Part shown: positions 1 through 64,000 of the stretch, piece after piece
Position numbering within the stretch: the stretch's first letter is position 1
Layout of the letters: each line of letters opens with the position of its first letter
Origin: Candidatus Sulfotelmatobacter sp.
GTDB lineage: Bacteria > Acidobacteriota > Terriglobia > Terriglobales > Acidobacteriaceae
NCBI GenBank assembly: GCA_036844925.1
Contig: DAIUEW010000020.1
Location: 4,716 to 68,715 of the forward strand
Direction: 5' to 3'
DNA length: 64,000 nucleotides
Notes under the pieces: generated by a model
The model's database searches: none
Told to the model about the DNA's origin: nothing
What the model saw: only the letters and a program-made list of their open reading frames with translations
Translations under genes and position numbers: made by a program

Positions 1-140
1 GATATAATCACGCTTGGGTTCGATCCTTCCGCTCGTTCCTGGAAATGGCATCTTCGGACGACACGCCCTAGCAGGCAGTTTTCTTTCGTTGAAGTCCTTC
101 ATGCACTCGACTGCATTCTGCTTTAACTCGAGAAATTTTT

Positions 141-3100
141 ATGCATGAATTCCACTACGCAAAGGAACACACAATAGCTCGACCCTTTCATAAGGCTTTC
201 AGACTGATAGAGAGGTTATTTCTGTTGGGACTGATGGTGGCGGTCTCGCTTAAAGCACAACAGAGTTCTCCGTCTGCGCCGGCCTGGACTGGTGTCGTAC
301 GCACGGCTGCCGGTGAACCTGTGGCCGGAGCGAAGGTAACGTTATACACACCGGCCGCCAAAGAGAACCAAACGGCAGTTACAGGAACCGATGGAAGGTT
401 CACGATTCGGGACTTTCGACTCGGGCCACATCGCGTGAGCGTGCAATTTCCCGGGCGAGGTCCGACAGCGCCAGTGTCGGTGAATATTACGGGCGTAACA
501 GTTGTGCTGACAGTATCCGATCAAGGGGTGCTGTCTATTGCACCCAACCCGCAAACTTCTGCAGCAGGAGTCTCGAATGGGAACCCGAGCACAACTTCGA
601 ACGTAGCCAGCGGAGCAAGCGGGGAGAAACTCTCCAGCCAAAAGGTAAATGAGTTGCCGTTGAATGGACGCGACTTCAGCACGCTGTTGTTGTTAGCAGC
701 GGGCACGATGACCGACGTGAACGGGCAGACGAATTTCACCCAGCAGTTCGCAATCAACGGACAGCGCGGCGTCGAGGCTGTGTTCGCGATGGACGGTGCG
801 GATGTCAGCGATCCAGAGATGGGCGGGAGTACGTTCACGAATTTCAACGTAGATGCGATTCAGGAGTTGCAGTCAAGCTCAGGCTGGATGCCGGCGGACA
901 TCGGGCGCGGCGCGGCAGGTTTCACCAACATCGTGACACGGTCCGGAAAAAGCGGTTTTCACGGATCATTCTTCGAGTTTCTAAGGAACTCTGCCCTCGA
1001 TGCTCGGAATTATTTCGATCACCCGTCGATTGCGGACCCGGGCCGTATCCCTCCGTTCCGGCGAAACGAGTTCGGATTTACGAACGGTGGGCCAGTCGTG
1101 TTGCCGAACGTGTATGACGGACGCGACCGCACGTTCTATTTTGTGCAGTATCAGGGATTCAGGCAGGTGCTGGGAACGACCCAGGTGCTGGCTGTACCTA
1201 CAGCAGCAGAGAGGCGGGGCCAGGATGTGGTGACGTACCCGGACGGCAGCACGGACACGCTGCACGTACCGGTGAATCCGGCAATTGAGAAAGTGCTGGC
1301 CCGTTATCCACTGCCCAACAACCCAACCGGCGCGTATGGTGCGCGAACTTATTCTGCGCCTTCAAACGTGAACACGGATACGGATCAGTTTTCCATCCGC
1401 ATCGATCAGAAAGTTGGCGCAAAAGGACAATTGTTTGGTCGATTCAATTACGACAATCTGACGGGACCGACAACAAATCCGGATCAGACACTGCTTGATC
1501 CGAGCTTCGGCGTGCAGTATGTGGATCGGCAGCGGAACGGGGTCATCACTTATACGCGCACCGTGTCTCCGCACTTTCTCTGGTCGACGTCGGTGAGTTT
1601 CACGCGGACGACGCCTTCGTTTGTGACGCAGAACCACACCGATCCGGCTTTGAAGTTCATCGATGGCCTCTATGAGGCGTTCAATGGAGCGGCGGGCTCG
1701 GTGATGTCGGCGTTCGGGAATTTGTTCCAGGGACAATTGGATTTTGCGTGGACAAGCCGGCGGCACGCGGTGAAGTGGGGTGCGGAAGCACGCCTTAACC
1801 GGGACACGACATACTTCGGTATAAGTCCCAATGGCGAGTACGATTTTGGTGGTGGAACAGTTTATTCGCCCGTGTTCATTCCTTCTGCGAGTAGACAGCA
1901 TGATGTGCAGCCGGGTCGGCCTCTGCCAGACACGATGAGCAGTCTATTACTCGGCTATCCGTATGGATACACGATCGCAGTCGCGCCGCCCTACGCATCG
2001 AATGGCGCGCACATTGGGCCCGCGGCGATCAACCGGAATGACGTGAACGCCTACATCGAGGACACATGGAAAATCAATCCGCAATGGACGCTCGATTACG
2101 GGCTGCGATATGAGATCTACACGCCGATTTCGGAGCGCGCGCTTCGAACGTCGAGCTTTCTGAATTCGTTCCCACCGGCGGGCGTTGGGCAGGAATACTT
2201 GATCAATCCGCAGCCTACTTATCAGACCGATCGGAACGGATGGGGGCCGCGTGTGCAAGTGGAGTGGCACGCGCCGCAGGCAGTGCACGTGCACATGGGC
2301 GGGGCGATCACAGTGATTCCGCCGAATATCTGGCAGGACAATCTTCTGACAGGGTCAACCCCTTACGTTGTTTATCCACGTGTCAATGCGGCGCAAAACG
2401 GGGAGATTTCCTACGGATTCCAAATCACACCGGACGAATTGCCGCAGGTCTATAACACCGCTGGCGTGAACGTGTTGGCCAGCGGCGATCCGAAAAAAGT
2501 CCCGGCGAACACGGTGATGGACGTAAATCGATACCAGCAAGATTTGGCAGCGCTGGCGCCGAGTCATCAGCTCTCGCTGCTGAGTCTGTCCGGGATCGAC
2601 CGGCGCTTCGGCAATGGCTACCTGCAAACTTGGACGCTGGGGCTGGAACGGGCTTTCGGTGGCCTCACGGCCGATGTCGCGTACGTTGGAACGTCGGCGT
2701 TTCGACTTCCCAGAATGTCATATCCAAACGCGTATCCCGGAGCGGATTCGGAATTTGCACGGTTTACAAACTTCGACGGGAGCGGAGCGGTGACGGGAGG
2801 TTTCGGATTCGAGTCTGTGATGACGGCAACGTCGCACTCGTCTTACAACGCCTTGCAGACCTCGTTGTCGGGAAATGTTGGGCACGGCGGTCCGTCATTG
2901 CAAGCAGGCTACACCTGGGGCAAATCACTGGATGATGTCAGCGGCATCCTGGGAGGAACGGGATCCACCGGTGCCGTGACGCTGTTTAGTCCGCAAGACC
3001 CGTTCGATACACAAGCGGAAAGAGGGCCGTCAAGCTTTGATGTAACGCACGCCTTCACGTTGAGCGCGGCGCAGGATTTGCATTTCGAGCATCTGGGACT

Positions 3101-3644
3101 TCAGTCGGATCGAACCCAGCTGTTGACGAAGGGCTGGGAGTTGCTGAGCATCTCGACCATCACCAGCGGTTCGCCGTTTACGGTTTATTCGGGTATCCAG
3201 CAGACGGGCGCGGGAACGATTGGCGCGGACCGGCCGGACCAGATTGGGATACCCGACCTATCGAGCGCCGGCAGTTCAACCCGACCGCGCGACGATTATT
3301 TTGGGCGGGGTGTGAACAACGCAAGTCTCTTTTCCATTCCCATCGGGATCGCGGGCGGGACCGGACCAAACTCCGGGCGCTTTGGGACGCTCGGCCGTAA
3401 TACATTTCGCGGCCCGGCATATTATGATTTCGATTTTGCGCTCATCAAGACGACTCCGATTGGCCACCGCGAAAGCGGTTCGGAGCTAGCGGACCTGCAA
3501 TTCCGGGGAGAGTTATTTAATCTGTTTAACATCGTCAACATGGGGCTACCGGCGAACATCATCGCGGGTACAGGGTTCGGCATGATCAGCAAGACCGCGG
3601 GAACTTCGCGGCAAATTCAGTTTTCGCTAAAGCTCATCTATTGA
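141..3644 (+). CDS. TonB-dependent outer-membrane receptor with N-terminal carboxypeptidase-regulatory-like domain
   Basis: 1167 aa. Hydrophobic signal-like N-terminus. Ig-like CarboxypepD_reg stretch (GVVRTAAGEPVAGAKVTLYT...TDGRFTIRDF). Plug-like LNGRDFSTLLLLAAGT. Long Gly/Asn/Tyr-rich beta-barrel ending in an aromatic residue (FSLKLIY). Paralogous to 18502-21987 and 55362-58985. Exact start uncertain. Confidence 0.85.
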   Translation: MHEFHYAKEHTIARPFHKAFRLIERLFLLGLMVAVSLKAQQSSPSAPAWTGVVRTAAGEPVAGAKVTLYTPAAKENQTAVTGTDGRFTIRDFRLGPHRVSVQFPGRGPTAPVSVNITGVTVVLTVSDQGVLSIAPNPQTSAAGVSNGNPSTTSNVASGASGEKLSSQKVNELPLNGRDFSTLLLLAAGTMTDVNGQTNFTQQFAINGQRGVEAVFAMDGADVSDPEMGGSTFTNFNVDAIQELQSSSGWMPADIGRGAAGFTNIVTRSGKSGFHGSFFEFLRNSALDARNYFDHPSIADPGRIPPFRRNEFGFTNGGPVVLPNVYDGRDRTFYFVQYQGFRQVLGTTQVLAVPTAAERRGQDVVTYPDGSTDTLHVPVNPAIEKVLARYPLPNNPTGAYGARTYSAPSNVNTDTDQFSIRIDQKVGAKGQLFGRFNYDNLTGPTTNPDQTLLDPSFGVQYVDRQRNGVITYTRTVSPHFLWSTSVSFTRTTPSFVTQNHTDPALKFIDGLYEAFNGAAGSVMSAFGNLFQGQLDFAWTSRRHAVKWGAEARLNRDTTYFGISPNGEYDFGGGTVYSPVFIPSASRQHDVQPGRPLPDTMSSLLLGYPYGYTIAVAPPYASNGAHIGPAAINRNDVNAYIEDTWKINPQWTLDYGLRYEIYTPISERALRTSSFLNSFPPAGVGQEYLINPQPTYQTDRNGWGPRVQVEWHAPQAVHVHMGGAITVIPPNIWQDNLLTGSTPYVVYPRVNAAQNGEISYGFQITPDELPQVYNTAGVNVLASGDPKKVPANTVMDVNRYQQDLAALAPSHQLSLLSLSGIDRRFGNGYLQTWTLGLERAFGGLTADVAYVGTSAFRLPRMSYPNAYPGADSEFARFTNFDGSGAVTGGFGFESVMTATSHSSYNALQTSLSGNVGHGGPSLQAGYTWGKSLDDVSGILGGTGSTGAVTLFSPQDPFDTQAERGPSSFDVTHAFTLSAAQDLHFEHLGLQSDRTQLLTKGWELLSISTITSGSPFTVYSGIQQTGAGTIGADRPDQIGIPDLSSAGSSTRPRDDYFGRGVNNASLFSIPIGIAGGTGPNSGRFGTLGRNTFRGPAYYDFDFALIKTTPIGHRESGSELADLQFRGELFNLFNIVNMGLPANIIAGTGFGMISKTAGTSRQIQFSLKLIY

Positions 3645-3850
3645 GACGCGTCCTGCAGCGACACAGGGTTGGGGGGAGGACAGAAACATTCGTTTCAAGA
3701 AGATTCTGCATTCGTTCCGCTTGACAACTCCGAGATCACGGGCAACACGGAAGTCATTGCGGGCCAGACGTCGGTTTCGAGGAAGTTTCACCAGACGGTA
3801 CGGGGAAACGCGCTCGTGAAGTTGGCATTGTGTAAATCCTGAGGCTTAAG

Positions 3851-4288
3851 TTAGCGCTTATGGGCATCTGCCGCCGAACTCGTCACTGGATCACCCAGGG
3901 CTGCAGTGACCAGTTCGGTGTCGAGATATTCGGTCATTTCCCGGAGCTTTCCATCGCCTAGGCGGAAGACATAGCAATAAGTATTGTTATAAGGCACTCC
4001 GTTTCTGGTCGTATTTCTGCCCCGCGCTTCCACAACGACATAATCTTCGTCAGCGATATACCGGTAGGCTTCGACCACGATTGGAGGAGCGAGCTTGGCG
4101 CGCAGAGCGCCGAACAATTCATCGATCACGGCCCGTTTGCTATCGTATCTCCTAGACCATCTGGTTGTTCCAGTTATCGTCCAGCTAAATTCGTCAGCCA
4201 TTGCCTCTACGAATGGCTGGGAGTTGCCCTTCGAAAGCTCGGAAAAGATATGCTGCATTATTTTCTTGTTCTCGATTGCACCCATCAC
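3851..4288 (-). CDS. NTF2-like / SnoaL-like (ketosteroid-isomerase fold) protein
   Basis: 145 aa with the length and pattern of SnoaL-like cyclase/NTF2 proteins (FVEAMADEFSWTITG...YVVVEARG...YCYVFRLGDGKLREMTEYLD). Function unknown. Confidence 0.6.
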   Translation of the reverse strand: MMGAIENKKIMQHIFSELSKGNSQPFVEAMADEFSWTITGTTRWSRRYDSKRAVIDELFGALRAKLAPPIVVEAYRYIADEDYVVVEARGRNTTRNGVPYNNTYCYVFRLGDGKLREMTEYLDTELVTAALGDPVTSSAADAHKR

Positions 4289-4423
4289 GCACTTCTCCTT
4301 TTCGTTTGTGGTCCCGCAACATCGCCGGCGCTGTAATGTTCGGTCTTCGGCCCGTTGCCGGTTGAAATAAAAACGTCATCGCTTGACTCCGCCCGCATAT
4401 CGATAGTCTCTCTAACATGATAG

Positions 4424-4451
4424 TGACTAACGCAACTCAATTTTATATAAT
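4424..4451 (+). promoter_or_regulatory. Candidate sigma70-type promoter giving a leaderless crotonase mRNA
   Basis: GTGACT (4424-4429), 16-nt spacer, TATAAT (4446-4451). The ATG at 4460 lies 8 nt after the -10 box and has no Shine-Dalgarno. Confidence 0.3.
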
Positions 4452-4459
4452 CGCGCGTC

Positions 4460-5332
4460 ATGCAAAACGAAGAAGTCCTCTATAGCGTAGCGAATCGAGT
4501 GGCCACGATTACTTTGAACCGGCCGGACAAACTGAACGCCTGGACTGCGGTGATGGAGAAGGAAGTGCGTTCGTCGATGGAGAACGCGGAGCGCGACGAA
4601 GACGTCCGGGTAATCGTTTTGACGGGCGCTGGACGGGGCTTTTGCGCCGGCGCTGACATGTCGCTGCTGAGTGCGGTGGCGGAGCACGGCGTCGTTGATC
4701 GGAACAGCGAGGATCAGAAAAGCGGGGTTCAGAACCGCGAGGTTCAGAAGCGCGAGGATCAGAACCGCGAGGCGGCATTGCGCGACGGCGTACCGCTTGA
4801 TTTTCAGAAGAGATACTCTTATTTCCCGGCGATCGGGAAACCGGTGATTGCCGCCATTAATGGTCCGGTGGTTGGCCTGGGCCTGGTGATCACTCTCTAT
4901 TGCGATCTGCGGCTGGCATCGGACGCAGCCCGCTTCAGCACTACATTCGCGCGGCGAGGGCTGGTGGCCGAGTATGGCATGGCCTGGATGTTGCCGCGCA
5001 TTGTTGGCATTGCAAATGCTCTCGATCTGCTGTTTTCTGCGCGGACCATCGATGCCGCAGAGGCATTGCGCATCGGGTTAGTGAACCGAATCCTCCCGCA
5101 GGAAAGTTTTCTTGAGAAGGTGCATGAATATGCCCGCGAACTGGCTTCTACCGTGAGCCCGCGCTCGCTGCGCATCATCAAGCGCCAGGTGTACGAGGCT
5201 ATGTTCCAGCCACTCTCGGAAGCTTTTGATGTCTCTGTGAATGAGATGATGGCGAGTTTCAAGACTGAGGATTTCAAAGAGGGTGTCGCGCATTTCGTGG
5301 AGAAGCGTGCCCCGGCTTTTACTGGTAGATAG
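4460..5332 (+). CDS. Enoyl-CoA hydratase/isomerase (crotonase) family protein
   Basis: 290 aa. Crotonase signatures ITLNRPDKLNA, VIVLTGAGRGFCAGADM, AAINGPVVGLG. Carries an in-frame 5 x 15-bp repeat insertion (see 4697-4771). Confidence 0.85.
   Translation: MQNEEVLYSVANRVATITLNRPDKLNAWTAVMEKEVRSSMENAERDEDVRVIVLTGAGRGFCAGADMSLLSAVAEHGVVDRNSEDQKSGVQNREVQKREDQNREAALRDGVPLDFQKRYSYFPAIGKPVIAAINGPVVGLGLVITLYCDLRLASDAARFSTTFARRGLVAEYGMAWMLPRIVGIANALDLLFSARTIDAAEALRIGLVNRILPQESFLEKVHEYARELASTVSPRSLRIIKRQVYEAMFQPLSEAFDVSVNEMMASFKTEDFKEGVAHFVEKRAPAFTGR
4697..4771 (+). repeat. 15-bp tandem repeat x5 inside the crotonase CDS
   Basis: Units gatcggaacagcgag / gatcagaaaagcggg / gttcagaaccgcgag / gttcagaagcgcgag / gatcagaaccgcgag. 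They encode DRNSE-DQKSG-VQNRE-VQKRE-DQNRE. Confidence 0.9.
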
Positions 5333-5365
5333 GTGGGCAAGCCGCAGGCGATCACATCAATGATC

Positions 5366-5487
5366 TGAGCAGCAAGTTGAGGTGCCTCAGCGGCTAAAGC
5401 CCCAGTGTTTATTGGCCTTGGGCGGCACGACTGAACGTCGTGCCCTTCCCGAACCCATTTTTAAGATGACTAGCTGACTTCTAGTCA
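5366..5487 (+). repeat. REP-like intergenic element, family A (subtype 1)
   Basis: gagcagcaagttgagg-cctcagcggctaaagcc...ggcacgactgaacgtcgtgcccttcccga...catttttaagatgact. Near-identical to the copies at 7459-7660 and 30763-30885. Contains the GC hairpin ggcacgac-tgaa-cgtcgtgcc. Confidence 0.85.
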
Positions 5488-5535
5488 GGCCGGAAACCAA
5501 GGAAAATGGGCATAAGTTAAAGATAGGCGGCAGAA

Positions 5536-6753
5536 ATGGATTTTGCGCTCAGCGACAAAGTAAAGCACCTGCAACGGCGTCTGCAGGGGTTCATGGATGA
5601 ATACATTTATCCGAATGAGCGGCGCTATGACGACGAGATTGAGCGCAACCGCTGGTCGCCTCCTAGCGTCATTGAAGAGCTCAAGCCAAAAGCCCGCGCT
5701 GCGTCGCTGTGGAATTTATTTCTGCCGGATGATGCGCATGGACAGGGGTTAACGAATCTGGAGTATGCGCCGCTGGCCGAAATTATGGGGCGCAGCTTCA
5801 TCGCTCCTGAGGTATTCAATTGCTCGGCGCCGGACACGGGCAACATGGAAGTGCTTGCGCGTTACGGCACAGCGGAGCAGAAGGAAAGATGGTTGAGACC
5901 GCTGCTTGCGGGCGAGATTCGGTCGTGCTTCGCGATGACGGAGCCGGCGGTGGCCTCATCGGATGCAACCAATATTGAGGCGAGTATTGTTCGCCAGGGC
6001 GACGAGTACGTGATCAATGGGCGCAAGTGGTGGTCCTCGGGAGCGGGCGATCCGCGCTGCAAGGTTGCGATCTTTATGGGCAAAACTGATCGCACGGCCG
6101 CGCGACATCAGCAGCAGTCGATGGTGCTGGTGCCGATGCCGGCTGCGGGGCTCAAGATTGAGCGCATGCTGACGGTGTTTGGATATGACCATGCGCCGCA
6201 TGGACACGGCGAAATCACCTTTGAAAACGTGCGCGTGCCTGTTTCGAACATGTTGCTCGGCGAAGGACGAGGCTTTGAGATTGCTCAGGGGCGGCTGGGG
6301 CCGGGGCGCATTCATCACTGCATGCGCTGCATTGGTGTGGCTGAACGCGCGCTTGAAACCATGTGCAAGCGGGTCCAGGCACGCGTGGCCTTTGGCAAGC
6401 CGCTGGCCGAGCAGGGCACTATACGGGCTGACATTGCGCGATCCAGGATGGAGATCGAGCAGGCGCGTCTTTTGACTCTGAATGCAGCGTACATGATGGA
6501 CACCGCCGGAAACAAAGCGGCGCGGGCGGAGATTGCGATGATTAAGGTGGTGGCGCCGAATGTCGTTCTGCGTGTCCTGGATCGTGCGATTCAGGCGCAT
6601 GGAGGGGCGGGAGTTTCGCAGGACACGTTTCTGGCGGGCGCGTGGGCGAATGTGCGCACTCTACGTTTGGCGGATGGTCCGGACGAGGTTCACACCGAAT
6701 CGATTGCGAAGATGGAGCTTCGGAAATGGAGCGGGCCGCGGGCAGGGCGTTGA
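5536..6753 (+). CDS. Acyl-CoA dehydrogenase, ACAD10/ACAD11/FadE2-type
   Basis: 405 aa. Clade-typical stretches [68 protein letters not shown]. Confidence 0.9.
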
Positions 6754-6810
6754 TCTCCTGCGTGTAATCGTTTCAGGCGGAAGTTTTCGCGGAATCTAGA
6801 GGGGACATCC

Positions 6811-7272
6811 ATGCCACTCGTAGTCGAAACACCTGAGTCCTTGAAGGATTTGGTGGGTCGCGAAATCGGCATGACGGAATGGTTCGCCGTCACTCAGGAG
6901 CGCATTCAGGAGTTTGCTGATGTTACTGAGGATCGGCAGTGGATCCATATTGACCCGGACCGTGCACAGCGGGAGTCGCCTTATGGGAGCACGATTGCGC
7001 ACGGGTTCTTAACTCTCTCGCTGTTGAGCCGCTTCATGAAGGAGGCAATTGAGATCCGAAGCGGTCTTCGTATGGCCGTCAATTATGGTTTGAATCGTGT
7101 TCGCTTTCCTTCTCCGGTTCGCGCCGGCTCGAAGATTCGAGCGCAATTTACTCTTCGATCGCTGAAAGAGTTGCCTGACGCGATTGAAGCAATCTTTGAC
7201 GCGACGGTGGAAGCGCAGGATAACGACAAGCCGTGCTGCGTGGCTGAGTGGGTGGTTCGCTACTATACGTAA
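6811..7272 (+). CDS. MaoC-like (R)-specific enoyl-CoA hydratase / dehydratase
   Basis: 153 aa hot-dog fold pattern: FAVTQERIQEFADVTEDRQWIHIDPDRA...TIAHGFLTLSLL. Confidence 0.85.
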   Translation: MPLVVETPESLKDLVGREIGMTEWFAVTQERIQEFADVTEDRQWIHIDPDRAQRESPYGSTIAHGFLTLSLLSRFMKEAIEIRSGLRMAVNYGLNRVRFPSPVRAGSKIRAQFTLRSLKELPDAIEAIFDATVEAQDNDKPCCVAEWVVRYYT

Positions 7273-7281
7273 GACGATCAC

Positions 7282-7390
7282 GGGGGCTGAAGCCCCGAGG
7301 AATGTAGCGACTCACGCGGCGCTGAAGCGCCGCTCTTCCACGGTCGCCGACCTATGCGGCTCCGAAGAACTGCTCTTCCACGGTGGTGGC
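7282..7390 (+). repeat. REP-like hairpin element (family A/B composite)
   Basis: cgggggc-tgaa-gccccg hairpin followed by gcggcgc-tgaa-gcgccgc-tcttccacggtcgc. Same core as 43546-43616. A partial second ctcttccacggtgg lies at the 3' end. Confidence 0.8.
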
Positions 7391-7458
7391 TAGATTGGTG
7401 AAGGTTTTCCGCAATGCGTGCAGCTCTGCCCAAAAGCTAGAAGGCATTTCACAAATAG

Positions 7459-7660
7459 TCCGGAGAGCAGGTCGAGGGACCTCAGTGGCTAAAGCCCTCG
7501 TCTTTATTGGCTCTGGACTGCACGACTGAAGTCGAGCCCTTCCCGAAATTGGCTCTGGGCGGCACGAGTGAAGGTCGTGCCCTTCCCGAGGTTGGCTCTG
7601 GACTGCACGAACGTCGTGCCCTTCCCGAAACCATTTATGACATGGCTGCTAGTATGAAGC
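7459..7660 (+). repeat. REP-like element, family A subtype 1, with a triplicated hairpin module
   Basis: Head tccggagagcaggtcgagggacctcagtggctaaagccc. Then three tandem 39-43-bp modules (7507-7548, 7549-7591, 7592-7630), each ttggctctggRcKgcacga..cgtcgWgcccttcccga. Tail ccatttatgacatggct. Confidence 0.85.
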
Positions 7661-7665
7661 GGCTT

Positions 7666-8388
7666 TTAACGGTGGGTGCAGAGGCCATCAGCGGCGAGGT
7701 GCGGCACGGCATTGAAGGTAAACAACCGTAGTTGCTCTTTTCTCAAACGCAGGATTGTGTAGGATGCGTTGTAGACTGCGCCAGCGAGGCGCATTACGCG
7801 CGCGTCGGAAATCTCCAGGGACAGGCCAGTGCAAATCGCAACCGGAGTGGCCGACGTGACGATGACAACGTTCTCGCGTGCATCAGCGATTTTCGATCGG
7901 CAGGCCGCAACGCGCTCGCGGAATTGCTGCCAGGTTTCGCCGCTGAAGGGAAAACGACCGGAAATCCACGCCTCAACCAGTTTCGTATCGCAAGGCAGCC
8001 ATTTGCGATGAATTCTCGCTGCGTGCGCGCCTTGGCTGATTCGCACCTGCTCCCGCATCTCTTCATATTCAAGGCGGAATTCAGAATTTTCAGCGCACAA
8101 ACGCGGAGCAATCTCGCGATACACGCGGCTGAGATCAAACTCATCCCAGGCAGGATCGAGGCTCACCGCGGGGAAGGAAACACCAGCATCGGCATAAGCC
8201 GCGCCGACCTGGGCGGCGGTTTGCTGCTGGCGGGACAGCGCTCCCACATAGGCCGAGGCAAATTGGATTCCCTGGGAGACGAAATGCTCGCCCAGCAGTC
8301 GCGCCTGCCGCATTCCCAATTCAGAGAGGGAATCGTAAGCGTCGCGCGTTCCCGCCTGGCCATGGCGCACAAGATACAGAGTGGTCAA
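7666..8388 (-). CDS. Histidine phosphatase (phosphoglycerate-mutase-like) family protein
   Basis: RHG catalytic motif (TTLYLVRHGQAGTR) directly after a TTG at 8388. That TTG overlaps the upstream stop as TTGA. The Arg-rich 5' extension of ORF 7666-8739 overlaps the kinase gene and is rejected. Start codon inferred. Confidence 0.75.
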   Translation of the reverse strand: MTTLYLVRHGQAGTRDAYDSLSELGMRQARLLGEHFVSQGIQFASAYVGALSRQQQTAAQVGAAYADAGVSFPAVSLDPAWDEFDLSRVYREIAPRLCAENSEFRLEYEEMREQVRISQGAHAARIHRKWLPCDTKLVEAWISGRFPFSGETWQQFRERVAACRSKIADARENVVIVTSATPVAICTGLSLEISDARVMRLAGAVYNASYTILRLRKEQLRLFTFNAVPHLAADGLCTHR

Positions 8389-9500
8389 CTTAGTTGTCCT
8401 GTGAGGGAGTCTGCGAGCTCGACTAGTCCTCGGACACGTTCGCCGAAATTTCGGAAGCGCGCGTCCTGGGTCTGGCCACGCCGGAAGCGGTAGTAGATCT
8501 GCTGCAGAATTACGGCCAGCTTGAAGACGCCGAGCACTTCGTAGTAAGGGATGTGCGAAAGGTCGCGACCGGTGCGTTCGGCATAGCGTTGTACGAATTG
8601 ATCTCGTGTGTACCATCCGGCCTGCGATGTGAGTGCGGGAACGCCTCGGGCGCGCAGTTGCGGCGCTTCTGCCCAAGCCCAGTAACACAGAGTCAAACCC
8701 AGATCGGCGAGCGGATCGCCGACCGTTGCCATCTCCCAATCAAGCACAGCTTCGATTTTGTCAACAGCGTCGATTTTGTTCACAGCTTCGATTTTGTCCA
8801 CAGCTTCGATGCGACCCGCAGAACCAACCGCAAGCATGATGTTATCCAGCTTGTAATCGTTATGCACGAGGGTGGGCGCGGGAGAAACTGGCCTGCGATC
8901 GATGAGCCATCGAATCACACTATCCATTTTAGGCATGTCATCAGTTTTAGCCCGGTGCCAACGATCAGCCCAGCCTTGCACCTGGCGTGCAAGAAATCCC
9001 TCGGGCTTGCCGAGGGCAATTAATTCGGGCCTCGAAGCGTCGATGGCATGCAGCCGGATCAGGCAATCGATAAAGGCTTCGCTCACACGCTGCGCGTAAT
9101 TCGGCACCTTAGCGAGCTGAGTTGGAACCTCATCGCGCAGTATTAGCCCATGCCTGCGTTCCATCAGAAAGAAAACGGCGCCCAGCACTGTTGGATCCTC
9201 GCACAAATGAAAAACGGCTGGAGCTTCGTGAAAATGCGGATGCACCGTCTGGAGCACGCGAAATTCGCGCGCCATGTCGTGGGCTTTGGGCGCGACGGGA
9301 CCAAGAGGGGCGCGCCTGAGCACGTACTCGCGGCCATCTCCATTCATCCGCAACAGATAGGTCAGGTTCGAGTGTCCCCCCGGAAACTGTTCGACTGTGA
9401 CACCTCGTTCCGCACCTTCGATTTTTCCAAGCAGCCAATCGGCGAGGGAAGCTAGATTCAGTTCTTCGCCGGGACGAACTGAAATGACATCGGAGTGCAC
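8385..9500 (-). CDS. Phosphotransferase (APH/choline-kinase fold) family protein, ACAD10/11 N-terminal-domain type
   Basis: 371 aa with a GTG start. FPGGHSNLTYLL, YVLRRAP, catalytic loop LVHNDYKLDNIML, metal-binding LDWEMATVGDPLADL. Contains an 18-bp x ~4 in-frame repeat. Confidence 0.85.
   Translation of the reverse strand: MHSDVISVRPGEELNLASLADWLLGKIEGAERGVTVEQFPGGHSNLTYLLRMNGDGREYVLRRAPLGPVAPKAHDMAREFRVLQTVHPHFHEAPAVFHLCEDPTVLGAVFFLMERRHGLILRDEVPTQLAKVPNYAQRVSEAFIDCLIRLHAIDASRPELIALGKPEGFLARQVQGWADRWHRAKTDDMPKMDSVIRWLIDRRPVSPAPTLVHNDYKLDNIMLAVGSAGRIEAVDKIEAVNKIDAVDKIEAVLDWEMATVGDPLADLGLTLCYWAWAEAPQLRARGVPALTSQAGWYTRDQFVQRYAERTGRDLSHIPYYEVLGVFKLAVILQQIYYRFRRGQTQDARFRNFGERVRGLVELADSLTGQLS
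8745..8816 (-). repeat. 18-bp tandem repeat x ~4 inside the kinase CDS
   Basis: Plus-strand units cacagcttcgattttgtc / aacagcgtcgattttgtt / cacagcttcgattttgtc / cacagcttcgatgcgacc. They encode (IEAVDK)-like hexapeptides between the catalytic loop and the DWE motif. Confidence 0.9.
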
Positions 9501-9538
9501 TTGAGAACCTTTCTTGCTAGAAACTCCCGCCGATCAGC

Positions 9539-10918
9539 TCAAGCGGAGTGGGCAGCGTTCCAAACGCGCACCCTTTCGAGACTGGCGAGGAACGGCTTTA
9601 AGGCTGCATAGAGAAACACCGCCGCGAGTCCGCATGCCACCGATGTCACGATGACCAGCGAGTAGCGCACGGCATCATCCCGTCCAAACGCGTACTGTGT
9701 CAATGCTCCCACGGCAGTGGGTCCGATTCCCAGCCCGATGAGATTGATGGAGAACAAATACACAGCGGAGGCCTGCCCACGCATGGTTGGGGGCATCATT
9801 TGCTGAATGGCGGCGGGAGCGATACCGAAGGGAGCTGCGGCAAGCGCGCAGCCGGCAACCAACCAGAGGGTTGCCCAAGTCGCCGACGGCGCCAGGTACA
9901 AAAGACAATTAACAGGTATCCCGACTAGTCCGATCAGTGCACCCACAAACAGGGTCGCGTTGTCGCGGCCGCGCTTGCGCAAGTAGTCAGCGATCCGGCC
10001 CGCGCTGATGATTCCGACGCAACCGAAGATCGCGACGCAGGAGCCGTAGACGACGCCGGTGCTTCCGATTGCCCAGTGGAAATTGCGCCGATAGAATTCC
10101 GGGACCCAAGCGGCACTGGCGTATGAAGAGAGCGCAAGTAGGCCGAAACCGATGTTGTGGAGCAGGAATGTCCGCCGGTTTTTGAAAATATAGGAGAAGA
10201 CTTGCCGCGCTGGAACAGGCGTCCGTCGGGCAGTTCCGGGGCGTGCGGAGGGTTCGCGTACGGTAAAGAGCAGGGGTGCCACAGCAATGCCCGGAAGGCC
10301 GATCGAAAGAAAGATGATCTGCCAGGGATGGACGGCTCCCAGCAGCGGAATGGTCCACATGGATTGGGTCGAAGCATACGCCACGACTAGTCCACCGAGC
10401 AGGTAGGCCAGGCCGGAACCGATGTAGATGCCCATCGAATAAACGCTGAGTGCAGTGGCCAGACGGTCACGAGGAAAATAATCGGTGATGAGCGAGTAGG
10501 CAGCGGGTGAAAGCGCCGCCTCTCCGACGCCCACACCCATGCGCAGCAAAAGCATTGTTTCGAACGTAAAGGCCAGCCCGCAACCGGCCGTAAACCCACT
10601 CCACAACACCAGGCCGGCCGCGATAATCAGCCTACGGCTGTATATGTCGGCCAGCCTGCCGAGAGGGATTCCGAAGAATGTATAAAACAGCGCGAAGCTG
10701 AATCCAATCAGCAAACTCATCTTAGCGTCGCCGATGTGTAAGTCGCGACGAAGCGGGCCGACCAGCAGACTGAAGATCTGGCGGGAGATGAACGAGAACG
10801 CGTACAGAAGCGTTAAGACGCCGACGACGTACCAGGCGTAGCGCAATGAATGTGCGGTAGAGTCGGCCGTGGTCTGAGCAGCGGCGGTTGTGGCTTCGGT
10901 TGGCGTTATAGAGGGCAT
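9539..10918 (-). CDS. MFS transporter (Spinster-like)
   Basis: 459 aa with about 12 hydrophobic segments. MFS loop motif GIPLGRLADIYSRR. Reads into the kinase gene (38-bp gap). Confidence 0.85.
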   Translation of the reverse strand: MPSITPTEATTAAAQTTADSTAHSLRYAWYVVGVLTLLYAFSFISRQIFSLLVGPLRRDLHIGDAKMSLLIGFSFALFYTFFGIPLGRLADIYSRRLIIAAGLVLWSGFTAGCGLAFTFETMLLLRMGVGVGEAALSPAAYSLITDYFPRDRLATALSVYSMGIYIGSGLAYLLGGLVVAYASTQSMWTIPLLGAVHPWQIIFLSIGLPGIAVAPLLFTVREPSARPGTARRTPVPARQVFSYIFKNRRTFLLHNIGFGLLALSSYASAAWVPEFYRRNFHWAIGSTGVVYGSCVAIFGCVGIISAGRIADYLRKRGRDNATLFVGALIGLVGIPVNCLLYLAPSATWATLWLVAGCALAAAPFGIAPAAIQQMMPPTMRGQASAVYLFSINLIGLGIGPTAVGALTQYAFGRDDAVRYSLVIVTSVACGLAAVFLYAALKPFLASLERVRVWNAAHSA

Positions 10919-11067
10919 CTTTTTGTAATTTCGTTTGCTTCAGATGATTGACGAGAATGATTGACGGGATCAGTAGTTCCGGCTGTCCGCGCGGTTAGAG
11001 CAATCATCCTGCAGACGGACGCGCGAAACCTACGGTAAGGCACCGCGCGTCCGGCTGTTGCTCGCTG

Positions 11068-12723
11068 TTAAAAAGTGTCCCAAAACGTTGAGCACTGGTG
11101 ACTACTGTTAAAGTCGGACTCGACCACTGGCGCCGGTGGTATCAACGATTGGAACTCGTCGGTTGACGCACTGTAGGGAGACCAGAGCGGTTCATCGGAG
11201 GAATTGGGGTCTCCCTTCTTCGCGAACTGCGTCCAGTAGCTGACCATCGCATCGGAGAGTTGGATTTGCTGGCTTGAAAGCGTTGTCGGAAGTCCGAAAA
11301 CATCGATGCCCGGGAACAGGTATTGAAGCTCAGAGCTATGATAGGCACCCAACGGAAAGGTTAACAATCCGCCAAACAAAGACTGCGCGGGGGGAGCGTT
11401 CTCATCGTTGAACTCATAGGCATAGGTCGGCACGAGTTTCGACAATGCTTGATCCACGTTGCGCGCGGGACAGCTGAAAACTCCGTCGGTACCCGATGCT
11501 CCCAGTGCCTCGCCACCGACAGGGTATGCGGCGAATGGGTACAAGGCGAGGACGGGTGGACCGATCGGACCCCACAGAGCATTGGAGTCAGCATCGTACT
11601 CTCCCGAAGTCAATATCGGATTCCCGACGAGGTCGAAGTCAAGAGCGACAAACAATCGATATTCATCGTGATTGGTGCCCGCGATTACCTGCACGTGATT
11701 GAATTCGCCGCTGGCAAAAGCCTCGCCGATTGTCTGTGTAAGAAGCGTTCCATCGACGAAAGGATACAGGGGGAATGGCTCTTTCGCGACCATCGTCGCA
11801 GCGGGAACGGCACGCAGACACGAAGCTGTCTGGCTCGTGCATCCGACACTGTCGGCAATCGCGGCACCCGACGGTACGCTTCGAGTGCCCGTCGTTTCGG
11901 CCTGCGCCAGAGTCACGACATTGGAAAAATAATCCTGGAATTCTGCATATGACCCGCTTTCCGCAATCGCTCCTCGGAACAGGCCCGACGCAAGAGGAGA
12001 GGCCAGCTGGGCGTAGACGCTTTGTCCGCCCGCCGACTCACCGAATATCGTGATTCGGTCGGGATCGCCGCCAAAGTTCGCAATGTTCCTGCGAACCCAC
12101 TTCAGCGCGAATTGCTGATCCATCAAACCATAGTTGCCATTGAGATGGCCTTCTGCATCGATCGCAGACTGGGCAAGGAATCCCAGGAAACCCAGGCGGT
12201 AATTAATGGTAACGACAATCACGTCTTTTCCTACGAGCAGCTCGGGATTGTAAGGTGTGCTGCTGCCATTAATGAGTCCTCCTCCATGAATCCAGAACAT
12301 CACCGGGAGGCCGCGCCGATCGTGATCACGCCATCCATCATGCGATTTCACCTGTGGGGTGAAGACATTCAGGAAAAGGCAATTCTCGCCGCCGATTCCT
12401 CCAGGTTGGGTGCACGCACTGCCGAATTGGGTCGCCTGGAGGAAAAATCCTGGAAAAAGGCCGTAACGCTTCGGCGGTTTCCAGCGCAGAGATCCTAGCG
12501 GCGGAGCTGCGTACGGGATGCCGAGAAATTGGTTTACGCCATCTGTCGTTGAGCCAATCACGACTCCGCTTTCAGTAAGAGCAATCGGAGGGTGAGATGA
12601 GTCGCTGGCAGATGCAGTGGGCGCCGAACTCAGCGCGACCACGCAGATCGCCAATCCAAGCAAAAGTTTATAGGTAAAGCCAAAGTGATCGAGCCGCTTG
12701 TTCGCGTTCTCTGTGTTTTTCAT
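11068..12723 (-). CDS. Secreted type-B carboxylesterase/lipase
   Basis: GIPYAAPPLGSLRW, HGGGL, nucleophile elbow FGESAGG. Signal peptide LLLGLAICVVALSSAPTASA. Start placed at the second ATG (12723), preceded by GGAGGA; the ORF extends to 12738. Confidence 0.85.
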   Translation of the reverse strand: MKNTENANKRLDHFGFTYKLLLGLAICVVALSSAPTASASDSSHPPIALTESGVVIGSTTDGVNQFLGIPYAAPPLGSLRWKPPKRYGLFPGFFLQATQFGSACTQPGGIGGENCLFLNVFTPQVKSHDGWRDHDRRGLPVMFWIHGGGLINGSSTPYNPELLVGKDVIVVTINYRLGFLGFLAQSAIDAEGHLNGNYGLMDQQFALKWVRRNIANFGGDPDRITIFGESAGGQSVYAQLASPLASGLFRGAIAESGSYAEFQDYFSNVVTLAQAETTGTRSVPSGAAIADSVGCTSQTASCLRAVPAATMVAKEPFPLYPFVDGTLLTQTIGEAFASGEFNHVQVIAGTNHDEYRLFVALDFDLVGNPILTSGEYDADSNALWGPIGPPVLALYPFAAYPVGGEALGASGTDGVFSCPARNVDQALSKLVPTYAYEFNDENAPPAQSLFGGLLTFPLGAYHSSELQYLFPGIDVFGLPTTLSSQQIQLSDAMVSYWTQFAKKGDPNSSDEPLWSPYSASTDEFQSLIPPAPVVESDFNSSHQCSTFWDTF

Positions 12724-12776
12724 CGCTGATTCCTCCATCAGTTGCTCAATGTTGTTGTGCGTTCTAAAAACCCCTC

Positions 12777-14906
12777 TTACGCCATCACGGTTTGTTCTTT
12801 ATTGAACTCGGCAAAGGTCCTGCCTTCTTCGGCGAGACGTTTCAGCAAGGGAGCAGGCTCCCAGAGTTCGCCGTGCCGTTGATGAAATTCTGAGATGCGG
12901 CGGTAGACCTTATCCAGTCCGACCGCGTCGGCATACCACATCGGACCGCCGCGATAGGCTGGGAAGCCGTAACCATTCAGATAGATGATGTCGATGTCGA
13001 CGGCGCGCAGAGCGATGCCTTCGTCGAGAATGCGCGCGCCCTCATTCACCAAGGCATAGATGCAGCGGTCGACGGTCTCCTGGGATGAGATCTTGCGTGG
13101 CGCGATGCCGGCTTCGCTCGCCCACTTCCGCACCCATTGGTCGACTTCAGGATCGGGAATCGCTCGTCGGTTCTCGTCATACTTGTACCAGCCCGCACCG
13201 GTTTTCTGGCCGTAGCGTCCAAGTTCGCAGAGACGATCCTCGGCGAAGGGCTGGCGCACGCCAGGTTTTTCGAGGTGCCGATACTCTTTGCGGATACGCC
13301 AGCCGACGTCAAGGCCCGCCAGATCGCCTGTAGACATCGGTCCCATGGCCATGCCGAAGTCGTGCAGTGCCTGGTCGACAGCTTCAACGCTTGCGCCTTC
13401 TTCAACAAGGAACTGAGCTTCGCGGCGGTAGGGGCCGAACATGCGATTTCCGACAAAGCCGCGGCAGTTGCCAACGGCCACACCGACTTTGCCGAGTTTT
13501 TTCGAGAGCTGCATGCAGGTCGCGATCACGTCTTTGCCGGTTGCCTTGCCGCGTACGATTTCGAGCAGGCGCATGATATTCGCGGGACTGAAAAAATGAG
13601 TGCCGACTACGGCTTCAGGCCGCGAAGTGGCCGAGGCTATTTCATCGATGTCGAGGGTTGATGTGTTACTCGCCAAGATCGCCCCTTTCTTGCATGCTCG
13701 ATCCAACTGGCCGAAGACTTCTTTCTTGAGCACCATGCCCTCGAATACGGCCTCGACCACCATATCCACTTTGCCGAAATCGTCGTAGCTGAGGGTTGGG
13801 CGAATCAGCTCCAGGCGTTCATCCACGAACTGTTGGGTGAAGCGTCCGCGCTTAACCGAACTGAGGTAATTCTTCTGGATGGTGGCTAGCCCACGATCAA
13901 GTGTCGGCTGGTCGGCGTCCTTGAGCAACACGAGCATGCCGGCGTTGGCGAACACCATGGCGATTCCGCCTCCCATGGTTCCAGCACCGACTATCGCCAC
14001 GGAGCTTACCGGGACGATGGGAGTTTCTTTTGGTATGTCCGGAATCTTGGCGACCTCGCGCTCACCGAAGAAAACATGGATGAGCGCCTTGGATTGATCC
14101 GAGAAAAGGCAATCGTTGAATAGCTTTTGTTCAACCTGGCAGCCTTCATCAAAGGAAAGCTTGGTAGCGGCTTCCACCGCGTCGATGGCCGCCAGCGGCG
14201 CGATCATGCCGCGCTGTTTGGTGCGAGCCTTCTCGCGTGTGGCAGCGAAGACGGGTGCATTCTGCTCGAGAGTGCCCAGTTTAACGTTGCGCTCACGAGT
14301 CTTGAGGAGGGGGCTTCCGGCGATTCCGCGCGAGAAAGTTATGGCGCTCGTCAGTAGATCGCCCTCGATCAAACGGTCCACAAGCCCCAGTCGCAGGGCT
14401 TCCTGAGCTGTGATTGGGTTGCCTTCCGAACACATCTCGACGGCTTTTGCAACGCCCACGAGCCGAGGTAAACGCTGCGTACCGCCTGCGCCCGGAATAA
14501 TTCCGAGCTTCACTTCGGGCTGACCCATTTGCGAATTCGGAGCAGCCACCCGATAGTGGCCAGCCATGGCAAGCTCAAGGCCGCCGCCGAAGGCGCTGCC
14601 ATGAATGGCGACGACAACGGGTTTGCGCAGATTTTCTATCTGAAGCAAAAGCGGAAGGAGGCCTGCGCCGCGCTGGGTTTTGCCAGACGTGATCTTGCCG
14701 AATTCTTTTATGTCGGCGCCGGCGACGAATGTGCGGCCGCCACCAATCAGCACCACCGCCTTGATGCCGTCATCTTTGGCCACCTCAAAGGCCCTGGCAA
14801 TCCCCTGCGCGACGGCGGGGCTCAAGGCGTTCACGGGAGGATTATTGATGGTGATGATTGCGACATCTTTATTCTTGTCCCGCGTGAGTTGAACCAGATC
14901 GTCCAT
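12777..14906 (-). CDS. Bifunctional enoyl-CoA hydratase / 3-hydroxyacyl-CoA dehydrogenase (FadB/FadJ-like)
   Basis: 709 aa. N-terminal crotonase ([21 protein letters not shown]). Central NAD-binding [13 protein letters not shown]-terminal 3HCDH domain. Confidence 0.9.
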
Positions 14907-14972
14907 AAAACTCGCTCTCCTGCTGGGTTGACGACTGAAACCGGGGTCTTGTTTCTCGATCTTTACTTTTTA

Positions 14973-15001
14973 TTTTTTGTTTTTTGTTTTTTGTTTTTTT
15001 G
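14973..15001. repeat. (T6G)x4 heptanucleotide tract in the fadD-like/fadB-like spacer
   Basis: ttttttg ttttttg ttttttg tttttttg. On the coding (minus) strand this is an A-rich (CA6)n tract about 67 nt upstream of the 14906 start. Confidence 0.9.
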
Positions 15002-15031
15002 CTTTAAAGCTAGCTCAATTACTCCAGGGAT

Positions 15032-16639
15032 TTATTTGTGCGTCGTAAATTGGGGCTGACCAGTTTGGTTTTCGCTCCAATACTTTTGCCGCAGGCCTTT
15101 TTTTAGAACTTTGCCGGTCGCCGTTTTGGGCAAGCCCTCCAGGAACTCAATCGACCGTGGACACTTGAAGTGCGCGATACGCGATCGGCAAAACTCGAGC
15201 AGCTCCGCTTCTGTCAGATTTGATCCTGGTTTGGGTACCACAAGTCCCTTGGGCACTTCTCCCCATTTTTCATCCGGGACTGGAATGACAGCAGCCTCGT
15301 AAACGTCGGGATGGGCCACGATGGCCTTCTCCACCTCGAGCGATGAAATGTTTTCGCCACCACTGACAATGATGTCTTTCCTGCGATCAACGATGAGGAT
15401 GTATCCATCCTCGGTAATGGTGGCCATGTCTCCGGTATGGAACCAGCCGTCGCGCATCGCGTCTGCAGTGTATGCGGGCTGTTGCCAGTATCCCTGCATC
15501 ACGCCATCGGAACGAGCGATAATCTCGCCCATGGTTTCGCCGTCGCGTGGAACATCGTTGCCCTCACCGTCCACAACCCGAAGCTCCACACCTGGAATTG
15601 CGTATCCGGTCTTTGCCCGAGCCACATAGCGCTGCTCGCCCTCGACTTCGACTCCAAGCTTTGGTTTGGCGGTAGAGAGCACCGGAGAAGTTTCCGTCAG
15701 GCCGTATCCGGCAAAACAAACACAGCCAAGTTTTTCCTCGACCTCGCCTACCAAGGTGGGAGACGATGCTGCCCCGCCAATTGAAATCCACTGCAGACTG
15801 CTCAGATCGTATTTTGGCCGCTCGGGTGAATTCACTAATGCCGTCGCCATGATCGGCACGAGGCTCAGCGAATCGACGCGCTCGCGTTCAATCAATTGAA
15901 AAACTTCCGCGCAGGTAAAGCGCTGAATCATGACATGTTTTCCCCCGACGAAGGTGACCGAGTGGGCCGTACCCCAGCCGTTGGCGTGGAACAACGGAAT
16001 GGTATGCAGGTCTACGGTCTCAGCTTTAGTAAGGAATGTCAGACAAACCGAGAGCGCATGCAGATAGATATTTCTGTGGGTCAGCATCACTCCCTTGGGG
16101 TCGGCGCTGGTGCCACTGGTATAGAACAGTTCAGCAAGGGAGTTTTCGTCGAAGTCCATAATGTCGGCGCGGTATGGGGTCGCGGCGGCCAAAATGTCTT
16201 CATAATTCTGCGATGAAAGCCACGAGGCTTGCGGTGCGGAGTCAAGCAGGAAGAAAGTCTGCAAGTTTGGAACGCTGTGGCGGAAAGAATCTACGACTCC
16301 TTCGAACTCTTTTTCCAGAAAGAGCACCTTCGCACCGGCATCGTTCAGGATGTATGCCAGTTCACGAGGCGCAAGGCGGATGTTCAACGGAAGCAAGACT
16401 GCGCCAGCTTCCAGAACGCCGTAATAGGCTTCGAGAAGCCGATGGCAATTCAGGCTGAGAAATGCGACGCGGTCGCCGGCTTTCACTCCGGCTGCGCGCA
16501 GAGCGCCGGCGAGGCGGCTGGCGCGTTCGGCGAATTGGGCGTAGGTGAACCGCAGGTTCCCGCAGACTATGGCGGTCTTACCAGGGAACTGCTGTTCAGC
16601 GTAGCGCAGGAATCGTACGGGGGTAAGCGGAATATTCAT
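15032..16639 (-). CDS. AMP-dependent acyl-CoA synthetase (fatty-acid--CoA ligase)
   Basis: 535 aa. AMP-binding motifs YTSGTSADPKGV, GYGLTETS, GWFHTGD, and a C-terminal PKTATGKV-type lysine. Confidence 0.9.
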   Translation of the reverse strand: MNIPLTPVRFLRYAEQQFPGKTAIVCGNLRFTYAQFAERASRLAGALRAAGVKAGDRVAFLSLNCHRLLEAYYGVLEAGAVLLPLNIRLAPRELAYILNDAGAKVLFLEKEFEGVVDSFRHSVPNLQTFFLLDSAPQASWLSSQNYEDILAAATPYRADIMDFDENSLAELFYTSGTSADPKGVMLTHRNIYLHALSVCLTFLTKAETVDLHTIPLFHANGWGTAHSVTFVGGKHVMIQRFTCAEVFQLIERERVDSLSLVPIMATALVNSPERPKYDLSSLQWISIGGAASSPTLVGEVEEKLGCVCFAGYGLTETSPVLSTAKPKLGVEVEGEQRYVARAKTGYAIPGVELRVVDGEGNDVPRDGETMGEIIARSDGVMQGYWQQPAYTADAMRDGWFHTGDMATITEDGYILIVDRRKDIIVSGGENISSLEVEKAIVAHPDVYEAAVIPVPDEKWGEVPKGLVVPKPGSNLTEAELLEFCRSRIAHFKCPRSIEFLEGLPKTATGKVLKKGLRQKYWSENQTGQPQFTTHK

Positions 16640-16669
16640 GACTCAATGCGTCCTGCAAAAATCTCGTCA

Positions 16670-17569
16670 CTACCAGGCGGACTGACCTCCATCTACTACG
16701 AGCACGTGGCCGGTGACAAAATTAGAGGCGTCGGAAGCGAGAAAGACAGCTGCTCCTTTCAAATCATGTTCGTTGCCAAAACGCTGTAACGGAATGTGTG
16801 AGAGGAAAAGATCTTGATGATGCTCCAGGACGCGGCTCGACATGTGAGTGGGAAACCATCCAGGCGCGATTGCGTTCACCTGGATGTTGTGAGCCGCCCA
16901 CTTACATGCGAGATCTTTGGTGAAGGCGATGACTCCGCCTTTGCTGGCGTGATAACCGGGTGCTGAGAGTTCCGGAGGAGCGCCGCCCAGTCCAGCTACC
17001 GACGCGATGTTGATGATCTTTCCCTGGGTGGTCCTTCCCTGGCTGAGCTTTCCTTGGTTGAGCTTCCCTTGGCTAAGCTTTTCGCGGTTTTGCTGGATCA
17101 TGACTTTGCCCACTGCCTGGGCGCACAGAAAAGTGCCGGTCAGGTTGGTCTCGATAACCTTGTTCCAATCTTCCAGCCGCATCTCCTCAACGGGAGCGCC
17201 CCAGGAGATTCCCGCGTTATTGATCAGGACATCGATCTTTCCGAACTGCGAGAGAGTCGCGTCGACAACTTCCTGAATGCTGGCCGGACTCTTAACATCG
17301 CACGCCAGGGCAATGGCTTTGACACCGAGTTGCTGCAACTCCTCGGCGGCCTGAAGGCAGCGCTCCTGCTTGCGAGCGCACAATACAATGTTGGCGCCCA
17401 TTTCTGCGAGGCCCTCGGCCATTTGACGTCCCAATCCGATGGAGCCTCCGGTAATGATCGCCACACGCCCGGTAAGGTCGAAAAGCTGCTTCACATTCCT
17501 GGTTGAATTCTGCGTGGTGGAATTCTGCACGGTGGAATTCTGCGTAGTTCCGGCAGCATCCTTCAACAT
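16670..17569 (-). CDS. SDR-family oxidoreductase
   Basis: 299 aa. Rossmann TGGSIGLG, NNAG, catalytic YHASK. Two in-frame pentapeptide-repeat insertions. The ATG at 17569 is preceded by the tandem SD array; an alternative GTG lies at 17494. Confidence 0.85.
   Translation of the reverse strand: MLKDAAGTTQNSTVQNSTTQNSTRNVKQLFDLTGRVAIITGGSIGLGRQMAEGLAEMGANIVLCARKQERCLQAAEELQQLGVKAIALACDVKSPASIQEVVDATLSQFGKIDVLINNAGISWGAPVEEMRLEDWNKVIETNLTGTFLCAQAVGKVMIQQNREKLSQGKLNQGKLSQGRTTQGKIINIASVAGLGGAPPELSAPGYHASKGGVIAFTKDLACKWAAHNIQVNAIAPGWFPTHMSSRVLEHHQDLFLSHIPLQRFGNEHDLKGAAVFLASDASNFVTGHVLVVDGGQSAW
17021..17095 (-). repeat. 15-bp tandem repeat x4-5 inside the SDR CDS
   Basis: Plus-strand units tttccctgggtggtc / cttccctggctgagc / tttccttggttgagc / ttcccttggctaagc, plus one degenerate unit. 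They encode KLSQG-KLNQG-KLSQG-RTTQG. Confidence 0.9.
17501..17545 (-). repeat. 15-bp tandem repeat x3 at the SDR N-terminus
   Basis: ggttgaattctgcgt / ggtggaattctgcac / ggtggaattctgcgt. Encodes TTQNS-TVQNS-TTQNS ahead of the Rossmann fold. Confidence 0.9.
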
Positions 17570-18411
17570 GAAGCCTTCTCCTTCTCCTTCTCCTTCTCCT
17601 TCTCCAACGGATCGCCGCTGCTGGCCCGCTGGTTGAGGAATTCCAGAATAGCGCGGTGTGCGGCTTCCGGCTGGTCGGTGGTGAAGAGATGGCTGGCATG
17701 GGGAATCATCACGAGCTTTGCACCCGGAATTCGCTGGGCGATTAATTTGCCATTTCCCGGCGGCACGAGGCGGTCATTCTCGCCGTGGATTACCAAGGTG
17801 GGCGCAGCGATTCCGGAAAGCCGACTGTATGATTCCCAGGCAATGATGCCCTGCAACTGCGCTGTATAGGCCTCGGGGCGGGGCAACCACGGCCGGCGAA
17901 TTGCAAGGTCTTCGTCAATTCGTTCGCGTGGGGTTGTCGAATCGTAAATAAAAGGTACGGGGGCCTCGAGCGCCTGCTCGGGAGTCATTTTGTCGCGGGT
18001 CATGAGCATCTGAGTTGCTTCCGCGTCGGCGCGCACTGCGGTCGGGCCGCCGGCGGCAGTGCAGCCCAGAACCAGCGACCGCACCCGGTTCGGATATTGC
18101 AGTGCGAATTCCTGCGCGATCATGCCACCCATGGAAACGCCGAAGACGTGCGCGCTCTCGGCTCCAGCGGCCTCCAGAACGGCTGCAACGTCGGATGCCA
18201 TCGACGCGATCGGATACGGACCTGGCGGTACATCGCTTCTTCCAACGCCACGATTATCCAGCGCGATGGTTTGGTAACGCTGCGACAGAACGGGCCGCGT
18301 GCGATGCCACATGGAGGAGGAATAGCCGAGCCCCATAATCAGTAAGAGAGGAGCGCCATGGCCTTGTTCGTCCCAATAGATACGAGCCCCCTGATTTTCA
18401 ACGAACGCCAT
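17563..18411 (-). CDS. Alpha/beta-fold hydrolase
   Basis: HGAPLLLIMGLG, nucleophile elbow GVSMGG, C-terminal IPHASHL. Start at the ATG at 18411, preceded by GGAG; the ORF extends to 18435. The stop overlaps the SDR start (ATGTTGA). Confidence 0.8.
   Translation of the reverse strand: MAFVENQGARIYWDEQGHGAPLLLIMGLGYSSSMWHRTRPVLSQRYQTIALDNRGVGRSDVPPGPYPIASMASDVAAVLEAAGAESAHVFGVSMGGMIAQEFALQYPNRVRSLVLGCTAAGGPTAVRADAEATQMLMTRDKMTPEQALEAPVPFIYDSTTPRERIDEDLAIRRPWLPRPEAYTAQLQGIIAWESYSRLSGIAAPTLVIHGENDRLVPPGNGKLIAQRIPGAKLVMIPHASHLFTTDQPEAAHRAILEFLNQRASSGDPLEKEKEKEKEKASC
17574..17605 (-). repeat. Hexanucleotide microsatellite (CCTTCT)5, which is (GAGAAG)5 on the coding strand
   Basis: Encodes the (EK)5 C-terminal tail of the hydrolase. 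It also forms four tandem AAGGAG Shine-Dalgarno motifs 8 nt upstream of the SDR ATG. Confidence 0.95.
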
Positions 18412-18501
18412 TGAGTGCTCCGTAGAGTGAAACAAAAGTGATCGCGGCCGCTGACGGGTAGTCTCACGACCAACGTTAGAACCAACCAGCCTTCCCGGCC
18501 G

Positions 18502-21500
18502 CTAAAAGCTGAAGCGAATGCCGAGTTGGATCTGGCGCTTGGGGAAGGCCGATGTGAAAGACAGCGGAGTGCTCGGCGTATCCGTTCCGCCACCCGCAAC
18601 AGCAGTACCCGGGCGCAACCCCTTTACGTTAAAAGTCGTGAACCCGGGAGTAAGACCGAACAGTGGACTTACCTCGTTATTCACACTGGCGAAGTTCGTA
18701 CGGTTGGCGATGTTAAATCCTTCCGCCGTAATCTGTACGTTCATTTGCTCGCGCAGTTTGTGCTGCCAGGTCAAACGGGCGTCGAAGTCGTAATAATTGG
18801 GGCCAAGACCCGTGTCACGCGGCGCGCCGATGGGCCGTTCATTGGTGGTGTGATTGTCACCGTTCACCTCTCCTCCGGCGAGCAGATTGAAAGGATGTCC
18901 GCTATGGTAAGAGAAAATCGGAGACAGCTGGAAGCCTGACAGGACATTTTGTCTCCAGGGGCTGTCAATTACTCCGGCGATCACCACTTTGTGGCGCTCA
19001 TCAAATTCGGAAAGGCTGCGGTCCAGGTTGATATTGGTTGGATCCTGCGGCCCGTAGTCGCTGTTGAAATCCGTCGATGTATCGAAGGCTTTACTCCAGG
19101 TATAGTTTCCAAACAACGTGAAGTGATCGCTGAAGCGCTTCTTGACTTCCGCAATGAGGCCCTCGTAAACGGCGTATGCCTCAGAGCTGTAGGCGTTGTT
19201 CTGGACCACCAGCGGATTCACAAAGCAGTGAATGCTTGGATTATCACAGGGCAGGCCGCCGGGCTCGGTGCCTCCGAGCGGGTCGGCCCCCGCCGCCGTC
19301 GTATTCCAGTTACGGTAGGAAACAGTCTGGCCATTCGCGAGCGTTAACGTTGTGAATGGCGCCGGCAGCAGATTGGTATCGATGGCAACCGGTATTCTCT
19401 GGGTGTGCGAGTAGATGCCGCTGAGAGAAAATGACATCCCAGGTCCGATCTCACGCTCAATTCCAAACGAAGCCTGTTGCGCGATCGGAGGGCGATAGCC
19501 CGGCTGATTCACGAAAACCACTTGCAGCGGACCGACGGGACCACTATTCGTAACATCGATACCAAACGGGGCCACAGCAGCAGGCGTGATACAGGCAGCA
19601 CTGCCGGGAGCGGCTGTAGTGCACTGAATCAATCCTTTAGCAAAGAGCCCAGCGAAAACAGTGGGTGCGCCTGCTAGCCCTAAGGCTGGAACGCCACCGA
19701 TTGGATCTACATAAATAGAAATTTCTCGGTTGCACGGGCTGGAGCCGCTACCGGGGATAATCGGATGACCGAACTGCGAGAAACCGCAAGTCGCAGTCAA
19801 GTTCACCACCTGACTGGCTGCTGAGTTGTTCTCGACTGCAGACTTATTCTTGTTCACAACTCCCAGACTTAAGTCAACGTCGGGGATCTGCGCATCCACA
19901 GGACCGTAGAAAATTCCGTAACCGCCGCGGATGACCGTCTTGTGGTCTTTTGCTGGATCCCATGCGAAAGATATCCGGGGTGCAAAATCCTTCTTGTATG
20001 TGGTCAATGGCAAAAATTGCGTGTCCAGTTCGTAGCGAAGGCCGTAGTTTAGAGTGAAACTTGGCGTAACCATCCACGAGTCTTGTCCGTACACTGACGT
20101 CAGAGGGCGGGTGTAGTAGGGGTAGGTAGGATTGCCAAAGCCCTGCTGGAAGACCTCAGGAAGTCCGAAAGACGCCGATTGCAAAGAAGTCAAACTAGGA
20201 AGCAATGGGGTCAGCAGGTCTCCCGGGAGAGATCCAAAGACAAAGCGACCGGGGAAAAACGTGTGCGACTCTGTATGATTCCCGCGGAGCACCTCCGAAC
20301 CGCCGAATCTGAAGGTGTGATGTCCGCGGATAACGGTGACATTGTCTGCGAACTCGTATCGCCGCAGGATCGTGAGGTTGGGTAGGAAAATGTTAGTTCC
20401 CAGGTTATTGATGAACCCCGGGATCTGCAGTCCCACCTGCCCTGGCGCGTTGGGAATCACTCGAAAGCTGTTGTAATCCCATTGCACGCGGGCCTCATTC
20501 TCTGTGCTCGGACTGAACTGGTGATACCAGGCGCCTTGCAGATTATTGTCATAGTTATGAATCGAGCTGCCCGCCGAAAAGGCGGTCAGTGATTGCACGT
20601 CGGGAGATTCCTCCAAGTCATGTCCATACCTGTAGGTAAGAGAAAGCTGGTTGGCCGTATTGATGCGGTGATCCAGTCGGCCAGACGCCAGGTATTGGTG
20701 CGAGTCATAAGGAAAGACTCCGCCGTCGGTCTCGAATTGATTCACAAGAAAGGCGGCCACCGGGCTGGCGGCCGGATTCAGCGTTAGAGCCCCGCCCAGG
20801 ATAGCGCCGCATAGCGCCCCAGGCAGGTTCGTTGTTGGATTGGGCGCGGGCAAGTGTAGTTGCGCGGCAACAGCGGCACCTACGGGGCCGCTGAGGCAAG
20901 GCACAATCCCGCCCGCTGGCAGCCCCGCAATCACCGTGTTCTGGGACGTCGTGGGACGAAAAACATCCGTATTCGTCAGGATAGGAACTGCGTTCTGCGC
21001 ATTCTGGTGCAACCCCTCGAAAGCCACGAAAAGGAAAGTCTTATCTTTCTTAATGGGGAAGCCCACTGCGCCTCCGAATTGTTGGCGGCTCAAAGTGTCC
21101 TTGATGGGTGTACCTACAGAATCGGGGTTGGCGGGATTAAACGCCTGGCCCGGCGCCAAGGCCTGGCTGAAGGAAAACGGATTCTGAGCATCCAGAGCAT
21201 CATTGCGGAAAAAGCCGTAGATGGTGCCGTGCACGTTGTTGCTGGCGGACTTGGTCACAATATTGATGGAAGCGCCCGTGGCTGATCCCAGGTCGGCCGA
21301 ATAATTGCTGCGGTTGATTTGGAATTCCTGCACCGCGTCCTGACTCACCGTCAGGCGCACGCCACCAGCGTCGTCTCCGGTCTCACCGCCGTCCACGGTA
21401 ATGTTATTTCCTCTGCCATTGCTTCCGTAGAACGAAAGACCGCTTTGCGGTGTCTGTTTCACCCGAAAATCCTGGTCCCCGGCCAGCCTGGTGGAATCGG

Positions 21501-21987
21501 AAACGCCGGGTGCAAGCAAGGTAAAGGTAAGGTAATCGCGACGGTCAATTGGCAGGTCGGCGATGTAGTCCTGGCTTATTCTGTCGGCTTGGCTTCCTCG
21601 CTCGGTTTCCACCACCGGCGGCTCGCTCGTTACCTCGATTACCGTCGCCACTTGCGAAGGCTTCATGCGGAAGTCTGAAACCACTGTCTGCCCCACCGCG
21701 ACCGGGACGCTTTTGCGGACTTCGGTCGCAAAACCCGGCAGCGCCGCACTCACTTCATAGGTCGAAGGGGATAGTCCTGCAACCCGGTACTGGCCAGAGC
21801 CATCGGTCACGGCCGTGCGTTTCAGCCCAGTCTGCGTCTCAACCACATTGACGGTAACCTTGGGCAAAACCGCGCCCGCGGAGTCGGTTACGGTCCCGGT
21901 AATATCTCCCGACGAGCCGACGCCCTGCGCGCGGGCCAGACTGGTTGCTAACAGCAAGCACACAAAAACACTCGCCAGTGACTTCAT
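18502..21987 (-). CDS. TonB-dependent outer-membrane receptor with carboxypeptidase-regulatory-like domain
   Basis: Signal peptide MKSLASVFVCLLLATSLARAQG preceded by AAGGAG. GTVTDSAGAVLPKVTVNV...GSGQYRVAGL domain. Plug DRRDYLTFTLLAPGV. Barrel ends IRFSF. The ORF extends to 22023. Confidence 0.85.
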   Translation of the reverse strand: MKSLASVFVCLLLATSLARAQGVGSSGDITGTVTDSAGAVLPKVTVNVVETQTGLKRTAVTDGSGQYRVAGLSPSTYEVSAALPGFATEVRKSVPVAVGQTVVSDFRMKPSQVATVIEVTSEPPVVETERGSQADRISQDYIADLPIDRRDYLTFTLLAPGVSDSTRLAGDQDFRVKQTPQSGLSFYGSNGRGNNITVDGGETGDDAGGVRLTVSQDAVQEFQINRSNYSADLGSATGASINIVTKSASNNVHGTIYGFFRNDALDAQNPFSFSQALAPGQAFNPANPDSVGTPIKDTLSRQQFGGAVGFPIKKDKTFLFVAFEGLHQNAQNAVPILTNTDVFRPTTSQNTVIAGLPAGGIVPCLSGPVGAAVAAQLHLPAPNPTTNLPGALCGAILGGALTLNPAASPVAAFLVNQFETDGGVFPYDSHQYLASGRLDHRINTANQLSLTYRYGHDLEESPDVQSLTAFSAGSSIHNYDNNLQGAWYHQFSPSTENEARVQWDYNSFRVIPNAPGQVGLQIPGFINNLGTNIFLPNLTILRRYEFADNVTVIRGHHTFRFGGSEVLRGNHTESHTFFPGRFVFGSLPGDLLTPLLPSLTSLQSASFGLPEVFQQGFGNPTYPYYTRPLTSVYGQDSWMVTPSFTLNYGLRYELDTQFLPLTTYKKDFAPRISFAWDPAKDHKTVIRGGYGIFYGPVDAQIPDVDLSLGVVNKNKSAVENNSAASQVVNLTATCGFSQFGHPIIPGSGSSPCNREISIYVDPIGGVPALGLAGAPTVFAGLFAKGLIQCTTAAPGSAACITPAAVAPFGIDVTNSGPVGPLQVVFVNQPGYRPPIAQQASFGIEREIGPGMSFSLSGIYSHTQRIPVAIDTNLLPAPFTTLTLANGQTVSYRNWNTTAAGADPLGGTEPGGLPCDNPSIHCFVNPLVVQNNAYSSEAYAVYEGLIAEVKKRFSDHFTLFGNYTWSKAFDTSTDFNSDYGPQDPTNINLDRSLSEFDERHKVVIAGVIDSPWRQNVLSGFQLSPIFSYHSGHPFNLLAGGEVNGDNHTTNERPIGAPRDTGLGPNYYDFDARLTWQHKLREQMNVQITAEGFNIANRTNFASVNNEVSPLFGLTPGFTTFNVKGLRPGTAVAGGGTDTPSTPLSFTSAFPKRQIQLGIRFSF

Positions 21988-22313
21988 ACGATTCTCCTTA
22001 CGGATGTCTGAAGACTTCGCCAATTGCAGTGCGAGTCAGTTCCGAAGCCCGCTAAGTACTCACCCCAAGAGCCGTCAATGCTGATCTGTCGCCCGTTTCC
22101 TTCAGGATCAAGAATTCAAATGACGTCCAGCAAAACCACAGATTGTGAGAGTGAGTATCACATAAGAGTAACTAACGTCAAGAACGAAAATGTCAATTAT
22201 CCAACTGAGCCAAAGGGGAACCTAGGTTTTTGCGCGGCCGTCGCCCATCGGGACACTGCGAGAAGAAAAACTTAGTATCGAGTAGATTTGGATCCCGATT
22301 GCGGCGCGGCCGC

Positions 22314-23348
22314 TCAGGAGGGGGTCAGGACGATCCGGCCTGAGACTTGGCCCTTACGCAACTGATCGAGCACCTCGTTGGCTTGGGCGAGCGGGCGAGC
22401 AACAACCTGGCAGCGGACCTTCCCGGCAGCAGCCATATTGAGTACTTCCCGCAAGTCTTGCCGGGTGCCAACGGTAGATGCGCGGATCCGAATTTCACCT
22501 GCAGCCATAAGAATCGGCGGGAAGCAGATGTTCTCGGCGGGCAAGCCCACGACGAGAAGAGTGCCTGTAGGCCGCAGGCAGGAAAACGCCGCGTCGTAAG
22601 CCGCCTTTGCGGCAGAAGTTACGATCGCCACATGGACCCTACCTGTGCGGCGCAATGCTTTGACTGCATCAGTCGTAGCAGCATTGAGAGTGCTGGCTGC
22701 GCCAAAAGATCTGGCCAGTTCAAGCTTTTCGTCGGAGACGTCGATCGCGGTCACGTCGGCGCCCAAAGCCCGTCCGAGCTGCACGGCGAGGTGTCCGAGG
22801 CCGCCAATCCCGAAAACCGCAAGTCGTTGTCCCGCGAGTCGTTGTCCAGGGAGAATTCCGGCGCCTTTCAGCGCCCGATAGACCGTGAGTCCGGCACAAA
22901 AAAGCGGGGCTGCTTCAAGGGCAGAAAGACCATTGGGAATTTTCAGCGCGTGAGTTGCTGGCGCCTTTACAAATTCCGCATAGCCGCCGTCGACGGTGAC
23001 TCCTGTGATTTTTTGCCGGCTGCACAGGTTTTCGTTTTCTTCGCGGCAGAATTCGCACTCACCGCAGCTCCAGTGAATCCATGGCACGCCGACGCGGTCG
23101 CCGATTTGTAAATCGTCTACCGCTCCGCCTTTTTCCACGACATGACCGGCAATCTCGTGGCCGAGAATGAGCGGTCTCTTTACGATCCCCGCGAGCTGTT
23201 TCCAATCCCCATCAGCCACGTGCACATCGGAGTGGCAAGCACCACAGGCTTCTACCTGGATCAAAACTTCATCCGCTGCGGGACGAGGCCGTTCGACGTC
23301 CTCGATCGATAGTGGCTTCTTGAAATCGTGCAGGATCGCGGCTTTCAT
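22314..23348 (-). CDS. Zinc-dependent alcohol dehydrogenase
   Basis: 344 aa. GACHSDVH, ILGHEIAGHV, CGECEFC structural Zn site, Rossmann FGIGGLGH. Contains a 15-bp duplication (GQRLA x2) at 22818-22847. Confidence 0.9.
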   Translation of the reverse strand: MKAAILHDFKKPLSIEDVERPRPAADEVLIQVEACGACHSDVHVADGDWKQLAGIVKRPLILGHEIAGHVVEKGGAVDDLQIGDRVGVPWIHWSCGECEFCREENENLCSRQKITGVTVDGGYAEFVKAPATHALKIPNGLSALEAAPLFCAGLTVYRALKGAGILPGQRLAGQRLAVFGIGGLGHLAVQLGRALGADVTAIDVSDEKLELARSFGAASTLNAATTDAVKALRRTGRVHVAIVTSAAKAAYDAAFSCLRPTGTLLVVGLPAENICFPPILMAAGEIRIRASTVGTRQDLREVLNMAAAGKVRCQVVARPLAQANEVLDQLRKGQVSGRIVLTPS

Positions 23349-23422
23349 TCATGTGCACTTGCATTTGCACTTGCATTTGCGCCCTCGAAAATCAAGGGAG
23401 GGGAGATTCGCCGGGAAGGCAA

Positions 23423-24106
23423 TCACGGCTTCACACCGCGCAGGAAAAACTCGATGGCGCTGTCCACACGCTCGGTCAATTTATGAGGTCCGGTGAGGTC
23501 GACGGTCCATTGGCGAACCACGGTGTGGTAGAGGGCTTCCATGAATTCGGCGAGGTGCACGAGAGGGAACGCATTCGTGATTTCACCCCGCTTCTGGCCC
23601 TGTGCCAGGATTTCCTGGAGCAAGCTGACGGCAACTCCCTCGACTGCGCGCACTTCCGGAGAGCGCACCGGATCCATCGCTCCGGAGAGCACGACCGCTT
23701 TCCATAACGGCCGGTCGGCTTCCACTTCGAGTGCCAGCGCGTGATAAAGCCGCTGCAAGCGCTCGGCGGTGTCCGCTTTGGTGGAGAGTTCAGATTTGAG
23801 GTGCTCCGCGATGCATTCGAAGCCGAGCTTGCCCACGTCGCGCAGAACTGCGTCCTTGCTGGGGAAATAGCGGAAGAAAGTTGGCTGGCTGATTTCTAGA
23901 ATTTTGACGATGTCGTCGACACGGGTTCTCTCATAGCCCTGTTTACGGAACAGTCGGATGGCCGTGTCGATGATTTGCTGACGGAGTCGCGCCTTCTTGC
24001 GTTCGCGAAGCCCAGGGAACTCCTGAATCTGCACCGGCGCATTGCGCTTCATCAATTTCCGGCGCTTCCGACCTCTTTGCGGTACGGCGACTTCCATACG
24101 AGCCAT
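23423..24106 (-). CDS. TetR/AcrR-family transcriptional regulator
   Basis: HTH TRVDDIVKILEISQPTFFRYFPSKDAVL. Start placed at MARMEV (24106); the ORF extends to 24220. Confidence 0.85.
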   Translation of the reverse strand: MARMEVAVPQRGRKRRKLMKRNAPVQIQEFPGLRERKKARLRQQIIDTAIRLFRKQGYERTRVDDIVKILEISQPTFFRYFPSKDAVLRDVGKLGFECIAEHLKSELSTKADTAERLQRLYHALALEVEADRPLWKAVVLSGAMDPVRSPEVRAVEGVAVSLLQEILAQGQKRGEITNAFPLVHLAEFMEALYHTVVRQWTVDLTGPHKLTERVDSAIEFFLRGVKP

Positions 24107-24252
24107 AGTCCTGTTTTTTCTCCTGAATTGGCTTGCAGGATGTGCGTAGCGGTCAGGTGCTTCAGGGGCACCGTGATCGATTGTAGCAACTCGAGAGCGT
24201 CGACGGACGCTTCTCCACATCGCGGTAAAGGGTCACTCCGACGCGACTTGTG

Positions 24253-24283
24253 TTGACGTTAGCTACTAATATCTGATATAGAC
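24253..24283 (+). promoter_or_regulatory. Candidate promoter/operator upstream of the long acyl-CoA dehydrogenase
   Basis: TTGACGTTAGCTACTAATATCTGATATAGAC. A -35-like TTGACG, GATATA 16 nt downstream, and the palindrome ATATC-T-GATAT (24269-24279). The same ~30-nt architecture recurs at 22181-22151(-) and 4435-4406(-). Confidence 0.35.
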
Positions 24284-24428
24284 TAACACAATTTGCGTCG
24301 CGATTCTTGTGTAAGGAAGAAAAACTGAATCGGCTGGTGTGCAGGGGCTGATTTTCGACTATTCGCACGTCGGGATGACGCTCGCAGATTGGCCCGCGCC
24401 ACCTCGCAATATTCGCAGCCCGGAGAAG

Positions 24429-26204
24429 ATGATGACAACTGCAACGGTAACTCCTCTTCAAATCAAAGGTGGTGCATTCCTAATCGAAGATCGTGCGCCC
24501 CACGAAATTTTTACGGCCGAAGATCTGAATGAAGAGCACCTTGCGATTGCGCGTACGGTGGACGACTTCTGGGCGAATGATGTGGAGCCTCATCTCGAGG
24601 CGATCCGTCAGCAGAAGCCGGGGGTTGCTCTGGAGGTGCTACGCAAATCAGCTGAACTCGGGCTGGCTGCGATACCCATTCCCGAGAGATTCGGCGGGAT
24701 GGAAATGGACCTGCCGTCTGTAATGATAGCAGGCGAGCATCTGGCAAAGGATACCTCTTACGCGTCTTGGCACTCGGGCCATACCGGGATCGGCACGCTG
24801 CCGGTTCTTTTCTTTGGCAACGAAGAACAGAAGCGAAAATATCTTCCCAGACTGGCGAAAGTTGAGCTGCTGGCCGCGTACGCACTGACCGAACCGCTGG
24901 CCGGCTCAGATGCTCTTGCTGTGCGCACGCGTGCGGACCTCACTCCGGATGGCAAATTTTACGTGCTGAACGGACAGAAGATGTGGATCACCAACGGCGG
25001 TGCGGCCGACCTGTTCACGGTGTTCGCAAAAGTAGGAGGCGAGAAGTTCACGGCGTTCCTGGTGGAGCGGAGCTTTCCTGGCGTAACCAGCGGGGCTGAA
25101 GAACACAAGATGGGGATCAAGGGCAGCTCGACTACGGCCGTGTTCCTGGACAATGTGCGGGTTCCCGTGGAAAACGTGCTCGGCGAAATTGGCCGGGGGC
25201 ACATCATTGCGTTCAACATCCTGAATATCGGTCGCCTGAAACTTGGTCCCGGAGCTGTGGGTGGAGCGAAGAATGTGCTTGCGATCTGCCTGAAATATGC
25301 CAAAGAGCGCAAAGCATTTGGTTCGGCTATCGCGGAGTTCGGCGCGATCCGGCACAAGCTGGCCGAGATGGCCATTCGCACCTACGCGGTGGAATCGATG
25401 GTGTGGCGCGTGGTGGGACTCATCGAGAGCCAACTGGCGCAATCCGCTCATGAGCAGCACGCTGATTCTCAGAGCGAACTCAAAGCTGTCGAGGAGTACG
25501 CCGCAGAATGCTCGATGATCAAGGTCTATGCCTCGGAGATGCTGGATTACGTTGTCGATGAAGGCGTACAGATTCACGGCGGCTACGGCTACCATCAGGA
25601 TTACGCGGTGGAACGGGCTTACCGTGACTCACGAATCAATCGCATCTTTGAAGGTACCAATGAAATCAACCGTCTTTTGATAACAGGAATGCTGCTCAAA
25701 CGTGCCGCCCGTGGGCAATTGGCGCTTATCCCCGCAGTGCAGGCCGTAGTTAAAGGGATTGGCAGAGTGGCATCCGAATCTCTGAGCACGGATGAAGAGT
25801 CCCGGCTTGTGCACAACGCGAAAAATATCGCGCTGTTCACGATCGGGATTGCTTATCAAAAATATGGAACTGAGTTGGAAAAACAGCAAGAGATTCTGAT
25901 GAACATCTCCGACATCGTCATGGAGGTTTTCGCCGTGGAGTCGAGCCTGCTTCGGAGTCGCAAGCTCGCGGCATCGGGTAAAGGAACGAATGCGGCCGAC
26001 ATGTGCGCCGTGTTTCTGCGCGAAGCCATGGATCGAATCGAAATCTCGTCTCGAAATGTGATCGGCGCGTGTTCTAATGGCAATGCCTTACGGGAGAATA
26101 TGGCTGCGCTCCGGGGCTTTGCCAACTACGATCCAATCGATGCGATCGCACTTCGGCGGAACATTGCCAGCCGTCTTTTACGCGCAGGGAGTTACACGAT
26201 CTGA
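24429..26204 (+). CDS. Long (about 590-aa) acyl-CoA dehydrogenase family protein
   Basis: ACAD N/M/C domains (ALTEPLAGSDA, WITNGG, GGYGY) plus a C-terminal helical extension. Start placed at MMTTATV (24429); the ORF extends to 24339. Confidence 0.85.
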   Translation: MMTTATVTPLQIKGGAFLIEDRAPHEIFTAEDLNEEHLAIARTVDDFWANDVEPHLEAIRQQKPGVALEVLRKSAELGLAAIPIPERFGGMEMDLPSVMIAGEHLAKDTSYASWHSGHTGIGTLPVLFFGNEEQKRKYLPRLAKVELLAAYALTEPLAGSDALAVRTRADLTPDGKFYVLNGQKMWITNGGAADLFTVFAKVGGEKFTAFLVERSFPGVTSGAEEHKMGIKGSSTTAVFLDNVRVPVENVLGEIGRGHIIAFNILNIGRLKLGPGAVGGAKNVLAICLKYAKERKAFGSAIAEFGAIRHKLAEMAIRTYAVESMVWRVVGLIESQLAQSAHEQHADSQSELKAVEEYAAECSMIKVYASEMLDYVVDEGVQIHGGYGYHQDYAVERAYRDSRINRIFEGTNEINRLLITGMLLKRAARGQLALIPAVQAVVKGIGRVASESLSTDEESRLVHNAKNIALFTIGIAYQKYGTELEKQQEILMNISDIVMEVFAVESSLLRSRKLAASGKGTNAADMCAVFLREAMDRIEISSRNVIGACSNGNALRENMAALRGFANYDPIDAIALRRNIASRLLRAGSYTI

Positions 26205-26275
26205 CAGTGCAGGTCGGTGTGTGTGCGTTAATGTGTGAATCACCACCGAAAGGCAACCATAGAGCCGAGATCGGA

Positions 26276-27301
26276 ATGACTGCTTCGAATCGCGTAAACC
26301 GCCAGTGGCGGCTTAAATCGCGGCCCTTCGGCCTGATCAAACCTGACAACTTCGAGTTCGTGTCCGAACCCATGCCAGAGCCAGGGGATGGTCAGTTCCT
26401 GATTCGCAACGTGCATCTCTCGCTCGATCCAGCGATGCGGGGGTGGATGGTGGACCGTCCGTCGTACGTTCCGTGTGTGAAGATTGGCGAAGTCATGCGC
26501 GGATTAGCTGTTGGAACAGTGGAGAAATCGAATCATCCAAAATTTGCCGCCGGCGACAGAGTGCAGGGGATGTTCGGATGGCAGGAGTATCTGCTCTCGA
26601 GTGGCGAAGGTGTGACGAAGTTGCCGGAAAGTGGACTTCCGTTTAACGCATACCTTGGGCTGTTTGGATTAGCGGGGTTAACCGCGTACGCTGGACTCTT
26701 GGAAGTGGGACAGCCCAAGAGCGGCGAAACCCTACTCATCTCGGGCGCCGCGGGCTCGGTTGGCTCGCTCGTCGGCCAGATGGGCAAGATCAAGGGACTT
26801 CGCGTAGTCGGCATCGCTGGAACTGACGAGAAGTGCAATTGGCTGGTGAAGGAGCTCGGCTTCGACACGGCCGCGAACTACAAAGAGGCCGACTACAAGA
26901 AACAGTTGCAGGATTCGTCTCCGAATGGAGTGGATATTTATTTCGAAAATGTCGGCGGAGAAATTCTGGAAACTGCCCTCTATCTGATGAATACTTTCGG
27001 ACGTGTCGTGGTTTGCGGGATGATCTCGATGTACAACGCGACGACACCCGTCCGAGGGCCGTCCAACCTGGCATTGGTGATCAGCAAGCGGCTAAAGATC
27101 CAGGGCTTTCTCGCGCTTGATTATTATTCGAAAGTGAATGAGATGGTTAGCAACTTTACCCAGTGGTATAACTCAGGCCAGCTCAAGTATCGAGTGGATA
27201 TCGTCCAGGGCCTTGAGACTGCGCCGGTGGCCATCAACAAATTGTTTGACGGTTCGAATAATGGCAAACTAATCGTGCAAGTATCGGATCCTCCCGAGTA
27301 A
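26276..27301 (+). CDS. NADP-dependent MDR oxidoreductase (alkenal/enone reductase, PTGR1/YncB/CurA-like)
   Basis: NRQWRLKSRP N-terminus, ISGAAGSVGSLVGQMGK cofactor motif, C-terminal NNGKLIVQV. The ORF extends to 26207. Confidence 0.85.
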   Translation: MTASNRVNRQWRLKSRPFGLIKPDNFEFVSEPMPEPGDGQFLIRNVHLSLDPAMRGWMVDRPSYVPCVKIGEVMRGLAVGTVEKSNHPKFAAGDRVQGMFGWQEYLLSSGEGVTKLPESGLPFNAYLGLFGLAGLTAYAGLLEVGQPKSGETLLISGAAGSVGSLVGQMGKIKGLRVVGIAGTDEKCNWLVKELGFDTAANYKEADYKKQLQDSSPNGVDIYFENVGGEILETALYLMNTFGRVVVCGMISMYNATTPVRGPSNLALVISKRLKIQGFLALDYYSKVNEMVSNFTQWYNSGQLKYRVDIVQGLETAPVAINKLFDGSNNGKLIVQVSDPPE

Positions 27302-27420
27302 CGTTGTTCCCTTTTGCTTGATCTCTGAAGTAGCTGCATGCCGTACAACTCCTGGCCGGGCAACTTGGGCCGGGCTGCATGCGTAAAGGCTGCGGGAACC
27401 CTGGTGCTTGGGGTTTGTTA

Positions 27421-27495
27421 TCTCAGCGGCTAAAGCCGATTTCAGAACGAAGCACTTATCGCAGCGGTGAACCGCTGCGCCACCCAAAAAGCAAA
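27421..27495 (+). repeat. REP-like element, family A subtype 2
   Basis: tctcagcggctaaagccg...cgcagcgg-tgaa-ccgctgcg-ccacccaaaaagc. Same organisation as 63318-63412 and 28460-28535. Confidence 0.8.
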
Positions 27496-27563
27496 CGCAA
27501 ACCGAGTTTTCCCGCAAGGCGTAAACGCTACAATCGTTTTTTCTGCGACAATCTCCTGAAGCC

Positions 27564-28400
27564 ATGCCGAGCTCGCAAGCCGCATCGATACCTGACTTTC
27601 TTTATGGCACTGCCTGGAAGGAGGAGCGGACGCCTGCGCTCGTGGAATTGGCGCTGCGCACGGAATTTCGGGGAATCGACACAGCTAACCAGCGGCGGCA
27701 TTACTTCGAAGCCGGCGTGGGGCAGGGGCTTGCAGCTGCCTATCGTGCTGGGGTGGTGAGGCGCGCCGATCTTTTTCTGCAGACAAAATTTACCTACCGG
27801 CCGGGGCAGGACCATCGGCTGCCCTACGATCCCACGGCGAAGCTCGCAGTGCAAGTGGCGCAGTCGATGGCGAGTTCACTGGAACATCTTGGGACGGATT
27901 ACGTCGACAGCTATGTGCTGCATGGTCCCGCATCAAACTACGGTTGGAGCGATACCGACGCCGAGGTTTGGGGGGCAATGACGAAGGAGCGCGACGCCGG
28001 GCGCACGCGTCAGCTGGGAGTTAGCAATGTTTCGATGCAACATCTGGAGCAGATGACGGCTGTCTCCGCTGAAGTTCCTGCGTTTGTGCAAAACCGCTGC
28101 TATGCACGGATGGGATGGGATCGCGAGGTGCGATCATTTTGCAAACGGCGCGAGATCACTTACCAGGGATTTTCGCTGCTCACGGCGAATATGGACGTGC
28201 TGCATGATTCCTTAGTTGGCGGGTTGGCGTCGCAGGCGAACATCACTCCGGCGCAGGTTGTGTTCGCCTTCGCGCGCAGGGTTGGGATGCTGCCACTGAC
28301 GGGTACCTCCAACGCTGAGCATATGAGGCAGGATTTGGCCAGTACTCATGTTGAGCTTTCAGCGGAGGTGGCGCGTGCTATTGAGGCTGTAGCCGGCTGA
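27564..28400 (+). CDS. Aldo/keto reductase
   Basis: 278 aa. FLYGTAWKEERT, IDTANQ, DSYVLHGP, LLTAN... typical AKR layout. Confidence 0.85.
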   Translation: MPSSQAASIPDFLYGTAWKEERTPALVELALRTEFRGIDTANQRRHYFEAGVGQGLAAAYRAGVVRRADLFLQTKFTYRPGQDHRLPYDPTAKLAVQVAQSMASSLEHLGTDYVDSYVLHGPASNYGWSDTDAEVWGAMTKERDAGRTRQLGVSNVSMQHLEQMTAVSAEVPAFVQNRCYARMGWDREVRSFCKRREITYQGFSLLTANMDVLHDSLVGGLASQANITPAQVVFAFARRVGMLPLTGTSNAEHMRQDLASTHVELSAEVARAIEAVAG

Positions 28401-28459
28401 CTTGATTTTCGCGCAACATATAATTGTGGACTGCAAGGACTTCACGAGTTGAAAGGTTT

Positions 28460-28535
28460 CCTCAGCGGCTAAATCCGAGGATGGAACAGCGTGTTGCCGC
28501 TGCGCTTAGAAATGCTGCCCACCCGGGACCGATTT
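28460..28535 (+). repeat. REP-like element, family A subtype 2 (diverged)
   Basis: cctcagcggctaaatccgagg...cagcgtgttgccgctgcgcttagaaatgctgcccaccc. Confidence 0.7.
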
Positions 28536-28569
28536 ACAACATCAATTCTTACTAGGAAGCCTGAAGGCG

Positions 28570-29427
28570 TTGGCATTGGAAAACCATCTGACTATCAATC
28601 CCATTTTGCGCTTTGCCGGGCTCGCGCTCTTTGCCGCGCTGCTGGTTGTGTGCGCTCTTGCTGTGCCCTGCTCTGCGCAGGACAACTACGAGATTCAGGT
28701 GTACGAGGCCGAGACGGTTGCTCCTCGTTCGACCATGGTCGAAATCCACTCCAACTTCACGGTCGAGGGCAGCAAGACCGTGCAAGACGGGATGCTGCCA
28801 ACGAACCACGCCGAGCATGAGACGCTTGAAATCACCCAAGGAATCAACGACTGGGCCGAGGTTGGCTTCTATCTGTTCACCAGCATTCAGCCGGGCGATG
28901 GCTGGCAATGGGTGGGCGACCATATTCGGCCGCGGGTGCGCGTTCCGGAGCGGTGGCATTGGCCGGTGGGCTTGAGCTTGTCGACTGAGATCGGTTATCA
29001 GCGTCCTGCATTCTCGCCCGATACATGGACTTGGGAAATTCGTCCTATCATCGATAAGAAGATTGGGCCGTGGTATCTGGCGTTCAATCCGGCGCTCGAC
29101 CGCTCGTGGCATGGACCGAGCGTGAACCAGGGAGTGACGTTCTCGCCGAACGCGAAGTTCAGTTACGATTTCACCAGGAAGATTGCGGGCGGGCTGGAAT
29201 ATTACGCGTCCTACGGTTCACTTACGGGCTTTGATGCGCTGCGCGATCAGCAGCAACAATTCTTTCCGGCGATCGATGTCGATTTTGGCCCGCAGTGGGA
29301 GTTCAACTTCGGCGTAGGCGTGGGGGCCACGCGCTCCACCGATCATTTGATTGTGAAGTGCATTATCGGGCGGCGTTTTTCGTGGCCGCACGGAGGTGGG
29401 GCAAAACTCAGGGATCTGCAGCCATGA
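28570..29427 (+). CDS. Putative outer-membrane beta-barrel protein (function unknown)
   Basis: TTG start. Signal peptide LALFAALLVVCALAVPCSAQ. Alternating aromatic/Gly-rich strands (WEFNFGVGVGAT, FSYDF). Resembles MetA-pathway-type hydrophobic-compound porins, but this assignment is only by pattern. Confidence 0.5.
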   Translation: MALENHLTINPILRFAGLALFAALLVVCALAVPCSAQDNYEIQVYEAETVAPRSTMVEIHSNFTVEGSKTVQDGMLPTNHAEHETLEITQGINDWAEVGFYLFTSIQPGDGWQWVGDHIRPRVRVPERWHWPVGLSLSTEIGYQRPAFSPDTWTWEIRPIIDKKIGPWYLAFNPALDRSWHGPSVNQGVTFSPNAKFSYDFTRKIAGGLEYYASYGSLTGFDALRDQQQQFFPAIDVDFGPQWEFNFGVGVGATRSTDHLIVKCIIGRRFSWPHGGGAKLRDLQP

Positions 29428-29469
29428 GTGTGATGCGACCTCACGGAGCCGCGAACGCTGCCAAGTTGC

Positions 29470-30570
29470 TCAGGGAACTGACGGTAGCGGCGGCGCCACT
29501 GAAGCTGGAGGTGGTGGATAGAGCGCCGCGCTGAGCGGACGATAGCGTGCGGAAAAAAAATAAATCGAATATGCCGGAAAGAACACGATGACCGGCACGG
29601 AAATCAGAGAGACCAGATAGAGAAAACCTGCGAGCAGAATGCTGCCTATCACTATCGCTAAAGTAATGGTGTAAGCGTCCCAGGTCAGGCCGGCCGTCTT
29701 CCCCGTGATCACGGCGATAATGCCTAATCCGACCGTTGGTATTGCAATGATCAAACCTACGATGAACGTGGCGATCCCAACCAAAATTGCTGCGGCGATG
29801 GCCAGCACAATCTTCATTCCGATGTAGCCGGCGTATCCGCCCTTCTCCGCCTTGATCATCGGCCAGAGTCGCCGCCATCCTTCGAAGGCGCTGACGCCTT
29901 CCAGAGCCATTTGGGGCACGACAAAATCTTTCGTCAATACAAAGATTACTGCCAGGACTACCAAAGCAATCATGAGCACGAAGAAAAGGACGAGCCCACC
30001 TAAAGCTAACGGGAGGATATGCTCTTTTGGCGACCTGAGCCACCCAGCGAAGAAAGCAAAAGCTGCAGGAATCCCGACCAATATAAGGATGACGGCCATG
30101 GTAAGTAATAAGTAAACGAGCTTCCATAAGAAGTATTGCCATCCCGGACCCTGCCTGCGCATCCAGCCCAGACGAATGTGGCATTCTTTTGCGAGGATGC
30201 TATCGAACAGAGTGAAGCGCATCACGCTGCTTATATACATGAAGATTATTCCCAACAGGATCGCGGCAACAACGATGGCGGATATGAGGCCGGCCAGAAG
30301 GGCAAAATCAATTCCCGCTAATCCCGGGAAGTGTGGCGAGGCACCGGGATGGCGTGGCAAATTGAAGTTGGATCGGTTACAGCCGCCGCTGGAGCCGAGC
30401 TCCCCGGCGAGCAGTCCGACCACTGCAAGCCTGGTCCATTGACCAATGCGGAAGGGCTGGAGCAGTTGCCGTTTTGTGTGTTCAATGGCAAGGTTGATCG
30501 CGTCGACGGCAGAGATCGGCAAAGCGCACCTCGAGGCTTGAGGGGGCCGGTCCGAAACCCGCCCTATCAT
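29470..30570 (-). CDS. Polytopic integral membrane protein, unknown function
   Basis: 366 aa with about 7 long hydrophobic segments rich in I/L/V/A/G. Pro-rich C-terminal tail. No recognisable catalytic motif. Confidence 0.5.
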   Translation of the reverse strand: MIGRVSDRPPQASRCALPISAVDAINLAIEHTKRQLLQPFRIGQWTRLAVVGLLAGELGSSGGCNRSNFNLPRHPGASPHFPGLAGIDFALLAGLISAIVVAAILLGIIFMYISSVMRFTLFDSILAKECHIRLGWMRRQGPGWQYFLWKLVYLLLTMAVILILVGIPAAFAFFAGWLRSPKEHILPLALGGLVLFFVLMIALVVLAVIFVLTKDFVVPQMALEGVSAFEGWRRLWPMIKAEKGGYAGYIGMKIVLAIAAAILVGIATFIVGLIIAIPTVGLGIIAVITGKTAGLTWDAYTITLAIVIGSILLAGFLYLVSLISVPVIVFFPAYSIYFFSARYRPLSAALYPPPPASVAPPLPSVP

Positions 30571-30762
30571 CAGATCGTAATACGCAACTGGGCTAGACGA
30601 AGTTCCCCTCTGTGGTTATCGCTCAGCAGCAAGGTACTAAGAATTGCAGTCGGGATCAAATTAAATCGGAAGAAGGAAGGGTCTCCAGGTTCCAGTTTTC
30701 AGTGCCGGCAGCCTCGACTCGAGGTTATGGAAAACGGAAACTGGAAGCCATCTCTTAAACAG

Positions 30763-30885
30763 TCCGGAGCAGCAAGTCGAGATCCCTCAGGGGCTAAAGC
30801 CCTCGTCTTTATTGGCTCTGGACGGCACGACTGAACGTCGTGCCCTTCCCGATCCCATTTATAAGATGGCTTGATGGCTTCTAGC
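30763..30885 (+). repeat. REP-like intergenic element, family A subtype 1
   Basis: tccggagcagcaagtcgagatccctcaggggctaaagccctcgtctttattggctctggacggcacgactgaacgtcgtgcccttcccgatcccatttataagatggct. Preceded at about 30695-30755 by ggaaaacggaaactgg-type repeats. Confidence 0.85.
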
Positions 30886-30890
30886 TTTCT

Positions 30891-32147
30891 TCATTCATAC
30901 CTCAGCGCCTCTACCGGATCCAGCTTGGAAGCACGCATCGCGGGAACCAGTCCGCTGATTACGCCCACCACCAGCAACACCGCGGCCGAAAGCATGACGG
31001 TCATCATCGAGATGCGGAGATGTATGTCACCCTGGCCGGAATCGTCTTCAAAGAGCGGTCCCATCATCGGCAAAGTGCCCACGGCCCAGGCGATCAGGTA
31101 GGAGAGAGCAACGCCGATTGCGCCGCCCAGTAGCATGATCAACAGAGTCTCCGCCAGGAACTGCAATTTGATGTGGCGTTTTCTTGCGCCCAGGGCGCGG
31201 CGCAAGCCGATCTCACGGATGCGCTCGTCCACCGTCACCAGCATGATATTCATAACGCCGACGCCGCCGATTCCCAAGGTCAGGGTTCCAATAAATGCGA
31301 GCAAGACCTGCAGACCAATCGTCAGCGCGTCGATCACTGGGCGGAATTCGTCACGACCGAACATCTGGAAGGCTTTGGGGTCGGTCGGCGAAAAACCCTG
31401 GCGCGTGGCTACGGCGGCGAGAACCTGCGCCATCGCTTTTTTCTCGAACTGCGGAGCGATCGGCTCAAACAGCATGACCGCCGCGTAGCGAGTGTCCCAC
31501 AAATCGCCGGCGGTTGAATAGGGGATCCAGGAAGATTCGTCGTCGCTGCTGAAATAGTTGCTAAGCTGAATCTTCCGAGCCATCACGCCGATGACGGTGA
31601 AGCGTACGCCGCCGACCGTCACGGTCTCGTCGACCGCGGGCCGGCCGCTGAACAATTTCTCTTTGAGGCGTCCGCCGAGAAAGATCACACGCCGCCGTTC
31701 GAGTTCGTCATTCGAATCGAGCCAACGGCCTTCCGAGGGCACCTCGTTGCGCATCTCGCCGTACTCCGGGCAGACTCCGCGCACCGGAGCGGTTCCGGCT
31801 ATGCGGTCCCCGTAGGCGATGCCCGGCCGCTTCACGGTTTCGCGGCAGATGTGCTTCACCAGCGGCGCCGTCGCCTTTACCATGTCGACGTCGGCTTGCT
31901 CGATAAGAACTTTCTTTCCAGCGCGCTGGCCGCCCGGCTGCTCGCTGGTTTGTTGCGGCCAACAGATCACTACACTCTTGCCAAACGCATCAAAGCCGTG
32001 CACGAGCACGCTGCGAAAGCTGTTGCCATAGGCGATCAGCAGGGTGACGGTGGCGATTCCCCAGATTACGCCGAGCATGGTGAGCAGGCTGCGGGTTACG
32101 TTGCGCCGCAAGGCGATCCAGGCTTCGATCATGATCTCTAGCAGCAT
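30891..32147 (-). CDS. MacB/FtsX-type ABC transporter permease
   Basis: 418 aa. TM1 (LLTMLGVIWGIATV), about 220-aa periplasmic domain, C-terminal FtsX 3-TM bundle (RIREIGLRRALGARKRHI). Paralog of 32193-33452. Confidence 0.85.
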   Translation of the reverse strand: MLLEIMIEAWIALRRNVTRSLLTMLGVIWGIATVTLLIAYGNSFRSVLVHGFDAFGKSVVICWPQQTSEQPGGQRAGKKVLIEQADVDMVKATAPLVKHICRETVKRPGIAYGDRIAGTAPVRGVCPEYGEMRNEVPSEGRWLDSNDELERRRVIFLGGRLKEKLFSGRPAVDETVTVGGVRFTVIGVMARKIQLSNYFSSDDESSWIPYSTAGDLWDTRYAAVMLFEPIAPQFEKKAMAQVLAAVATRQGFSPTDPKAFQMFGRDEFRPVIDALTIGLQVLLAFIGTLTLGIGGVGVMNIMLVTVDERIREIGLRRALGARKRHIKLQFLAETLLIMLLGGAIGVALSYLIAWAVGTLPMMGPLFEDDSGQGDIHLRISMMTVMLSAAVLLVVGVISGLVPAMRASKLDPVEALRYE

Positions 32148-32192
32148 TAGTAAAATCGGTCACCCACGAAGTTCGTCAAGGTCTACTAAGCC

Positions 32193-33452
32193 TTATCCTC
32201 CGGCTTCGTAGCGAAGAGCCTCAATCGGATCGATGGATGCGGCTCTCCGCGCGGGATACAGGGCAGCCAAGACTGCAACTGTGCCCAGCAGTCCGGTCGC
32301 GACGAGGCCCGCTGTCCAATCGGGAATCAAGCCCGCGAAGAAGTCTGGCATGGGGAGTAAGTTCACCAGGGCGCAAAAGCCGAAGGCTATAGCCAAGCCA
32401 ATCGCACCACTGAGCAGGGCGATGATCAGAGCTTCGACAAAAAATTGCCGCAGGATTGTCCCAGCTGGAGCTCCGATCGCTTTGCGCACACCAATCTCGC
32501 GGGTACGCTCGCGCACGGCTACCAGCATTACATTCATCACGCCGAGACCGCCAAGGCACAGGGTCACGATGCCCACGGCGCCGAGGAAATATTTCATTCC
32601 GTCGGTCATCGCCTTGAAGGCTTGCGCCTCTTGCACTGTATCCCAGATAGGGCAGGCTTCCTTGTCATTTGGATCGTAACGATGCATGCGCGCCAATGCT
32701 ACGCGGACCTCATGTTTGCAGGCCTCGTGCTGCTCCACCGATTTTGGCGTGACGAGCAACTGATCGAACGTGGTCGGCGTTCCCGGCGGCTTGTCGGGGA
32801 AATCGCGGCGCATGGCGGAGAAGGGAACGAAGATTTTATTTACGTCCCAACCGTCGTAGCTGGAATCCTGCTTTTTCTTTGCCATCACTCCAATGACGAC
32901 GTAAGGAAAATCATTCAAGTAAATGTTGTCCCCGACCGGATTGCGGCCGGGAAATAATTGCTTGGCGGCGTCTGATCCGAGAAACGCAACGCGCCTGGCC
33001 TCGCGCATGTCGTTCCAGTCGTAGAAACGCCCCAGGCCTACGTCGAGGGTGCGGATGTAGGCGAACTGCGGATGCGAGCCGGTTACTGTGAGCGCGGCAT
33101 TATTGAAGTTGCTGTGAGCGCGGACCGTATCCTGCTCAAGCTCTGGAATGGCATATTGGCAGTCCGGTGTCTCGGCATGCACGACGGACAGGTCGTCGTC
33201 TTCCCAATGCACCAGCCGGCCGGCGTGCGTTCCTCCAGCCTGCAGGCTGGTGCGGCCGTGAAAAACGATCATCACGTCTTTCCCCAAATTCTTTGCCTGC
33301 TCTTCCTGTCCCTTTCGGAGGCCCTCACCTGCCGCAACCATCAACACAATCGATACAATTCCCCAGGCAATGCCGAACATGGTGAGGAATGCCCGCATTT
33401 TATGTGCCCACAGAGTACGAAGCACATCCTGGAAGAGGTCTTTGAGAGTCAT
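32193..33452 (-). CDS. MacB/FtsX-type ABC transporter permease
   Basis: 419 aa with the same architecture (RTREIGVRKAIGAPAGTI). No ATPase or membrane-fusion gene adjacent. Confidence 0.85.
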   Translation of the reverse strand: MTLKDLFQDVLRTLWAHKMRAFLTMFGIAWGIVSIVLMVAAGEGLRKGQEEQAKNLGKDVMIVFHGRTSLQAGGTHAGRLVHWEDDDLSVVHAETPDCQYAIPELEQDTVRAHSNFNNAALTVTGSHPQFAYIRTLDVGLGRFYDWNDMREARRVAFLGSDAAKQLFPGRNPVGDNIYLNDFPYVVIGVMAKKKQDSSYDGWDVNKIFVPFSAMRRDFPDKPPGTPTTFDQLLVTPKSVEQHEACKHEVRVALARMHRYDPNDKEACPIWDTVQEAQAFKAMTDGMKYFLGAVGIVTLCLGGLGVMNVMLVAVRERTREIGVRKAIGAPAGTILRQFFVEALIIALLSGAIGLAIAFGFCALVNLLPMPDFFAGLIPDWTAGLVATGLLGTVAVLAALYPARRAASIDPIEALRYEAGG

Positions 33453-33600
33453 AGCGCTTCAGCGATCGATGGGATTGCCATCGTTTGAACTCATTCGTTG
33501 GACGCGACCGGGACGAGAAAGTGATCGTCGAGGCAGGTCCGTACTGGTTATAAATACGTATTGGCGCAGGATTAAGTTCAGTGAGGGAATGCCAGTTTCT

Positions 33601-34134
33601 TTACCTGGAGGGTTGCGGAGGAATATTTTTTTGCATTACAAAAAGGGGTGTGCCATGCAAATCGTGAGGGCCTTCGTCGGTCCGAGTGAAGCCCGAGCGT
33701 TCATACAGTCGAATCGCGGAACTTAGGAATGGAGTGGTGCTGAGAAGGAGACGCACGCATCCCTGGGCGGTAGCCCAATTTTCCACGTGCTGCAAAAGCG
33801 CAGCTCCGGTGCCGCTTCCGCGGGCCGAAGGCAATACTGCCATTCCACGGATATAGGCGGCTTTGCCTTTTACCACGGCCGCGACCGTGCCCAGCACTTT
33901 ATTCTTACGCGACGCTATCCATACCGGCCCTTCGCGCATGCGGGTGAGAATCTGCCCCGGTGCGGGAGTGGTAGCGGAAAAACCGCCCGCAGTATAAAGA
34001 GACTTGAATTCGGCGAATGAATCGAGGAGTGTTTGCGCAATTACCGACGCATCCTCGGGTGCAGCGCGACGAATATCGATGTGAGTAGCATCGGGCATTG
34101 GTGGAGGCTCGCTTCTCGCCGCCGCGCGATTCAA
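33601..34134 (-). CDS. GNAT-family N-acetyltransferase
   Basis: Acetyl-CoA motif A RGMAVLPSARGSGTGAALL. The ATG at 34134 overlaps the trmFO stop as ATGA. Alternative start at 34098. Confidence 0.75.
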   Translation of the reverse strand: MNRAAARSEPPPMPDATHIDIRRAAPEDASVIAQTLLDSFAEFKSLYTAGGFSATTPAPGQILTRMREGPVWIASRKNKVLGTVAAVVKGKAAYIRGMAVLPSARGSGTGAALLQHVENWATAQGCVRLLLSTTPFLSSAIRLYERSGFTRTDEGPHDLHGTPLFVMQKNIPPQPSR

Positions 34135-35525
34135 GCTTTACACGCCGGCATGCCGGAGGCCTGCAACCACAGATCAAATTCTTTCAGCGCCAACTCACAC
34201 TGCAAGCGATGTCGTTCTTTGCGGTCGCGGATCTTGTTTTCGAGCGGCGGCAGAAGATCGAAGGTGATGTTTGCGGGCTGAAAATTCTTCGGGTCGGCAT
34301 GAGTTACATAATGAACGAGCGATCCAAAGGACGATGCCCGCAGAGGCGCAGTGGGGGCTTCGTCGCGCGCGAGCGAGGCGGCGTGCATTCCTGCCATGAG
34401 ACCCGTCGCGATCGACTCCACGTATCCTTCGACGCCGCAGATTTGTCCTGCGAACAAGACTCGCGGATGGGCCTTCATCTGCAGCGTGTCGCGCAACAGC
34501 GTCGGAGCATTGACGTAGGTGTTGCGATGAATCTGGCCATAGCGGAGGAAACGGGCGTTCTCGAGTCCCGGGATTAGTCGCAAGATGCGCGCCTGCTCGC
34601 TAAACTTCAAATGATTCTGAAATCCAACGAGGTTGTAGGAATCGGCGCGCAGATTTTCCTGCCGCAACTGCACCACCGCGTAGGGCATGCGGCCGGTGCG
34701 CGGGTCTTTCAGTCCGACCGGCTTCATTGGACCAAAACGCAGCGTATCGCGTCCGCGACGCGCGATCTCTTCAATGGGCAGACAGCTCTCGAAATAATTC
34801 AGCTTCTCCCAATCGCGTTCCTCGACCGACTGTGCCGCCAGAAGCGCATCGTAGAATCGGCCATACTCTTCGGGCGACATGGGGCAGTTAATGTAGTCGG
34901 CCGATCCTTTGTCATATCGCGCCGCCATATAGACGCGCGACATGTCGATCGAATCGGCCTCAACGATGGGGCTGATGGAATCGTAAAAATAGAGGCGGGA
35001 ATTGGCAGGAGCCGCATTGTGCGCGGGCATGGCGCTTGGCTGGAGGGTGGACTCTTCCGAAGCCGTACTCAACCGCGCAATCTCGTTGGCGAGTGATTCG
35101 GAGGTCAGAGGCCCGGTTGCGATGATGGTGACGTGGTCGCCGGCCTCATCGATCGAAGTTACCTCTTCCCGCCGAATAGAAATGAGAGGTTCGTGCGAGA
35201 TTGTTTCCGTAACTTTGGCCGCGAAGGTCACGCGATCCACGGCTAACGCGTGTCCGGCTGGAACCGCGCACTCGCGTGCGATTTGCAGGAGCAGCGATCC
35301 AGCTCGCCGCATTTCTTCCTTCAACAACCACGGGGCGGTGTTCTCGCTGTCGGACTTCAGCGAATTCGAGCACACCAGTTCCGCGAAGTCGGCGGTCTGA
35401 TGGGCCGGCGTCGAGCGCACCGGACGCATCTCAAATAGTTCGACTTCGATGCCGCGGCGGGCGCACTGCCATGCCGCCTCTGACCCAGCCAGCCCCGCTC
35501 CGATGATGCGAACTCGCGGGCTCAT
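34131..35525 (-). CDS. trmFO: Methylenetetrahydrofolate--tRNA-(uracil54-C5)-methyltransferase
   Basis: FAD motif VRIIGAGLAGSEAAWQ, SNSLK, GQICGVEGYVES. Start set at MSPRV (35525), which overlaps the upstream GNAT stop as ATGA; the ORF extends to 35582. Confidence 0.9.
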   Translation of the reverse strand: MSPRVRIIGAGLAGSEAAWQCARRGIEVELFEMRPVRSTPAHQTADFAELVCSNSLKSDSENTAPWLLKEEMRRAGSLLLQIARECAVPAGHALAVDRVTFAAKVTETISHEPLISIRREEVTSIDEAGDHVTIIATGPLTSESLANEIARLSTASEESTLQPSAMPAHNAAPANSRLYFYDSISPIVEADSIDMSRVYMAARYDKGSADYINCPMSPEEYGRFYDALLAAQSVEERDWEKLNYFESCLPIEEIARRGRDTLRFGPMKPVGLKDPRTGRMPYAVVQLRQENLRADSYNLVGFQNHLKFSEQARILRLIPGLENARFLRYGQIHRNTYVNAPTLLRDTLQMKAHPRVLFAGQICGVEGYVESIATGLMAGMHAASLARDEAPTAPLRASSFGSLVHYVTHADPKNFQPANITFDLLPPLENKIRDRKERHRLQCELALKEFDLWLQASGMPACKA

Positions 35526-36001
35526 CGCTCTCTTTCCGCCAGCCGCCGCAGTGGTTCGTCTCTCAACAATACCGATTTCCAACGATCGGGAAACTCAGCT
35601 CCCAAAGATTTGTAGACCGCAATCGCATTTTCATTCCAATCGAGAACCTCCCAGCGCATGGCGCAGCAGTTCTCGCGCAAGGCGATCTGCGCCACGGCGG
35701 AGAGCATTGCGATTCCAATTCCCTTACCGCGAAACTGTTCGCGGACAAACAGATCCTCGAGATAAAGCCCCGGGCCGACCCACGTGGAATAATAGCCGAA
35801 GAAAAGCGCGTATCCAGCAGGCTGGCTATCCCACTCGGCAATCAACGCGCGGAATTTGGGGTCTGCTCCGAAGCCGTCACGCGCCAAGTCCGCTTCTTCG
35901 ATCACGCAATGATCCAACTCGCGTTCAAATTCTGCGAGTTCGCGGATCAAGGTCCGCAATAAACCCACGTCACTGGTCGTGGCACAGCGAATGGAAAGCA
36001 T
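35522..36001 (-). CDS. GNAT-family N-acetyltransferase (diamine/SSAT-like)
   Basis: 159 aa. LYLEDLFVREQFRGKGIGIAML motif A. Confidence 0.8.
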   Translation of the reverse strand: MLSIRCATTSDVGLLRTLIRELAEFERELDHCVIEEADLARDGFGADPKFRALIAEWDSQPAGYALFFGYYSTWVGPGLYLEDLFVREQFRGKGIGIAMLSAVAQIALRENCCAMRWEVLDWNENAIAVYKSLGAEFPDRWKSVLLRDEPLRRLAERER

Positions 36002-36163
36002 TGCGGGTCGGAAGAACTAGCTGGTTACTAGTGTAACGCGCGACAGGTAATCTCGGCGGTTGATTGTCGCTGGTTGATCTTCATCGGGTGATCAAGGTCG
36101 AATGCGCGGGATTCACGATTCATCTATCATGAGTGGTATCTAATCATCATCTGGGAGGATTTG

Positions 36164-36688
36164 ATGGCGCGTGTCGGTTTAATCGAACGGGAGTCAGCGT
36201 CTCCTGAGGTGCGCGAGATTTACGACGTAGCGCTTCGAGGCAAGCCCGGCAACATACAGAAGGCGCTCGCGCATCGCCCCGAGATGCTCAAGAATTTCTT
36301 ACCCTTTTACTCCAGCGTAGGACGCTCTCTCGATCGCAGGCTTTATGAACTGATCTATTTACGTGTCTCTCTGATCAATGGATGCCATTACTGTACGCAG
36401 CACCACGTCGCGTCATCGAAGCGTGCGGGGCTCACTGCTGAAGATTGGACGGTACTGAGGGCGGGAAATTATTCGCGATACACTGACAAGGAGCGGGCAG
36501 CGCTAACCTACATTGAGAAGTTGACGCGCGCCCCACATGAGATCACAGAAGATGATTTCGAACTGAAGAAACATTTTTCGGACCCTGAGATTGTAGACAT
36601 CCATATGCTTGCTGGGCTTGCCAACCTCACGAACCGAGTGACCGACCCCCTGGGTCTGGAGTTGGAGTTTCCAGAGGAAACAATCTGA
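36164..36688 (+). CDS. Carboxymuconolactone decarboxylase / AhpD-like family protein
   Basis: INGCHYCTQHH CxxC motif typical of the CMD/AhpD fold. GGGAGGA RBS 5 nt before the ATG. Confidence 0.8.
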   Translation: MARVGLIERESASPEVREIYDVALRGKPGNIQKALAHRPEMLKNFLPFYSSVGRSLDRRLYELIYLRVSLINGCHYCTQHHVASSKRAGLTAEDWTVLRAGNYSRYTDKERAALTYIEKLTRAPHEITEDDFELKKHFSDPEIVDIHMLAGLANLTNRVTDPLGLELEFPEETI

Positions 36689-36809
36689 GGCTACCCGGGA
36701 TTCACACGGATTTTCACGGATTCGTGAGGAATTGGCCATTGATCCGTATTATCCACGTGATCTTTATCGCTATCGCTGCGACTTTATCCCGTGACCTGTG
36801 GCTCGGCAG

Positions 36810-38744
36810 TTATAAAATCTCGCGGGCGTCTCCGATTCGGCGCGTCACGCGTTCGCGATCGAGATACTCCAGCAGCGGAATCGCATATTTGCGGGTGACT
36901 CCAGTTAGCTCCTTGAACTTTGCCACATCGATCTTCGATGACGTAAGTTTGTACCTGGCTATCTGCCGCCGCAACGTGTCGAGCGCGCTGCGATGAAAGA
37001 GCAACTCGTCAGAGATCTTGATCAAAATCTTATCGCGCAATAGCAGGGTCACAATTTTCTGTGCGCGAACCCGGTCGATCTTGAGGCCCGCAATCACTTG
37101 GGGCAGCGCCGGAACTTGCAGTCCCGCGGAAACAAACGCCTCTTCGATTGCCTTTTTTGATTCGGCCTCGTCGTCTTTCATCACGACGCCTCGGCCCGGC
37201 AGCCGAACCAGGTCCCCAGTTACTTCCAGCTTCTTCTCGCGACCTAACATGACTGCAACCGCTTCGAAAACCTCCGGAGTTGCATTCAACTGCGCGCGCA
37301 GTTCTTCTTTGCTGATTCCACCGACGAGGGGATTTTTCTTATGAAACTCTCCGGCGACTCTCACCGCCTGCGCTTTCAACGATTCCAGCGCCGGCGAATG
37401 CAGGAACAGGTCGCCAGCCTCCACCAACCTCCCGCTCTTCAGTGCTGAGTCCAATTTCGCTTCGATTACGCTTTTCGCCCAACCGGTTTCGGCAACCAGC
37501 TTTGATATTGAGATTCCCTGATGTTGGCGGCGCGCGATTCGCGCTTCGAGGATCTTTTCCGCACTGCCGCTGGCAAGAATCTTCAGGAACTCCTTGAGTT
37601 CCGGCGTACGCAAGATCGGCGCAGCGTCCAACACAACTCCGCCTCCGATGGTTACCACGGGCGAAAACTGCCGAATGATGAAACGATCTCCCGGCAAAAG
37701 CAGCGCAGCCTCGGGGAGCTTGAGGCGCGCGAAGGCCCCATCGCCAGGAGCGATCTGCTGCGCCCGGTCAAGCACAATTTCGGCCACTGTTTCCATCGTG
37801 TAGGAATGAAAGTGCACGCGTGCGCGGTTCTTGAGCGCATGCGGCGCTGAAGATAGCAAGCGCAACTGCACGTCGGCTCGGCGTGTCGTTTCAAATGTCG
37901 CTGGAGGCGCGAGCGTCATTCCCCGAGACAGGTCCTCTGTGTTCACTCCTACCAGGTTTAGAGCTGTGCGCTGGCCGGCAACTGCGCGATCGGCAGAGCG
38001 GCCGTGCACCTGCGCCCCGCGCACCCGGACACGCCGTCCGGTAGGGAAAACCTCCAACTCATCTTCGCGGCGAATGGTTCCCGCTACCAGCGTTCCGGTC
38101 ACCACGGTACCGAAACCTTTCATGGTGAAGACGCGGTCAATCGGCAGTCGGGCGATGGCCTGGGAGTCGCGCGGGAGCGCCTCGCTTCCCACAGCAACGA
38201 TGGCCTGCTTTAAGTCGTCGAGTCCCGCACCAGTAAGGGAACTCACGGCGATAATCTTTTGTTGTTTGTCCGTTTGATGCGTGTTTGATTGAGCCGTGTT
38301 TGATGGAGCCAAAAAAGTCCCGCGCAGGAAATCTTCCACTTCCAGGCGGACGACGTCGAGCGTGTCTGCGTCAACCGCATCGGATTTGGTGAGTACCGTG
38401 ATGCCGCGCTGAACGCCGAGCAGTTGCAGGATGTCGAAGTGCTCGCGCGTTTGCGGCCTGATTGCTTCGTCCGCTGCAATCACGAGCAGCACCAGATCGA
38501 TGCCGCCAACACCCGCGAGCATATTGCGCACGAAGCGCTCGTGGCCGGGCACGTCGACAAAGCCCAGTCGCAGTGTCTCGCCGTTCGGGGCGGGCAAATC
38601 CATGTGAGCGAAACCGAGGTCGATGGTGATACCACGACGCTTTTCTTCTTCCAGCCGGTCAGCATCGATTCCGGTCAGTGCCTTGACCAATGCCGTTTTG
38701 CCGTGATCGATGTGGCCGGCGGTTCCTACAATGATAGATTTCAT
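36810..38744 (-). CDS. selB: Selenocysteine-specific translation elongation factor
   Basis: 644 aa. G-domain [11 protein letters not shown] / DVPGHERF / TKSD. Collinear with E. coli SelB, including [17 protein letters not shown] and the C-terminal winged-helix [24 protein letters not shown]. Confidence 0.9.
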
Positions 38745-38859
38745 CTGGGTGAAATCTTACCGGAAACATTTCTGGGTTGGAGGGGGGCAATTCCGAGCCC
38801 CCGATAATCACGGCCAACAGGACTTGCGCCTGCTTTGCCCGGCTCTTATTGTTTCAGGC

Positions 38860-39462
38860 ATGGCTACGCGCGCTGCAATTGGATTCAGCCTCCACACAGG
38901 TTGGGCGGCTCTAGTTGCGATTGCGGGAGAACCTGGCAGACTCGAGGTTTTGCTCCGTCGTCGCATCGAGTTGTTACCGCCCGACAGTTCTGTTCCTCGC
39001 TTCGTGTACCACGAAGCTGCGAAGTTGGGCGCTTCGCAAGCCGCGGAGCTAGTCCATCGTGCCGTGGATGCATCTCAGGCCGCAGCTCGAATTGCGGTCG
39101 AGGATGCCCTCGATCATTTGCGGTCCGTGAATTGTGCGGTAATCGCAGCCGGAATCCCATGCAATTCCAGGCCAGTTCCGAAGGATCTCTCGACCGTGCT
39201 TCGCTCGCATCCAATGATCCACACAGCAGAAGGCATCTTGTTCCAGCAGGCGCTCGCTTGGGGTTGCAAGGGCTGCGGTTTGGCGGTGACTTCTGCCCGC
39301 GCTCGGGACGTCTGGCTGGCTGCCTCCAATACCTGGGGCTTGAACGAAGCGACCCTGCACAAGCAGGTCGATGGCTTGCGAGTGTCCGTGGGCGCTCCTT
39401 GGGGCAGCGACCAGAAGACGGGGACTGTCTTTGCGCTGCTTGCCCTGAGGCCGGTTTCCTGA
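38860..39462 (+). CDS. Hypothetical protein (200 aa)
   Basis: ATG at 38860; the ORF extends to 38710 and would overlap selB. Alternating beta/alpha pattern (AIGFSLHTGWAALVAIAG...). No motif I recognise. An alternative frame is also open, so coding status is moderate. Confidence 0.45.
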   Translation: MATRAAIGFSLHTGWAALVAIAGEPGRLEVLLRRRIELLPPDSSVPRFVYHEAAKLGASQAAELVHRAVDASQAAARIAVEDALDHLRSVNCAVIAAGIPCNSRPVPKDLSTVLRSHPMIHTAEGILFQQALAWGCKGCGLAVTSARARDVWLAASNTWGLNEATLHKQVDGLRVSVGAPWGSDQKTGTVFALLALRPVS

Positions 39463-39545
39463 TTCGGGTGCCCGAGCCATTCCCGCGCTAGATGGCGATT
39501 ATGGCCTACCCAGACGCCGCCCTAGATGCGACAATAGAGTTTCCC

Positions 39546-41999
39546 ATGACCAGTTCCCTGACTTCAGCTTTTTCTGCGGAGACCCTCCGGCAGCATGGCC
39601 TCAGTTCCGACGAATACGAAAAGATCAAGAGACTTCTCGAAGGACGCGAGCCCACGCTCACCGAACTCGGCATCTTCAGCGTGATGTGGAGCGAGCACTG
39701 TTCCTACAAATCGTCACGCGTACATTTGAAGCGGCTGCCCACGCGCAGCAAGCGAGTGCTCCAGGGACCGGGGGAAAACGCTGGAATTATCGACATCGGT
39801 GACGGCTGGGCATGCGCGTTCAAGATTGAGTCGCATAACCATCCGTCATTCATCGAACCGTTTCAGGGGGCGACGACCGGCGTGGGCGGCATTCTGCGCG
39901 ATATTTTTACCATGGGCGCGCGACCGGTTGCGGTGATGGACTCGCTGAGGTTCGGACCGATCACCGCATCGAAGGGGATCTCTCAGAGCGAACTGCATAG
40001 GAATCACTCCATTCTCGAAGGCGTGGTCAGCGGCGTGGCTTCCTACGGCAATTGTTTCGGTGTGCCGAACCTGGGCGGGGAAACCAAGTTCGAACCGTGC
40101 TACTCCGGTAATCCGCTGGTGAACGCTTTCGCCATGGGGTTGGTGCGCAAGGACGAAATTTTTTACGCGCGTGCCGCCGGGGAGGGCAATCCGGTTATTT
40201 ATGTCGGCGCTAAGACGGGGCGCGACGGCATCCACGGCGCGACCATGGCCAGCGAAGAATTCAGCGAAGCTTCGGAAGCGAAGCGTCCGAATGTGCAGGT
40301 GGGCGATCCTTTTCTGGAAAAGTTGTTGCTCGAGGCCTGTCTGGAAGCGATGCAGACGGGAGCGATTGTCGGCATCCAGGACATGGGTGCGGCGGGCCTG
40401 ACGTGCTCCACTTGCGAGATGGGCGGCCGCGGCGGAGTGGGGATTGAGATTGAACTAGATCGCGTTCCGCAGCGCGAGACTGGCATGACTCCTTACGAAA
40501 TTATGCTGAGCGAGTCGCAGGAGCGCATGTTGCTGGTGGCGCAGAAGGGCCGCGAGCAAGAGGTGTATCGCGTTTTTCAAAAGTGGGGACTCGATGCGGT
40601 CGAGGTTGGCAGGGTCACCACCGACAATAAATTGCGCGTGTTGCAGCACGGCGAGGTTGTCGCCGAGATTCCAAATCAGGCGCTCACTGATGATGCGCCA
40701 GTGTATAAGCGTCCGCTGGCGCGCTGGGAGCCTCCCGTGGCCAGGGAGATGCCGGAGAGTGTGCGGCTTGGCGGCGCGTCTCAGGGGCTAAAGCCCACGT
40801 CTTCTGCGAATTCTAACGGCGCGGCTGAAGCCGCGCCCTTTCAAAACGTGCCCTTGCAGAACGTGCCCTTCCAAAGCATGGCGGTAGCTGAGAGTCCCCG
40901 TCGCGGCAGTGATTTCACGCAAGACCTGAAACTGCTCCTTGCCAGCCCGAACATTTGCGGGAAGCGCTGGGTGTGGCAGCAATACGATCACATGGTGCAG
41001 ACCAACACGGTGGAACCGCCGGGTGCGGGCGATGCGGGAGTGATTCGCATTAAGAATTCCGATGCCAGGGCTTCCGAGCGCGGACTGGCAATGGCGCTCG
41101 ATGGCAATGGGCGCTGGTGTTATCTCGACCCGCGCCTGGGCGCGATGCATGCGGTTGCCGAAGCTGCGCGTAAAGTTGCATGTTCGGGGGCGACGCCGGT
41201 GGGTGCGACCAATTGCCTGAACTTCGGCAATCCGGAGAAGCCGCACATCATGTGGCAGTTTTCGCAGACCATCGATGGCATCACGAAAGCCTGCGAGGAG
41301 TTGGAGATTCCCATCACCGGCGGCAATGTGAGTTTCTATAACGAGACGCTGGGCGAGGCCATCTATCCGACGCCAGTGCTGGGCGTGGTGGGGATTCTCG
41401 ATGACGTGCACAAGAGTGCGAAGATGCATTTTGCCTCGATCGGACGCACGATCGTGCTATTGCGCGCCGGCGCCAGGGCCGATATCACGGATGTACATAG
41501 TGAGTTCGGGTCATCGGAGTACGCGAAAGAAGTTCTGGGCGAGCTGTGGGGATATCCTCCAGAGCTCGATTTGGAGAAAGAAGCTTCGTTGCAGAAGGCC
41601 GTTGTCGAACTAATCCAGCAGGGGCTGGTGGATTCCGTGCATGATTGCTCGGATGGCGGCTTGGCGGTCGCGCTGGCGGAGAAGGCGTTTGCCAGAGGCA
41701 TCGGAGTTCGGGTGAATCTGGCGTCGGACGGGCTTCCCGCGGAGTTTGTATTGTTTGGGGAGGATGCGAGCCGGATCGTTGTCAGTTGCGACCCTGGTCA
41801 GTTGGCGCGAATCCAAGGGGTAGCGGGAAAATACGACATCGCTGCCGATGCGCTGGGAGAAACGATTCCGGAGCGGCTGGAAATTTCGGTGGATGAAACC
41901 GTGGTTGTATCCGCCGAAGTCTCGGAATTAAGTGACGTGTTCGAGGGAGCGCTCGAATCGGCGTTGCGGACTGATCCGGAGTTGGTGGCGGCAGATTGA
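39546..41999 (+). CDS. purL: Phosphoribosylformylglycinamidine synthase subunit II
   Basis: [53 protein letters not shown]. Start at MTSSL chosen by family N-terminal length; an alternative ATG lies at 39492. Contains a ~100-bp REP-derived in-frame insert. Confidence 0.9.
40779..40877 (+). repeat. Family-A REP-like element embedded in frame in purL
   Basis: tctcaggggctaaagccc...ggcgcggc-tgaa-gccgcgcc...aacgtgcccttgcagaacgtgcccttcc. Head, hairpin and gtgcccttcc tail match the intergenic copies at 5366, 7459 and 30763. Confidence 0.8.
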
Positions 42000-42029
42000 T
42001 GGCCGCTCTGGACAGTGGAGAACAAAGCG

Positions 42030-42075
42030 AGCCGAGCGGCGCTCGGCTGGACAGCCGTGGGCGGCTGTCCACACA
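42030..42075 (+). repeat. Double-hairpin REP, family D
   Basis: agccgagc-ggc-gctcggct followed by ggacagccg-tggg-cggctgtcc-acaca. Confidence 0.85.
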
Positions 42076-42106
42076 TGATTCTTGATAGCTGAAGGCAAAA
42101 AGCTAA

Positions 42107-43534
42107 ATGCTGATTTCCGATAAATTTCGCGAAGAGTGCGGAGTGGTCGCGATCTTCGCGCATCCCGAGGCGGAGAAGCTTGCTTATCTCGGACTGCATG
42201 CTTTGCAGCATCGCGGGCAGGAGTCGGCAGGGATTGTTACTTCCGATGGGCTGACCTCGCGCGTCCACAAAGCAATGGGATCGGTCGCTGACATTTTTAC
42301 GGAAGAAGTGCTCTCGAAGATTCGCGGTACGCTGGCCATTGGGCACACGCGTTACTCGACCGCCGGTGATTCTGCTCTGCTGAATGCGCAGCCGATCCTG
42401 GTGCAGTCGAATAAGGGCTCGATTGCAGTGGCGCATAACGGCAATCTTGTGAATGCGGTGGATGTGCGCAGCCGACTGGAACGGCAAGGGTCGATTTTCC
42501 AGACGAACAGCGATACGGAAGTGATCGTGCACCTGATTGCATTGTCGCGGGAACACACGCTGCCCGAGGCGATTGCCGACGCCCTGCGGCGCGTGGAAGG
42601 CGCGTTTTCGTTGGTGCTGATGACTCCGGACCGGATTATCGCGGCGCGCGACCCGCGCGGCTTTCGGCCGCTGGCGATGGGAAGCATTCCGGCGCTGGAG
42701 GGTCAAAAGCGCGACACGATTGTTTTCGCCTCGGAGACTTGCGCCTTCGATCTGATTGGAGCCGCGTATGAGCGCGACGTGAAGCCGGGTGAGTTGGTCG
42801 TGGTTGGGCCGGAAGGTGTCAGCTCTCTTTTTTATTCGGCGGCCGCGCCGCAGTCGAGCTGTATTTTTGAGCACGTCTATTTTTCGCGTCCTGACAGTGT
42901 GGTGTTTGGCCGCGCAGTGCAGACCAGCCGCGAGGAGCTGGGAAGGCAGTTGGCGCGCGAAGCGCCGGTGGAGGCGGACCTGGTGGTTCCTGTGCCGGAT
43001 TCGGGCGTGACCGCGGCCGTCGGATATGCGGCGGAGAGCGGCATTCCGTTCCGCTTCGGCTTGATTCGCAATCACTACGTGGGGCGAACGTTTATCGAAC
43101 CGAGCCAGAGCGTGCGCGACTTTGGGGTGAAGCTGAAGCTCAACCCGGTGCGTTCGCTGCTGGAAGGCAAGCGCGTGGTTTTGATCGACGATTCGATCGT
43201 GCGCGGAACCACCAGCCGCAAGATCGTCCGAATGATTCGCAACGCCGGAGCAAAGGAAGTTCACATGCGCATTTCGTGTCCACCAACGATTTCTCCTTGC
43301 TATTACGGGGTGGATACGCCGTCGAAGAATCAGCTGATTGGTGCTAATAAATCGGTCGACGAGATTCGTCAATACATTCGCGCGGACTCGCTGGCTTACC
43401 TCTCGCTAGAGGGGCTCAAGAAGGCATGCGGCGAGGGTGAGAAGACTTCTTATTGTTCGGCTTGCTATACAGGAAAATATCCCACCAACATTGTGGATGT
43501 GGAAGAGATTCAACCCGCGTCTGTGCAAACGTAG
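42107..43534 (+). CDS. purF: Amidophosphoribosyltransferase
   Basis: 475 aa. N-terminal nucleophile CGVVAIF, GHTRYST, PRT motif VVLIDDSIVRGTT, C-terminal Cys cluster CYYG...CSACYTGKYP. Confidence 0.95.
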   Translation: MLISDKFREECGVVAIFAHPEAEKLAYLGLHALQHRGQESAGIVTSDGLTSRVHKAMGSVADIFTEEVLSKIRGTLAIGHTRYSTAGDSALLNAQPILVQSNKGSIAVAHNGNLVNAVDVRSRLERQGSIFQTNSDTEVIVHLIALSREHTLPEAIADALRRVEGAFSLVLMTPDRIIAARDPRGFRPLAMGSIPALEGQKRDTIVFASETCAFDLIGAAYERDVKPGELVVVGPEGVSSLFYSAAAPQSSCIFEHVYFSRPDSVVFGRAVQTSREELGRQLAREAPVEADLVVPVPDSGVTAAVGYAAESGIPFRFGLIRNHYVGRTFIEPSQSVRDFGVKLKLNPVRSLLEGKRVVLIDDSIVRGTTSRKIVRMIRNAGAKEVHMRISCPPTISPCYYGVDTPSKNQLIGANKSVDEIRQYIRADSLAYLSLEGLKKACGEGEKTSYCSACYTGKYPTNIVDVEEIQPASVQT

Positions 43535-43545
43535 GATATCCTCGC

Positions 43546-43616
43546 CCTCAGGGGCTAAAGCCCTCATTCATTTGGCTACTAACGCGGCGCTGAAGCGCCG
43601 CTCTTCCACGGTCGCG
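43546..43616 (+). repeat. REP-like element, family A subtype 3
   Basis: cctcaggggctaaagccctc...gcggcgc-tgaa-gcgccgc-tcttccacggtcgc. Confidence 0.8.
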
Positions 43617-43657
43617 AATTCTTCCGGTTTGCTGGGCAACTACTTCAATGGTCGAGG

Positions 43658-44575
43658 TTATTTGCGCGCCTGCACTACGCGCGGGATCGATTGCAGATCC
43701 AGGCTTATCTGGACGTCGTTCCAATCTCGCAACAATAGCTTTACATCCTCTACGATGGTACCGCTAATTTCCATGACGAGCCAGCCGCCGGGCCGGAGCG
43801 CGGCGTGGGCCTGGGGAATCAGGCGCGCAATTACTTCCGTACCGATAGGGCCGGCAAAGACGGCGCTGGGCGGCTCGAATTTGCGGACTTCGAGTTGCAC
43901 CGAATCTTCCTCCGAATCGCCGACATAGGGTGGATTGGAGACGACGAAGTCGAAAGAGTTATTCTCGAACCCTGGTTCAGGGATTGAGAGCAGGTCGGCT
44001 TCGTCGAAGTGAACTCGAGATTCAAGCTGGTGACGGGCGGCGTTGGCGCGGGCAACTTCCAGCGCTGCGTGAGAAATGTCCGTGGCGTCGACTTCGGCGC
44101 TCGGCAACTCTTTCGCAAGCGCTAACGCTATGCACCCGGAGCCGGTGCCAACGTCGATAATGCGGACGTCGGACCTCGGACCTCGGACCTCGGCGTTCCG
44201 GCTTTCCGTGTCGGCCCTGAAGTCTGAAGTCCGAGGTCTGAAGTCCGACGCCCGAAGTTCCAGGACGGCTTCGATGACATGCTCGGTTTCGGGGCGCGGG
44301 ATTAGTACTGCGGGGGTGACGATGAGATCCATGCCCCAGAATTCCTGATGGCCGGTGATGTATTGCGCGGGAACGCCGCGGGCGCGCTCGGCGAGGGCCG
44401 CTTCGTAGCCGCTGGACTCATCGAAGGTCATCTCGCGCTCGGGGTGGGCAAAAAGATACGCTCGGTCGACGCTCAGGGTGAACATCAGAAGCAATTCAGC
44501 GTTCATGCGCGGGGAGGGAACTTGAGCTGCCGTGAGACGAGCGATCGCGGAACGTAGGGCTTCTTTCAGGCGCAC
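43658..44575 (-). CDS. prmC: Peptide chain release factor N5-glutamine methyltransferase
   Basis: GTG start. YITGHQEFWG, SAM motif IIDVGTGSGCIALALA, catalytic NPPY (VSNPPYV). Contains a ~90-bp repeat-derived in-frame insert. Confidence 0.85.
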   Translation of the reverse strand: MRLKEALRSAIARLTAAQVPSPRMNAELLLMFTLSVDRAYLFAHPEREMTFDESSGYEAALAERARGVPAQYITGHQEFWGMDLIVTPAVLIPRPETEHVIEAVLELRASDFRPRTSDFRADTESRNAEVRGPRSDVRIIDVGTGSGCIALALAKELPSAEVDATDISHAALEVARANAARHQLESRVHFDEADLLSIPEPGFENNSFDFVVSNPPYVGDSEEDSVQLEVRKFEPPSAVFAGPIGTEVIARLIPQAHAALRPGGWLVMEISGTIVEDVKLLLRDWNDVQISLDLQSIPRVVQARK

Positions 44576-44672
44576 ACGACTATTTCACCACAGTGGGCAC
44601 TCTTCGACATCGCTCAGGGCAGGCTCCGGGACACAGGGTAAAGCAGGACAATATATTGAAGCCGCGAGAGGA

Positions 44673-45179
44673 TCAGGCTCGTAGAAAATTTCGGCGGGCG
44701 ATTTCCGCATTAAGAACCGTGGCGAAGGCGATCCAGGCGGCGTAGGGAACGAAGGCCCCGGCTGCTGCGCGATCGACTTTGCGGGCGGAATTCATATAGG
44801 AGAGAATTGTTGCTTCCAATGCGACAGCGTCGACCAGGGCTGCGATGGGACGATGCTGGCCAAAGAAAAGCTTTGACCATTTCGCGTTGGCTGCCAGTTG
44901 TGAAATCCAGAGACGCAGGGCAGCGGTGCGATGGCGGGAGGGGGCGGCGCTCCACACGCGCCATCCCGACCAGGCGATCAAGGCGTAGAGCGAAGTCCAG
45001 ATGATTGGAAAGACTTCGTCCGGCGGCGTGAAGTCCGGCTTGTCGAGCTCGCGATACCAGGAGTCACGATTTCTTCTGCTGTAACGGGAGCCATACCAGG
45101 CCGCACCGGCTGTAGCGATGCCGAAGCCGGCGAGAGCGAGTAGGGAGCGGGATCGTCTAGTCGACATGGCCATAGTCAC
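44673..45179 (-). CDS. tspO: TspO/MBR tryptophan-rich sensory protein
   Basis: 168 aa, 5 TM. WYRELDKPDFTPPDEVFPIIWTSLY and a Trp-rich pattern. Confidence 0.8.
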   Translation of the reverse strand: MTMAMSTRRSRSLLALAGFGIATAGAAWYGSRYSRRNRDSWYRELDKPDFTPPDEVFPIIWTSLYALIAWSGWRVWSAAPSRHRTAALRLWISQLAANAKWSKLFFGQHRPIAALVDAVALEATILSYMNSARKVDRAAAGAFVPYAAWIAFATVLNAEIARRNFLRA

Positions 45180-45245
45180 TTTCGGTGCTGGAATTATACG
45201 CGGGGTTGTTCGCGCTAGCGGCCTTGTCCGGCACTTTGTCGGTTG

Positions 45246-45728
45246 TTACCTAGACATGGCCGCGGTAGGCCGGTTGAGTTCGTAACCGAGATAGATCATC
45301 TGGCCGATGTGATGTTGCATGTGTGCGGCGCACTGCACGAGCATCGCGAGGCGGTTCGTAGCATCGGTGCCGACGCCGGAGTATTCCGCCGACCAATCTT
45401 CCGGCGATTGTTCGCGGATGGTTTTGACAACCATCTCTACTGCGTCGTCGAAGCGTTGGAAGGCATCGTCTTTCGATGGCGGGTCAGGGTCGTTGAATTC
45501 ACGCGGGCGATCGCGGACATAGCCTGTCCCGGCGATCTGCGCGCCGATGTAGTAGTTCAGATTGCCAGTGAGGTGCAGGACGAGGTGGCCGAAGCTGTTT
45601 CCGTAGGGGTAAGGCTTGCGCCAGAACTGGGCGTTGGTGAGGGGTGCGGCAAGCTCGCGGACGCGGTCGGCGTTGGCGGTGTAGCGGTTCATGATAGCGG
45701 ATGCGACCGTCGAGTGCAGATTGGACAT
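45246..45728 (-). CDS. DinB-family (four-helix-bundle metalloenzyme-like) protein
   Basis: His triad context HLVLHLTGNLNYY ... CAAHMQHHIGQ. Start at the ATG at 45728, preceded by AAGGAG. The ORF extension to 45818 would translate a REP hairpin. Confidence 0.75.
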   Translation of the reverse strand: MSNLHSTVASAIMNRYTANADRVRELAAPLTNAQFWRKPYPYGNSFGHLVLHLTGNLNYYIGAQIAGTGYVRDRPREFNDPDPPSKDDAFQRFDDAVEMVVKTIREQSPEDWSAEYSGVGTDATNRLAMLVQCAAHMQHHIGQMIYLGYELNRPTAAMSR

Positions 45729-45747
45729 GCTCTTCTCCTTGATCGCC

Positions 45748-45792
45748 GCCGGGCTTCGGCCAGATGGACAGCCGAGGGCGGCTGTCCCCACT
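45748..45792 (+). repeat. Double-hairpin REP, family D
   Basis: gccg-ggctt-cggc followed by ggacagccg-aggg-cggctgtcc-ccac. Confidence 0.8.
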
Positions 45793-45825
45793 GAATCGCT
45801 CACATCGCAATCCTTCACCGATCTC

Positions 45826-46905
45826 TCACACCACGCCAGTGGCTTCCTGCTTCAGCTTCTCTGCCTGGTAGTGCGTGGTCAGGGCCTCGATCAGCGGCTG
45901 AAGCTTGCCGTCCATTACCGCTTCGAGTTGGTGTAGGGTGAAGCCGATGCGATGGTCGGTGACGCGGTTTTGCGGGAAGTTATAGGTGCGGATCTTCTCG
46001 CTGCGGTCGCCCGATCCCACCATTGCCTTGCGCTCTTTGGCCAAGGCCTGCTGCTGTTTTTCCATCTCGATTTCGTAGAGGCGGGAGCGCAGCACGCGCA
46101 TCCCCTTCTCGCGATTCTTGATCTGAGATTTTTCGTCCTGGCAACTGACCACCGTGTTGGTTGGAATATGCGTGATGCGAACGGCAGAGTACGTCGTATT
46201 CACCGACTGGCCGCCTGGGCCACTGGAGCAGAACGTGTCGATGCGCAGGTCTTTGGCTTCGATCTTGATGTCGACGTCTTCGGCTTCCGGCAGGACCGCG
46301 ACGGTGACGGCGGAGGTGTGGACGCGTCCTTGCTGCTCGGTGGCGGGAACGCGCTGCACGCGGTGGACGCCACTTTCGTACTTTAGCTGAGAAAAGACGC
46401 GGTTGCCTTCGATGATGGCGATGACTTCTTTCAGGCCGCCAGCGGAGGATTCAGAAGATGACAGCACTTCGACCTTCCAGCGCTGGGTCTCGGCGTAGCG
46501 GGTGTACATGCGGAAGATCTCGGCGGCAAATAGCGTAGCTTCGTCTCCGCCAGTGCCAGCGCGGATTTCGAGGATGATATTTTTTTCGTCGTTTGGATCT
46601 TTTGGAAGCAGCAGGACTTTCAACTCTTCCTCAATGGCGGCGACGCGAGGCTCCAGTTTGTTGAGTTCTTCCTGGGCGTAGGCACGCATCTCGGGATCTT
46701 TCTCGTCGGCAAGCATCGATTTGCTCTCGGCGATTCCCTTTTTAAGGTCCTTATACTCGCGGTATTTTTCGACCGTGGGGGCGATTTCGGCATGCGCCTT
46801 CGCTGTTTTCTGAAATTTGGATGAGTCGCCAATGACCTCGGAGGAGGCCAGGGCCTGAGTTAATTCCTCATATCGAGCTTCGAGTTGGTCCAATCTCTCA
46901 AACAT
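45826..46905 (-). CDS. prfA: Peptide chain release factor 1
   Basis: 359 aa. PAT tripeptide region (RVPATE), GGQ motif ([11 protein letters not shown]), overall RF1 layout. Confidence 0.95.
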
Positions 46906-47046
46906 GATCCAGCCTTCGTGGAGACGCAGGTTGTTGCGTCTCGGTGCATCTGCTCTGCACGTTTTCGCAAGAGTGATGCAATCTTTATTTCTCTACAGCA
47001 TTTTAGGGACGGTAATTGGGAGAGAGAAGTATTCGCGGCGGGGCCG

Positions 47047-48195
47047 CTAGGCAATCACCAGCTCGCCGCCATGGTCTTTTTCAAGATTCATGGCTTGGTC
47101 GAGGGCGGTGATGGCGCATTGGGCCATTTCGTCGGACGGAGGCTGGGTAGTGATGCGCTGCAGCCACAGGCCGGGTGCGGTCATCAGGGCGAAGAGTGAG
47201 CCGCGATGTTTGGCGGCGAAGCGGATGATTTCGTAGGAAACGCCGGCGATCACAGGCAACAGCGCAACGCGCGAAGCGAAGCGCGCCCAGAATGTGGTGA
47301 ATGGTACCAGCATGTAGAAGAAGATTGAGATCAGCATCACCGTCATCAGGAAACTGGTGCCGCAGCGCGGGTGATATGTTGAATATTTCTGCACGGAGGC
47401 GGTTTCGAGCGGCTTGCCATCTTCGAAGGCGAAAACAGTTTTGTGCTCGGCGCCGTGATATTGATAGACGCGGCGAATGTCTGGGAACAGCGAGACTCCC
47501 CAGATAAAGAGCAGGAAGAGGATCAGGCGCACAGCGCCGTCAACCAGGTTGAAAACGATTTGACCGCCGAGGGCGGGATTCGCTTTCTTCAGTTCCGTGG
47601 CCGCTAGCAGTGGCAGGTATTTGTACATGAAAATGAAAAACGCCAGCGAGATGATGACGTTGGCTGCGGCCAGCCATCCGCTGATGTTGGCGGCTTTTTC
47701 CCGAGATTGAGATTTGGCTGAGACTGTCGGGATAGGTTCCGCCTCGCTTCGCCCGTTCGACAGGCTCAGGGCAGGCTTCGGCGGGACGGCCGAGGCGGCC
47801 GTCTCCACATGGCCGGTGGTGGATGGCTCATCTTTTTGCATTACATCTTCGATGGCGACATTGGCGGAGAACCGCAGGGCGCGGTAGCCGAGGCTCATGG
47901 CGTAGCCGAGGGTCATGACTCCACGGAGGATGGGCCAGCCCATCCATTTATGCTTTTCCGAGGGACGCTCGAGCGGTTCACTCAGGGTGACCACTTCGCC
48001 GGAGGGCTTGCGACAAGCGATGGCCCAGGCGTGCGGAGAACGCATCATTACGCCTTCGAGGACGGCTTGGCCGCCGACCAGGGTTTCTTCACCGCTTTCC
48101 AGCGCGGGCAAAAGCTGCACTGCTACCAGGAAGCGCACGAGATTTCGAAGGGAACGCACGGTACTTAGATGCTCCGGGCGCCGGGGACGCACCAA
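47047..48195 (-). CDS. DUF1385 (YqhQ-like) membrane protein
   Basis: GGQAVLEGVMMRSP and the C-terminal EHKTVFAFE...HPRCGTSF pattern. Usual position upstream of prfA. TTG/GTG start uncertain. Contains a ~50-aa REP-derived insert. Confidence 0.75.
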   Translation of the reverse strand: MVRPRRPEHLSTVRSLRNLVRFLVAVQLLPALESGEETLVGGQAVLEGVMMRSPHAWAIACRKPSGEVVTLSEPLERPSEKHKWMGWPILRGVMTLGYAMSLGYRALRFSANVAIEDVMQKDEPSTTGHVETAASAVPPKPALSLSNGRSEAEPIPTVSAKSQSREKAANISGWLAAANVIISLAFFIFMYKYLPLLAATELKKANPALGGQIVFNLVDGAVRLILFLLFIWGVSLFPDIRRVYQYHGAEHKTVFAFEDGKPLETASVQKYSTYHPRCGTSFLMTVMLISIFFYMLVPFTTFWARFASRVALLPVIAGVSYEIIRFAAKHRGSLFALMTAPGLWLQRITTQPPSDEMAQCAITALDQAMNLEKDHGGELVIA

Positions 48196-48266
48196 ACACT
48201 AGATTACCACAGGGCAATGCGTTCTATGCGTGGTTTTGGGGGGTAGTGTGGCCGCATGGCCGAAGA

Positions 48267-48310
48267 GTCGAGCTTCGCTCGACGGACAGCCGAGGGCGGC
48301 TGTCCCCACA
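48267..48310 (+). repeat. Double-hairpin REP, family D
   Basis: gtcgagc-ttc-gctcgac followed by ggacagccg-aggg-cggctgtcc-ccaca. Confidence 0.85.
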
Positions 48311-48380
48311 CAGGTATCTCGTGGGACAGGACACTAATCCAGCTAGAGGTCGGCTATGCTCAAAGAGCATCTTAAACTCC

Positions 48381-50177
48381 ATGCGAAAGCTTGCTGAAAG
48401 TGCCGAGGCGATTGCCGCCACCCCCAAGAGGTTGCTGAAGACGGGGATCGTGGCGGACTACCTGAAATCGCGCACTCCCGATGAGGCGGCGGTGTCGGCG
48501 GTGTTGCTCTCCGGACGAGCATTTCCTGCATGGGAGGAGACAACTTTGCAGGTGGGCGGCGCGCTATTGTGGCGCGTGGTGGCGGAGCTTTCTGGAAAGA
48601 GTGAAGCGGAACTTACAGCTACCTATCGGAAGCACGGAGATTTGGGTGCGGTGGCCGGGCAGGTTCTGGAACAGCGAGCTGGACAAGGGTTGGGAGTGGC
48701 GGAGGTAAGCGGAGTTTTTCGTGAGATCGCAGCGGCACGCGGGCCGGCAGCAAAGGCGGCTCTGGTCCGCGATTTGCTGGGGCGAGCGACTCCGCTCGAA
48801 GCCAAGTACATCGTGAAGATCATGACTGGCGATTTGCGGATTGGGCTGAAAGAGAGCCTGGTCGAGGAAGCGATCGCCAGGGCATGCGGCGGCACGCTTG
48901 CGGGGGCGTTGGAGAAAGTGCAGCGAGCGAATATGTTGCTCGGGGATATAGGCGAGACGCTGAGGCTGGCTGTCGAAGGCAAGCTCGGCGAAGCTAAGAT
49001 GCGGATGTTTCATCCGCTGGGATTCATGCTTGCAAGTCCGATTGAGTCGGCTGAAGAAGGGCTGAGTTATTTCGCAGAGGCTGCAGTAGAGGACAAGTAC
49101 GACGGGATTCGAGCGCAGGCGCACGTGGCTGACGGCGAGGTGAAGCTTTTTTCGCGCACTCGGGATGAGATCACAGAGTCGTTTCCGGAGTTGCCTGACG
49201 CGCTGGCGGGACTGCCACAGGATGCGATTCTCGATGGCGAGATTGTGGCCTGGGAGTACCCGGCGAATGTTGAGGATACGCTGAAAGTGGTTGACGAGCC
49301 GCTCACGGACACGGGAGAAGCGAAGGCGATGAATCTTGGGCGGGCTCGGCCCTTCAGCGTGCTGCAGCAGCGGCTGGGGCGTAAGAAAATCAGTGAGCGC
49401 ATGTTGCGGGAGGTTCCTGTCGCTTATCTCGTGTTCGACGTTTTATATTCGGGCGGGCAGTTGCTGATTGATAGTCCGCTGCGGGAGCGTGCTCGGGTAC
49501 TGGATGAATTGCTGAGAGCGGAGGGAAAAATCATTCACCACAGAGGCACAGAGACACAGAGAAAGACGGGGCAAGGGAAGCTAATCTTTGAGGAACAGAG
49601 CCGGGAGAATAACCTGGCGGCGGGAGTTATCCGCGCGCCGGTGTTTCGCGCGAACTCGTCCGAGGAATTGGAAGAACTGTTTGCGGCCGCGCAGGAGAGA
49701 GGCAACGAAGGATTGATGATCAAAGACCTCGAGTCGGCTTACATGCCAGGGAAGCGAGGGAAGTCGTGGCTCAAGATGAAGCGCGAACTGGCCACTCTCG
49801 ACGTGGTCGTAACAGCGGTCGAATACGGTCACGGCAAGCGCGTGGGCGTGCTCAGCGACTACACGTTTGCAGTATGGGATAAGGATAAAGAACGGTTGGT
49901 GAATATCGGCAAGGCATATTCGGGCCTGACGGACGTTGAGATTGCGGAAATGACGCAGTGGTTTCTGGAGCACACGGTTGAAGATAACGGTTTTCGGCGG
50001 ACGGTTGAGCCGAAGGTGGTGCTCGAAGTGGCTTTCAACAATATGATGCAGTCAGAGCGGCACGAGAGTGGATACGCGCTGCGCTTTCCAAGGATCGTGC
50101 GGTTAAGGCCGGATAAGACGGCGGATGAGGCGGATACGATTGAACGGGTGCGGGAGATTTATGAACAGCAGAACTAA
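48381..50177 (+). CDS. ATP-dependent DNA ligase (three-domain, Cdc9/LigB-like)
   Basis: Motif I EDKYDGIR, III LVFDVLY, IV EGLMIKD, V SWLKMKRE, then an OB domain. Start at the ATG at 48381; the ORF extension to 48246 translates a REP. Confidence 0.85.
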   Translation: MRKLAESAEAIAATPKRLLKTGIVADYLKSRTPDEAAVSAVLLSGRAFPAWEETTLQVGGALLWRVVAELSGKSEAELTATYRKHGDLGAVAGQVLEQRAGQGLGVAEVSGVFREIAAARGPAAKAALVRDLLGRATPLEAKYIVKIMTGDLRIGLKESLVEEAIARACGGTLAGALEKVQRANMLLGDIGETLRLAVEGKLGEAKMRMFHPLGFMLASPIESAEEGLSYFAEAAVEDKYDGIRAQAHVADGEVKLFSRTRDEITESFPELPDALAGLPQDAILDGEIVAWEYPANVEDTLKVVDEPLTDTGEAKAMNLGRARPFSVLQQRLGRKKISERMLREVPVAYLVFDVLYSGGQLLIDSPLRERARVLDELLRAEGKIIHHRGTETQRKTGQGKLIFEEQSRENNLAAGVIRAPVFRANSSEELEELFAAAQERGNEGLMIKDLESAYMPGKRGKSWLKMKRELATLDVVVTAVEYGHGKRVGVLSDYTFAVWDKDKERLVNIGKAYSGLTDVEIAEMTQWFLEHTVEDNGFRRTVEPKVVLEVAFNNMMQSERHESGYALRFPRIVRLRPDKTADEADTIERVREIYEQQN

Positions 50178-50182
50178 ATCTG

Positions 50183-50211
50183 TTGACACTGCCTCTTCCT
50201 GTGCCTAGCCT
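50183..50211 (+). promoter_or_regulatory. Candidate promoter for a leaderless parDE transcript
   Basis: TTGACA (50183-50188), 17-nt spacer, TAGCCT (50206-50211), 7 nt, ATG at 50219. No SD. Confidence 0.35.
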
Positions 50212-50218
50212 TGTAAGC

Positions 50219-50443
50219 ATGGACGTACCCCTCAACCCCGAGTTGCAGGCAAAGCTTAGACGGTTGGCGGAGCAGCAGGGCCGAGCTAGTACGGCTCTTA
50301 TCGTTGAGGCTGTCGAGCGTATGGTGAACTACGACGAGTGGTTCCTGCGTGAGGTAGACAAGGGCCTCGCTGCTGCTGACCGTGGCGAGCTCGTGGATCA
50401 CTCGGATGTCAGGAAAATGATTGACAAGAGGTATCCGGGCTAA
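50219..50443 (+). CDS. parD: Type II antitoxin, ParD/RHH-like
   Basis: 74 aa. N-terminal ribbon-helix-helix-like LNPELQAKLRRLAEQQGRASTALIVEAVERM. The stop overlaps the toxin ATG (TAATG). Confidence 0.65.
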   Translation: MDVPLNPELQAKLRRLAEQQGRASTALIVEAVERMVNYDEWFLREVDKGLAAADRGELVDHSDVRKMIDKRYPG

Positions 50444-50724
50444 TGATTATTCGCTGGACGGATGCTGCCGTCCGCGACTTCACTCACATTTGCGATTACA
50501 TTGACGAACACCGCAGCAGTGCCGCGGCACGCCGCGTCGCCCTTTCCATCCACCGCCAGATTGACCTGTTGGCGGAGTTCCCCGAATACGGAAGAACAGG
50601 TCGAAAGCTGGACACGCGCGAACTGGTCTTTACTGGCTTGCCGTATCTCGCGGTCTATCGCATTCGTGAAGATGCGGTAGAGATCGTCCGAATTCTTCAT
50701 GGCGCACAAGACTGGCCGGAGTAA
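50443..50724 (+). CDS. parE: Type II toxin, RelE/ParE family
   Basis: 93 aa. IRWTDAAVRDF...I..YI, ELVFTGLPYLAVYRI..D.VEIVRILHGAQ is typical of ParE. Confidence 0.8.
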   Translation: MIIRWTDAAVRDFTHICDYIDEHRSSAAARRVALSIHRQIDLLAEFPEYGRTGRKLDTRELVFTGLPYLAVYRIREDAVEIVRILHGAQDWPE

Positions 50725-50742
50725 ATTCAGGTAAGGGCGCTC

Positions 50743-51684
50743 TCAGTGGCTGTGATGATGATGCCCTTCGCTTTCGCCCACTGGTATCACGCATCCATGA
50801 GCCACTTCGCATTCCACGTGCTCGAACTGGATAGTGGTGTGGTCGATGTGGAAGCTGTGGTGCAGGCGGTCTTTCACGTCGCGCAGGATGCGCTCGCTGA
50901 CCGAGGGCGGGATGTCGGCAATCGAGATGTGGCAGGAGAGTGCTCGAGTCTCCGAGCCGATGCTCCAGCAGTGAAGATCATGGACATCATTCACTCCATC
51001 GATGGAGCGGATCGTGTTTTCGACGAGTTCGAGTTTCACGCCACGCGGGGTGCCTTCGAGCAGAATGTTAAGGGTCTCGCGCACGATGCCGAAGCCTGAC
51101 CAGAGGATCAGCGCGCCGATTCCGAAAGAGAGCGCGGAGTCGATCCAGGTATCGCCCGTGACCAGAATGGCCCATCCTCCGGCGATCACGGCGGCGGTGG
51201 AAAGAGTGTCGCCCACTTCATGCAGCAATGCGCTGCGGATGTTCACGTCGTTTCCAGAACTCTGGCCGGAGCGGTACAGCAGCCAGGCAATCACTCCGTT
51301 CATCGCCACGCCCGCCGCGGCGACCCACATCATCACTGAGGCCTGCACATGCTGGGGATGCTGCAGGCGGTGAAACGCCTCGTAGAAGATAAAGAAGGAG
51401 ACGGCGACCAACGATACGGCATTCACCAGCGCGGCCAGCACTCCGGCGCGATGGTAGCCGTAGGTCTTCGTCGAACTGGCGGGACGCGATTGCAAATAGA
51501 CCGCCACCAGCGAGAGCAAAAGCGCTAAGAAGTCGGAGAGGTTGTGTCCGGCTTCGGAGAGCAGGGCCAGCGAATGAGCGCGGATTCCTGCGACCACCAG
51601 CAGCACGATGTAGGCCAGGGTCACGCCGAGCGAGATCTTGAGGACTCGCTTGGGACCACCCCCGCCATGAACGTGAACGTGCAT
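50743..51684 (-). CDS. Cation diffusion facilitator (CzcD/ZitB-like) transporter
   Basis: HxxxD pairs in TM2/TM5 (HNLSDFLAL, HEVGDTLST). His-rich N and C termini (HVHVHGGGG, GHHHHSH). An alternative TTG start lies at 51720. Confidence 0.85.
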   Translation of the reverse strand: MHVHVHGGGGPKRVLKISLGVTLAYIVLLVVAGIRAHSLALLSEAGHNLSDFLALLLSLVAVYLQSRPASSTKTYGYHRAGVLAALVNAVSLVAVSFFIFYEAFHRLQHPQHVQASVMMWVAAAGVAMNGVIAWLLYRSGQSSGNDVNIRSALLHEVGDTLSTAAVIAGGWAILVTGDTWIDSALSFGIGALILWSGFGIVRETLNILLEGTPRGVKLELVENTIRSIDGVNDVHDLHCWSIGSETRALSCHISIADIPPSVSERILRDVKDRLHHSFHIDHTTIQFEHVECEVAHGCVIPVGESEGHHHHSH

Positions 51685-51797
51685 TCTATAAGTGTACGGG
51701 CGAGGGGAGACGGGCTTCAAGCGGCGGCCGGAATCAGTTTGTGTCTGACGTTTAAGACACTACCCTGGAATCAATTTGTGATCCAGGCGAAGAAAGC

Positions 51798-51842
51798 GTC
51801 GAGCTTTGCTCGATGGACAGCCGGGGGCGGCTGTCCCCACAT
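51798..51842 (+). repeat. Double-hairpin REP, family D
   Basis: tcgagc-ttt-gctcga followed by ggacagccg-gggg-cggctgtcc-ccacat. Confidence 0.85.
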
Positions 51843-51867
51843 TGAGCTCCCGCAGCTACGAGGCCGG

Positions 51868-54627
51868 TTAGCGCTTGAAGAGGCTCTGCAGGTAGCGGTC
51901 GTTATAGAGGGAGGTTGAGCTCTGCACGAACTCCAGAACACGGTACATGATATCCCGCGAGTCGCGACTCATCTCCTTGAATTGCACTGCTACTCCCGAG
52001 CCGGGATGGAGTCGAGCGATGGTGCCCTCCGCTGTCAAAGCACCGTCATCCATGGAAAAGATCACTTTGACATTCGAGGCGGGAGATAAGATCGCGCTGG
52101 TTTCAACGTAGCAGCCGCCGAGACTGATATCAATTAGATTTCCGAAGATGGGGTCGCCAGCATCGGAGTGCAGCTCCACCGTGAGCCGGCATTTCATGCG
52201 GGTGTGCAGCCGCTGATCTTTCTCCGTAGGTTGCTTCTGCTTCTCGACATACATGCGCCGGTCGGCTTCGGTGAGGAGCTGCTCGGCATCATTGCCATCG
52301 TCTGGAGAAACGGCGACTCCCACGCTCAGCGAGAGGATCTGTTCGCCGCAAACCTCAAAGCCCGCCTGCATGGCAAGGGGGCGAATCTGGTCAACTTTCT
52401 TGGTGGCGGCATCGGCCGGCAGTCCCGGAGCGATGACTACAAATTCGTCTCCACCCATGCGGGCCACGTAGTCGTATTCGCGACATGTGTCTTTCAGGGC
52501 CTGAGCGAACAAACGCAGAACACGATTTCCCTCGAGGTGGCCGAAGCGATCGTTGATTTTCTTGAAGCCGTTCATGTCGCAGACCATCAGGGTGAGGGAG
52601 ATTTTGTCGCGTTTGCAGCGGGCTAGCTCGCGGTCGAGTTGCAAAAAGAGCGACCGGGCATTGGGCAGACCGGTAAGATAATCGGTAGTAGCGGAGCTTT
52701 CCGCCTGCTCGTATTTGAGAGCATTTTCGATGGCGAGAGCCATCTTTCCGCTCACGGCCAGGAGCAGGCGAAGATGATCGGAGGTAAAAGCATCGCGCTC
52801 GGAGCGGTAGAGGGCGAGAACACCGATCACGCCCGAGATGCCCTCCAGAGGAACAGCCAGGGCGGACCGAAGTGTGCTGAACTTGTCGGGATCGTTCAGA
52901 TAGCCAGGCTCAACTGAAGGATTACCGTTGATAATGGGTTTCTTATTCTGTGCCACCCAACCCGACAGACCGTCGCCCACAGGAATTCGCAAAGAGGAAA
53001 AAAGCCGATAGTTATCGCCATTTACATACTCCGGCATCAACACATCTTCGCGCAGGATGTAGATGGCGATCGCATCGTAGGGAACCATGGGCTTGAGCTT
53101 CACCGAGAAAACCGAGAGCGTCTCGCCCAAGCTCAGGGAGGCACCCAGGTTCTGGCTCAACTCAAACAGAGATTGCGCCTCCTGGCGAGCCGCAGCGATC
53201 GACGAGAGAAAAGTTGCTTCCCTGCCGGGCGCGTCCGAGACAGACGCATTTTCGTATCCCGCAGATGGCGCTGGTCCGCGCGTGACCTTGAGTTCGGCAG
53301 GCAACGCCGGGTCGCCAGCCTGGCCTGATTGGGCCAAGGCCAGATTTTCCAGGGTTCGATAACAGCGCTGGAGAACACTCACGACTTTCGGATCAAACGA
53401 CTTGCCCGACTCTTCAGCCAGCCTCTTCATAACCTCATCGAGCGGCATCGCCCGGCGATACTGACGGTCGGAAGCCAGAGCGTCGAGAAAATCGACCGCG
53501 GAAAGCACGCGCGCGCCAATCGGAATCTCTTCGCCTTTCAGGCCAAAGGGATAACCAGAGCCATCCCACTTTTCATGATGGGCTCGCACGATCGGCACAA
53601 CCGGATAGGGGAAGCGGACTCGTTCCAGAATCTCCGCGCCGACAACGGTGTGAATCTTCATCTTCTCGAACTCTTCCGGGGTTAGCCGGCCGGGCTTGGC
53701 GATGATGTGTTCAGGCACGGCGAGTTTACCGATGTCGTGCAGCAGCGCCGCGGCGTGAAGAGCATCCAATTCGGTGCCCTTAAGGCCCAATTCTTTGGCT
53801 ACTTCAATGGCGTAGATGCGAACCCGCTGCAAGTGAGCGTGGGTAGTCTGGTCTTTGGCCTCAATGGCGAGGGCGAGGGCTTCAATGGTTCGGAGATGCA
53901 GGTTGGCAATCTCTTCGACGTGCCGCTTCTGATCCTCCAACTTTCCCAGATACAGGCGGTAGGAGCGGTAGATGATATACATTGCCGGGACGAAGAGGAG
54001 AGACGACTCCCAATTGAATTCCTGGTTAAACCAACCAATCGCGCCTGCGATTCCTGCGCCCACCAGATAGTAGGGGAAAGACCACAAATAGCAGTCCACC
54101 AGAATCCGCCGAAGAGGCCTGCCTTCACTGAAAGAAATCACGGCGCCGATGCACCCTGCGTTCGCGATGAAGTAGGTCGAAGCCGCAAGACATAGGATCA
54201 GTGGACGACTGGCGATGAGTTCGTTGGCCAGACCATTGTGATACACAACGTAAGCCAGAGCGGTGGAGAGGGCGCCGGCACAAACGTTGAACGTCAACTG
54301 GATTGCGTTCGGGCGGTTGGGATACAAAGTCTGGGCCAACATGGAGATCGCTCCCAGAGTCATTGCCTCGGAGTAGCTCAGCTCCGCGATGCCTACCAAG
54401 ATAAACAGGAAGTTGACCGAAAGCGTGCCCGTGATACCGGGCAGGGTGACGCGCAGCCGCGACGCCAAGACCGCCACGCCCAGATAACAGATGAACTGTG
54501 CGATGTTTTTGCTACTCTGATGGATCGCCGCCTGAAGCAGCGAAGCCGTGCCGATCGTGATCACCAGGCCGATGAAAGCCTTGGCGCCGATGGGCAAACC
54601 CTTCCACGACTGTTCTTGAGTGGACAT
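51868..54627 (-). CDS. Membrane-anchored HD-GYP / GAF / GGDEF / PilZ multidomain c-di-GMP signalling protein
   Basis: 919 aa. About 7 N-terminal TM segments. HD-GYP (LLHDIGKLAVPE, HHEKWDGSGYP). GAF-like segment. GGDEF with I-site (REYD-YVARM-GGDEF). C-terminal PilZ motifs (RLHTR = RxxxR, DISLGG = DxSxxG). Confidence 0.85.
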   Translation of the reverse strand: MSTQEQSWKGLPIGAKAFIGLVITIGTASLLQAAIHQSSKNIAQFICYLGVAVLASRLRVTLPGITGTLSVNFLFILVGIAELSYSEAMTLGAISMLAQTLYPNRPNAIQLTFNVCAGALSTALAYVVYHNGLANELIASRPLILCLAASTYFIANAGCIGAVISFSEGRPLRRILVDCYLWSFPYYLVGAGIAGAIGWFNQEFNWESSLLFVPAMYIIYRSYRLYLGKLEDQKRHVEEIANLHLRTIEALALAIEAKDQTTHAHLQRVRIYAIEVAKELGLKGTELDALHAAALLHDIGKLAVPEHIIAKPGRLTPEEFEKMKIHTVVGAEILERVRFPYPVVPIVRAHHEKWDGSGYPFGLKGEEIPIGARVLSAVDFLDALASDRQYRRAMPLDEVMKRLAEESGKSFDPKVVSVLQRCYRTLENLALAQSGQAGDPALPAELKVTRGPAPSAGYENASVSDAPGREATFLSSIAAARQEAQSLFELSQNLGASLSLGETLSVFSVKLKPMVPYDAIAIYILREDVLMPEYVNGDNYRLFSSLRIPVGDGLSGWVAQNKKPIINGNPSVEPGYLNDPDKFSTLRSALAVPLEGISGVIGVLALYRSERDAFTSDHLRLLLAVSGKMALAIENALKYEQAESSATTDYLTGLPNARSLFLQLDRELARCKRDKISLTLMVCDMNGFKKINDRFGHLEGNRVLRLFAQALKDTCREYDYVARMGGDEFVVIAPGLPADAATKKVDQIRPLAMQAGFEVCGEQILSLSVGVAVSPDDGNDAEQLLTEADRRMYVEKQKQPTEKDQRLHTRMKCRLTVELHSDAGDPIFGNLIDISLGGCYVETSAILSPASNVKVIFSMDDGALTAEGTIARLHPGSGVAVQFKEMSRDSRDIMYRVLEFVQSSTSLYNDRYLQSLFKR

Positions 54628-54877
54628 CGTCTAGGACTTGATGCGGTCCCTGGGGGCTGGCGCAGGAACACCAACAGCAAGGATAACGGGCTAACAGGTT
54701 TAGTAACAATGATTTATAGACCGCCGCGCAAACTTCGGTAACGCTGTGGAAGTACTTTGGGGAAGCGGACTTGTGGGGGTCATCGTGATGAAAAGACTTC
54801 GGAGAGTTTGGTGGATCGCAGGAGTAGAATGCCGAATTAGAACGTAACCTTTCGAACGTAACCTGAGGAGGCCCGCG

Positions 54878-55198
54878 ATGAAAGCCTCAGCCTTGTCTCT
54901 TGTGTTGTTGTTATCGTCCGCGGCGCTGGCGCAGGGCCGCCCAATTCCGCCTGGGGTCCTACAGGGCAACCGGGCTGTGTTGCAAGGTGAGAAGGACGTC
55001 CCGCCCCCGCTGAATCAGCGAGCGTCGGTCGATCCTGCGAAACTCAGGCACGATGCTGACGAGCTGGCGAGTTTGGCGCAGTCCGTGCCCTCGGCTATCG
55101 ACCAGACGACAAAGGGTGTCCTGCAGAAGGACCTGAGTGAAAGGCTGAAACGAATTGAAAAGCTGGCGAAACAACTGCGCTCACAAATTTCTCAATAG
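54878..55198 (+). CDS. Small secreted hypothetical protein
   Basis: 106 aa. GAGGAGG RBS. Signal peptide MKASALSLVLLLSSAALAQG. Helical charged C-terminus. Confidence 0.45.
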   Translation: MKASALSLVLLLSSAALAQGRPIPPGVLQGNRAVLQGEKDVPPPLNQRASVDPAKLRHDADELASLAQSVPSAIDQTTKGVLQKDLSERLKRIEKLAKQLRSQISQ

Positions 55199-55309
55199 GC
55201 TGGGTGGCAAAGTTAAAAGGCGAGTGCGCCGGCAGTGACTACAGGATCTGCGTCAATACTTGTGTCGTCCCCTCAGCCGCTGCGCGGCGTGTAGCCCTCT
55301 TCCGGCAAT

Positions 55310-55348
55310 GAAAAAGCCGTGGCGCGTAAAGCGCCACGGCTTTGTTGT
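55310..55348. terminator. Bidirectional rho-independent terminator
   Basis: gaaaaa-AGCCGTGGCGC-gtaaa-GCGCCACGGCT-ttgttgtg. An 11-bp GC stem flanked by an A-tract and a T-tract, between the convergent genes 54878-55198(+) and 55362-58985(-). Confidence 0.7.
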
Positions 55349-55361
55349 GCAATTCGACTTG

Positions 55362-58300
55362 TTAGAAGGCGATGCGCAGTCCGAATTCGAACTGGCGCGG
55401 AGCGCCCAGTGCGTAGGTTCCCGACTGGAAGCTTGCCCGGAATGGTACAAGGTTTGCGCCAGGCGTTACGCCGCCGATCGAAGATGCCGATAGCGTCCCA
55501 GGCACAGCGCCTCCAGGGCTCAGCGTTCCCGAGGTTCCTCCCGGCAAGTTGCCCGGCAGGAACGAGTTCGAGAAGTTGAAGATGTTGAAGATGCTGGCGC
55601 TCGGCTCAATAGTCAAGCGCTCCTTGACCTTAATTGGCCATGCTGCCTTCAGGTCGAACGACTTGAGCCAGGGGAAGCCAACCGCACCCGGAGCTACGTT
55701 GGCTAACGAAGGCATCACCCAGCCCATGGCCGTCATGTCAGCACTGCTCATAACGCCATTGGTCACTAACTGGCTGCCAGCAGGCGTCAGGCTGCCTGCA
55801 AAGGTGCTGTTGTAGTGGTTGATCAGGTTCTGCATGTTGTGGACGGTGACGCCACGCTGGAATTCACCGAGATTCGTGCCCGGTACGGGCATGCCTCCGG
55901 GCTGGTTCGAACCAAAGCCGGACCCCAACCAATCGGTGGCGTAGATTTCTCCACCACTGGTCAACTCAGGCAGAGAAATGTTGTCGGGTAGCGGACTGTA
56001 GAAGTGCCCGATCAGGCTCAGCCGCGTGAAAAGAGGCAGGTCGAAGGTTCCGCCGAATGAAAATTGGTGGGTCCGATCCAGAGCGTTCGGTCCAGTAAAC
56101 CGGAGCGGTTCGTCATTGTCCAACGGTAGGTTGACGAAGTCCTGATCCTGCACCTGGCTCGTGAACTTCGAGAGAGAGTAGGAGAATTGGAAGTTGGAGG
56201 ACTTCACCCCAGGAATAGGGTGCTGTACTTGTTGCTTCAAGCTGATTTGCAATCCGCTGTACACGGAACGACCGATCGGCTCAAGCGTGTCCAGGGTTCC
56301 GAGCGAGCCGTTGCCGGCAGGCCCAATGGCAGTATTGACGAAGTTGGAACCGTTTGGAGTAATGCCCGGAAACGCGCATGTGGCGCACGGGGCGCCACCC
56401 GCAACCGCATTGTTGGAATCCAGCCCGGCTGCGGAGTATGCCGATTGGGCTCCCGCCTGCCCTAAAGCCGTGATCATACATGTGACCTGAGACCCAGGAC
56501 CGAGGCAGCCATTCGCGACCTGCGCCGCGTCGCGCGCAGCAATAGCGTTGGCAAGATTGAAGGAGCGCGCCGATCCGCTGTGGTTCTGATCCGTGACGAT
56601 CAGATAATGTTCCCCGATGTTGCGAATGTAATCGGCGGTCAGCACTGTTCCGGGACGAAATTCGTGCTGGATGCCGAGATTCATCTGCCATGAACGGGGA
56701 GTGCGATAGTTCGGGGCGAAGATATCAAATCCGTTAGCGTTTGAGGCGTTCATGGTCGTACCAATAAAATTGGGGTTGGGTTGCAGCCCAATGTTTGCAG
56801 CGGCGGCGGACCTGAAGGCGGTGCCCAAATTCAAGATTTGCTGGCCTACGGTAGAGATCGTGCCACCGCAAAAGTTGGGAGTCACACTTCCGCTCCCGTT
56901 CGATGTCCCAGCTCCTCCCGCCACGGGCCCTGCGGGAATAGTGGTGGGCCAAGCGAATGACTGAGCTACGCCGCCGAAGCACACGAACGGAGTGTCCGAG
57001 AAGATGCCTTTGGGAATTCGACCCGGGCTATCGAACAACACGTTATTCCAGATCGAGTTCTCAAAGAATAAGCCGCCGCCACCACGGATAACTGTCTTTC
57101 CGGTGCCGGATACATCCCAGGCAAAGCCGACTTGCGGGCCGAAGTCGTCGGCAGGAGTCCGCACCCGATCACCGAGTCCCGGAGCCCATGAATTGAGAAC
57201 AGGCAACGGACCCAAGTCACTGTCGACGCGTCCGGTGTCGTGCACATAATGCAAGCCGAGCGAGAGCGTAAACCTGGGTACTATCTTCCACCCATCCCCA
57301 CCATAAAGCTCGAGGCGGTTATCAGGCCCCAAGCCGCCACCAGGGAAGTTGAAAGAGGATTTGGCGGTCGAAAAACCAATACCGTTGCCGAGTTGAACGT
57401 AGCTCGCCGGGTAGGTGGTTGGATCTGCTGGATTGGAGGTGGTTGGCACGTTGGTCGTGCCCACCTGGGGGAAAGTAACGAAGGCTGCCAAGCCGCCGCC
57501 CTGAATATGATTAAAAGCGGCCCCGTAGCGAAATACGTGCTTGCCGACAACCTTGCTGCCATCGTACTTAGCCTGGTGATCGCTCTGAATGGTTTGCTGA
57601 GGCGCGAGAAAGTTGGGTCCGCCGCAATAGGCACCGCCGCCGCTAAACACGCAATCGCCGGCAACGGGAGCACCAATGTTAATGCCCAATCCGGGGAATG
57701 GATTATCCGGGCCGGCGGGGATGCTTCCTGTGCCATCTCCGATTCCGTTGCGGAACTTGAGATATTCGAAGCGGATGCTGTGTGAGAACGAGCCGGTGTT
57801 GAAATCGATACCGGCTACATGGGTCGCAGTGTGGTCTTCATTCTCAAATCCCTGCGTGGAGCTGGCCGAACCATACGGGCGAACCCCATGGTTCTGGAAG
57901 AAGTTAAAGCGGTAGAACGCTCGCGTATTGCCCTTGACGTTCCAGTCTACACGTTCATCCGTTAGCAATTCGCGGTAAGGATCCACCAGAGTGGTGTTCA
58001 ATACGGCAAAAGGACCACCAAAGGGCTCAGCCCCGGTTAGATTTTGTTTCGTGTGTTCGCCGTCCAGGAACCAGAAGAGCTTGTCCTTAATGAACGCTCC
58101 TCCCAAATTGCCGCCGTATTGCTCACGTTGAAACGGTGGCGCGGTAGGACCAGGCAGCGCTGCGGCCAGCTGATTGCCACGAAACAATCCGAATGCTTCG
58201 CCATGAATCGCGTTGCTACCGGAGCGGGTCGTAACGTTCACAGCGCCGGAGGAGGTCAGTTCGGTCGAGAGGTCCAGCGACGACTGCGAAAGCTGGAATT

Positions 58301-58985
58301 CCTGAATCGCGCTGGCAGGAATGTTCTGAGTGGTCGTGCCTACGGTTTCGTCGCTGACGTCGACACCATCCACCTCAATTCTTGCCGTGCGGCCGAACCT
58401 GCCCTGGAAAGAGATCGAGGAGAAACCGTTCTTGGTGGGATCGAAAGTGCTGCCCTCTTGAATCTGAACGCCCGGCTCGAGCTGAGCGAGATCGAGGAAG
58501 TTACGGCCGTTAACAGGGAGATTTTCGATCTGTTCCAGACCGATGGTGCCTTGCACCGTGGCTTGCTCGGTATTGACGCCAACCACCGCCCCTTGAACCT
58601 CAATGACCTGGCTTTCCAGCCCGACTGCCAGCTTTGGGCTGACAGTTGCCGTATTGCCAACTTGCACGGTAACGGGTTCCTCTACTGTCTTGAAGCCTTT
58701 GGCTTCAGCGCGCACTACATAATCACCGGGCTGAATCGGCCCTGAGGAGTAAGTGCCAGCCGAGGAAGCTGTGAGGTGGAGGGCCCCCGCTGTCGCTTTG
58801 TTGGTGATTGTTACCCTGGCATTGGCGACCACCGCACCGGATTGATCGGTCACGGTGCCCTGAACACTGCCGGTTCCAACCGTGGATTGGGCCAGCGTGA
58901 AGGTTGAGACCAGCAGGAACATTAGAGCCAGGAGCGCACTGAAGCGCGCGCAAACATGGCGGGGAGAGCTAAGGTTCGACATCAT
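55362..58985 (-). CDS. TonB-dependent outer-membrane receptor with carboxypeptidase-regulatory-like domain
   Basis: Signal peptide ...LALMFLLVSTFTLAQS. GTVTDQSGAVVANARVTITN...GTYSSGPIQPGDY. Plug NGRNFLDLAQLEPGV. Barrel ends GLRIAF. Start at the ATG-ATG after GGAAGGTGG; the ORF extends to 59024. Confidence 0.85.
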   Translation of the reverse strand: MMSNLSSPRHVCARFSALLALMFLLVSTFTLAQSTVGTGSVQGTVTDQSGAVVANARVTITNKATAGALHLTASSAGTYSSGPIQPGDYVVRAEAKGFKTVEEPVTVQVGNTATVSPKLAVGLESQVIEVQGAVVGVNTEQATVQGTIGLEQIENLPVNGRNFLDLAQLEPGVQIQEGSTFDPTKNGFSSISFQGRFGRTARIEVDGVDVSDETVGTTTQNIPASAIQEFQLSQSSLDLSTELTSSGAVNVTTRSGSNAIHGEAFGLFRGNQLAAALPGPTAPPFQREQYGGNLGGAFIKDKLFWFLDGEHTKQNLTGAEPFGGPFAVLNTTLVDPYRELLTDERVDWNVKGNTRAFYRFNFFQNHGVRPYGSASSTQGFENEDHTATHVAGIDFNTGSFSHSIRFEYLKFRNGIGDGTGSIPAGPDNPFPGLGINIGAPVAGDCVFSGGGAYCGGPNFLAPQQTIQSDHQAKYDGSKVVGKHVFRYGAAFNHIQGGGLAAFVTFPQVGTTNVPTTSNPADPTTYPASYVQLGNGIGFSTAKSSFNFPGGGLGPDNRLELYGGDGWKIVPRFTLSLGLHYVHDTGRVDSDLGPLPVLNSWAPGLGDRVRTPADDFGPQVGFAWDVSGTGKTVIRGGGGLFFENSIWNNVLFDSPGRIPKGIFSDTPFVCFGGVAQSFAWPTTIPAGPVAGGAGTSNGSGSVTPNFCGGTISTVGQQILNLGTAFRSAAAANIGLQPNPNFIGTTMNASNANGFDIFAPNYRTPRSWQMNLGIQHEFRPGTVLTADYIRNIGEHYLIVTDQNHSGSARSFNLANAIAARDAAQVANGCLGPGSQVTCMITALGQAGAQSAYSAAGLDSNNAVAGGAPCATCAFPGITPNGSNFVNTAIGPAGNGSLGTLDTLEPIGRSVYSGLQISLKQQVQHPIPGVKSSNFQFSYSLSKFTSQVQDQDFVNLPLDNDEPLRFTGPNALDRTHQFSFGGTFDLPLFTRLSLIGHFYSPLPDNISLPELTSGGEIYATDWLGSGFGSNQPGGMPVPGTNLGEFQRGVTVHNMQNLINHYNSTFAGSLTPAGSQLVTNGVMSSADMTAMGWVMPSLANVAPGAVGFPWLKSFDLKAAWPIKVKERLTIEPSASIFNIFNFSNSFLPGNLPGGTSGTLSPGGAVPGTLSASSIGGVTPGANLVPFRASFQSGTYALGAPRQFEFGLRIAF

Positions 58986-59431
58986 CCACCTTCCTTTCGG
59001 AAACTTCACAGAGTCGCTTTGCATAAGTTTTGGAAACTTTCTCTTTCAGAAAATTCGTTCTCGTTCAGAATTCTTTCGTCAGGATTTAGGAACCGCGAAA
59101 TTGACGATTGCCGCTCGGGAGGCCGGAGTTGGAATATCATTCTCCGCGCTTAACATTACCTTGCATAACAAATGTTTCAGAGCACACTCACACGAGCCTA
59201 GGACTGGGATTCAGATCAATCAGAGCAATCTGCTCGCCAGTGTGAACGTTGACGCGAAACGCCAATGCATCTATATGTTTCTTAATATACTTACTCCTTT
59301 TTTGTCCTGAGTCGATTCGAGCCGCGGGAGGGCTTATACACGGAATTCGATCCAAGAAACAGTATTACTAATTCCGTAAAATGGATGAAAACAATTCAAC
59401 AGATTTCAACATCTGTGCGCTCGAGCGATTG

Positions 59432-60550
59432 TTAATGCGGCTGGACTTCGGGAAGCGGCTGAGCGGCTGATGGCACATCCTTGGCGTAGTCCTTGCCAAG
59501 AAAAGCCGCCACAGTGGCCGCGATTTGTGCCTGCGTCACGGGCGCAACGTTGACGCGTTCACCCATCGCCCGAGTATCGGGACCGATCACGGCAATCCAG
59601 ATGTTCTCCGATCCCTTCTGATCGACGCCATGCTCTTTCCAATCCACCGGACCGCTTCCTCGCCCATGGTCGGTGGTGATGATGAAAGTGGTTTGATCGC
59701 GGTAGGCGGGGATGGACTGCATCGTCTCCCAGAGTTCCTCGGTGAAGCGGTCGAACTGGTGGGCGCTCTCGAGCACCAGGTCGTAGCGGCCAGAATGGGC
59801 CCAGTTGTCAGTTTCCCCGTATCCCACAAAAAGAACGCGTACATCGTTCTTCCGCACATATTCGAGCAAAGGAATTTGCAGGAAGGAATCGTAGACATCA
59901 TCGTCATCGAGGCGTGTAGTAGTACGGTAAAGGCGGTTCAGCAAATCCTCGCGCGGAGTGAGAGCGCCTTTTGGAGGATCCCATCCCACCTGCATTACTA
60001 AACCGCTGCGTTTTTCATTGAAGATGTCGGCGAAGATGCTCCATGTTCCATAGACCGCGACTTTGCCGTGAAGCTCGGGAAAGCGATTCAGCCACTCGAA
60101 GACCGTTAGATTCGGATTGACGCCGAATTCATTGCTATCGACGTGCGGGTCGAGATGTCCGGTGAGCATCTCATTGTATCCGGGATACGAAAATGCTAAG
60201 CCATTGGTGACGCGAGCTACGCTGCCCTCGGCCTGGTTGCCAAAGATTTGTCCTTGTTTTGCGGCGACATTCCAAAGGAACGGAAAAAGCGCTCGGCGAC
60301 GCTCCGCGAAGTCATCGCGCCAGTAGTCGCGGCGCAGGCGATTGACGTCGTCCCAGATCCCGCCATCTTTTTCATTCAGTAGGGCAGGATCTGCGCCGGT
60401 GAATATCTCCTGCCAGCGCAGGCCATCGCTGACGATCAGTACAACAGTGCGCGTCTTCAGGTGCGAAGGAGCTTGTTGGGCGAATATTAACCGCGGCGCA
60501 AGTAGAAGTACGATCGCAATGGCGAAGGCGGTGCGAGAGAGCTTGTTCAT
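59432..60550 (-). CDS. Secreted alkaline-phosphatase-superfamily protein (type I phosphodiesterase/nucleotide pyrophosphatase-like)
   Basis: Signal peptide. Metal/nucleophile-region patterns VVLIVSDGLRW, FSYPGYNEMLTGH, ITTDHGRG. Substrate unknown. Confidence 0.65.
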   Translation of the reverse strand: MNKLSRTAFAIAIVLLLAPRLIFAQQAPSHLKTRTVVLIVSDGLRWQEIFTGADPALLNEKDGGIWDDVNRLRRDYWRDDFAERRRALFPFLWNVAAKQGQIFGNQAEGSVARVTNGLAFSYPGYNEMLTGHLDPHVDSNEFGVNPNLTVFEWLNRFPELHGKVAVYGTWSIFADIFNEKRSGLVMQVGWDPPKGALTPREDLLNRLYRTTTRLDDDDVYDSFLQIPLLEYVRKNDVRVLFVGYGETDNWAHSGRYDLVLESAHQFDRFTEELWETMQSIPAYRDQTTFIITTDHGRGSGPVDWKEHGVDQKGSENIWIAVIGPDTRAMGERVNVAPVTQAQIAATVAAFLGKDYAKDVPSAAQPLPEVQPH

Positions 60551-60585
60551 TTTTTCTTTCGATGAAGGGAAATTGCGGATTGAAT

Positions 60586-60662
60586 TGGTGGCGGCGCGTG
60601 GACTCGAACCACGGACCTACGGATTATGAGACCGTCGCTCTAACCACCTGAGCTACGCCGCC
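60586..60662 (-). tRNA. tRNA-Met (anticodon CAT), elongator-type; could be lysidine-modified tRNA-Ile2
   Basis: The reverse complement folds as a cloverleaf: GGCGGCG-TA-GCTC-AGGTGGTTA-GAGC-G-ACGGT-CTCATAA-TCCGT-AGGTC-CGTGG-TTCGAGT-CCACG-CGCCGCC-ACCA. G1-C72 is paired, so it is not an initiator. CCA is encoded. Confidence 0.9.
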
Positions 60663-60723
60663 ACGTGTGCAAGAATACAATGTTGCAAAACGATGATTCT
60701 AAGCAGTTTATCATAAACAACGG

Positions 60724-62121
60724 CTAGCCGTTGACTTGCGAATACGTGGACCTCCGGAGAAACTCGCCTTGCCCGGCGCGGCCCAGAAACTTGTCGCCAT
60801 CCACGACGACGCGGCCGCGCGATAGAACGATGTCGGGCATACCCGTCACCTGAATGCCTTCGAACATCGAGTAATCCACCCGCATGTGGTGCGTGGCGGC
60901 GCTGATTGTGTGTTTGCGCTTGGGATCGAAGATAACGAGATCGGCATCGCTGCCGACGGCGATCGTTCCCTTCCGCGGGTACAAGCCAAAGAGCTTGGCA
61001 GGAGTGGTAGCGACGAGCTCGACAAAGCGATTCACGCTGAAACGTCCCTGGGCAACGCCGCCGGAGTAAATCAGGCTCATGCGATGCTCGATGCCGGGGC
61101 CACCGTTCGGTATTTTGGTGAAGTCGTCGCGGCCGAGTTCTTTCTGCTCCTTGAAACAGAATGGGCAGTGGTCCGTGGAAACCACTTGCAGATGATCGCG
61201 CTCGAGGCCGCTCCAGAGTTTTTCCTGGTGCCACTTTTCGCGAAGCGGCGGAGTGAAGACAAATTTCGCGCCCTCAAAATCGGGGACATCAAAGTTTTCA
61301 ATCGAGAGATACAAATACTGTGGGCAGGTTTCGGCGTAGACGGGAAGGCCGCGGTCGCGCGCCTCGCGCACTTTTTCCAGAGCTTCATTGCAACTCAAAT
61401 GCACGATGTAGATGGGAGCGCCGGCCATCTCGGCTAATGCAATCGCGCGCGCGACTGCCTCGGCCTCGGCCGTGGTCGGCCGCGTCAGTGCGTGATATTT
61501 TGGCGCCTTCTTTCCTTCGGCTAGCGCCTGCTGGACGATGACATCGATTGCGCTGCCATTTTCGGCGTGCATGCAAATAAGTCCGCCATTTTTGGCGGTG
61601 GTCTGCAGCGCGCGGAAGATGCTGGCATCGTCGAGCATGAAGAGGCCGGGATAGGCCATGAAGAGTTTGAAGCTGGTGACGCCTTCACCCACCAGCGCGC
61701 TCATCTGCTGCAACTGACCATCGCTAATGTCGGTAACGATGCAGTGGAAGGCATAGTCGCAGACGGCCTTCTTTGAGGCTTTGTTCATCCATGTGTCGAA
61801 CGCTTTTCGCAGCGGCTGGCCTTTGTACTGGATGGCGAAGTCGATGAGCGTAGTGGTTCCTCCGAATGCGGCAGCACGTGTTCCGGTTTCAAAATCGTCG
61901 GCGCTGGTGGTGCCGCCGAATGGCATATCGAGATGCGTGTGAACATCGATGCCGCCGGGGAAAACATATTTTTCCGATGCGTCGAGTACCTTCGCAGCAT
62001 TCTGTCGAGGAAGATCCTTGCCGATGGCGGTGATCTTGCCGTCTGCGATTGCAACGTCCGCGGTGTAGGTATCGGCCGCCGTCACCACGGATCCGTTGCA
62101 TAGGATTGTGTCGAATCCCAT
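60724..62121 (-). CDS. Dihydropyrimidinase / D-hydantoinase
   Basis: 465 aa. Cyclic amidohydrolase motifs GGIDVHTHLDMPF, SFKLFMAY (carbamylated Lys), MHAENG, IVHLS, STDHCPF. Confidence 0.9.
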   Translation of the reverse strand: MGFDTILCNGSVVTAADTYTADVAIADGKITAIGKDLPRQNAAKVLDASEKYVFPGGIDVHTHLDMPFGGTTSADDFETGTRAAAFGGTTTLIDFAIQYKGQPLRKAFDTWMNKASKKAVCDYAFHCIVTDISDGQLQQMSALVGEGVTSFKLFMAYPGLFMLDDASIFRALQTTAKNGGLICMHAENGSAIDVIVQQALAEGKKAPKYHALTRPTTAEAEAVARAIALAEMAGAPIYIVHLSCNEALEKVREARDRGLPVYAETCPQYLYLSIENFDVPDFEGAKFVFTPPLREKWHQEKLWSGLERDHLQVVSTDHCPFCFKEQKELGRDDFTKIPNGGPGIEHRMSLIYSGGVAQGRFSVNRFVELVATTPAKLFGLYPRKGTIAVGSDADLVIFDPKRKHTISAATHHMRVDYSMFEGIQVTGMPDIVLSRGRVVVDGDKFLGRAGQGEFLRRSTYSQVNG

Positions 62122-62271
62122 CGATGCCTCCGCTCGGCCTGAGATAGAAGATGAAGAAGGAATTCTATGCTACACTGCCCAACCTTAGCTCCTAAGTTTC
62201 TAGTTTCCAGTTTCTAGTCCTCGCACGTCATTCCTCATATACTTTTACTTTCGCTTAGGGGAGGCGCCATC

Positions 62272-63279
62272 ATGCAATTTGGCATCACGATGAAGCCGGA
62301 TATTTCCGTGGAGCGCATTGTGGGTTTAACGCGGCAGGCCGAAGATGCGGGAATACAGTATGGATGGCTCTTCGACTCGCACGTTTTATGGATGGACCCC
62401 TATCCGTTGCTCACGCTGATGGCTGCGAATACTCGCAAGATGCGGCTGGGCACGCTGGTCACTAACCCCGCAGTGCGCGATCTGACGGTGACGTCGAGCT
62501 TGTTCGCGACGTTGAATCTGATTTCTGGTGGAAGGATGGAACTCGGTATCGGACGCGGAGACAGCTCACGACGCGTGCTTGGGAAAAAACCGGTGAGCTG
62601 GTCACAGCTCGAAAGCGCAGTAAAGACTTTCCGCGACCTCACTGCGGGACGCGAGATTGAGCACGACGGTCAACCGACGCGCCTCACGTGGGCCAAAGTT
62701 CCTCCGCGAGTATGGATCGCAGGCTATGGGCCGAAGGTATTGCACATGGCTGGGAGGGTTGCCGACGGAATCATACTTCAGTTTGCCGATCCTGACTTAA
62801 TCTCCTGGTGTATGGGCTTCGTGAAAGAAGGCGCTCGCGCAGCGGGCCGGGACGAGAACAAAATCGAGGTCATGTCGGCAGCTCCGGTATGGGTTTCTGA
62901 CGATCTGGATGTCGCGCGCGAGCGGGTGCGCTGGTTCCCGGCGCTGGTCTCGAATCACGTGATGGATCTGATCCGGCAATACAAGCCGGACGATTTGCCG
63001 GCGGCACTTACTTCGTATGTGCAGGATAGAGGCCATTACGACTACAAGCACCACTGCGTAGTCGAAAGCGATAATGCAAATTTTGTATCTGATGAAGTGG
63101 TCGACCGTTTTTGCGTGGTCGGGCCAGTGGCGGCGCACCATGAAAAATTGCGAAAGCTGGCGAGTGTAGGGGTTACACAATTCAATTTGTACTTGATGTG
63201 CGGAGACGAAGAGCAATCGCTCGAAATTTATCAGCGCGAAGTGCTGCCTGCGTTTCAGAGGAGTGTGCAGAAACATTAG
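62272..63279 (+). CDS. Luciferase-like (LLM) flavin/F420-dependent oxidoreductase, Mer-like
   Basis: 335 aa TIM-barrel LLM pattern (FGITMKP..., LGTLVTNP, GRMELGIGRGDS, WIAGYGPK). AGGGGAGG RBS. Confidence 0.8.
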   Translation: MQFGITMKPDISVERIVGLTRQAEDAGIQYGWLFDSHVLWMDPYPLLTLMAANTRKMRLGTLVTNPAVRDLTVTSSLFATLNLISGGRMELGIGRGDSSRRVLGKKPVSWSQLESAVKTFRDLTAGREIEHDGQPTRLTWAKVPPRVWIAGYGPKVLHMAGRVADGIILQFADPDLISWCMGFVKEGARAAGRDENKIEVMSAAPVWVSDDLDVARERVRWFPALVSNHVMDLIRQYKPDDLPAALTSYVQDRGHYDYKHHCVVESDNANFVSDEVVDRFCVVGPVAAHHEKLRKLASVGVTQFNLYLMCGDEEQSLEIYQREVLPAFQRSVQKH

Positions 63280-63317
63280 AAGGCGGCTGAAAGACGATTG
63301 TATCGATGGCAGTTTGA

Positions 63318-63412
63318 CCTCAGCGGCTAAAGCCGCTACTAAAATGGCTTTATCGCAGCGCTGAAGCGCTGCGCCACCCAAAAGCAAGCCGGGCTGCGCC
63401 ACCCAAAAGCAG
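63318..63412 (+). repeat. REP-like element, family A subtype 2
   Basis: cctcagcggc-taaa-gccgct...cgcagcgc-tgaa-gcgctgcg-ccacccaaaagc, with a duplicated ctgcgccacccaaaagc tail. Confidence 0.8.
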
Positions 63413-63453
63413 GCCGCTCCAAAAAGACGCGAGATCGAGTTCGTCTGCTGAAG

Positions 63454-64000
63454 CTACGCCGTTGAGATCGGCGAAAGAAGCGGCGGGCGCTGGAATTTCA
63501 TCATTGCGTAGTAGGCTGCAAAAGAAACGGCGAAGCCCACGAACCAGGAATAGTCATAGAGGACACGCACCGAGGGAACCGTAAGCCCGACGAGAGCTGT
63601 CCCCGCTCCGAGCGCGAGCGCAATCACTGCGCTCCAGTTGAATCCACCGGAGTACTCGTAGATTCCTCCGCGAAGATAGAGATCGTCTACTTTTAGGAAA
63701 CATCTTCGGACAACGAAATAGTCGCAGATCATAATGCCGGCGACTGGTCCGAGAAAAGCGGCGTAACCGCCCAGCCAGCCGAGGATGAACGTCTTGTAAT
63801 CGGCAAGAAGTTTCCACGGCATCAATGCGATGCCCATGAAGCAGGTAATCACGCCACCAATGCGAAAACTGATTCGCCGAGGCCACAGATTGGAAAAATC
63901 ATTTGCCGGCGATACCACGTTGGCGCCTATGTTGACGTTGAGTGTAGCCAATAAAATCGCGATCAGCGAGATCACCACGGCCACGGGCGAGTGGAAGCGG
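63454..64000 (-). CDS. NCS1-family nucleobase/hydantoin:cation symporter, C-terminal part (truncated by the window edge)
   Basis: The frame stays open to position 64000. NCS1 TM8-12 pattern (NVVSPANDF, PWKLL, GWLGGYAAFLGPVAGIMICDYF). Confidence 0.8.
   Translation of the reverse strand, partial: RFHSPVAVVISLIAILLATLNVNIGANVVSPANDFSNLWPRRISFRIGGVITCFMGIALMPWKLLADYKTFILGWLGGYAAFLGPVAGIMICDYFVVRRCFLKVDDLYLRGGIYEYSGGFNWSAVIALALGAGTALVGLTVPSVRVLYDYSWFVGFAVSFAAYYAMMKFQRPPLLSPISTA

Follow-up and report, generated by a model that had tools for sequence, protein, structure and literature searches.

The window, a 64,000-nucleotide stretch of DNA from Candidatus Sulfotelmatobacter sp., contains on its reverse strand an open reading frame that starts with ATG, ends with a stop codon at 51868-51870 and encodes a protein of 919 residues (51868..54627; open reading frame list). 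A sequence-only reading had placed HD-GYP, GAF, GGDEF and PilZ domains on this one chain, behind about seven transmembrane segments, and had proposed confirming the domain boundaries by HMM searches. Pfam profiles located all four cytoplasmic domains in the frame, with HD_5, GAF, GGDEF and PilZ each scoring above the curated cut-offs. The features of the locus are as follows, in window coordinates.

51868..54627, (-) strand: whole gene, encoding a MASE9-like/HD-GYP/GAF/GGDEF/PilZ protein of 919 aa (open reading frame list, Pfam, NCBIfam)
53938..54627, (-) strand: polytopic MASE9-like membrane region, residues 1-230 (Pfam, hydropathy, model helices)
53383..53871, (-) strand: HD-GYP phosphodiesterase domain, predicted binuclear type, residues 253-415 (HD_5, PmGH alignment)
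52723..53187, (-) strand: GAF domain, residues 481-635 (Pfam, distant PDB matches)
52231..52692, (-) strand: GGDEF domain with RxxD I-site, residues 646-799 (Pfam, alignment to solved cyclases)
52657-52659, (-) strand: cross-dimer site A657 (spacing to the specificity site)
52525-52527, (-) strand: specificity site N701 (alignment, spacing)
51871..52215, (-) strand: canonical PilZ domain and long C-terminal helix, residues 805-919 (Pfam, AlphaFold2, Foldseek)
51790..51836, (-) strand: tandem hairpins past the stop codon, GGACAGCCG-CCCC-CGGCTGTCC, TCGAGC-AAA-GCTCGA, then CGCTTTCTTC (sequence read, consensus scan)

Judged by its sequence relatives, the protein is genuine, and soil Acidobacteria have conserved it. 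It has 79 species-level orthologues (68-89% identity), all from Terriglobia MAGs, in which the motifs are near-invariant, and 120 clusters contain a protein that matches it fully or at 84% identity or more and carries the same set of Pfam domains. A full-length AlphaFold2 model was poor (pLDDT 50.7, pTM 0.29) because its input alignment lacked depth (at least 84% identity), and it was dropped as a basis for domain packing or for a contact between PilZ and the enzyme domains.

Hydropathy and the low-confidence full-length model place seven to eight membrane helices within residues 13-230, in line with the earlier count of about seven. The model helices span residues 13-35, 42-55, 72-82, 85-100, 108-129, 141-168, 172-199 and 209-257, the last membrane helix extending into a juxtamembrane helix. 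The MASE9 profile matches residues 65-177 at 20.8 bits, slightly under its curated cut-off of 24.3; among 58 homologous family members, 19 match it, with a best E value of 8e-10. MASE9 consists of eight hydrophobic segments, a short hairpin among them, and HdgA, the sole MASE9 protein studied, carries HD-GYP alone.

[quoted passage not shown] Among the best 150 clusters at 50% identity, most have this core, and HD_5, GAF and GGDEF occur together in 58/58 sampled relatives, with PilZ in 1/58. The sequence-only reading had taken the fusion of GGDEF to HD-GYP to be uncommon and had suggested surveying the architecture; in this family the core is published and frequent, and it is the PilZ tail that is specific to the clade. 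Proteins with the described core share the domain order of the 919-residue protein and 35-56% identity over residues 13-799. They differ in that the present clade adds a canonical PilZ domain after GGDEF and in that the query's MASE9 score falls just under the cut-off. Proteins that join PilZ to GGDEF or to HD-GYP have been on record since 2006, and PilZ surveys term them common. A sister clade of 718 aa has the order HD-GYP-GAF-SGDEF-PilZ without MASE9; since it retains the four cytoplasmic domains, the cytoplasmic four-domain unit itself is under selection. Across the sequences compared, the PilZ tail is the sole clade-specific part and occurs in this clade and the 718-aa sister clade. The 919-residue protein is thus a described family's lineage-specific extension and does not represent a new kind of system.

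The most conserved domain is HD-GYP (89% identity among orthologues), matched by HD_5 at residues 253-415 (E 2e-36). It contains HDIGK at 297-301 and HHEKWDGSGYP at 350-360, with GYP itself at 358-360. Its best solved relative is PmGH of Persephonella marina (PDB 4mcw/4mdz, E 5e-44). In the alignment to 4mcw, 7/7 ligands of a binuclear metal site are present (H265, H297, D298, H326, H350, H351 and D379), and the guanine-reading Rxx(K/R) motif, R388/R391 in the sequence RQYR, aligns with PmGH R314/K317. HD, HHExxDGxGYP, D305 and the R314/K317-type motif of PmGH are thus all matched. The HD, HHExxDGxGYP and RQYR motifs are invariant in the 79 orthologues (RQYR in 79/79). With metal ligands, GYP and RxxR all in place on this alignment, the description of the domain as apparently catalytic was borne out. 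The two proteins differ at PmGH E185, a ligand of the third metal. In PmGH, E185 belongs to a trinuclear iron site, and hydrolysis proceeds to GMP; in the present protein the acidic residue that marks the trinuclear subclass is absent, the position being T261 (T in 76/79 orthologues, S in 3/79). We therefore assigned the domain to the binuclear class, for which the predicted hydrolysis is most likely of c-di-GMP to pGpG. The isolated domain had V-cGAP3 (5z7c) as its top PDB match, but a cGAMP-type HD-GYP was rejected: RxxQ/N is the mark of cGAMP-selective enzymes and RxxR that of the c-di-GMP type, and the signature position here is R391, not Q/N.

Between the two putative catalytic domains, the GAF, GAF_2 and GAF_3 profiles match residues 501-635 (GAF_2 E 5e-13, GAF E 1e-9), which gives profile support to what had been called a GAF-like segment. 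Its PDB matches are distant and comprise the GAF domains of PtsP, Nlh1, 5w10 and DevS; mean identity among orthologues is 88%. The GGDEF profile follows at residues 646-799 (E 1e-39). Its metal- and phosphate-binding residues are in place (D684, K689, N692, R723, D727, E728 and K796), D684, K689, N692 and R723 being the equivalents of PleD D327, K332, N335 and R366. Across a 58-member family alignment, D684, N692, R723 and F729 are invariant, and K689, G726, D727 and E728 are conserved in at least 90%. The canonical RxxD I-site that had been noted five residues before GGDEF is indeed there: REYD at 716-719, the spacer YVARM, then GGDEF at 725-729. The R and D of the I-site (R716/D719), PNAR and GGDEF are kept in 79/79 orthologues.

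The PilZ profile matches residues 805-896 (E 4e-12, 46.7 bits against a cut-off of 22.5). RLHTR (806-810) and DISLGG (833-838) are separated by 22 residues, the usual spacing, and as RxxxR and [D/N]hSxxG they agree with the refined PilZ motif. A PDB sequence search with the tail alone returned chance matches only, and structure prediction with Foldseek was used instead. The AlphaFold2 model of residues 795-919 (pLDDT 83) has six strands and a helix, and its best 43 Foldseek matches in the PDB are all PilZ domains (Alg44, BcsA, PA0012, VCA0042, MapZ, MrkH, YcgR), with query-length-normalised TM-scores of 0.54-0.68 to canonical PilZ structures. Profile, motifs and predicted fold all point to the C-terminal PilZ domain with both binding motifs that the sequence had suggested. 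Although overall identity of the domain among orthologues has drifted to 64%, the motif residues persist in 77-79 of 79, a pattern that speaks for selection to preserve the binding positions. The fused PilZ receptors BcsA, Alg44, YcgR/PlzD and Tlp1 have the same RxxxR and [D/N]hSxxG motifs and the same six-stranded barrel with a C-terminal helix. In them too, RxxxR lies in the linker that joins PilZ to the domain before it; in the 919-residue protein it starts ~7-9 residues past the last GGDEF helix. The difference is that the PilZ partner here is the predicted ligand-making enzyme, with a predicted ligand-destroying one on the same chain.

The domains, the catalytic and binding residues and the predicted PilZ fold are observed here, with strong purifying selection on all of them. 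Taken together they make it somewhat probable (about 55%) that the protein is a bifunctional c-di-GMP enzyme with product sensing through the I-site and PilZ. Both enzyme activities, c-di-GMP binding, regulation by PilZ in cis and the sign of that regulation are what we infer. Bifunctional GGDEF-EAL enzymes such as ScrC and MSDGC-1 carry out c-di-GMP synthesis and degradation on one chain, sensory domains choosing the direction. The present protein resembles them in joining predicted synthesis and degradation on one polypeptide with sensory domains; it differs in that HD-GYP replaces EAL, the hydrolase is N-terminal to the cyclase and a receptor domain is appended.

The active site of the GGDEF domain had been described as intact. 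This was true of the metal and phosphate residues and of the GGDEF motif, but not of two positions that had gone unnoticed, N701 and A657, which are both non-canonical. N701 occupies the place of the guanine-specifying Asp (PleD D344): the G-N of this protein aligns with G-D in all five solved cyclases compared, and Asn is present in 78/79 orthologues. The conserved distance of 44 residues from the specificity site identifies A657 as the residue that replaces the cross-dimer Arg (IsPadC R537); by our count on the PleD sequence, we take the position to be PleD R300. The spacings of 692/701/727/657 are identical to those of GacA 339/348/374/304. The cross-dimer Arg lies above the base and occurs in 94% of predicted cyclases; in this family the position is A, S or T, with R in 3 of about 130 members. 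Because Asn replaces the guanine-pairing Asp and Ala the cross-dimer Arg, diguanylate cyclase activity is not assured on this alignment. On the family tree, Asn and Asp interchange at the specificity site at least 12 times with no other active-site change, and no co-variation of N/D with the HD-GYP RxxR, the I-site or the E185 position was found. The HD-GYP RxxR is kept in 36/44 N-type and 30/36 D-type relatives.

These two substitutions would also suit a protein that is mainly a phosphodiesterase, a reading we consider rather unlikely. Its Asn701/Ala657 GGDEF domain would be weak or inactive and would regulate HD-GYP by binding GTP or, at the I-site, c-di-GMP, with PilZ adding substrate-dependent activation. 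Degenerate GGDEF domains regulate EAL domains in such a manner, for example in Caulobacter PdeA. Beside the near-universal loss of the Asp in the orthologues and the rarity of the Arg in the family, this reading is favoured by several family members with a plainly degenerate GGDEF yet a perfect HD-GYP, by relatives of ~650 aa that stop after GAF without any GGDEF, and by the conservation of HD-GYP above every other domain. However, within the clade, conservation of GGDEF, the metal/phosphate ligands and the I-site reaches 100%, and degenerate sensors usually lose them; the repeated alternation of Asn and Asp without other active-site change suggests, moreover, that Asn is compatible with the job of Asp.

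Substrate specificity could also have changed. GTP specificity in GGDEF domains is set by Ser348/Asp at the Watson-Crick face and by Tyr304/Arg across the dimer (PMC6456294), and both positions are non-canonical here. As an Asn-type relative of the Hypr enzymes, the domain would turn ATP or another purine NTP into cGAMP, c-di-AMP or another dinucleotide while HD-GYP and PilZ read c-di-GMP, coupling two messenger pools. The Hypr GGDEF domains of GacA and Bd0367 likewise have a non-Asp specificity position, a non-Arg cross-dimer position and an intact I-site. They also have GGDEF and not GGEEF, as the Goldilocks model demands. A cross-dimer Ala is among the residues reported for cGAMP-producing Hypr enzymes, and pairing of the Asn amide with either adenine or guanine is conceivable in principle. 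Hypr enzymes are, however, defined by Ser/Thr at the specificity position, not Asn, and they are soluble and REC- or GAF-linked, without the HD-GYP and PilZ fusions seen here. Literature searches found no Asn-type enzyme. The RxxR of c-di-GMP-type HD-GYP domains accompanies Asn and Asp alike (in the proportions given above), PilZ and the I-site carry what read as canonical c-di-GMP-binding motifs, and repeated N/D switching in close relatives argues against a fixed change of product. We give this reading little credence. The chance is similarly slim that the Asn701/Ala657 GGDEF is a natural third cyclase class beside the Asp-type and the Ser/Thr-type (Hypr), with shifted nucleotide preference, and the protein a single-chain device for messenger cross-talk.

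Returning to the bifunctional c-di-GMP enzyme, the I-site is already there, and a purely inhibitory PilZ domain would be redundant. That product inhibition is already supplied in this way lends some weight to a different role for the tail, in which PilZ, once loaded with c-di-GMP, would act together with its long helix on a second protein, recruiting or regulating it for local signalling, for instance to chemotaxis or envelope machinery. Beyond the PilZ core, Y908, N909, R911 and Y912 of the C-terminal helix are invariant in close homologues, and PilZ domains of the MapZ type bind partners when loaded (PDB 5xly is among the structural matches). In 13/80 loci the next gene downstream, in convergent orientation, encodes CheB. 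Yet no clade-wide conserved neighbour that would point to an output was found among the 80 loci, the most frequent neighbour being a gene for a CDF cation-efflux transporter (adjoining in 36-37 of 80). The long C-terminal helix is, besides, a generic PilZ trait, and fused PilZ domains mostly act on their own polypeptide. We consider an output or adaptor role quite unlikely.

As a bifunctional enzyme, the protein might work as follows. From the MASE9-like domain, a signal arising in the envelope or within the membrane would reach the HD-GYP phosphodiesterase through the highly conserved juxtamembrane helix (residues about 222-252). HD-GYP would most likely open c-di-GMP to pGpG, as expected because its metal site is binuclear, and GAF would set the geometry of the GGDEF cyclase and hence its activity. 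Two sites in cis, the RxxD I-site (716-719) and PilZ, would sense the product. In YcgR-/PlzD-type proteins, c-di-GMP binding clamps the PilZ barrel onto the linker and repositions it. Similar clamping onto the GGDEF-PilZ linker may be expected here because RxxxR begins so soon after the last GGDEF helix; it would reposition PilZ relative to the catalytic domains and shift the balance of synthesis and hydrolysis. Negative PilZ feedback would make the protein a homeostat and positive feedback a switch, and the sequence fits either sign.

If this logic is true, the protein would be a compact natural second-messenger circuit on one polypeptide, with writer, eraser, two product sensors and membrane sensor, and a clean model for how cis-feedback sets c-di-GMP levels. 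It is a single orthologue conserved across many uncultured peat and soil Acidobacteria, in which signalling is almost unstudied. With N-type and D-type relatives standing next to each other, the Asn-for-Asp swap lends itself as a natural experiment on how GGDEF domains recognise their substrate. Since the components, and most ways in which they combine, have been catalogued before, the advance would be incremental, not conceptual.

In the flanking DNA, a search of Rfam for a riboswitch (GEMM, for example) upstream of the gene gave no match, whether the gathering threshold was applied or E values as high as 1 were allowed. A 152-aa open reading frame that adjoins the gene in ~10 loci looked PilZ-like by eye and was dropped for want of a Pfam match. 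The divergent small secreted open reading frame at 54878-55198, proposed earlier as paired with the gene, does exist, and the closest relatives carry it as a real gene (83% amino-acid identity, mostly third-position changes). It is confined to near-identical strains; tblastn found a homologue in 0/80 species-level orthologous loci, so that the pairing is not conserved and the small protein was rejected as a partner. We also rejected an operon with the downstream CDF gene, which adjoins in fewer than half of the loci and represents local synteny only. Between the two genes lie the tandem hairpins (51790..51836), which are terminator-like by pattern match only.

The gene at 51868..54627 (minus strand, ATG start) encodes a 919-aa protein, and the four domains that the sequence-only reading had chained together in it were all found far over the curated Pfam cut-offs, with these boundaries (residues):

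253-415: HD_5 (HD-GYP), E 2e-36
501-635: GAF family models, E 5e-13
646-799: GGDEF, E 1e-39
805-896: PilZ, E 4e-12, 46.7 bits (curated cut-off 22.5)

NCBIfam agreed (GGDEF and HDIG) and gave no equivalog-level match. Ahead of these cytoplasmic domains, residues 1-230 are hydrophobic, with 7-8 membrane helices judged from hydropathy peaks and low-confidence model helices; the final one is continuous with a long juxtamembrane helix connecting to the HD-GYP domain. Against this protein, the MASE9 profile scored 20.8 bits, slightly below its cut-off of 24.3, yet it matched 19 of 58 homologues (best E 8e-10), so the N-terminal region is best called "MASE9-like".

The HD-GYP domain mapped most closely onto PmGH (4mcw; E 5e-44). 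Aligned residues include H265, H297-D298, K301, H326, H350-H351-E352, G358-Y359-P360, and D379, as well as R388/R391 at the guanine-binding Rxx(K/R) motif, which bears out the domain first recognized from HDIGK and HHEKWDGSGYP. In cGAMP-selective HD-GYPs, RxxQ/N replaces Rxx(K/R); judged by alignment, R388/R391 is a c-di-GMP-type motif. T261 occupies the position of PmGH E185, the third-metal ligand whose presence or absence underlies the published split of HD-GYP domains, and by that split we predict a binuclear metal site with pGpG as the likely end product.

The GGDEF active site had been called intact, and in part it is: the motif lies at G725-F729, the RxxD I-site (R716-D719) precedes it by the canonical five residues, and D684, K689, N692, R723, and K796 are present. 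Two specificity residues are non-canonical, the sole feature able to raise the significance of this protein. By alignment and spacing, N701 (52525-52527, minus strand) takes the position of PleD D344 and GacA S348, a site that determines which substrate is accepted and whose residue pairs with the base at its Watson-Crick face (PMC6456294); all five solved cyclases aligned have G-D where this protein has G-N. A657 (52657-52659, minus strand) takes the cross-dimer position, where 94% of predicted cyclases have Arg (IsPadC R537; GacA has Y304). It was assigned by identical spacing: 692/701/727 correspond to GacA 339/348/374, and 701-44 = 657 to GacA 304.

Asn at the specificity site may mean altered specificity or weak activity, and the GGDEF domain may make an altered product or act as a sensor only. 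We found no characterized "Asn-type" GGDEF or cyclase class with Asn at this site in the literature, so a shifted specificity or weak activity keeps some probability. The family of proteins sharing the HD-GYP-GAF-GGDEF order argues against an altered product. Among about 116 scorable members, 51 have N and 46 have D; in the 80 with an intact [GAS]GDEF motif (44 N-type, 36 D-type), at least 12 changes between the two are required on a neighbor-joining tree. Within these 80, N-type and D-type did not differ in the HD-GYP RxxR (36/44 versus 30/36), the I-site (38/44 versus 32/36), or the E185-equivalent position. Such frequent interconversion without compensating change suggests that Asn fulfils the role of Asp in this family, and c-di-GMP is retained as the likeliest product. 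At the cross-dimer position nearly all family members have A, S, or T, and only three have R. One genome (locus L036) carries an 883-aa Asp-type MASE9-like/HD-GYP/GAF/GGDEF paralogue lacking PilZ (11275-13926, plus strand) about 2.5 kb downstream of a PilZ-tailed Asn-type gene.

The proposed PilZ tail with two binding motifs was also upheld. RLHTR (806-810) and DISLGG (833-838) match the RxxxR and refined [D/N]hSxxG motifs, and AlphaFold2, given 52 homologous tails, modeled residues 795-919 (pLDDT 83) as six strands and a long helix. The best 43 PDB matches of this model were all PilZ domains, including Alg44, BcsA, PA0012, VCA0042, MapZ, MrkH, and YcgR. Across 79 orthologues, HD, HHExxDGxGYP, RQYR, PNAR, RxxD, and GGDEF are kept in all and N701 in 78. 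Mean identity is 85-89% in the three enzymatic and sensor domains and 64% in PilZ, yet the PilZ motif residues are conserved in 77-79 of the 79, pointing to specific selection on the predicted binding residues.

In the best-supported picture, to whose whole chain of inference we give slightly better than even odds (about 0.55), this protein is anchored in the membrane and acts as a bifunctional c-di-GMP enzyme with domain control and product sensing. The original observation was confirmed, and its interpretation stands in part. MASE9 would control HD-GYP through their linker (90% conserved in the 79 orthologues), GAF (nearest solved relatives PtsP, Nlh1, 5w10, and DevS) would control GGDEF, and product would be sensed at the predicted I-site and PilZ sites. 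Because RxxxR lies in the short GGDEF-PilZ linker, ligand binding should hold the barrel to the linker and shift it relative to the catalytic domains, by analogy with YcgR- and PlzD-type proteins. The feedback may damp c-di-GMP (a homeostat) or reinforce it (a switch). Alternatively, PilZ may be an output adaptor.

The architecture is widespread in one uncultured lineage. Its Pfam set recurs in all of the 120 best clusters (90% identity level), whose proteins are ~920 aa long and match this one at 84% identity or more; they derive from MAGs of Candidatus Sulfotelmatobacter, Acidoferrum, or Acidobacteriaceae and are annotated only as "diguanylate cyclase". Surveying one genome per species gave at least 586 relatives; the top 80, full-length with PilZ included (68-89% identity), are nearly all labeled Acidobacteriota/Terriglobia, a few records having other bin labels. 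The best 150 matches in a set of 1.84 billion 50%-identity representatives are mostly 780-870 aa and align to residues 13-799; they have the same architecture but lack PilZ. By Pfam, 58/58 sampled family members have HD_5, GAF, and GGDEF, with PilZ in the query only; further PilZ-tailed clusters are P0147, P0203, and P0229. A 718-aa sister clade (proteins P0375-P0403; locus L084:4001-6157, plus strand) reads HD-GYP-GAF-SGDEF-PilZ, preceded by a single hydrophobic helix equivalent to the last of the membrane region. At L084 only 316 bp separate the gene from a divergent sigma-70-like gene, leaving no room for MASE9, which is truly absent.

Within this family, these counts do not bear out the suggestion that GGDEF is uncommonly fused to HD-GYP. 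Galperin and Chou (bioRxiv 10.1101/2021.11.05.467447) call GGDEF a regular HD-GYP partner and explicitly list "MASE9-HD-GYP-GAF-GGDEF". The parts are catalogued on the PilZ side too: its first description recorded fusions with GGDEF, EAL, and HD-GYP, and a survey of 28,223 PilZ proteins has GGDEF among common partners. We found no description or characterized member of the five-part combination in the literature, so the novelty is a PilZ tail added, in this clade, to a known order.

The surroundings of the gene are as follows:

48246-50177, plus: ATP-dependent DNA ligase (N, M, and C domains)
50183-50724, plus: ParD-like/ParE toxin-antitoxin pair (ParE_toxin E 1e-19)
50743-51720, minus: CDF-family cation-efflux gene, His-rich C-terminus, directly downstream on the same strand
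~51836-51790: tandem hairpins between the main-gene stop codon and the CDF gene
54628-54877: intergenic region with blocks shared by close relatives, including GGGCTAACAGGTTTAGTAACAATGATTTAT and CAAACTTCGGTAACGC
54878-55198, plus: small divergent ORF, 106 aa, signal-peptide-like start, helical charged C-terminus
55362-59024, minus: upstream CarboxypepD_reg and OMP beta-barrel protein, 1220 aa
60589-60662, minus: tRNA gene (Rfam, 68.8 bits)

The small ORF, once paired with the main gene as a secreted partner, has no Pfam match. It is kept in strains with 94-98% identity in the main protein, its own product showing 83% amino acid identity at locus L083 with changes mostly at third codon positions, and is a genuine gene in near-identical strains. 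All 80 species-level loci lack it, so it is not a conserved partner. The commonest neighbor is the CDF gene (36-37 of 80 loci), followed by the DNA ligase, then DUF1385 and RF-1; the ParD-like/ParE pair between transporter and ligase occurs in only 4/80 and is probably a mobile insertion. Other species have ilvB/N-like genes upstream and, in 13 loci, a convergent CheB downstream. Given these varied flanks, the hairpins before the CDF gene, and the unconserved ORF, the main gene looks monocistronic, without a fixed genomic partner. No riboswitch was detected upstream of it, and neither an Rfam family nor a sigma-70-like promoter matched the intergenic region. Alignment of the three closest relatives showed blocks including GGGCTAACAGGTTTAGTAACAATGATTTAT and CAAACTTCGGTAACGC to be identical amid variable neighboring sequence. 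The DNA ligase and tRNA gene are ordinary housekeeping context, and the 1220-aa protein, split into two called genes in one close relative (locus L081), is TonB-dependent-receptor-like and typical of Acidobacteria.
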